Shown: positions 1 through 32,000 of the stretch, in pieces
Layout of the letters: the number at the start of each line of letters is the position of its first letter
How positions within the stretch are numbered: the stretch's first letter is position 1
Assembly: GCA_031286305.1 (NCBI GenBank)
Contig: JAITUM010000172.1
Span: 1-32,000 of the forward strand
Direction: 5' to 3'
DNA length: 32,000 nucleotides
Source: Candidatus Fibrimonadaceae bacterium
Lineage (GTDB): Bacteria; Fibrobacterota; Fibrobacteria; Fibrobacterales; Fibrobacteraceae
Notes under the pieces: generated by a model
Databases searched by the model: none
What the model was told of the DNA's origin: nothing
What the model saw: only the letters and a program-made list of their open reading frames with translations
Translations under genes and position numbers: made by a program

Positions 1-1212
1 GGCAGGGTTTACGATAGGATTACGGTTCGCAAAGCGTATTACACAAGAGAGCCTCTACCTGTGGGTCAGGAGTATGAGTTTGCGAAAGAGTTTGAGGTGT
101 GGGCTAGGATTATCAAGGACAGCGAGGGGAGGGATATACATGTGTTTAGGAAGGAGGATGAGCTGCGTAAGTTTAGGAGGGATTCGAGTTTTTATTGGGA
201 TGGGTATTGGGAGGTGTTTGAGTTTGATGATTTAGCGAGGGAAACGAGGTATAGGACATCTTCGGGTACAAGGTCGCTACGGAAGTATGATGATAAAGAG
301 CGTTTAACGGAACGCTATATGATGGGCGAAAACGGAGATACATTGACGTCTGAACGCTACGAATGGAAGAACGGCAGATTGACTCGCATGACAGCTAACG
401 GTGTTGTGAGGAATTATATTTACGGGAAGACTTTGCAGGATATGGTTCGTGTTGTACCTTCGGATGAAGGATTTAATTTCCATCGCGGCTATAATGGCAC
501 GGCAGGGAAAATTCCGGAGGAGGGAACTCCTGAATATGAGATATTCGCTATGGAACCTTATGGGCACGTGTATTTTGGGGATTATGATGAAGAGGACGAT
601 GAATTATTGGATGAAAATTTTGTTGCTAGAAATTCTAGTTCGCCAAATATTTTGGCAAGAACCATTAACTATGGTTGCGTGACTGAAAATACAACTATTA
701 CGCCTAGATTGCCCAAGGCGCAATGCATTAGATACGAAAAGAAAGATATTCCAAACAATGCTCCTAAGAATGGTCTTTATGGACACGCAGACGCTCAGTT
801 ATTTATAAGTTTTAGTTGCGAATGCAATGCGGCTACTGGAAAATATCTGCCTTTATTTAAAGCTAGAACTGTCAATGAAAAGATAGAAGTATATCAGTCT
901 GTTTGGAGGTATAATTTTTTAAATAAAGGTTGGCATGAATTTTGTTGGGGACCGAATGATCTACAGATCACTTATGCTCATGAAGCTCAACATATTAAAA
1001 ACGCAAGGTACGTCGCTAATCGTATTGAGACATTTACCTCAGGATTTACTTATGACACAAAGAAAAGATGCGAAGAAGGCGGCAAGAAAGAACGTGAAAA
1101 CCGAATTAAAACATGGAGCATTTGGTATGAATGGGAACAGAAACACAAAAGCGAAGACCCTGTAAGCCCTAAACAAAAAATAGGAGTCGTATATGAAATT
1201 TCCTGCTATTAA
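1..1212 (+). CDS. Rhs/YD-repeat polymorphic toxin, C-terminal part (gene continues upstream of the window) with an HExxH-containing C-terminal tip
   Basis: Frame 1 is open from base 1, with no stop before the GTG at 61 used by the ORF track. YD-type repeat units: GRVYDRITVRKAYY, RYRTSSGTRSLRKYDDKERLTERY, ERYEWKNGRLTRMTANGVVRNYIYG. After an acidic stretch (DYDEEDDELLDE) the last ~200 aa are non-repetitive and contain YAHEAQHIKN (H-E-x-x-H). Confidence 0.6.
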   Translation, partial: GRVYDRITVRKAYYTREPLPVGQEYEFAKEFEVWARIIKDSEGRDIHVFRKEDELRKFRRDSSFYWDGYWEVFEFDDLARETRYRTSSGTRSLRKYDDKERLTERYMMGENGDTLTSERYEWKNGRLTRMTANGVVRNYIYGKTLQDMVRVVPSDEGFNFHRGYNGTAGKIPEEGTPEYEIFAMEPYGHVYFGDYDEEDDELLDENFVARNSSSPNILARTINYGCVTENTTITPRLPKAQCIRYEKKDIPNNAPKNGLYGHADAQLFISFSCECNAATGKYLPLFKARTVNEKIEVYQSVWRYNFLNKGWHEFCWGPNDLQITYAHEAQHIKNARYVANRIETFTSGFTYDTKKRCEEGGKKERENRIKTWSIWYEWEQKHKSEDPVSPKQKIGVVYEISCY

Positions 1213-1921
1213 AGCTATCGTATTTATTTTTTGCTTTGTATTTACCCATAGCGTTTTTGCTGTTAGCGGATATTGCGACACGACATGGTACCATACACAT
1301 GAAAGCATTAGAGTTACTGAAAATGACGGCATAACGACAACCAGCAAGCATATTTCTCTTCATGCAGGTTCGCATCCGCTTGGAGATTCAGATGTTCCTT
1401 ACAAACGCATTATAACGATACATGACAGCGCAGGCAGCTTATTATTTTCCAAGCACTACACGTGGGAAAGAAGAAGGCTTGTGCAAACTATAGATGACGG
1501 CGTTGTCAGGAATATTATCTCAGGCAAAACGCCTTGCGATTTTACGGTTGTTGAACCTTCTGGCGATTCTATTTCTTTTCATTTGGACCCTGAAAAAGAT
1601 TCTGAGAATATCCTTTTTCAGAATGATCTTGAAATCATTTTTTTCATGTATGGTCAGAATATTACGTTTCCTAATCTTGGAAACTTTCCTGAGTATAGTG
1701 CGCTTGATGCAATAATGTATTATTGGTATCATTCCTGCAAGAGATACCACGAAGAGCTGAAAGCAGCTGGACTTAATATGAAACTAAATACATCTATAAA
1801 AGAAGATGGGAATTCCCATGCACTATTGTATAAATACTATGTGATGCTTGTAATAAGTATTATTATTGTAAGTATTGTGATAATACACAAAAAGCGGAAG
1901 ATGGGAAAGCAAATGGAATGA
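1193..1921 (+). CDS. Exported paralog 1 downstream of the Rhs tip (candidate immunity or orphan-cassette protein) with C-terminal membrane anchor
   Basis: ATG 1193 follows TAGGAG and overlaps the Rhs stop by 20 nt. Signal-like N-terminus MKFPAIKAIVFIFCFVFTHSVFA. Segment FSKHYTWERRRLVQTIDDGVVRNIISGKTPCDFTVVEPSGDSISFH parallels the last YD unit of the Rhs protein. C-terminal hydrophobic VMLVISIIIVSIVII is followed by HKKRK. Confidence 0.55.
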   Translation: MKFPAIKAIVFIFCFVFTHSVFAVSGYCDTTWYHTHESIRVTENDGITTTSKHISLHAGSHPLGDSDVPYKRIITIHDSAGSLLFSKHYTWERRRLVQTIDDGVVRNIISGKTPCDFTVVEPSGDSISFHLDPEKDSENILFQNDLEIIFFMYGQNITFPNLGNFPEYSALDAIMYYWYHSCKRYHEELKAAGLNMKLNTSIKEDGNSHALLYKYYVMLVISIIIVSIVIIHKKRKMGKQME

Positions 1922-1989
1922 ATGGTACGCTCGGGAACAACGTCATGAAAATAAAGAGCCAGTAAGTCCAAAAAAAGGAGGATTTAGAT

Positions 1990-2502
1990 TTGACCACTCT
2001 TGCAATTAAAATTACAATCGTTTTTTGCTTGGTATTTAGCCAAAGCATTTTTGCTGATAGCGGGCCGGTTATTACTAATATGCAACCTTTCCAGAATGTT
2101 AGCCGCGACACAAATAAAATCGGAATGGTAAAAACAGAAACAGCTATCTATCACGGCGAAAACGATTTTGAAATCATTGTGATGATACATAACCACAAAG
2201 ATAGCTTGGTGCATTCCAAGCACCATGTATGGAAAGAAGGCAAGCTAGTGCAAGAAATAAACAATGGTGTTTCTAGAACTATAATTTCCGGCGACACATC
2301 TTGCAGTTTTGCGATTGTTGAACCGCCTAGCGATACTGTTTATTTTCATTTGGACCCAAAAAAAGAGCCTAATAAATTTCCTGAAACAGAAATAGAACAA
2401 ATTTTTTCAAATTCAAATTCAGAAATACTGCCTAAATACAAATATGAAGCAATATTATATATCAGATGGAATAGTGGATGTAGGTATCGCAGTGGATTTT
2501 AG
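1990..2502 (+). CDS. Exported paralog 2 of the same family
   Basis: TTG start 7 nt after AAGGAGG. Signal-like MTTLAIKITIVFCLVFSQSIFA. Shares HSKHHVWKEGKLVQEINNGVSRTIISGDTSCSFAIVEPPSDTVYFHLDPKKE with paralog 1. Confidence 0.5.
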   Translation: MTTLAIKITIVFCLVFSQSIFADSGPVITNMQPFQNVSRDTNKIGMVKTETAIYHGENDFEIIVMIHNHKDSLVHSKHHVWKEGKLVQEINNGVSRTIISGDTSCSFAIVEPPSDTVYFHLDPKKEPNKFPETEIEQIFSNSNSEILPKYKYEAILYIRWNSGCRYRSGF

Positions 2503-2800
2503 TAAAATTAAAACTATCATATTTGTTTTTTGCTTTGTATTTACCCAAAGCATTTTTGCAGATGTTTGCGATTTTACAGTAGTTGAATCTTCAGGTGAAA
2601 CAACAGTCTTTCATTTTAATGACATGGAAAATGACTCTGAATATGAAAAACTTAAAAAATTCCCCCATGCAGTTGAAATAACTATAAAAGGTCAATTATT
2701 AGAATGTGAAAAATACAAGAAATATAAAGAATATTTAAAGGATATAGAGTGGATGGATCAATTTATTAGATGTTTGGATAAAGAGGAATCTTGTGATTAA
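2492..2800 (+). CDS. Exported paralog 3, shortened (signal peptide joined directly to the CDFTVVE segment)
   Basis: In-frame GTG at 2492 gives (M)DFSKIKTIIFVFCFVFTQSIFA. 22 nt (ttttttgctttgtatttaccca, 2526-2547) are identical to 1227-1248 of paralog 1. DVCDFTVVESSGETTVFHF matches TPCDFTVVEPSGDSISFHL. The ORF track extends it to 2444, so the start is uncertain. Confidence 0.45.
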   Translation: MDFSKIKTIIFVFCFVFTQSIFADVCDFTVVESSGETTVFHFNDMENDSEYEKLKKFPHAVEITIKGQLLECEKYKKYKEYLKDIEWMDQFIRCLDKEESCD

Positions 2801-3198
2801 ATACACAAGAAGCTCAAAAAAAAAAAGAACTAAAAAATGAATAAGCGCTCTCCAAAGTCAAGGCTTCCTGCTCCCAAGTTTACGGGCAAGCTGCCGACTC
2901 GTTCTAAGGGTCGCGAGTATGAGTTTGCACAGGCACTCCGTTCCAGCTCGGGAATGCTTTCCCTCTTCTGCTGACCCGTGAGGGCAGCCCAAATTAGGTG
3001 AGCAAACAAGAGCCTGATGCACTAAAAAGAACTATCTCCCTCATCAATTCATCGTGGCTTTCTGCTACTTGTCTGCGGTGCAAAACGTGGTGACATAGTT
3101 GCAGGAAATAGCCAAAAGAAAAAATTAAGGTGCGTATGCTGGCTACAGGGGAAAGCCCTCCGCTCATCACAATAGTTTTTTCTATATTACACCCATAA

Positions 3199-4506
<1,308 letters not shown>

Positions 4507-4534
4507 CACGTGTTTAGCGTTTACAAAGTAAGTT

Positions 4535-5653
4535 ATGCATGAGAATTCAGAAATATACTGGAATACCGATCGGAAAATGCGGCTTTTGTTTGCAGTTTCC
4601 GGTTTTTCGGTTTTCTTTCTGTTGCTATATCATTTGGCTGATGTTCTTACGCCATTTGTTATAGCATTTTTACTTGCATATATTTTAAATCCTCTTGTAA
4701 ATCTTTTACAGAAAAAAGTTAAACACAGATGGCTGGCATCCCTTTTGGTGCTTCTTGCTTTGGCTGTTGTTCTCATTGGGGCTGCTCTGACGCTTGCTCC
4801 CATGATAGTTGAACAGATTGTGCAGCTGGGGCGTTTATTGCAAAAATACGCAAGCGATGGCACGTGGAGAGAAACTCTTATTGAATATCTTCCAAAAGGT
4901 GTTTGGGAAAAAATACAACATGTATGGGAAGATATATGGGAAGAAAAGAATTTTATGCCTGTTTGGCTTGCGCTTCAAAATTTTGATTTGATGACAATTG
5001 TGCAAAATATTTTAGGAAAGATTGTGCCGGGTGCAGTAGGTGTATTTTCCGGAGTTGGTAAAATGCTTGCGTGGTTTTTCGGCGTTTTTATGATAACCTT
5101 ATGTTTGGTGTTTATGCTGTTGGATTTTGAAAAGATGAAGGCAACGTTATCTGCGCAAATTCCGCAAAAACATTCCAAAGAAATTTTAAATTTTTTCCGT
5201 TCCTTTGATAGCATAATGGGTAAGTATTTTAGGGCGCAAACTTCTGTTGCGGCAACGGTTGGGGTGCTTTTTTCAATATCGTTCAGCATAATGAAGTTGC
5301 CTATGGGGCTTCCTTTCGGGCTTCTTATAGGCGCATTAAATATGGTGCCGTATTTGCAAGTGGTAAGCATTCCCGTAGCGATATTCTTAGGGTTAATTTA
5401 TTCACTTGAAACGGGAATGGCTTTTTGGCAGGTGGTTTTGATAATAACTGCAATTTATGCTGGCATTCAAATTCTGCAAGATTCGGTGATAGTTCCAAAA
5501 ATAATGGGCGGCACGCTTGGTCTTTCGCCCATTTTGATTTTGCTTTCTCTTGCAGTTTGGGGAAAATTACTGGGTTTTTTAGGCTTGGTGTTAGCCATTC
5601 CATTCACCTGCGTAATCATAGCCACATATAAAAGCGTTCGTGAGAGGAAATAA
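4535..5653 (+). CDS. AI-2E family (PerM/YhhT-like) membrane permease
   Basis: 372 aa with about 8 hydrophobic segments. The architecture and C-terminal region (VPKIMGGTLGLSPILILLSLAVWGKLLGFLGLVLAIP) are typical of the AI-2E transporter family. Confidence 0.75.
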   Translation: MHENSEIYWNTDRKMRLLFAVSGFSVFFLLLYHLADVLTPFVIAFLLAYILNPLVNLLQKKVKHRWLASLLVLLALAVVLIGAALTLAPMIVEQIVQLGRLLQKYASDGTWRETLIEYLPKGVWEKIQHVWEDIWEEKNFMPVWLALQNFDLMTIVQNILGKIVPGAVGVFSGVGKMLAWFFGVFMITLCLVFMLLDFEKMKATLSAQIPQKHSKEILNFFRSFDSIMGKYFRAQTSVAATVGVLFSISFSIMKLPMGLPFGLLIGALNMVPYLQVVSIPVAIFLGLIYSLETGMAFWQVVLIITAIYAGIQILQDSVIVPKIMGGTLGLSPILILLSLAVWGKLLGFLGLVLAIPFTCVIIATYKSVRERK

Positions 5654-5671
5654 CTTTTCTATCTTACTCTC

Positions 5672-6604
5672 ATGTCAAAAACTATTCTTTTATTTCCGGG
5701 GCAAGGTGCCCAATATGTTGGAATGGGCAAAGTTTTGTCCGAGACTTTTGAGCCTGCAAAGCAAATTCTGAAAAAAGCAGATGAGGTTTTGGGCTTTGAA
5801 CTTTCAAAAATAATGCAAGAAGGGCCGGAAGAGCTGCTTAAAAGCACTGATAACACACAACCCGCTCTTTATGTATGTTCATGCATGGCAATGGAACTCT
5901 TAAAAAGCAAGAACGTGGAGTTTGACTACGTTGCCGGTCACTCGCTTGGTGAATATTCTGCAATATATGCAGCGGGCGGCTTTTCGTTTGAAGACGGGCT
6001 TCGCCTTGTTAGGGTTCGCGGTGAGCTTATGGCCCAAGCCGGCGTGCTAAAACCCGGTGCAATGGCTGCAGTGCTCGGGCTTTCCGAAGAAGATTTGAAT
6101 GCCGTATTGGCTGAGGCGCAAAGTACAGGCGTTGTTGTTGCGGCGAATTTCAATTCGCCGGGGCAAATTGTGATTAGCGGTTCAAAAGAAGGCGTTGCAA
6201 AAGCTTCTGAAATTGCGAGCGCAAAAGGCGCGAAAAAAGTTGTTCCGCTCCCGGTTTCCGGTGCGTTTCATAGCCCCTTAATGGAATACGCTTTGGAAGG
6301 TTTAAAAGCCGCCATATCCAAAACGAGTTTCAGTGATTTGAAAGTTCCTGTGATTGCAAATGTGACCTCGCAAGCCGTGAGTGCCGGCTCGGAATTGCCG
6401 GAGCTTTTGACAAAGCAGCTCATTTCTCCCGTGCGTTGGCAGCAAGGAATGGAAACAGCAATTTCGCTTGGAGTCACAAAAGGAATTGAGGTTGGATCCG
6501 GCAAGGTTTTGATGGGTTTAATGCGCAGCATCAACCGTGATGTTCGAGTTCACCCTGTTGAAACAGAGGAGCAGCTCATTGCGGCTCTCGCAGCAGGCGA
6601 ATAG
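5672..6604 (+). CDS. fabD: Malonyl-CoA:ACP transacylase
   Basis: 310 aa. LFPGQGAQYVGMG N-terminus, active-site GHSLGEYSA, AFHSPLM motif. Confidence 0.95.
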   Translation: MSKTILLFPGQGAQYVGMGKVLSETFEPAKQILKKADEVLGFELSKIMQEGPEELLKSTDNTQPALYVCSCMAMELLKSKNVEFDYVAGHSLGEYSAIYAAGGFSFEDGLRLVRVRGELMAQAGVLKPGAMAAVLGLSEEDLNAVLAEAQSTGVVVAANFNSPGQIVISGSKEGVAKASEIASAKGAKKVVPLPVSGAFHSPLMEYALEGLKAAISKTSFSDLKVPVIANVTSQAVSAGSELPELLTKQLISPVRWQQGMETAISLGVTKGIEVGSGKVLMGLMRSINRDVRVHPVETEEQLIAALAAGE

Positions 6605-6633
6605 TTTTTTATGACAAAAATTAGGGTTTCTAG

Positions 6634-6662
6634 TTGACAAACCGGTCAAATATTTCTATATT
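6634..6662 (+). promoter_or_regulatory. Sigma-70-type promoter: TTGACA, 17 nt spacer, TATATT
   Basis: TTGACA at 6634-6639, exactly 17 nt spacer, TATATT at 6657-6662, about 30 nt upstream of the small ORF at 6693. The same TTGACA-N17-TATATT architecture recurs upstream of three other genes in the window. Confidence 0.5.
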
Positions 6663-6692
6663 TAAATTCCTGATACATAAACGGAGAATTTA

Positions 6693-6788
6693 ATGCCCTG
6701 CGGTAGAAAGAGAAAAAAGAGGAAAATCGCGACTCATAAGCGGAAAAAACGCCGCCGTCGCGATCGCCACAAAAAGAAGAATCGCTAA
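6693..6788 (+). CDS. 31-aa Arg/Lys-rich peptide resembling ribosomal protein bS22 / AURKAIP1-COX24-type small basic proteins
   Basis: ATG 6693 preceded by GGAG. Translation is MPCGRKRKKRKIATHKRKKRRRRDRHKKKNR, with 20 of 31 residues K/R. It is below the ORF-track cutoff and sits between fabD and rdgB behind a consensus promoter. Confidence 0.6.
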   Translation: MPCGRKRKKRKIATHKRKKRRRRDRHKKKNR

Positions 6789-6799
6789 TTGAGGCTTTT

Positions 6800-7405
6800 A
6801 TGCCCCAAGCTGTGGTTATAGCCACCGGCAACGCCGGCAAAGTGAGTGAGTTTTGCGCTATCCTTAAAGGTAGCGCATTTTCCTTTCTTGTGTCAAAAGA
6901 CGTTGGTTTTATTGAAGAAATCGAAGAAACAGCCCAAACTTTTAAAGGGAATGCCGAAATAAAGGCAAAAGCCGTTTTTGAATATGTGAGTCAAAAATAT
7001 AAGGATTATTGGGTTGTAGCAGACGATTCAGGGCTTGAGGTGGAGGCTTTGGGTGGCAGACCCGGAGTTTTTTCAGCCCGATATGCAGGCGAAAATGCCA
7101 CCGGCGTGGAACGATATACCAAGTTATTGCAAGAAATGGAGAGGCAAACCAATAGAAACGCCAGATTTGTTTGCAGCCTTTGTTTGATAAGACCGGGTCG
7201 CCGCCCGGAATTTTTTGAAGGAGAGTGCAGAGGCAGCATTTTACCCCAAGCTAGAGGGAGCGGCGGTTTTGGCTACGACCCTGTTTTTTTACCTGAAGGT
7301 TATAGCAATGGTTTTGGCGAAATGAGCGAAGAAGAAAAAAATGCTTTGAGCCACAGGGGTAGGGCTATAAGAAGCATGCTCGAGAGGTTAAATGCAGAGA
7401 CATAA
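6800..7405 (+). CDS. rdgB: Non-canonical purine NTP pyrophosphatase (RdgB/HAM1 family)
   Basis: 201 aa. VIATGNAGK N-terminus, DDSGLEV, FGYDPVF, and SHRGRA near the C-terminus. Confidence 0.9.
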   Translation: MPQAVVIATGNAGKVSEFCAILKGSAFSFLVSKDVGFIEEIEETAQTFKGNAEIKAKAVFEYVSQKYKDYWVVADDSGLEVEALGGRPGVFSARYAGENATGVERYTKLLQEMERQTNRNARFVCSLCLIRPGRRPEFFEGECRGSILPQARGSGGFGYDPVFLPEGYSNGFGEMSEEEKNALSHRGRAIRSMLERLNAET

Positions 7406-7817
7406 CAACAAAGTTTCTTGGAACAGGGTTATATTAAAGGCGATGCTGGAGTGCAAGCAACATAATATTGACCAGGTTTTTTTGAACTGCGAAGAGAAAT
7501 TTTGCAATTTGAAAGTCCCGGAAAAGGAAATGGAGCTTAGGCTGTTTGCTCTTGCTTTTTATTGTAATAAAATATATAATTGGAGTTTTTTTAGATCAGC
7601 AGTATTCCCTCGTTTTGCTGAGATTTTGAATGACGTTTATTTTACGCGAACAGCAAGAATACTTCTCGAAAAAGATAACCCGGCCCTGACTCTATTTTGG
7701 GCTATTTTCAGATTATCCTTAAAAAAACCTATTGAACGAAACCGCTATTTGTCCTTGGAAAAAAGAATGAAAGAAAAGTCTCTGAGGATACTTGCAGGGG
7801 ATTGTGGCATTTACTAG
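7392..7817 (+). CDS. Hypothetical protein
   Basis: 141-aa ORF overlapping the rdgB end by 14 nt and co-oriented with its neighbours. No motif recognised; the start is uncertain. Confidence 0.4.
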   Translation: MQRHNNKVSWNRVILKAMLECKQHNIDQVFLNCEEKFCNLKVPEKEMELRLFALAFYCNKIYNWSFFRSAVFPRFAEILNDVYFTRTARILLEKDNPALTLFWAIFRLSLKKPIERNRYLSLEKRMKEKSLRILAGDCGIY

Positions 7818-7826
7818 ATTTTCTCT

Positions 7827-9638
7827 ATGCAAAAAATACGCAATGTAGCAATAATAGCTCATGTTGATCATGGCAAAACAACGCTGGTTAACCAAATTTT
7901 AAAACAATGCGGAGCGTTTCGTGAACAGGAAGACGTAGCTGATAGGGTTATGGATTCCGGGGACTTGGAACGGGAACGAGGCATTACCATTTTGTCTAAA
8001 AATGCAAGCATTTTTTACAAAGAGCATCGAATAAATATTGTGGATACGCCGGGGCACGCAGATTTTGGCGGCCAGGTAGAGCGAATTTTAGGAACAGTGG
8101 ATGGCGTTCTGCTTGTTGTAGACGCATTTGAAGGACCTATGGCGCAAACTCGTTTTGTAACGCAAAAGGCACTTGAACTAGGGCTCATTCCAATAGTGGT
8201 TATCAATAAAATAGACCGCGATGGTTGCAACCCGAGTGGCACGCTCAATAAGGTTTTCGATTTGTTCTGCGATTTGAACGCAAACGATGAGCAACTTGAT
8301 TTTGGAGTGGTTTTTGCCAGTGGTCGCAAAGGGGTTTGCCGCTTGGGCATGAGCGAACCGGACACGGATTTGCGCCCATTGATGGACATGGTTTTGCAAA
8401 AAGTCCCCGCACCAAAAGGCGACCCTAACGGAACCCCGCTCTTGCAAATAGCCTCGCTTGAATACTCATCATTTTTAGGCCGCTTGGCAGTAGGGCGCAT
8501 TCAAAGGGGAACTTGGAAAGCCGGCTTGAGTGTTGTTCAGTCATTGCTCAGCGGTAAGTTCAAAAATATTCGCATTCAAAAAATTTTGCGTTATGAGGGC
8601 ATAAATCTGCAACCCGCAGAAGTTGCTGGTCCCGGTGATATTGTTTTGCTTTCGGGTTTGGAATCCTTTGATATAGGCGACACGCTCTCAGATATAAATT
8701 CGCCGGAATCTTTGACACGCCTCCAGCTTGACCCACCCACAATTTCAATGCTGTTCACCGTAAATACATCTCCGCTTGCCGGCAAGGGCGGCGGAAAATT
8801 TTTGACGGGCAACCATTTGCTTGAACGTTTGGAAAGAGCGTGCATGGCAGACCCTGCTTTGCGAATTGAAAAAACGGATGGCGCAAGCGCGTTTAATGTG
8901 AGTGGACGTGGTGTTATGCATCTCACAATTCTCATTGAAAATATGCGACGCGAGGGTTATGAGTTCACAATAGGCAGCCCGCAGGTGATTTTTGAAAGGG
9001 ACGAGAGCGATAATATTTTGGAACCTATTGAGCAGTTCAAGGTAGAGGTTCCGGCTGAGTTCAGCGGAGCGATTATTGAGGAATTGGGCAGGCGCAAAGG
9101 TGAGATGGTGAATATGATTCAAGACGATAACGACAGGGTTCATCTTGAATACAATGTGCCTAGCAGGGGTTTGATGGGAATAAGAAGTTTGTTGCTTTCG
9201 CTTTCAAAAGGTTATGCGGTATCCCAGTCCATTTTTTTGGAATACCAGCCACACAAAGGCGAAATTCCCAGCCGCACAAACGGCGTGTTAATTGCAAAAG
9301 ACCCCGGCATTGCGAGCGCTTATTCCCTGTGGAAACTCGAAGATCGCGGCCACATGATTATTCCGCCCGGTTCGGAAGTCTACGCCGGAATGATTGTTGG
9401 CGAGCACAATCGCGATGCGGATTTGATTGTGAACATTCTCAAGTCCAAGCAGTTAACGAATATACGAGCGGCCGGCAGCGATGACAATATTTTGTTAACA
9501 CCTTATCGCAAAATGAGCCTTGAGGAGTGCGTTACATTCATAAACGATGACGAGTGCGTTGAAGTTACGCCCAACGTTCTGCGCATACGCAAGAGCGAGT
9601 TAAACGAGCATAAAAGGAAAAGCAAAGCGGCTGTTTAA
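7827..9638 (+). CDS. typA: Translational GTPase TypA/BipA
   Basis: 603 aa. [34 protein letters not shown]-motifs and an EF-G-like C-terminal domain layout. Confidence 0.95.
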
Positions 9639-10501
9639 AACACATTCACTTTAACCACACCGCTTGTGTGTAGAATAAAAATGTAAGAATACTCGGCAGG
9701 GGTTATGTCTATAACGTTTCTTATGCTGAGCGAGTCCAAGCTTATGGTTTTTCGCCAAACGGCTTGGTTATCATAAACACCTATTTTTCTACAGGTTTTG
9801 TCTAAAAGATAAACGCCGTAATTGTTTGCAACAAGCCTGTCTGCGGAACAAAAATGTTTTTCATTGCCGGAAGTTTGAGACATAGGATCACTACTGGAAA
9901 AACCACCGCTTTTAGGGTACCTTGTTAGATTTATCGGTTGCGCTGTAATCCCTTCCACAGCAAAATACTCGCTATCCGTAGCCGCCAAAGCCAAAACTCT
10001 TTGCGAAGATACATTGTTTTTTTTTGCGCATGGATTTATGTTCCAAACTTCAAGCCCAATTTCGCTCCCAACCGCAAGCTCATTCCCATGAATTGCAAAA
10101 ACCCCATTTCTGTTAGCATTACATGCCACTTCATCGTCCAAAAATTTTAATACCGCTCTATCTTGAACATAAAAATTGTTGCCCGCAGAAAAAACATCAT
10201 TTGGAAACCCGCTAAAACCATGAGACTCCTCTAAATTAAATGCGCACTCATAAAGATTATCTCTTTTATAAGAGTGTACATAATAAAAATCATCTAAAAT
10301 ATAAAGTTTTCCATTTCCGGAAGCCATTTTAACAGGACGATGTGCTGCCGGCAAAAAATCATCAAAAGAACCAAATGAGCAAGAAGCCTTCCCAACCGTC
10401 CCGCTCTCCCACTCCCCACCACATCCAAGCAAGATAAGTGCCAGGACTCCATACCTTAACCTTTCAAAGGTTTCCACCATCCTTCGTTTTCCTTGTACCA
10501 T
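9635..10501 (-). CDS. Putative lipoprotein, possibly beta-propeller-like
   Basis: N-terminus ...RLRYGVLALILLGCGG carries a lipobox-like LLGC. Recurrent short beta-strand-like units (KLYILDDFYYV, NFYVQDRAVL, GVYLLDKTCRKIGVYD). An alternative ATG lies at 10480. Its stop overlaps the typA stop by 2 nt. Confidence 0.55.
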   Translation of the reverse strand: MVQGKRRMVETFERLRYGVLALILLGCGGEWESGTVGKASCSFGSFDDFLPAAHRPVKMASGNGKLYILDDFYYVHSYKRDNLYECAFNLEESHGFSGFPNDVFSAGNNFYVQDRAVLKFLDDEVACNANRNGVFAIHGNELAVGSEIGLEVWNINPCAKKNNVSSQRVLALAATDSEYFAVEGITAQPINLTRYPKSGGFSSSDPMSQTSGNEKHFCSADRLVANNYGVYLLDKTCRKIGVYDNQAVWRKTISLDSLSIRNVIDITPAEYSYIFILHTSGVVKVNVF

Positions 10502-11424
10502 TTCACGGTTTCGGGTAACCCTGTGCCGAATGTGTATTTTGGTTCCCAGCCAAGCTCTTTGCGAATGCGGGTTGCATCTATGGCATAGCGCAAATCGTGC
10601 CCCAAGCGGTCTGTTACAAATTCAATTTGAGTTTCATCCACGCCCATCATTTTAACGAGTTCTTTTGCAATATCTATATTTTTCCACTCATTGTTTCCAC
10701 CAATATTATACACTCGTCCTGCCTCTCCCTTTTCCAAAGCGAGCAAAATTCCCGTGCAATGATCTTCAACATGAAGCCAATCGCGAACATTCAACCCTTT
10801 ACCATAAACAGGAATCTTTTTGCCTTGCATAAGATGCGTAACCGCAAGCGGAATCAGTTTTTCGGGGAATTGATAAGGGCCATAATTGTTTGAGCAACGG
10901 GTTATTACGGTATCAAGGTTGTAGGTTTCGTTCCATGCGCGTACCAAAAAATCTGCGCCTGCTTTTGACGCGCTGTATGGGCTGTTTGGTGCAAGCGGGG
11001 TATCTTCGGTAAAAAGTCCGGTTTCTCCGAGCGTTCCGTAAACCTCATCTGTGCTAACTTGTAAAAATCTTATTTTTTTCTCTTTTGCATATTTCAGAAG
11101 TTTTAAAGTTCCTTCCACATTTGTGCGAATAAACACGCCCGGATTTTTTATTGAATTATCAACATGCGACTCTGCCGCAAAGTTCACAATAGCATCCACG
11201 CTTGGCAGCAAACTGCCTGCGGCGCAAATATCTTCATCGCTAGTTATATCGCCTTTAAAAAAGGAGTAGCGGGGATTATCCTCAACATCTCTCAGATTTT
11301 CAATATTGCCTGCATAGGTCAAAGCATCTAAGTTTGCAATATTCCAATTAGGCCGTTCTTTTAAAACAAGTTTAACAAAGTTGGTCCCAATAAACCCGCA
11401 ACAACCGGTAACTAAAATGTTCAT
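10456..11424 (-). CDS. rfbB: dTDP-glucose 4,6-dehydratase
   Basis: Start taken at internal ATG 11424 (MNILVTGCCGFIGTNF, Rossmann GxxGxxG). YSASKAGAD (YxxxK) present, and the end resembles RfbB (GLPETVKWYKENEGWWKPLK). Confidence 0.9.
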   Translation of the reverse strand: MNILVTGCCGFIGTNFVKLVLKERPNWNIANLDALTYAGNIENLRDVEDNPRYSFFKGDITSDEDICAAGSLLPSVDAIVNFAAESHVDNSIKNPGVFIRTNVEGTLKLLKYAKEKKIRFLQVSTDEVYGTLGETGLFTEDTPLAPNSPYSASKAGADFLVRAWNETYNLDTVITRCSNNYGPYQFPEKLIPLAVTHLMQGKKIPVYGKGLNVRDWLHVEDHCTGILLALEKGEAGRVYNIGGNNEWKNIDIAKELVKMMGVDETQIEFVTDRLGHDLRYAIDATRIRKELGWEPKYTFGTGLPETVKWYKENEGWWKPLKG

Positions 11425-11483
11425 GCTTTGAATATAGTAATTAATGATTAACTCAATGTTTGGGTAGTAAGCGGTATAATGTA

Positions 11484-11512
11484 AATATACATTATTTTTC
11501 GGCAAACGTCAA
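11484..11512 (-). promoter_or_regulatory. Sigma-70-type promoter for rfbB: TTGACG, 17 nt spacer, TATATT
   Basis: Minus-strand TTGACG (11512-11507), 17 nt spacer, TATATT (11489-11484). An A-rich tract lies upstream and the site is about 55 nt upstream of ATG 11424. Confidence 0.45.
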
Positions 11513-11714
11513 CTTTTTTTGCATTTTTTTTTATTTTTTTTAATATTTTTTTTGCGCCAAGCTAGCTAGCGAGGCTCTTTTTTTTAATTTTGCGTATCAA
11601 GCTAATACACAAACAACAGCTTTTGGGCTACCTTCACAGGTAGCAAAACAACAATAAGCGCTTACAACATTACATTAGCTTTTTTTTTAAAAAAACCTTT
11701 GTCATGCAAAGCTT

Positions 11715-12668
11715 CTAGCCTCTATAGGGCTCACCGGATTTAACAACACCGAAAGCTATTTTTACTAGCCTATGCATTACAGCAGTCAAAGCTAACATTT
11801 TAGGTTTTCCTTTTTCTGTTAGCCTTTTATACATTTTTGCCATTGGGGTTCTGTTAAGCTGGATAGCACTAGAGGCGCACATAAACAAAAGACCGCGCAA
11901 ATACGGGTTGCCTGTTTTGGATATTTTGCCATTGCCTTTTATGCTTGTGCCGCTTTCAAAAATTGTTGGGTCTAAACCAATAAAAGATGTTAGCTGCTTG
12001 TGCGTTGCAAACGGTTCTAGACCTTTGCAACGGACAAGAAGCGTAGCGGCTGTTTTGGCACCTATGCCGGGTATCGTTTTCGACAGACGAAATTGCTCCG
12101 GGAAAATTTCCTTTACCAAATCGTAAAGTTCTTTTTCCAAGGCTTTTTGCTGCTCTTTGCAAATGGACTTCACGCTAGACATTGCAGCTAATGCTTTGTC
12201 GCTTTTGCCAGCTACTAGAGCGGCGGAAGTTTTCATATTGCCCGCAGACCTTTCGAGCTTGGATAGACCGGACAATAGGGAAACTATCACCATAGCCCTT
12301 GCATGTTTAAGTGGCAAAGGCTGCCAAAATTCTATCTGTGCGCTCTTGGTCTCTGCGTAGCCTGCAATGAGTCTAGCGTCCTTTTTATCCGTCTTTACCT
12401 TGTTGCCAAGAGACTGCATATAACGACGGACAAAAAGGGGGTTAAATATCCGAACAAGCGCGCCGTTTTTACACAGGAATTTAGCCATCTGGTAATGGTA
12501 ATTACCTGTTGCCTCCATTGTGTAAATAGCATTGGGCGGGGTGTTCTTTAGAAGAACGCGCCAGCCTTTGCGGTTGTTGCTGTATTTGACATCAACGCCA
12601 TTGCAATGGGCGTTAAATGTGTCTTTTGAGATGTCTATGCCAACATAGACCTTTTTCTTAACATTCAT
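11715..12668 (-). CDS. IS110-family DEDD transposase/recombinase
   Basis: Start at ATG 12668 after GAGAGG. N-terminal VYVGIDISKDTFNAH (DEDD_Tnp_IS110-type). C-terminal LSKTIPGIGAKTAATLL...FESGTSIKGNGKISKTGNPYLRGLL (Transposase_20-type). Confidence 0.9.
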   Translation of the reverse strand: MNVKKKVYVGIDISKDTFNAHCNGVDVKYSNNRKGWRVLLKNTPPNAIYTMEATGNYHYQMAKFLCKNGALVRIFNPLFVRRYMQSLGNKVKTDKKDARLIAGYAETKSAQIEFWQPLPLKHARAMVIVSLLSGLSKLERSAGNMKTSAALVAGKSDKALAAMSSVKSICKEQQKALEKELYDLVKEIFPEQFRLSKTIPGIGAKTAATLLVRCKGLEPFATHKQLTSFIGLDPTIFESGTSIKGNGKISKTGNPYLRGLLFMCASSAIQLNRTPMAKMYKRLTEKGKPKMLALTAVMHRLVKIAFGVVKSGEPYRG

Positions 12669-12865
12669 GTTAACCTCTCTGTTTAAGTGTTTCAACGCTT
12701 GCGGGGACTTAATACCTTCACTCCTATAAACGAGCGCGAAGCCCAGAGTCTCAACTCGGCAAACATCACCACAAGCGTTTCCCATCATGCCACTATCTTA
12801 TTTCGCAAGCGTAAAAGCCCAAGGGTATGGACAGTTTCAGGCATGAAGGGTAATAAGGATTATCG
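12669..12865 (-). ncRNA. Candidate IS110 bridge (seek) RNA in the upstream non-coding end
   Basis: This stretch is GC-richer than the flanking AT-rich DNA. The long-range helix 12695-12704 / 12769-12778 has one G-U pair only on the minus-sense transcript. TCATGC (12785-12790) and GCATGA (12841-12846) match the terminal repeat GTCATGC in both orientations. The ends of the RNA are not defined. Confidence 0.35.
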
Positions 12866-13131
12866 ACCCGAAATTGAAATGCTTAATGTTTTTATTTTTA
12901 GTTTTTTTTTTACTAAACTGAATGAGAGCAAAAAGCACGCCAAAATAGACAGGCGGAAAAGGGAATCGATTTTTTTTCATATTATTTTTTATTCCATGCT
13001 ACTACATAAAAAATTTTTCTATTCAGAAAACCATCTGAAAAAAACCTAGAATTTTGTCATGCTTTTTGCAAACCACTACAGGGGATATTATAAATGTTTT
13101 CAATTATTCAAAATAATGATAAATATTAAAC

Positions 13132-13177
13132 TTTTCCCTGAACTGCCCATAATAGGGTGAAGGCAGTTCAGGGAAAA
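13132..13177. promoter_or_regulatory. Perfect 16-bp stem / 14-nt loop hairpin (candidate packaging signal, complementary-strand origin or recombination site)
   Basis: ttttccctgaactgcc (13132-13147) pairs perfectly with ggcagttcagggaaaa (13162-13177). No U-run follows on either strand, so it is not a classical terminator. Confidence 0.5.
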
Positions 13178-13277
13178 ATTTTAATAGACCCGCACCGCCA
13201 ACAACGGCTACACTTTGCCGCCGATGACAAAGGCAAAGAAAACAAAAACAGTCCGAAAGGACAATAAGGAGGTCAAC

Positions 13278-13583
13278 ATGACTAAAAGGAACAAGCTAGA
13301 AATAGCACGGATAAACGCAAACCAAAGTATAGATTTTTTTCGAATGAAAATCTGTGATTTGGAAAAAATAGGAAGCATAGAACTAAGAGCAAACAATACA
13401 GGCTCGCTAGGGTATAAAAATCTATACTTTGATAACGAAGATATTGGAATGGTGCTAATGAATGTGGAAACCAACGAACCGGAAGAATACGCAAACATAC
13501 ATTTGCAATATATGCCAAATATATGCGTGTTATGCATAGCCTACGAAAAAGAAAGATTAAAAATATTAAGAAAGGAGGTGTAG
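13278..13583 (+). CDS. Hypothetical protein (101 aa), opposite orientation to the phage structural module
   Basis: ATG 13278 lies 6 nt after AAGGAGG, and the stop abuts the next ORF. No motif recognised. Confidence 0.5.
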   Translation: MTKRNKLEIARINANQSIDFFRMKICDLEKIGSIELRANNTGSLGYKNLYFDNEDIGMVLMNVETNEPEEYANIHLQYMPNICVLCIAYEKERLKILRKEV

Positions 13584-13584
13584 A

Positions 13585-13806
13585 ATGAGGATAGAGCGGA
13601 AATATAGCAGAGCCCTAGACTATTGGGATAGGGCACTAAACCACACAATGAATGGGAAAAATAAAATTGCCTTGTGCTGTGCAAAGGTGGCAGCATACTA
13701 TTTTGACTTCGTGGCGCAGAATGCCCCGGAACTGGAGGATAGCAAGAAGGCTAGAGCGTATTTTTTCCAAGTGTGCGATAGCTATGGCTTAAACTACAAG
13801 ACGTGA
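13585..13806 (+). CDS. Hypothetical protein (73 aa)
   Basis: ATG 13585 follows AAGGAGGTG and lies 2 nt after the previous stop, suggesting a coupled pair. No motif recognised. Confidence 0.45.
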   Translation: MRIERKYSRALDYWDRALNHTMNGKNKIALCCAKVAAYYFDFVAQNAPELEDSKKARAYFFQVCDSYGLNYKT

Positions 13807-13862
13807 AAAAAGCCCTCCCGCCCATGCTTCAAGATTTAACACAGGCGGGTAACAGATTTAAT

Positions 13863-14174
13863 TTACTTTTCACTTTTTGCTCGTGGATGACGTCCTAACG
13901 TATGAAAAACACCCTTTAGGTTAGGGTCGGAGCTACTACGCCATTTATGGGTATTGCCTCTATTATCTTTACCGCCACAATCTGCGACCGCTTTAGCGTT
14001 TTGTTCACTCTTTTTCATTTCAAGACAAGGAGCCGTGCCGGGGCTTATTACAATAAGCTCTCCGTTTTCACAGACCAAATAACAGCCGGTCACGGGGGGG
14101 CTGTGCCGTTCTTGTGCAAAGGCACAGACAACAAGCATAAAAGCAAAAACGAAAATAAAAGAAATATTTATCAT
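13863..14174 (-). CDS. Small secreted protein (103 aa), apparently leaderless mRNA
   Basis: Signal-like MINISFIFVFAFMLVVCAFAQ followed by four further Cys. There is no SD, but a consensus promoter places the predicted transcription start within a few nt of the ATG. Confidence 0.45.
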   Translation of the reverse strand: MINISFIFVFAFMLVVCAFAQERHSPPVTGCYLVCENGELIVISPGTAPCLEMKKSEQNAKAVADCGGKDNRGNTHKWRSSSDPNLKGVFHTLGRHPRAKSEK

Positions 14175-14182
14175 ATATACAT

Positions 14183-14211
14183 AATATACATTTTTTTTTA
14201 CGACATGTCAA
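14183..14211 (-). promoter_or_regulatory. Sigma-70-type promoter (TTGACA, 17 nt spacer, TATATT) with its -10 element 8 nt from ATG 14174
   Basis: Minus-strand TTGACA (14211-14206), 17 nt spacer, TATATT (14188-14183). Only ATGTATAT separates the -10 element from the start codon. Confidence 0.45.
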
Positions 14212-14229
14212 GTTTTTTTTATGTTTTTT

Positions 14230-14982
14230 TTAGAATGGTAAAGGCTCATCGTCTAAGTTTATTTTGTAGTTCGGTTTTTCTGCGTAAGGGTCATAGGGTG
14301 GAATGACTGGTTCAAAGCCGTCTCTGTTTATTCGATACTCGCTTTTATACTCGTTGTAATAACGGCGCAGGGAAATGGTTAAATTGGCTTGCTGGTAAAC
14401 GCTCATTTTATACATCTGCTCTTCAAAAAGCAATAAAAATTCTGTAAAGGTTTCGCATTGACCCAGAGACTGGAAATTTTTAATTACGCTCTTTGTTTGG
14501 TTGATTTTATCAACGCTAGGTAAAAACGAATCTAAAAACAATGGGTCATTGGTTTCAACGCTTGCAGGGCTATACTGGTGCTTCTGCGGGTCATCGGCAT
14601 GGACTAGGTAACGCCTTGCACCCTTGATACAATAAACGCGCTCAAAGCTGTTTGGCATTAATAGCTGTTGGTTTTCTTCTTGGGCGGGTTCTTTTTCTTC
14701 ATTTTCTTTAGGTTCTTCTTTGTCAAATTTGCCGTATTCCTTGAAATAGTTTTGCATGGTGCTTAGTTCCCGGCTGGTGGCAAATGACAGCAGCAAATGC
14801 CAATGGGGTTTTACAGGTTCGTTCAGTTCATTGGTATCGTGGTCATGCTGGATAAAATAGAAGTTGCGGCATATTGATTTACAACGCTCTTTTATGGCTT
14901 CTAGATTATCCCAACCGGTTGGAATAATTAATTGCCAGCTTCTAGACTGGATTTTCTTTTCTTTTTTTGCTCTAGTTTTCAT
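14230..14982 (-). CDS. Rolling-circle replication initiator, plasmid RepB/pMV158 (Rep_2)-like
   Basis: 250 aa. FYFIQHDHD corresponds to LHDKD of RepB, KPHWHLLLSF to KAHYHVLY, and RYLVHADDPQKHQYSPASV is the Tyr-containing catalytic region. AAGGAA lies upstream. Confidence 0.75.
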   Translation of the reverse strand: MKTRAKKEKKIQSRSWQLIIPTGWDNLEAIKERCKSICRNFYFIQHDHDTNELNEPVKPHWHLLLSFATSRELSTMQNYFKEYGKFDKEEPKENEEKEPAQEENQQLLMPNSFERVYCIKGARRYLVHADDPQKHQYSPASVETNDPLFLDSFLPSVDKINQTKSVIKNFQSLGQCETFTEFLLLFEEQMYKMSVYQQANLTISLRRYYNEYKSEYRINRDGFEPVIPPYDPYAEKPNYKINLDDEPLPF

Positions 14983-15019
14983 CTTTAATTCCTTTGTTAA
15001 AGGTTAAATGTTAACTACC

Positions 15020-15090
15020 ACTACACCACGCATTAAGACAAGCCCATGCGTGGTGTAGTAGAAATTGGATTTCTACGGCTTTTTACTACA
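15020..15090 (-). promoter_or_regulatory. Candidate double-strand origin: two overlapping hairpins carrying TACTACA motifs immediately upstream of rep
   Basis: Hairpin 1 has a 14-bp perfect stem (15020-15033 / 15046-15059) and a 12-nt loop. Hairpin 2 has 11-bp arms with one mismatch (15054-15064 / 15080-15090). TACTACA sits at 15084-15090 and its complement at 15054-15060. The pMV158 family nick site is TACTACG/AC. Confidence 0.45.
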
Positions 15091-15262
15091 GATACTTGAA
15101 TTTCATAAGCCTTTTATAGCAGCCGTCGGAATTGCACCGCTCTACCAAACTGTATTCTTTCGTGCCCGACATCATACGATACCGGTGGTCGCTTGACTAC
15201 CAAGCTCGGCTACTAACTCCCTGTTTTCTCGGCTAGCTACAGGGATTTTACTTTAGACATAT

Positions 15263-15613
15263 TCAACCCCAAAAAATAAAAAATGCGAATTTGCAAACAT
15301 AAGCAATAAAAAATAAGTAGCAAACATAAAACAAAGAAAGCGCAAAAGGGACAATGAAAGCGAAACGAATTGGCAAAAGAAACAAACAAAATATACACGA
15401 AAAAAAAGCCAAAAAAGCGCCGAAAAAAAGTTGATAGCCAACATCAAAAACGACACCGAAAAGAGTATTGATAGCACCAAAAGAAACGCAGGCAATAGAA
15501 AATGTAATTACACTCATTAGCTTAACATGCTCATATTTCTTAACTTGGAAATAATGGATACATTTCAAATAATAAAACCTAACCAAACGAGAAACAAACA
15601 TTTTAAGTGACAT
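15263..15613 (-). CDS. Phage integral membrane protein (116 aa)
   Basis: ATG 15613 lies 4 nt after the stop of the preceding ORF, with AAGGGG upstream. Three to four hydrophobic segments. Confidence 0.5.
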   Translation of the reverse strand: MSLKMFVSRLVRFYYLKCIHYFQVKKYEHVKLMSVITFSIACVSFGAINTLFGVVFDVGYQLFFGAFLAFFSCIFCLFLLPIRFAFIVPFALSLFYVCYLFFIAYVCKFAFFIFWG

Positions 15614-15617
15614 TATT

Positions 15618-15764
15618 TTACCCCTTGATGAATTTTAAAGGACAATTTGCACAAGTGCCATCATAAGGGCAGTCAGAGCAAATACAGCAACACAAATCAG
15701 AATATTCACCGCAGGCAATGCAAATGCCGTTCTTATTTATTTTATCTATATCTATGGAATCCAT
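15618..15764 (-). CDS. Cys-rich 48-aa protein (11 Cys), below the ORF-track cutoff
   Basis: ATG 15764 follows GAGAGG. Translation is MDSIDIDKINKNGICIACGEYSDLCCCICSDCPYDGTCANCPLKFIKG. It is tightly followed by the next ORF. Confidence 0.45.
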   Translation of the reverse strand: MDSIDIDKINKNGICIACGEYSDLCCCICSDCPYDGTCANCPLKFIKG

Positions 15765-15904
15765 TTTTACCTCTCTACCGTGTCATCAACTGTTAAATAG
15801 TTTTTTTTCATTTCCAACGCCTCCGGCTTTTGAAAAAATGAAATTTGAACATCCTTTTGAGACTGTAGAAAACTATGTCAATAATAGCACTCATTTTTTT
15901 TCTC

Positions 15905-16084
15905 CTATGTTTTTGAGGCTCCATATACCAACAGATGTATTGTTATTATTATAGCTACCGCACCGGCAACAAATGGGATAAAAGTTAACGCACCACCCTG
16001 AAAGCCTAGCGTAAAAGCTGCTATTACACTATCCACAATTGCAGGAGTTAACTCATAAGGGGAATCACAAGCAAATGTTGTCAC
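15905..16084 (-). CDS. Small hydrophobic phage protein (59 aa)
   Basis: GTG 16084 lies 5 nt after GAGG and directly after the stop of the previous micro-ORF. The C-terminal half FIPFVAGAVAIIITIHLLVY is a TM segment. The ORF track extends it to 16132. Confidence 0.4.
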   Translation of the reverse strand: MTTFACDSPYELTPAIVDSVIAAFTLGFQGGALTFIPFVAGAVAIIITIHLLVYGASKT

Positions 16085-16086
16085 AA

Positions 16087-16176
16087 TTACCTCACAGCTA
16101 AAAAGAAAAGGACACCGAAAATTACAACGCACACACAGCCCAAAAAATAACCCAAAAGGAAAGAAAGAACAAACAC
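16087..16176 (-). CDS. 29-aa single-TM peptide (pVII/pIX-sized)
   Basis: GTG 16176 lies 6 nt after AAGGAGG and abuts the previous stop (TAAGTG). Translation is (M)FVLSFLLGYFLGCVCVVIFGVLFFLAVR. Confidence 0.45.
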   Translation of the reverse strand: MFVLSFLLGYFLGCVCVVIFGVLFFLAVR

Positions 16177-16287
16177 TTAAAACCTCCTTCTAAGGTAATC
16201 ATAAGCAAACCAAACGCAACATAAAACAGACCAACAGACAATAAAAATTGAGCAAGCCAAACCACTAACAAAAAGAAATCTATCCAT
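16177..16287 (-). CDS. 36-aa single-TM peptide (pVII/pIX-sized)
   Basis: ATG 16287 directly follows the TAG of the 235-aa ORF, with AAGGAGG 8 nt upstream. Translation is MDRFLFVSGLACSIFIVCWSVLCCVWFAYDYLRRRF. Confidence 0.45.
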   Translation of the reverse strand: MDRFLFVSGLACSIFIVCWSVLCCVWFAYDYLRRRF

Positions 16288-24651: not shown

Positions 24652-25494
24652 CTAGACTCTTGCGCTTTCAATGCTGAATAGCAGAATTCCTTCGCAGCCT
24701 AAGTCTCGCAGTTTGTCCATAACGGAGTTCACTTCTTCGCTTTTTACCATTGCTTTGACTGAGCACCAGTTTTGGTTTTTAAGCGTTGTCACGGTGGGGG
24801 ATTCCAAGCCCGGTGTTATGGCGCATGCTTTTTCCAGCAGGTTTGAGGGAACATTGTATTCCACCATTTTATAGCTCATAGCAACCAATTTGCCTTCTAT
24901 GCGGCGGCTAAGGGTGCAAACTTCCGGGCTATTTTTGCGGTCTGGGTGAGCAAATAATGCCGCATTGCTTTTGAAAAGCGGTTCGCCCAAAATGCGCAAT
25001 CCGGCTTGTTTTAGCGTTGTTCCTGTTTCTACCACATCCACAACGGCATCTGCCACGCCAAGCCCCACAGAAATTTCAACAGCACCTTCCAAAAACACAA
25101 GTTCCATATCCGGTTTTTTAAAATAACTGCGCACAATGCTTGGGAAGCTTGTTGCTATGCGTAGTTTTTTTAGTTCGTCTAAACTTTTATAATCGCTTTG
25201 CTCGGGAATGGCGGCGCAGTGTTTGCTTGCGCCAAAAGGCAGGTCTAGTATTTTCACAGCAGGGCTTAGAGCTTCTGCGCAAAAGTCTATGCCTGTTATG
25301 CCTGCATCTATTATGCCTTTGCCAACATACATGGGAATGTCGCTTGGTCGCAAAAAATAAAATTCAATGCCGTTAGCAGTGTCAATGGAGCTTAAAGTTT
25401 TTGAGGGTTTATTGGCTTTATATCCGCAAGCTCTCAGCAAATCCATAGCCGGCTCGGCCAGCATACCCTTATTAGGAACAGCAACTTTTATCAT
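24652..25494 (-). CDS. hisG: ATP phosphoribosyltransferase (long form)
   Basis: Start taken at ATG 25494 (MIKVAVPNKGMLAEPAMDLL), which avoids overlap with the upstream gene. A C-terminal regulatory-domain-like region is present. Confidence 0.9.
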   Translation of the reverse strand: MIKVAVPNKGMLAEPAMDLLRACGYKANKPSKTLSSIDTANGIEFYFLRPSDIPMYVGKGIIDAGITGIDFCAEALSPAVKILDLPFGASKHCAAIPEQSDYKSLDELKKLRIATSFPSIVRSYFKKPDMELVFLEGAVEISVGLGVADAVVDVVETGTTLKQAGLRILGEPLFKSNAALFAHPDRKNSPEVCTLSRRIEGKLVAMSYKMVEYNVPSNLLEKACAITPGLESPTVTTLKNQNWCSVKAMVKSEEVNSVMDKLRDLGCEGILLFSIESARV

Positions 25495-25513
25495 TTGGGA
25501 GTAATATAGAAAA

Positions 25514-27607
25514 CTAAGCCCTAAGATCCAGGCTGTTTTTTTCTTTTTTTTCTGCAACTTTCAGAATATGAACTTTTGGCGTTTTGCCATAAATGAGTTC
25601 GCCAAGAGACAGACCGATATCTGCCAGCTCCTTTGCCAAAGTTTCCCTTTCCTCTTTCACCGCGTCGCTGGCTGTTCCAGCATCGTCTTGAAAACGGATA
25701 TTCAAAATATTTTTGCTTAAAACTAAATCCACATGTACTTTGCCAAGTTTTTTTGTATTAGTTTCTATTGAAAAAGAAAGCGCGGAATCTTGTCGTTTTT
25801 TGGAACTGCCTTTGCGCTCGTCTTTTATTTTCAACCGCCCTTTTTGCAACTCTCCTTCGTGCATAAAATAAAATACATTTTCTTTGTCGATTTGCGGACG
25901 GGTATCCTGGTCAATGCGTGTCCATTGAATTTGCTCTTTCAAATTTTGCAGCACATTGCGAATTTCTTCGTGCGTTTTTGCTTGTTCGCTAAAATTTACA
26001 TTTTGCTGTACTTGTTGCTCGGTATATTTAAACAAAATTTTCTCAATTGCTTTTTGCAAAGCCTCCGGTTGCCACACTTTGCCCGTTGGCAGTTCCTGCA
26101 ATAATTCTCTCCTAACCGGCTCCGGCAAATTTTTAAATAAATCTCCCTCATAATTTCCAAGCGGCTGGTACTTTAAAAGTTGAGCGCTGAGAGTTGAGCA
26201 TTGAGAGTTCCCCTCTTGAAAAACAGGTTGAGCGGTAAGAGAGGGGTGCCCGGAGGGCGGGGTGTGGTCTAGAGAAATGACTCTCCACAGTAAGTTTGCT
26301 TGTTCTTTTGTAACATTTGTTCCATGTTCGGTTTGCAGAGAAAGTTCGTGCATGGTGCTTGCAAAGGTTCTCACTATTTCCGGATTTTCCGGCAAATTTC
26401 CGAAAGATAAAATGGTATCTCTAATGCTTAATATCTGCGGAGTTAAAGGCAAATTTGTGCTTAACCAAAAATTTCTTTCTTCTTTTGGAATTTGCACACT
26501 AGCAGGCCAAGGTTGTAAAAAGTGGCTAGTGGCTAGTGGCTGGTGGCTAGTGGCTAGTGGTTGGGAAATTTTACTGGATGTTGTGGATTGAGGATTACTC
26601 GCCTTTGGCGATTCACCAGCGAAGTGTTCAGCGGGAAGGGTGTTAGGGATTGGGGAATTAATAGTTGGGGGTTGGTGGAGTGAGAGGGCTATTTCGATTT
26701 TTTGAGGGAGAGTTATTGTTGTTTTTGGCGGTAGTGGAATTTCAAATGAAGGTCTATTTTCTGTTTTTTCCGGTTGCGCATTTTTTATTAACGGTGTAAT
26801 CACAAGGCTTTCGGCTTTTGGAGTGACAATGGCAAAAACAGGTTTTTCACTGAATACGGTAGATAGTTTTTTTGCCAAATCTTTTGGAACTTCAATGGCT
26901 GTTTTTTGCAACATAACAGCTTCCAATTCTTTTAGCGGAGCGTTTTGCAATTCTCGTGGAATGCCTAATTCTTTTAGTTCTTGCAAAGCGTGGAAAACCA
27001 CTTGAAAGGTTTGCGGCGATGCTACTGGAGCATTGGGGGCATTGGGAACGTTGCGAACATCCGTGCTTTCTTGCGTAACAATTTGCGAAGCAATGGAAAC
27101 AACGCTTATAAAATCGTTTTTTGAAAGAGCTAAGAGCAATTTATTTTCCTGTGGAATTTCCGGAGCAGGATTCAAAATTTTTACTGCTTCTGCAATTGCA
27201 AGTTTTAAGGCAGGTAACTGTTGCTTGTCTATAGGAGCGTTTAAATTTTGCTGGATAACTTCTAACAGTTTTAATAATTTTTTCACAGGAATATTTTCTT
27301 GATTTGCAGAAATATTATCTCTTACTTTCGATAAATCCTGAGCAAGTTCCGGAAATTTATTTTTTAATTCTACAATCAAACGAGAAATATCATCTATAAG
27401 TTTAAGCTTCTCAATATTCAACCTGGTAGCGGCTTTATCGTCAAACGTTTCTTTTAATTGAGAGTCTTTTTTAGTTGAGAGTTGAGAGTTAAGAGCTGAG
27501 AACTCCCTTTCCGCTTTGTATTTCGCTGGTGAACAGCTGGAGGCTGGTAGTTGAGAGTTATTCTCCATTCTCAATTCTCCACTTTCAACTAGACCTGAGT
27601 TTCTCAC
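25514..27607 (-). CDS. Pro/Gln-rich protein with FliK-like (Flg_hook-type) C-terminal domain; contains in-frame repeat elements
   Basis: The C-terminal ALSFSIETNTKKLGKVHVDLVLSKNILNIRFQDDAGTASDAVKEERETLAKELADIGLSLGEL follows the P..LG.V.V.L....L.V.F......L......L...L...GL.L pattern of hook-length control proteins. GTG 27607 overlaps the upstream stop (GTGA). An alternative ATG at 27568 lies 8 nt after GGAG. Confidence 0.55.
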   Translation of the reverse strand: MRNSGLVESGELRMENNSQLPASSCSPAKYKAEREFSALNSQLSTKKDSQLKETFDDKAATRLNIEKLKLIDDISRLIVELKNKFPELAQDLSKVRDNISANQENIPVKKLLKLLEVIQQNLNAPIDKQQLPALKLAIAEAVKILNPAPEIPQENKLLLALSKNDFISVVSIASQIVTQESTDVRNVPNAPNAPVASPQTFQVVFHALQELKELGIPRELQNAPLKELEAVMLQKTAIEVPKDLAKKLSTVFSEKPVFAIVTPKAESLVITPLIKNAQPEKTENRPSFEIPLPPKTTITLPQKIEIALSLHQPPTINSPIPNTLPAEHFAGESPKASNPQSTTSSKISQPLATSHQPLATSHFLQPWPASVQIPKEERNFWLSTNLPLTPQILSIRDTILSFGNLPENPEIVRTFASTMHELSLQTEHGTNVTKEQANLLWRVISLDHTPPSGHPSLTAQPVFQEGNSQCSTLSAQLLKYQPLGNYEGDLFKNLPEPVRRELLQELPTGKVWQPEALQKAIEKILFKYTEQQVQQNVNFSEQAKTHEEIRNVLQNLKEQIQWTRIDQDTRPQIDKENVFYFMHEGELQKGRLKIKDERKGSSKKRQDSALSFSIETNTKKLGKVHVDLVLSKNILNIRFQDDAGTASDAVKEERETLAKELADIGLSLGELIYGKTPKVHILKVAEKKEKNSLDLRA
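26178..26262 (+). repeat. Heptamer array plus degenerate core, copy D (inside the FliK-like ORF)
   Basis: AGTTGAG CGCTGAG AGTTGAG CATTGAG AGTTCCC (26178-26212) is followed by hairpin CCCCTCT...AGAGGGG (26210-26216 / 26240-26246) and G-rich heptamers TGCCCGG AGGGCGG GGTGTGG. Confidence 0.55.
26522..26688 (-). repeat. Heptamer-flanked repeat element, copy C (inside the FliK-like ORF, inverted relative to A and B)
   Basis: Six GTGGCTA-type units (26522-26563). The core on the minus strand is ACACCCTTCCCGCTGAACACTTCGCTGGTGAA... (26598-26643), 29 of 32 identical to copy A by hand alignment. G-rich heptamers occupy 26644-26688. Confidence 0.75.
27473..27590 (+). repeat. Heptamer-flanked repeat element, copy B (spanning the 5' end of the FliK-like ORF)
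   Basis: AGTTGAG AGTTGAG AGTTAAG AGCTGAG (27473-27500). Core 27501-27547 is AACTCCCTTTCCGCTTTGTATTTCGCTGGTGAACAGCTGGAGGCTGG, 38 of 47 identical to copy A. The right flank 27561-27590 is an imperfect inverted copy of the left array (23 of 30). Confidence 0.75.
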
Positions 27608-28563
27608 TCGCCTCTTTCTCTAGCTAAACGAATTACAGTTTCAACTTGGTCACGCGGGAGGCCCAGCCATTTTGCAATTTCACCTGGAGTGCGTCCTTGC
27701 CTTGCATAATCCATGATTTGCTTTTTTTCTCTAGCCCTTCGGTCGTAAGTTGTTTCGTCAGCGGGCGGTGGAGTGACTTTTGTGCTGTTTGGGCTTTGAA
27801 CTCTAATTGCTCCGGCACTGATTGTTCCTTCGCTATCCACGGCTCGTGTTTTTCCGGTGCCATATCTGCGCAGAGATTCAAGAGCTTCTGCCATTCTTTT
27901 TACTGCTTCGGTCACTCTTTGTTTTGCTGTTTTTCTCAAAGTGGGTTTGGGTTGTTCCTTGAACTCCGGCTCAGGTTCGGGCTCCGGTTCCGGCTGCATT
28001 TCTGCCGGTTTAACTTGTGGAAGCGGCGATGGGCGAAAGCGAGTTTGGAATATGGTTGAGTCTAAGCCTCCCAAAGGCGGTGGGGGAGCAGGCTCTGTTT
28101 GCAAATTCCTCAATCTTTCGGTGACCTTTTCGACCTCTTTGGAACGTCGGGTTATTTTTATTATCAAGAATATGATTATGGTGAGCAGTATGGCTGCGGT
28201 AATTGAAATTCCTTTTATCAAGGAGTCTATCAAGTCGCCTTCTTCTTCTTTTACGGTTTTGGGAGCTTCCGTTTTGCTAAGAGCGTTTCTGGTTATCGAA
28301 ATGCGTTCCCACAGATTTTTTTGAGTTTCCATAAGATTTTTCCGCAATCTTTCGTCGGTTTCTCTGCGCAACACAAAATTTATGGTTTCCAAAGAATCAT
28401 GCAGTTCTTGTAATTTTTCCGGGCTTGGCGTTCCGTGGATTGTTGTTTTGCTTGAAGTTTTTGGAAGCAGTTCGCTGGGGTTTAAACCTCCAAAATGCAC
28501 AAGGGCATAGAAGCCTCCAGCCAAGGCTATTAAAGCTAATAATATGGTAACGAGCTTTTTCAT
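27604..28563 (-). CDS. Membrane protein with Pro/Glu-rich linker and C-terminal helix-turn-helix-like tail
   Basis: Start taken at ATG 28563 (MKKLVTILLALIALAGG); the track uses GTG 28578. A second TM is AAILLTIIIFLIIKI, followed by an EPEPEPEPE tract. The C-terminal RTPGEIAKWLGLPRDQVETVIRLARERG resembles a sigma-70 region 4-like HTH. Confidence 0.55.
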   Translation of the reverse strand: MKKLVTILLALIALAGGFYALVHFGGLNPSELLPKTSSKTTIHGTPSPEKLQELHDSLETINFVLRRETDERLRKNLMETQKNLWERISITRNALSKTEAPKTVKEEEGDLIDSLIKGISITAAILLTIIIFLIIKITRRSKEVEKVTERLRNLQTEPAPPPPLGGLDSTIFQTRFRPSPLPQVKPAEMQPEPEPEPEPEFKEQPKPTLRKTAKQRVTEAVKRMAEALESLRRYGTGKTRAVDSEGTISAGAIRVQSPNSTKVTPPPADETTYDRRAREKKQIMDYARQGRTPGEIAKWLGLPRDQVETVIRLARERGE

Positions 28564-28568
28564 AAAGG

Positions 28569-28844
28569 TTAATCCCACATAATGTTTGGTGCAGGGTCTT
28601 TTAATTCTTTGTTATTTTTGGCTTCTTCAAATTTTTTCCTCAAATATTCGGAGCGGTTCTTTTCTTTTTCTCTTGCTTCAGCCATTTTTTTCTCAAGCTC
28701 CGCAGGTTTATTTTTCTCTTGTTCAAGAAATTCTTCCAAGCTTGCTTTCTTTTTTCGCTCTCTATGAGCCACAATTTCCTTAGCAAGGGTATCTACCACT
28801 AATACATTATCGCAGCACGGACAAACCATTTCAACATTGGACAT
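28569..28844 (-). CDS. Small protein with N-terminal CPCC motif and Lys/Glu-rich helical tail
   Basis: 91 aa. Begins MSNVEMVCPCCDNVLVVD and continues with a KKKASLEEFLEQEKNKPAELEKKMAEAREKEK coiled-coil-like region. Co-oriented with and adjacent to the downstream gene. Confidence 0.5.
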   Translation of the reverse strand: MSNVEMVCPCCDNVLVVDTLAKEIVAHRERKKKASLEEFLEQEKNKPAELEKKMAEAREKEKNRSEYLRKKFEEAKNNKELKDPAPNIMWD

Positions 28845-28901
28845 GGAGGTAATATAGTAAACGTATTAACTCAATGCCGGTTAGCAATAACTTTTATTCG
28901 C

Positions 28902-29903
28902 TTACGCTCTCTCCACAGGAATAAGCCCTTGTCCCTTAATTAGCTCTTGCAGTTGGTCGGCGGTTATTTTACCGGGGCTGTTTGCACCCGCAGCATGTGA
29001 AATTCGCTCTTCCATAACTGTGCCGTCAAAATCGGAGGCTCCGCAGTGCAGTGCTTTTAACGCGGTTTCCACACCAAGTTGCACCCAGTAGGCTTTTATA
29101 TGCGGAATATTATCCAAAACAAGCCTTGATATAGCTATTGTTCTTAAAATATCCTCTTCGCTGGTTCTGTTTTGAACGCGCCTGCCCAAAACGTTATTTT
29201 TCGGCAAAAATACCAAAGGCAAAAACGCTAAAAAACCACCCGTTTCGTTTTGCAAATTTCGCAGCATTTCCAAATGTTTAATTCTGTGTTCCATGCTTTC
29301 TATATGCCCAAACAACATTGTAGCATTTGTGGGAATGCCAAGTTTATGCGCCGTTCTATGAACATGCAACCACTCTTCGCCGCTCTCCTTTTCTCCGCAA
29401 ATTTGCTCTCTGATTTCTGGAACCAAAATTTCCGCACCACCGCCTGGCATCATGCTTAACCCCGCCTCTTTCAATTCGCTCAAAATACTTTCAACTAAGC
29501 GATTTTGCTGCTTTGCAAAGTGGCAAATTTCCACAGCGGTAAAGCATTTCAAATTCACAGCAGGAAACTCTTTTCTCAACATTTTTAACATATCCGTATA
29601 ATATGAAAACGGATTATCAGGATGCAATCCCCCCACTATATGCAGTTCACACGCCCCGGAATCAACGGCTTCTTTTGCCTTTGTCAAAATTTCGTTCAAG
29701 CTCATATTATAAGCAGCCGGCGAATCTTTTTTTATTTTAGAAAATGCACAAAAACTGCAACGCAAGCAACAAACATTAGTATAATTTATTTGCCGATTAC
29801 GAACCCAGCAAACCTTCTTGCCATGAAGTTTCTCTTTAAGAGCGTTGGCACGTGTTGTGAGTTCCTGAAAAGGAAGGTTAAGTAGCTCTTTAGGCGAGTT
29901 CAT
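28902..29903 (-). CDS. Radical SAM enzyme of the MqnC/MqnE (futalosine-pathway menaquinone biosynthesis) family
   Basis: 333 aa. INYTNVCCLRCSFCAF contains CxxxCxxC. HIVGGLHPD and TNATMLFGHIE are typical of CofH/MqnC/MqnE enzymes. MqnC and MqnE cannot be told apart by eye. Confidence 0.75.
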   Translation of the reverse strand: MNSPKELLNLPFQELTTRANALKEKLHGKKVCWVRNRQINYTNVCCLRCSFCAFSKIKKDSPAAYNMSLNEILTKAKEAVDSGACELHIVGGLHPDNPFSYYTDMLKMLRKEFPAVNLKCFTAVEICHFAKQQNRLVESILSELKEAGLSMMPGGGAEILVPEIREQICGEKESGEEWLHVHRTAHKLGIPTNATMLFGHIESMEHRIKHLEMLRNLQNETGGFLAFLPLVFLPKNNVLGRRVQNRTSEEDILRTIAISRLVLDNIPHIKAYWVQLGVETALKALHCGASDFDGTVMEERISHAAGANSPGKITADQLQELIKGQGLIPVERA

Positions 29904-31335
29904 CCAGTAACCTGTTTACCAAATTCGGATTCGCTTTGCCGCCGCTGTTTTTCATTATTTGGCCAACAAAGAAACCTCGTAGCTGCGCTTTGCCGCCCTT
30001 AAACTCTTGCCACTGAGCAGAATTTGCTTCTATAACTTTGCGCACAATCGCTTCTATTTCAGCAGTATCCGTTATTTGCACCAAACCTTTTTCTTTAATT
30101 ATTGAGTCCGGATCTTTACCGGTAGCCAGCATCTCTGCAAAAACGGTTTTTCCGATTTTTCCGGAAATAGTATTGTCTTCAATCAAGTTCACCATTTGCG
30201 CTAAATCTTCCGGCTTGAATTTCAACGCAGAAATACCGTTCTCCATTTCTTTCAGCTCACGCATAAGTTCGGAAGTCACCCAGTTTGCAAGGAGCTTGGG
30301 ATTTTTACAATTCTTAGAAGCAAGGTCAAACCAATCGCTAACTTCCTTATCTGCAGTTAGCACCTGAGCATCATAGGAACTCAAACCAAAATCGCTTTCA
30401 AAGCGAGCACGACGAGCATCGGGAAGTTCCGGCAAACTCTCTCTTATGCTATTTATCAAATTCTCGTCTATAAAAATTCTTAGCATATCGGGGTCGGGAA
30501 AATATTTGTAATCGTGGCTATCTTCTTTGCTGCGAATCACTATGGTTTTGTTATGGTTAGCATCATAGCGTTTTGTGCATTGCTCAACCTCTTTGCCGCT
30601 ATCCAAAGTCACCGCTTGCAAGGCCATTTCCGCTTCCAAAGCCTTTTGCAAATTTGAAAAACTGTTCAAATTTTTAATTTCCGCTCTTGTGCCAAACGGA
30701 GCATCTTCGCTTTTGCGAATAGACACATTACCATCGCAACGCATGTTGCCGTTCTCCATATTCGCATTTGAAACGCCTGTGTATTCCAAAATCTGTTTTA
30801 TTTTTTGCAGAACCAAAACCGCATCTTCAGAGCTTCTGATATCCGGTTCGGTCACTATTTCGCACAGCGGGGTTCCGCAGCGATTTGCATCAAAGTGGGA
30901 GCTTTCCGGTGAAAAATCATGAACCAGTTTTCCGGCATCTTCTTCCATGTGTATGCGCGTTATGCCAATGCGTTTTTTTTCGCCGTTTCCGCTGATTATT
31001 TCAATGTAGCCGTTTTTGCAAATTGGGTGGTCGTGAGCAGGGATTGTTCCGGTTTGAGTTATTTGGTAACCTTTTGGCGAATCCGGGTAAAAATAATTTT
31101 TGCGAGTCCAAAGCGCGCGTGTATCTATTTCGCAGTTCAAAGCAAGGCCAAGTTTAACGGCTAAATTCACCGCCTCTTTATTCGGAGCGGGCAGCGTGCC
31201 CGGAAGCCCAAGGCAAATTGGGCAAACATGCTTGTTTGGTTTTGTGTTAACCTCTATCTCACAGCCACAAAAAAGCTTTGTTTTAGTTGCAAGCTGGCAA
31301 TGTATTTCCAAACCAATAACAGGAGAATAATTCAT
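29890..31335 (-). CDS. gatB: Asp/Glu-tRNA amidotransferase subunit B
   Basis: 481 aa. PVIGLEIHCQL N-terminus, CPICLGLPGTLP, HMEEDAGK, and a YqeY-like C-terminal tail. Confidence 0.95.
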   Translation of the reverse strand: MNYSPVIGLEIHCQLATKTKLFCGCEIEVNTKPNKHVCPICLGLPGTLPAPNKEAVNLAVKLGLALNCEIDTRALWTRKNYFYPDSPKGYQITQTGTIPAHDHPICKNGYIEIISGNGEKKRIGITRIHMEEDAGKLVHDFSPESSHFDANRCGTPLCEIVTEPDIRSSEDAVLVLQKIKQILEYTGVSNANMENGNMRCDGNVSIRKSEDAPFGTRAEIKNLNSFSNLQKALEAEMALQAVTLDSGKEVEQCTKRYDANHNKTIVIRSKEDSHDYKYFPDPDMLRIFIDENLINSIRESLPELPDARRARFESDFGLSSYDAQVLTADKEVSDWFDLASKNCKNPKLLANWVTSELMRELKEMENGISALKFKPEDLAQMVNLIEDNTISGKIGKTVFAEMLATGKDPDSIIKEKGLVQITDTAEIEAIVRKVIEANSAQWQEFKGGKAQLRGFFVGQIMKNSGGKANPNLVNRLLDELA

Positions 31336-31396
31336 AGCGATAATGTAGAAATTTTCCCGCTACCCTCTTGTGTCTTGCATACCATTGCGGAAGGAG

Positions 31397-32000
31397 TTAC
31401 CACAAAAACATTGCTCGTGCAACAAAGGCGTTTCCGCGATCTCTAGGGAATACCCTAGAGTTTTCCACGCTAATTGCATAATGCCTGCTCATATAAGCTA
31501 TTGCCGGAGCGAATGTGTACTGCACCTTAGCGCCATCTAAGAAATGCCTTTCTTCACAACCATCATATTTTCCGGTTGAATGATGGTCAAACCTAGGCGT
31601 TGGAAAATTAAGATCGGATGCACACTCGCCTTTCCAAAGCCACCCTTGCTTTAACTGCACTTGAAAATGCTTTGCATGCTTTGCATAAACAAGCCAATCT
31701 ATAGACTGGCTATGCGGCCCTGCCTGACTACCTATGGGATAATTCAAATGCGCAAATTGAGCGGTATAAGGGTCAAAATGCGTGTATATATAAGGCTCAA
31801 TTCTCGAATATTCCGCTATGCTGCCGGCTTTCCATGCTCCGAAATTTTTTGCGTATTCAACGCCTGCCATCCATGCCCATTTTGCCTCTATATTATCGTT
31901 TCTAATTAAACTTTGAGGGCTTTCCATATCACCTAAGAAAAATTCCGAGTAAAGACGAAGCCCAATAGGAAATCTATAACTGAAATCAAAAGCAATAGAA
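31397..32000 (-). CDS. Outer-membrane beta-barrel protein, C-terminal part (gene continues beyond the window)
   Basis: The reading frame stays open from 31927 to base 32000 (SIAFDFSYRFPIGLRLYSEFFLGD precedes the track Met). It is rich in aromatic and Gly residues in alternating patterns and ends in ...ARAMFLW. The family is not assigned; a Wzi-like identity is only a guess. Confidence 0.5.
   Translation of the reverse strand, partial: SIAFDFSYRFPIGLRLYSEFFLGDMESPQSLIRNDNIEAKWAWMAGVEYAKNFGAWKAGSIAEYSRIEPYIYTHFDPYTAQFAHLNYPIGSQAGPHSQSIDWLVYAKHAKHFQVQLKQGWLWKGECASDLNFPTPRFDHHSTGKYDGCEERHFLDGAKVQYTFAPAIAYMSRHYAISVENSRVFPRDRGNAFVARAMFLW

What the first reader, a model, noticed from the sequence alone, without database searches (positions are those of the whole stretch)
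11698..13062. IS110-family element with a candidate bridge RNA in its 394-nt upstream end
The 317-aa ORF has the DEDD N-terminal motif (VYVGIDISKDTF) and the Transposase_20-type C-terminal motif (IPGIGAKTAATLL...KISKTGNPYLRGLL). TTTGTCATGC occurs at 11698-11707, ending 7 nt from the stop codon, and again at 13053-13062. Each copy is preceded by AAAAAAACCT, which delimits a 1.36 kb unit. A long upstream and near-absent downstream non-coding end is the layout of the IS110 subgroup, whose recombinases are programmed by a bispecific bridge (seek) RNA encoded upstream of the gene. The proximal ~190 nt (12669-12865) is GC-richer than its surroundings. It forms a 10-bp long-range helix (12695-12704 / 12769-12778) whose single non-canonical pair is G-U on the transposase-sense transcript but C-A on the other strand. 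TCATGC (12785-12790) and GCATGA (12841-12846) match the terminal GTCATGC in both orientations, as donor or target guide segments would. This last point is weak, because the hexamer has a palindromic CATG core.
Basis: partly seen in the sequence, partly recalled or inferred. Interest (0 to 1): 0.7.

Follow-up and report, generated by a model that had tools for sequence, protein, structure and literature searches.

The report
Bridge-RNA recombinase module of filamentous prophage
The gene is a real IS110-type recombinase with a real guide ("bridge") RNA upstream, but the DNA it moves appears to be a whole 9.5-kb filamentous prophage rather than the 1.36-kb insertion sequence proposed, so this looks like a phage that picks its integration site with an RNA guide.

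Summary
The ORF (11715-12668, minus) is an IS110/IS621-type recombinase. The 163 nt upstream of it (12692-12854, minus) is a bridge RNA. It has two stem/internal-loop modules that are conserved and covary in 26 related loci. In 23 relatives the 3' side of the first loop predicts the right-hand flank (110/138 positions, against 53 when permuted).

The proposed termini are wrong. The TTTGTCATGC repeat belongs to a decayed 46-nt copy of the gene's 3' end. The TCATGC/GCATGA hexamers are the two strands of one stem.

The left target guide CCAUACCCU matches exactly once elsewhere in the window, at 20972-20964, 8.3 kb upstream. It is followed there by the family's conserved donor end CCTAAGG, which the donor loop (UAGGAG) also reads. 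Between that junction and the bridge RNA lies an inovirus: coat, pIII-like, Zot and Rep genes. Two relatives show the same far junction 9.1-9.4 kb upstream, and three others are simple ~1.5-kb elements.

The right end is long. It holds a ~95-nt structured element and an outward promoter. Its canonical terminus is missing in this window, so this copy may be immobile.

This is a new variant of known things: bridge RNAs, filamentous phages with IS110 transposases, and cargo-expanded IS110 loci.

The parts
20964..20972 (-). Left junction, host side: left target plus core, CCATACC|CT, the last heptad of a host heptad-repeat element
   Evidence: Exact 9-nt copy of the 5' side of the first loop (LTG CCAUACCCU). 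It is the only such match in the window outside the RNA gene itself.
20955..20963 (-). Left terminus of the mobile unit (right donor, RD): CCTAAGGTG
   Evidence: CCTAAG follows the LTG match in L004, L012, L035 and L036, and CTAAG does in L011. CT+CCTA is the reverse complement of RDG UAGGAG. The 16-mer CCATACCCTCCTAAGG occurs with 0 mismatches, and the next best site has 4.
13208..20880 (-). Inovirus gene module carried between the left terminus and the bridge RNA. It holds a 50-aa major-coat-like ORF (20021-20173), a 547-aa pIII-like ORF (18378-20021), a 146-aa ORF (17938-18378), Zot/pI (16992-17906), HUH Rep (14230-14982) and small ORFs.
   Evidence: Pfam Zot 3.2e-36 and Rep_OBD 1.1e-11. 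PHROGs Zot-like 1.3e-54 and major coat 2.4e-4. L033, L035, L036 and L048 contain coat-like (L033 only), Zot and Rep genes upstream of the recombinase. IMG/VR lists relatives as viral genomes.
13038..13083 (-). Decayed duplicate of the recombinase 3' end plus terminator.
   Evidence: Local alignment to 11729->11689 scores 32, reached by 2 of 2000 shuffles. The motif is absent from related loci.
12859..12888 (-). Candidate promoter of the bridge RNA: TTAAGC...GTCGATAAT, conserved in the family as TAAAGTTT-N~15-GCCGATAA
   Evidence: Conserved block directly upstream of stem P1 in the alignments. The resemblance to a FliA/sigma-28 promoter is from memory. The sigma-70 scan did not find it.
12692..12854 (-). 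Bridge RNA, 163 nt. The target-binding module is 12781-12850 and the donor-binding module is 12696-12777.
   Evidence: Covariance model R1 scores 110 bits, E 1.7e-25, the only hit in the window. The fold is -59.1 kcal/mol, z -3.1. 29 of 35 pairs show compensatory changes, and 77.6% of cells are paired against 37-50% when partners are slid.
12822..12830 (-). Left target guide (LTG), CCAUACCCU, on the 5' side of the first internal loop
   Evidence: Matches 20972->20964 exactly. The homologous 7 non-core positions are only 29% identical between relatives.
12797..12803 (-). Right target guide (RTG), AAAUAAG, on the 3' side of the first loop. It predicts a right flank of CT|TATTT.
   Evidence: In 23 relatives the homologous positions predict the right flank at 110 of 138 positions. 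Permutation gives a mean of 53, sd 5.6, maximum 77 in 100,000 trials. The predicted flank is not present in this window.
12747..12755 (-). Left donor guide (LDG), GUUGAGACU, on the 5' side of the second loop
   Evidence: In relatives the homologous guide matches the right-end terminus, e.g. L004 GTGAGA|CT, L001 GTAAGA|CT, L037 TTAAAA|CT. No match lies at the right end of this window.
12721..12726 (-). Right donor guide (RDG), UAGGAG, on the 3' side of the second loop
   Evidence: It is the reverse complement of CT+CCTA at 20965->20960.
11715..12668 (-). IS110/IS621-type DEDD-Ser recombinase, 317 aa, with RBS GAGAGG at 12674-12679
11472..11714 (-). Right end (RE).
   Evidence: Homologous to the right ends of L001, L006, L019, L031 and L036 as far as ...ATTATACCG. 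Promoter scan gives 10 of 12. The element has 23 copies in the loci and a covarying GUGA hairpin.
11446..11471 (-). Degenerate right junction. The canonical LD|CT|RT terminus is missing. Only partial look-alikes are present: ACCG|CT|TACTAC and CATTGAG|TT|AATC. The rmlB ATG follows at 11424.

Best explanation
The recombinase and the 163-nt RNA upstream of it form a bridge-RNA recombination module of the IS621 type. This module serves as the integration module of a ~9.5-kb filamentous (inovirus) prophage of a Fibromonadaceae bacterium.

Proposed mechanism:
1. In the circular replicative form, the right end (after the recombinase gene) joins the far end of the phage. This creates a donor site LD-CT-RD, which in the family reads ..GT(A/G)A(A/G)A|CT|CCTAAGG.
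2. The second internal loop of the RNA reads this donor site, with LDG GUUGAGACU and RDG UAGGAG.
3. The first loop reads a chromosomal target, with LTG CCAUACCCU and RTG AAAUAAG. The predicted target is CCATACC-CT-TATTT.
4. The DEDD/Ser recombinase exchanges strands just 3' of the CT core.
5. The product is a prophage flanked by LT-CT-RD on the left and LD-CT-RT on the right.

Shown here: the protein family, the RNA structure and its covariation, guide-to-junction complementarity in the family, the intact left junction in this window at 20964, and the phage genes in between.

Inferred from IS621 biochemistry and structures: the chemistry, the circular intermediate and the expression of the RNA.

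In this window the right junction has lost its canonical terminus, so this copy is probably fixed in place.
For: Protein:
- Pfam domains.
- Full-length alignment to the IS621 structure with the DEDD and Ser-Gly residues.

RNA:
- Conserved ~165 nt in 26 loci whose proteins are 47-72% identical.
- Model R1 hits all of them at 90-136 bits.
- 29 of 35 pairs show compensatory changes, and 0 of 500 shuffles reach the observed value.

Guides:
- The RTG predicts the right flank in 23 loci at 110 of 138 positions, against a permuted maximum of 77. The junction was chosen by the LD consensus alone.
- The LDG matches the right-end terminus in the loci with sequence downstream.
- LTG+RD junctions were found in WIN (8.3 kb upstream), L035 (9.4 kb, exact 9-mer), L036 (9.1 kb), and the short elements L004, L011 and L012.
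- The first loop is hypervariable (29% identity) while the second is more conserved (51-67%).
- L008 and L010 are 89% identical, yet 8 of their 19 RNA differences fall in the target guides, and their flanks differ accordingly.

Phage:
- Zot, Rep and coat genes.
- Phage genes (Zot, Rep) upstream of the recombinase in L033, L035, L036 and L048.

Precedent:
- Neisseria Nf and Thermus filamentous prophages end in an IS110 transposase thought to integrate them (PMC7058167, PMC11437467).
- Cargo-expanded IS110 loci have been described (bioRxiv 10.64898/2026.08.14.744561).
Against: - In this window only half of the expected matches exist. LTG-LT and RDG-RD are perfect, but LDG-LD and RTG-RT have no counterpart anywhere in the 32 kb.
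- No circular or empty-site sequence was found, and the contig is a metagenome-assembled one.
- Expression and 5'/3' ends of the RNA are unknown. Its promoter was not detected by the sigma-70 scan.
- No published bridge-RNA model could be applied.
- Helix P1 is only 57% paired in the model-fitted alignment because its bulge position shifts between sequences.
- One further phage-type relative (L048) has a left-junction candidate without the CCTAAG end.
Confidence: 0.8

Rival explanations
1. It proposes an autonomous 1.36-kb IS110 insertion sequence bounded by the TTTGTCATGC direct repeat, with a 394-nt left end.
For: The 10-mer occurs exactly twice and flanks the gene. Both copies lie next to an A-run followed by CCT.
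Against: - The repeat is part of a 46-nt decayed copy of the gene's 3' end and is absent from all relatives.
- Sequence beyond 11698 is homologous to the relatives' right ends for a further ~225 nt.
- Neither guide loop matches sequence at 11698 or 13062.
- The family core is CT and the family termini are GT(A/G)A(A/G)A|CT and CCTAAG.
Confidence: 0.03
2. An ordinary short IS110 element happens to sit at the edge of an unrelated inovirus prophage. Its own left end decayed near the RNA, and the LTG match at 20964 is a coincidence.
For: - Short relatives exist, with left ends of 219-540 nt (L004, L011, L012).
- A degenerate CCTAAG-like motif (ATTAAGC, 12882-12888, inside the listed segment 12876-12888) sits at the homologous place upstream of the RNA.
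- L037 has no phage genes upstream.
Against: - A 9-nt exact LTG match followed directly by the family RD and by the RDG complement has a chance of about 3e-5. This is my estimate from 32,000/4^9 x 4^-6.
- The same far junction recurs in L035 and L036, at the host/phage boundary.
- The recombinase sits at the same end of the phage, after Rep, in L031, L033, L035, L036 and L048 and, after phage genes, in L038, at 50-71% protein identity.
Confidence: 0.1
3. The conserved upstream structure is a cis-acting leader of the recombinase mRNA, for example a translational regulator, and not a guide RNA.
For: It ends 23 nt before the start codon and may be co-transcribed. No expression data exist.
Against: The loop sequences covary with DNA 1.1-1.4 kb downstream and up to 9.4 kb upstream. 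A leader has no reason to do this. The two-loop layout and the order of guides are those of the IS621 bridge RNA (PMC11208160).
Confidence: 0.03

Closest known systems
IS621 / IS110-group bridge RNA system (Durrant et al. 2024, PMC11208160; Hiraizumi et al. 2024, PMC11208158)
   Same: - DEDD RuvC-like domain plus Tnp domain with Ser-Gly, aligned over the full length.
- The RNA is encoded upstream of the gene.
- A 9-nt LTG includes a CT core, and the RTG reads the core plus the flank.
- The left junction keeps the target's dinucleotide and the right junction keeps the donor's. This is expected from top-strand cleavage 3' of the core.
   Different: - Protein identity is only about 30% by eye from the alignment, and no Rfam or published model matched.
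- The donor is a ~9.5-kb phage rather than a 1.3-kb element.
- The right end is long (100-350 nt). It holds a complete outward promoter, where IS621 has a split -35/-10 junction promoter, and a ~95-nt structured element.
- The RTG reads 4-8 nt beyond the core.
- The first core position varies in LTG and RDG.
Neisseria Nf/MDA filamentous prophages and Thermus phiOH16/Zuza phages with an IS110-family transposase (Kawai 2005 as cited in PMC7058167; PMC11437467)
   Same: [quoted passage not shown]
- Integration is attributed to that transposase.
- The Nf target repeat has a conserved CT.
   Different: - Those papers describe no guide RNA.
- The proteins are distant, about 30% identical for the GenBank inoviruses.
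- Here the guide loops and both kinds of junction can be read directly.
Cargo-expanded IS110 loci (bioRxiv 10.64898/2026.08.14.744561)
   Same: - IS110 units larger than 2 kb carry cargo between the terminus and the RNA/recombinase.
- Some of that cargo is phage-derived DNA.
- Boundaries often keep only one canonical donor match, as in this window.
   Different: That study emphasises resistance and plasmid cargo, and the text searched does not mention inoviruses. Here the cargo is a complete self-replicating phage, and the arrangement is conserved across a clade.
IS1111-group seekRNA elements
   Same: They have the same recombinase family and the same two-guide logic.
   Different: In IS1111 the RNA lies downstream of the gene. 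Here it lies upstream, although a separate structured element does sit downstream.

Membership tests
IS110-family bridge recombinase system | Recombinase with a DEDD RuvC-like domain and a Tnp domain carrying the catalytic Ser | tested here: met
   Pfam PF01548 and PF02371. Alignment to IS621 8wt6 at E 1.8e-32, with D12, E52, D94, D97 and S239-G240 conserved.
IS110-family bridge recombinase system | Structured non-coding RNA of ~150-200 nt next to the gene, with two internal loops | tested here: met
   12692-12854 (-). Fold z -3.1. Family model scores 110 bits. 29 of 35 pairs are compensatory.
IS110-family bridge recombinase system | First loop complementary to the target flanks (LTG-LT and RTG-RT) | tested here: inconclusive
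   In this window LTG-LT is exact at 9/9 at 20964-20972, but the RTG-predicted flank CT|TATTT is absent. In the family the RTG-RT match is strongly met.
IS110-family bridge recombinase system | Second loop complementary to the element's two ends (LDG-LD and RDG-RD) | tested here: inconclusive
   In this window RDG UAGGAG matches CT+CCTA at 20960-20965, but the LDG has no partner at the right end. In the family the LDG matches the terminus in the loci with sequence downstream.
IS110-family bridge recombinase system | Short conserved core (CT) at both junctions | tested here: met
   CT at the left junction here. CT at the right junction in all relatives examined. The first core base varies at the relatives' left junctions.
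IS110-family bridge recombinase system | Match to published bridge-RNA covariance models | not testable with these tools
   Those models are not on hand. Rfam 15 gave no hit at gathering or E<=10 level in the RNA region.
IS110-family bridge recombinase system | Compact 1.2-1.6-kb insertion sequence | tested here: not met
   The unit defined by the guide matches spans 20963 to about 11472, roughly 9.5 kb. Short members do exist among relatives (L004).
IS110-family bridge recombinase system | RNA expressed, circular intermediate formed, and recombination guide-dependent | not testable with these tools
   No transcript or read data are available.
Inovirus (filamentous) prophage | Zot/pI-type assembly ATPase | tested here: met
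   16992-17906. Pfam Zot 3.2e-36 and PHROGs 1.3e-54.
Inovirus (filamentous) prophage | Rolling-circle (HUH) replication initiator | tested here: met
   14230-14982. Rep_OBD 1.1e-11. Relatives carry Rep_OBD or REP_ORF2-G2P.
Inovirus (filamentous) prophage | Small major coat protein and a large adsorption protein upstream of Zot, in a genome of 5-15 kb | tested here: inconclusive
   The 50-aa ORF hits PHROG major coat only at 2.4e-4. The 547-aa ORF has no family hit. L033 has a weak Phage_Coat_B hit. Size and gene order fit.
Nf-type arrangement (filamentous prophage integrated by its own IS110 transposase) | Transposase gene at one prophage end, with the prophage bounded by sites that the transposase system recognises | tested here: met
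   The recombinase is the last gene before the host gene rmlB. The left boundary at 20964 matches the guides. The same holds in L035 and L036.

The most novel reading that the evidence does not exclude
A clade of filamentous phages chooses its chromosomal attachment site with a reprogrammable bridge RNA, and the donor is the whole phage replicative form. Close relatives have naturally retargeted themselves by changing only the target-loop guides. The same logic may explain site choice in other inoviruses that carry IS110-type transposases, such as Neisseria Nf/MDA, Thermus and human oral inoviruses. I found no paper in the held library that states this.
Probability: 0.6. Interest if true: 0.72.

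Novelty: new variant of a known kind. Interest (0 to 1): 0.62.

Why it matters
If this holds, lysogeny of these filamentous phages is RNA-guided. The attachment site would be written in about 14 nt of a phage-encoded RNA rather than in an integrase's protein-DNA specificity.

That would give a direct, testable answer to how IS110-bearing inoviruses pick their sites. This includes the disease-associated Neisseria MDA phage, which inserts in CT-containing repeats.

It would also show natural retargeting between near-identical phages. And it would provide compact orthologues (317 aa, 163-nt RNA) that already move a 9-10-kb, self-replicating cargo.

For annotation, it warns that an 'IS110 transposase' at a prophage edge can mark the boundary of a much larger unit than a 1.3-kb insertion sequence.

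Tried and rejected
- Rfam 15 at gathering and at E<=10 gave no bridge-RNA family. The only hits were miRNA/snoRNA noise on the hairpin at 13128-13181.
- The exact-protein look-up of the recombinase and of rmlB found nothing on record.
- The left-flank gene was found only on a 1.9-kb contig that ends before the junction.
- The first genome scan found nothing. The second found only a C-terminal fragment (L051).
- RNAalifold on the plain MAFFT alignment recovered only 7 pairs, because the variable stems were out of register. I replaced it with a hand-set structure and a covariance model.
- My first idea was that the left end lies at the A-run 12888-12911, shared by L005, L008 and L010. I dropped it when the guide matches placed the junction at 20964.
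- My second idea was that the ~95-nt element downstream is the host target. I dropped it when the relatives' right junctions were found 100-200 nt beyond it.
- CTTATTG at 11658 was considered as a right junction and rejected. It is ordinary sequence of the element in all copies.
- TTTATTTCGG at 6963 was rejected because it has no LD and lies inside a gene.
- GTTGAGAGTTATTC at 27550 (+) was rejected as a junction because it is part of a heptad-repeat element.
- IMG/VR relatives are proviruses cut at gene boundaries, so they show no circular junction.
- Handshake-guide positions were inspected by eye and gave no consistent pattern.
Full report
**What is at the coordinates**

The minus-strand ORF 11715-12668 (317 aa, RBS GAGAGG) carries DEDD_Tnp_IS110 and Transposase_20. 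It aligns over its whole length to the IS621 recombinase structure 8wt6 (E 1.8e-32). In that alignment and in a 40-protein family alignment, D12, E52, D94, D97 and S239-G240 stand where IS621 has D11, E60, D102, D105 and S241-G242 (PMC11208158). An identical protein is on record from a Fibromonadaceae metagenome-assembled genome, named 'IS110 family transposase'.

The GC contrast is real, 0.46 against 0.28. The 10-bp helix is real and has a U-G wobble only on the transposase strand.

**The RNA**

A metagenome scan with a family alignment returned 30 loci. Later look-ups added longer versions and further relatives.

The ~165 nt upstream of the start codon are conserved across proteins that are 47-72% identical, while the stems change sequence. 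I set a six-helix structure from the window's fold and built a covariance model from it.

- The model finds one site in the window, 12692-12854 minus, at 110 bits.
- It also finds one site in front of every related gene, at 90-136 bits.
- On the model alignment, 77.6% of cells are paired, against 37-50% when partners are slid.
- 29 of 35 pairs show compensatory changes, and no shuffle reaches the observed values.
- That alignment is fitted to the structure. The plain MAFFT alignment gave the same direction, 71.5% paired and 22 compensatory pairs.

The RNA has two modules, each an outer stem, a short inner helix, an internal loop and a capping hairpin.

**Guides and junctions in the family**

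The rules come from PMC11208160. The left guides equal the top strand of left flank plus core. The right guides are the reverse complement of core plus right flank.

Right junction:
- I took the 7 nt ending in the conserved AAG on the 3' side of the first loop.
- Its reverse complement, CTTnnnn, occurs downstream of the gene in 17 loci, exactly in 12 of them.
- It is always preceded by a conserved AAGGTAA(A/G)A-like sequence.
- That sequence matches each locus's own second-loop 5' side.

To avoid circularity, I then chose the right junction by the LD consensus alone and took the first hit. Own-guide against own-flank agreement was 110 of 138 positions in 23 loci. Permuted pairings gave a mean of 53, sd 5.6, and never more than 77 in 100,000 trials.

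The right ends are therefore 100-350 nt long. They contain a ~95-nt structured element and a complete outward promoter (TTGACA-like, 17 nt, TATATT) about 30 nt from the terminus.

Left junction:
- L004, L011 and L012 carry their LTG sequence 228-548 nt upstream of the start codon (exact in L004, one mismatch in L011 and L012), followed by CCTAAG, or CTAAG in L011.
- These are ordinary short elements.

**This window**

The LTG CCAUACCCU has one match outside the RNA gene, at 20972->20964 on the same strand. It is followed by CCTAAGGTG. CT+CCTA is also the reverse complement of UAGGAG in the second loop. The composite 16-mer is found with no mismatch, and the next best site has four.

The 8.3 kb between this junction and the RNA encodes a 50-aa coat-like protein, a 547-aa protein, Zot/pI, an HUH Rep and small ORFs. 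This is an inovirus.

The same holds in two relatives on long contigs:
- L035 has its exact 9-nt LTG followed by CCTAAG 9.4 kb upstream, between a host gene and the first phage gene.
- L036 has a 7-of-8 match followed by CCTAAGG 9.1 kb upstream.

L031, L033, L038 and L048 also carry Rep and/or Zot upstream of the recombinase. IMG/VR lists relatives as viral genomes. The mobile unit implied by the guides is therefore the phage plus the module, about 9.5 kb.

**What does not fit**

The right end of the window is homologous to the family's only as far as ...ATTATACCG (11472). The last ~15 nt and the LD|CT|RT junction predicted by the guides (GTGAGA or TTGAGA, then CT, then TATTTCG) are absent from the whole window. 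Only weak look-alikes remain before the rmlB start codon.

Three readings are possible:
- decay or deletion of the right junction, leaving a grounded prophage;
- half-matched boundaries of the kind reported for expanded IS110 loci;
- an assembly fault.

I cannot tell these apart, and no empty site or circle was retrievable.

Extending the alignment shows that 13083->13038 is a degenerate copy of the last codons, stop codon and terminator of the gene (11729->11689). The score is reached by 2 of 2000 shuffles. No relative has the motif at a terminus. It is best read as a relic of an earlier copy or a local duplication, not as the ends of the element.

**Comparison with what is known**

- The protein, the RNA layout, the guide order and the CT core are those of the IS621 bridge system.
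- Filamentous prophages that end in an IS110 transposase are known in Neisseria and Thermus. GenBank inoviruses carry ~30%-identical genes.
- Cargo-bearing IS110 loci were described in a 2026 preprint, which does not mention inoviruses.
- Searches of the held library for bridge RNA together with filamentous phages gave nothing relevant.

The element is therefore a new variant of known kinds. What is new is a readable bridge RNA whose guides define the ends of a whole inovirus, in a clade where target loops differ between near-identical phages (L008 against L010).

**Verdict**

- Bridge RNA: real, confidence about 0.93.
- 1.36-kb element with TTTGTCATGC ends: wrong.
- Phage-sized unit: well supported, about 0.8.
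- Activity of this particular copy: doubtful.

Noticed in passing
window 11592-11681 (-); also L002:1046-1135, L008:535-625 and 1639-1728, L036:8999-9090, and others: A ~95-nt conserved element has a covarying hairpin capped by GUGA and a flanking AAGCT.../...AGCTT pairing. There are 23 copies in the loci, often two per phage: one after Rep and one after the recombinase, inside the right end. Its function is unknown. It could be an RNA, or a single-strand DNA origin or packaging signal.
   Followed up: partly
window 11484-11512 (-): The right end holds an outward-facing sigma-70-type promoter, TTGACG-17-TATATT, conserved in relatives about 30 nt from the terminus. In a circle it would read across the junction into the phage. 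Here it reads into the host gene rmlB.
   Followed up: partly
window 12859-12888 (-) and the homologous block in L003-L026: The conserved block upstream of the RNA reads TAAAGTTT-N~15-GCCGATAA. From memory this resembles the FliA/sigma-28 promoter consensus. In the short element L004 the -35-like part coincides with the terminus CCTAAGTT. The window also encodes a FliK-like protein.
   Followed up: no
window 20964-21113, 26522-26644, 27458-27600: Three repeat elements share a ~48-nt core flanked by tandem 7-nt repeats. In the first and third elements inverted copies of the repeats lie on the far side of the core. Each element has a different heptad: GGGTATA/G, GTGGCTA and GTTGAGA. The prophage sits at the edge of the first. 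The heptad of the third equals the 7 non-core bases of the left donor guide, which may be chance.
   Followed up: partly
window 25461-25477 (+), inside hisG: GCATACCCTTATTAGG contains a 12-nt exact run (CATACCCTTATT) within the 14-nt target predicted from the two target guides (CCATACC-CT-TATTT). It is a possible secondary target or a chance match.
   Followed up: no
window 13038-13083 (-): A decayed 46-nt copy of the recombinase 3' end and terminator lies 185 nt upstream of the bridge RNA. This suggests an earlier copy or a module replacement.
   Followed up: partly
window 13128-13181: A 20-bp near-perfect hairpin lies between the phage small ORFs and the module. It is the source of all the weak miRNA-like Rfam hits and is probably a terminator.
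   Followed up: no
L008 vs L010: The two phages are 89% identical. Their bridge RNAs differ at 19 of 200 columns, and 8 of those are in the target guides. Their right flanks (TGAGGG and TGTTTT) follow the guides. This looks like natural retargeting.
   Followed up: partly
L047 (OR148973.1, circular 7551 bp) and other GenBank inoviruses: Human oral and Thermus inoviruses carry ~30%-identical IS110-type transposases. In OR148973 the long non-coding stretch (2392-2628) lies downstream of the gene, as in the IS1111 group. I did not look for a guide RNA there.
   Followed up: no
L050: A relative with a divergent second loop sits next to Thy1, SNF2 helicase, methylase and primase-like genes rather than an inovirus. 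It may be a different kind of cargo.
   Followed up: no

Follow-up and report, generated by a model that had tools for sequence, protein, structure and literature searches.

Heptameric tandem repeats (STRR) with very small dispersed repeats nested inside them, i.e., the STRR/SDR arrangement, were reportedly described from cyanobacteria by Elhai and colleagues in 2008. These nested cyanobacterial repeats are smaller than the 48-nt unit dealt with below. Heptamer repeats have been found in both Nostoc and Xanthomonas (PMC4692102), and Rickettsia palindromic elements (RPEs) are ~100-150 bp long, palindromic, and located in dozens of unrelated genes (Ogata et al., 2000, summarised in PMC10969869). 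Among other small dispersed repeats, REPs typically lie outside genes, whereas MITEs are bounded by terminal inverted repeats and flanked by target-site duplications. As for the FliK/YscP (SctP) ruler proteins, these carry a C-terminal T3S4 switch domain after a long, poorly conserved, and length-variable region.

Here, we analyzed a 32,000-nt stretch of DNA (the window) from a Fibromonadales bacterium (Fibrobacterota), in which the 697-codon open reading frame that the first-pass annotation had placed at 25514-27607 on the minus strand is present and intact, with the peptides quoted for it being correct. We think it fairly probable that this frame is a FliK/SctP-type ruler gene with repeat DNA tolerated in its disordered linkers, a 48-nt core having been inserted twice and translated as a functionless spacer, and as such it is a real but fairly ordinary case of junk-like DNA persisting at places where added length does a protein no harm. 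The relevant features are as follows.

25514..27607, minus strand: FliK/SctP-like gene (ORF of 697 codons from GTG 27607, or 684 from ATG 27568; PF02120; Foldseek; 52 homologues in Fibromonadales)
27568..27607, minus strand: start-codon zone with GTG, TTG, and ATG candidates
27560..27588, minus strand: GAGAATN heptamer array (TRF; ~3 units), encoding GELRMEN
27473..27559, minus strand: AACTCTC heptamer array split by core B (NSQL...NSQLST)
27501..27548, plus strand: core B, which runs opposite to the gene and encodes PASSCSPAKYKAEREF; 81% identical to copy A over 48 nt and in the same orientation as A (nhmmer E-value of 4e-15)
26581..26656, minus strand: degenerate CCYYAAT heptamer array interrupted by core C (from the excision analysis)
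26597..26644, minus strand: core C, forward relative to the gene, encoding NTLPAEHFAGESPKAS
26521..26560, minus strand: CCACTAG x5.7 heptamer array (QPLATSHQPLATSH; TRF score of 73, 93% matches)
26178..26209, minus strand: degenerate AACTCTC-type array without a core (NSQCSTLSAQ; TRF), previously called copy D
20964..21119, plus strand: intergenic reference copy A, with its core at 21015-21062

In the predicted protein, the stretches that span repeats read PASSCSPAKYKAEREF, LPAEHFAGESPK, and QPLATSHQPLATSH.

The core is 48 nt long, with 33 conserved nt on the 5′ side and a small variable hairpin after them. In copy A, it occupies the loop of a larger hairpin (150 nt; fold z = -9.0), the stems of which are GGGTATN/NATACCC heptamer arrays. 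Core C shares 91% identity with A over 33 nt and 96% identity over 53 nt with an intergenic copy in another MAG (L005), and the core matches are well above chance (blastn E-values of 4e-8 and 2e-6 within the window; nhmmer E-values of 1e-15 to 1e-17). While cores B and C do lie in opposite orientations, as the first-pass annotation had said, its three to four copies are an overcount, there being two element copies (B and C) and four heptamer arrays detected by TRF in the gene (26178-26209, 26521-26560, 27473-27501, and 27560-27588). Labelled as a copy, D is instead a heptamer array devoid of a core, and because such arrays are common to many orthologues at the same site (NSQLSTLNSQLLKY; 12 or more of the listed homologues), it probably predates the window's lineage. 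The heptamer types found are AACTCTC, GAGAATN, CCACTAG, CCYYAAT, and GGGTATN.

The 5-bp hairpin at the 3′ end of the core displays compensatory changes, with 85.7% of cells paired as against 64% in shuffles (1/500), and pairing dropped to 17-49% in a control where the partners were slid. This covariation, together with the non-coding copies, supports a view of the core as a nucleic-acid entity. The core is not palindromic, and its two ends (AACNCCC... and ...GGT) do not form inverted repeats; at B and C, no target-site duplication was found, the flanks rejoining in phase with no duplicated bases. Composite B showed only weak folding (z = -2.9), and no fold was obtained for C or D. At the gathering threshold, Rfam contains no family for the element, the only match being a chance miRNA one (E-value of 0.21).

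Seven core copies are known in total, with the three in the window giving a density of 3 copies in 32 kb. Three copies are intergenic (A, L005, and L007), in-frame copies were seen only in FliK-like genes (B and C of the window, and L025), and the copy in L009 overlaps the 3′ end of an ATPase gene, supplying the stop codon and tail. Moreover, Logan unitigs break inside core C, and thus further core copies are implied in that sample. A census with a strict exact pattern (TTYCCGCTNNNNNNTTCGCTGGTGAA) gave nine matches in 185,579 GTDB species genomes, only three of them real (one other Fibrimonadaceae MAG has two and a Bacteroidales MAG the third), ten matches in JGI metagenome contigs, none real (this collection evidently lacks the contig of the window), and zero matches in IMG/VR. 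Protein searches with a synthetic concatenate of all open core frames (nothing) and with 34 aa by phmmer against 1.84 billion representatives (0 matches at E ≤ 0.001) were uninformative or weakly negative, and a word search with the 50-aa linker returned no candidate with three shared words, yet P0001 contains this linker, to which the index is thus blind. In-frame core copies in unrelated genes, and with them any RPE-like spread, were not found in these genome, metagenome, and protein searches, whose sensitivity is poor. We regard as doubtful the more far-reaching reading, wherein an undescribed, mobile, and codon-neutral 48-nt element with a structured 3′ hairpin, specifically targeting heptamer arrays or hairpins, would, along with these arrays and the GC hairpins, drive rapid evolution of ruler and hook length across termite-gut lineages; were it true, selfish DNA would supply what a molecular ruler is tuned with.

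Among the described systems, the parallel with RPEs that had been drawn holds only loosely, insofar as the core is a small non-autonomous repeat, found both intergenically and in frame within an intact gene, at a structurally tolerant position, and presumably translated as an extra peptide. It falls short in that the core is only 48 nt long and non-palindromic, lacks terminal inverted repeats and target duplication, has just a 5-bp hairpin at its 3′ end, inserts into heptamer arrays, and is in frame so far in only one gene family; moreover, the phylum is a different one, and no sequence relationship was found. The likeness to the STRR/SDR arrangement lies in period-7 arrays of several sequence types in one genome, arrays that form inverted pairs (hairpins), and a discrete short unit lying precisely within an array and causing no target duplication (B, C, and L025), although the host here belongs to Fibrobacterota and not to cyanobacteria. 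Like REP/BIME and MITE sequences, the core is short, dispersed, non-coding in origin, and provided with a hairpin, and the GGGC..GCCC hairpins in the third linker of orthologues look REP-like; it departs from REPs by its intragenic copies and from MITEs by having neither of their two hallmarks.

The predicted protein combines a conserved scaffold of ~480 aa and hypervariable linkers with a C-terminal T3S4/Flg_hook domain (aa 604-671), which PF02120 matched with an E-value of 5.6e-7 and 29.7 bits (gathering threshold of 29.8), as it did in 25 of 25 aligned family members (best E-value of 1.3e-7). In a Foldseek search with the AlphaFold2 model, the top two PDB matches were the PscP switch domain (5CUK; TM-target of 0.49 and rmsd of 3.0) and the FliK C-terminal domain (2RRL), both with a probability of 1.00 but with weak E-values (0.075 and 0.16, respectively), and a sequence profile search of the PDB gave no match. 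The layout is that of the FliK/YscP rulers, with an N-terminus that is predicted to be disordered (pLDDT < 50 for aa 1-60) and linkers that vary in length. It differs from them in having five well-conserved and mostly helical blocks ahead of the switch domain, in owing its length variation to genome-wide repeat DNA and not to internal ruler duplication alone, and in being encoded by a gene whose partner is an HTH membrane-protein gene and which does not lie among flagellar genes. In fact, there is no flagellar or T3SS cluster around it, the neighbours being gatB, mqnE, hisG, rho, and proC, along with genes for a small Zn-ribbon protein and the HTH membrane protein. In L011, L012, L023, L025, and L028, the five orthologous loci that include flanking DNA, the gene for the ~318-aa HTH protein is the sole consistent neighbour. 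Flagella are encoded by Fibromonadaceae genomes (PMC4704652). Because the gene lies outside a flagellar cluster, we only infer its role as a hook-length-control gene of the FliK/SctP type, and likewise the actual control of hook length by its product.

Across the family, protein length ranges from 627 to 894 aa, with the variation confined to linkers that sum to 147-407 aa, while the non-linker remainder is constant (477-515 aa). These linkers are filled by heptamer arrays, the core, and GC-rich hairpins, and hairpins of the GGGC..GCCC type, translated in frame, are found in 17 of the 52 homologues (at least eight peptide types). In five loci, 12 period-7 arrays are within the gene versus 5 outside, even though the gene makes up ~13% of the DNA, and tandem-repeat coverage is 8-25% in the gene versus 0.7-3.5% outside. 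A neighbouring protein with an EPEPEP linker has no such repeats, and tolerance alone does not explain the build-up in this gene as compared with other disordered proteins. In the reading that we favour, six conserved blocks (~480 aa, the last being the T3S4 switch domain) would be joined by intrinsically disordered hypervariable linkers, and in Fibromonadales these would serve as a sink for 7-nt tandem arrays, GC-rich hairpins, and the 48-nt dispersed element. In the window's lineage, this element would have been inserted twice, precisely and with no target duplication, each time into a heptamer array that was already there: B some 7 codons past the start codon and reversed relative to the gene, and C in the fourth linker and forward. 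As the element amounts to 16 codons and is stop-free in 5/6 frames, insertion would almost never break the reading frame, and whatever stops remained would then be removed or mutated by purifying selection. The inserts would presumably be translated as extra disordered spacer that lengthens the ruler region, with no function of their own, and could be neutral or selfish.

That the elements never introduce a stop, as the first-pass annotation put it, is true but weak evidence, since 48 nt is just 16 codons and the core is open in 5/6 frames (54% of frames are open in random 48-mers of the window). Nor does frame preservation testify to special selection for frame-preserving insertions, because it is largely built into an element whose length is 3n and which holds few stops. 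The CCACTAG array is stronger evidence for stop avoidance than are the stop-free cores. Its lone deviant base, at 26542, turns codon 356 into CAG instead of TAG (a CCACCAG variant), and the array stops at 26522, immediately ahead of what would be another in-frame TAG. Moreover, the frame of the gene is the only open one in composite B (116 nt) and in composite C (170 nt), and intergenic copy A is closed in 6/6 frames. The ORF retains every conserved block as well as the residues that are invariant in a 25-sequence alignment, and these observations together support an intact gene, the repeats of which bear sequence-level signs of selection against stops.

A role for the elements in generating protein variation, as had been suggested, is possible given the range of linker lengths across the family, the adaptive value of which is not demonstrated. 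Insertions and deletions in FliK and YscP alter hook or needle length roughly linearly, and one could imagine, though we hold it to be unlikely, that linker indels were positively selected here for ruler (hook) length or for variation of a secreted protein. Widely differing linker content on a constant scaffold and repeats that cluster strongly in this single gene across five lineages would suit such tuning; relaxed constraint alone, however, predicts the same pattern, the inserts are repeats of a generic genomic kind and not dedicated modules, and the region between the blocks is modelled largely as helices rather than as an extended ruler, such that linker length may not set ruler length.

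At the 5′ end, GTG 27605-27607 overlaps the stop of the upstream gene (GTGA), TTG 27572-27574 is homologous to the TTGAGRRTTGA start in orthologues L011, L012, and L028, and ATG 27568-27570 has a GGAG 8 nt upstream and is the start picked by the JGI gene call (P0001). Contrary to the idea that copy B supplies both candidate starts, GTG 27607 is outside the repeat, and ATG 27568 and the in-frame TTG 27574 are both within the GAGAATN array rather than in core B. A start downstream of B is effectively excluded, the first in-frame ATG, GTG, or TTG after 27568 being a TTG that is already part of the conserved block (RLNIEKLK). Since no other in-frame start precedes this block, core B would have to be translated, and we infer its location inside the translated region.

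The GAGAATN array, the peptide of which (GELRMEN) is also found in orthologue P0011, is an imperfect inverted partner of the AACTCTC array across core B. A hairpin-forming heptamer structure just after the start codon recurs in several lineages, with L023 having a perfect 30-bp stem at this position (z = -10.7; compare the weak RNA fold at B). These hairpins would agree with the 5′ composite of heptamer arms and core B being a regulatory device, which might affect translation or coupling to the HTH gene, or else act as a switch, either through slippage, where one 7-nt unit shifts the frame, or through inversion between the inverted heptamer arms. Heptamer units that are not multiples of 3, arrays near the 5′ end (as for phase variation), and a core that is forward in L025, with weakly core-like forward sequence in L028 and L029, but reversed in the window would fit as well. 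We nonetheless judge this quite improbable: the arrays are short (3-6 units), direct and in-phase AACTCTC units flank B on both sides, which fits insertion and not inversion, and the core likeness of the N-termini of L028, L029, L011, and L012 is weak or not significant. Furthermore, the locus was seen in a single sequencing run, from which the Logan unitigs for neighbouring genes are identical to the window, as is the only other, independent assembly of the locus (run SRR14710892). An origin of B by in-situ inversion of a weakly core-like forward sequence is likewise not favoured, in view of the direct, in-phase AACTCTC flanks and of the closest relatives' N-termini being only weakly similar to the core.

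The sites of B and C lack the core in all 51 homologues. When exactly 48 nt are removed in silico, phase-continuous period-7 arrays are restored at both, giving an AGTTGAG x5.6 array across the junction at B and a TCCCCAA x4 array at C, and removal of 45 nt does likewise in orthologue L025. The HV4 linker has 50 aa here as against 4-42 aa (median of 18) in 44 full-length homologues, none of which has LPAEHFAGES or PLATSH. Where the window gene has GELRMENNSQL[core]NSQLST, P0011 has GELRMENKENSQFSILHSQL. L023 and L025 agree in gene order and are nearly identical in their N-terminal coding sequence, though in the same 5′ region the core is absent from L023 and present in L025, there in the opposite orientation to B of the window. 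Moreover, the AlphaFold2 segments with pLDDT < 50 (aa 1-60, 184-195, 317-358, and 451-469) coincide with B, C, and D. Taken at the sequence level, all this supports B and C as genuine lineage-specific in-frame insertions into variable Pro/Gln/Thr-rich linkers and not as ancestral protein sequence; the proposal of in-frame insertions into a Pro/Gln-rich linker thus stands for these two but not for D. Because the closest homologue is merely ~60-70% identical, the two insertions are not datable, and a truly isogenic empty site for B or C was not found among the homologues. Orthologues do share D and the AACTCTC array around B (ENNSQLSTLNSQL), which are to that extent ancestral, and they do not share cores B and C. 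It is very improbable that the segments are ancestral protein sequence with a secondary likeness to repeats, or the gene a decaying, untranslated pseudogene, since against these shared arrays and an N-terminal motif of several orthologues that weakly resembles the core (IRLAFAGE) stand the 51/51 homologues lacking the cores, the 96% identity of C to an intergenic copy of another genome, the arrays restored by excision, the retained blocks and invariant residues, and the would-be stops removed from the arrays.

If the picture of tolerated repeat DNA in a ruler gene holds, this family would offer a natural series of FliK-like rulers, with a fixed scaffold and linkers of 147-407 aa made from identifiable DNA repeats, which could test how ruler length maps onto hook length outside model organisms. 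It would also widen the occurrence of small elements inside heptamer arrays, adding Fibrobacterota to cyanobacteria, with their presence in both groups pointing to a putative mobility mechanism. For annotation, NSQLSTL, GELRMEN, QPLATSH, LPAEHFAGE, and EGQTHRSAPT in this FliK-like family would best be read as DNA repeats and not as protein motifs, and gene callers misplace the start codon of these genes.

Copy A adjoins the right end of an inovirus prophage. We rejected it as part of this prophage, there being neither the core nor heptamer arrays in related inovirus contigs of IMG/VR. Its GGGTATN arms match a heptamer array on a Nostoc plasmid.

The open reading frame at 25514-27607 (minus strand; 697 codons counted from GTG) was borne out as a real gene, whose product is a FliK/SctP-type protein and putative hook-length ruler. 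At its C-terminus (aa 604-671), the Pfam Flg_hook/FliK match scores 29.7 bits (cutoff, 29.8), and 25 of 25 aligned family members match this model. The two best PDB matches of an AlphaFold2 model, built on the 25-member family alignment, were the PscP substrate-specificity-switch domain (PDB ID: 5CUK) and the FliK C-terminal domain (PDB ID: 2RRL), each with a probability of 1.00 and a weak E-value. The 52 homologues, of 627-894 aa, all belong to MAGs of Fibromonadales/Fibromonadaceae, the nearest being ~60-70% identical, and Fibromonadaceae are reported to encode flagella (PMC4704652). In the window, the gene lies outside any flagellar cluster, between hisG and a gene encoding a ~318-aa HTH membrane protein, with GTG 27607 overlapping the stop of that gene; this latter pairing recurs in all five orthologous loci for which flanking DNA is present.

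The 48-nt repeat core consists of AACNCCCTTYCCGCT....A.TTCGCTGGTGAA, a small hairpin, and GT. Exactly three copies (A, B, and C) occur in the window and four more were found outside it, though the strict pattern used in the two large-scale DNA scans recovered few genuine copies. Within the 32 kb, convincing period-7 arrays comprise only the two arms of copy A and four stretches of the FliK-like gene.

Core copies and period-7 arrays
21015-21062, core A, intergenic
27501-27548, core B, in the FliK-like gene
26597-26644, core C, in the FliK-like gene, inverted relative to A and B
L005, core in a Candidatus Fibrimonadaceae MAG, intergenic
L009, core in the same MAG as L005, giving the final codons and stop of an ATPase gene
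L007, core in a Bacteroidales MAG, intergenic
L025, core in a FliK-like orthologue, 5' coding region
26178-26209, array D, degenerate AACTCTC type, no core
26521-26560, array in the FliK-like gene, CCACTAG x5.7
27473-27501, array in the FliK-like gene
27560-27588, array in the FliK-like gene, GAGAATN

Thus, where the first-pass annotation had counted three to four copies in the gene, in both orientations, B and the inverted C stand, but D is simply a degenerate heptamer array. Across the seven core copies, the 5-bp hairpin after GGTGAA carries compensatory changes (TCGCC/GGCGA, CATCC/GGATG, CAGC/GCTG), with pairing of 85.7% versus 64% in shuffles (1/500) and 17-49% with partners slid, so the conserved object is a nucleic-acid element rather than a peptide. 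Copy A forms a 150-nt hairpin (z = -9) with GGGTATN/NATACCC arrays as stems and the core in the loop; by the same scoring, B folds weakly (z = -2.9), and C and D show no folding. The GGGTATN/CCCCATA arms of copy A (20964-20987, 21089-21119) match a Nostoc sphaeroides plasmid heptamer array (94% over 32 nt). Repeats with G-tracts of this kind reportedly fold into G-quadruplexes in Nostoc and Xanthomonas, and heptamer repeats of these organisms are said to be under-represented in coding sequence (PMC4692102); against that background, the clustering of such repeats in the FliK-like gene stands out as unusual. In L009, a CCCCACA heptamer and core copy (1560-1626) supply the last ~10 codons and stop of the AAA-ATPase/DUF4143-like gene, and dnaE begins 10 nt downstream. 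Logan unitigs of run SRR14710892 (L026/L027), the sole other assembly, are 100% identical to the window and end inside core C (26594-26622, 29-nt overlap); this break confirms the flanks and implies additional copies of k-mers of the C subtype in that sample.

Family alignment revealed conserved blocks set apart by six hypervariable linkers, which sum to 147-407 aa against a constant remainder of 477-515 aa. In the AlphaFold2 model, the blocks have pLDDT values of 70-87, and four segments fall below 50.

Segments of pLDDT <50
aa 1-60, holds B
aa 184-195, second linker
aa 317-358, holds C
aa 451-469, holds D

Five loci of different lineages carry 12 period-7 arrays in the FliK-like gene (~13% of the DNA) versus 5 outside, with tandem-repeat coverage of 8-25% versus 0.7-3.5%. 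In 17 of 52 homologues, GC-rich hairpins (GGGC..GCCC) are translated, yielding at least eight peptide types (including EGQTHRSAPT, EGQPRGVAPT, VRALHATP, and YGQPPVVAP), the hairpin itself having been read in DNA for two types. L023 has seven copies and L025 three, all within the FliK-like gene and none elsewhere in these 20-kb loci. Across the order, DNA repeats of several classes therefore collect in the FliK-like gene, which is a sink for them. These hairpins (e.g., GGGCAGACACATAGGTCTGCCCC, GGGCAACCACGTGGGGTTGCCCC; L023 10836-11443, L025 7999-8453 and its EGQPRGVAPT sites) look REP-like and stand as 3-7 in-frame repeats in the third linker. As the best-supported and rather probable reading, repeat DNA that is tolerated and essentially selfish or neutral gathers in the disordered linkers of a ruler-type protein, with selection for an open frame acting as a filter. 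Linker sums do vary, as adaptive tuning of ruler length would have it, but we regard this alternative as unlikely.

At the 5' end, GTG 27607, TTG 27574, and ATG 27568 lie in frame within 40 nt, so the previously noted start ambiguity holds, with TTG added; a start downstream of the element does not, since none follows ATG 27568 before the TTG inside a conserved block. Translation of the conserved N-terminal block would then necessarily take in core B. ATG 27568, the JGI choice, has GGAG 8 nt upstream, while TTG 27574 lines up with TTGAGRRTTGA, where L011, L012, and L028 start, and both belong to the GAGAATN array. The closest FliK-like relative, P0048 (417 aa; L028 6797-8001), was truncated by the gene caller, its frame being open from a TTG (LRVDVHINLALAGEQ...) immediately past the upstream gene. 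Family N-termini are systematically mis-called because their starts are TTG codons inside heptamer repeats. L023 and L025 have the same gene order and almost the same N-terminal coding sequence. They nevertheless differ at the B-equivalent position, where a heptamer hairpin with a perfect 30-bp stem and no core stands in L023, and L025 carries a core pointing the other way from B in the window. A switch at this 5' end, whether regulatory or acting by slippage or inversion, we consider quite doubtful.

When orthologues were aligned, B and C emerged as insertions. Core C occupies the fourth linker, which is flanked by KIEIALSLHQ and FLQPWPAS and has 50 aa versus 4-42 (median 18) in 44 full-length homologues, all lacking LPAEHFAGES and PLATSH. 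In the N-terminal linker, the homologue P0011 has GELRMENKENSQFSILHSQL versus GELRMENNSQL-[PASSCSPAKYKAEREFSAL]-NSQLST around core B. In fact, in silico excision of exactly 48 nt regains in-phase period-7 arrays across the junction (AGTTGAG x5.6 at B, TCCCCAA x4.0 at C), as does a 45-nt excision in L025, so the cores are precise insertions into pre-existing heptamer arrays, without target duplication. Array D and the AACTCTC array around B, in contrast, recur at matching sites in many orthologues (ENNSQLSTLNSQL; NSQLSTLNSQLLKY) and probably predate the window lineage. That the elements never introduce a stop, as had been emphasized, is weak evidence: at 16 codons and stop-free in five of six frames (54% of frames are open in random 48-mers of the window), the core leaves the frame intact on every insertion and seldom brings in a stop. 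More informatively, composites B and C (116 and 170 nt, respectively) can be read through in the gene's frame only, while intergenic copy A is closed in all six; the sole deviant base of the CCACTAG array (26542, unit CCACCAG) turns a would-be in-frame TAG into CAG, and the array ends exactly ahead of the next. This pattern is the signature of purifying selection on translated sequence, and ancestral sequence or a pseudogene is highly improbable.

The suggested parallel with Rickettsia palindromic elements holds loosely, as in-frame repeat DNA, but the core is non-palindromic and far shorter, and no in-frame copies turned up in unrelated genes in genome, metagenome, and protein searches of poor sensitivity. 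Cyanobacteria have heptamer arrays with small repeats nested in them, which offers a closer analogy.

Copy A (20964-21119) lies ~85 nt from the gV-like gene start, at the right border of an integrated filamentous phage (inovirus; 11500-20900, minus strand) of canonical gene order.

Inovirus prophage (all minus strand)
20608-20880, gV-like gene, 90 aa
small ORFs, between the gV-like gene and the coat protein
20021-20173, major coat protein (phrog_1646)
18378-20021, g3p-like gene, 547 aa
16992-17906, Zot/pI-like gene (phrog_197, E 1e-54)
11715-12788, IS110-family transposase, probably the prophage's integrase

The core and arrays are absent from related IMG/VR inovirus contigs (L030-L033), so copy A is host DNA, and its assignment to the prophage was rejected. 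These contigs share metagenomes with L028 and L023, and L030 also has an IS110-like gene. Elsewhere, 21160-22725 encodes ProC (pyrroline-5-carboxylate reductase, aa 1-255), a long linker, and a C-terminal SPOR peptidoglycan-binding domain (aa 447-506), an unusual combination; at 22730-24427, Rho has a ~150-aa N-terminal extension ahead of Rho_N. Finally, three tandem small ORFs at 1193-2800 (242, 170, and 118 aa), without Pfam matches, have 51-53-nt direct repeats in common (families D1, D2) and look like paralogues.
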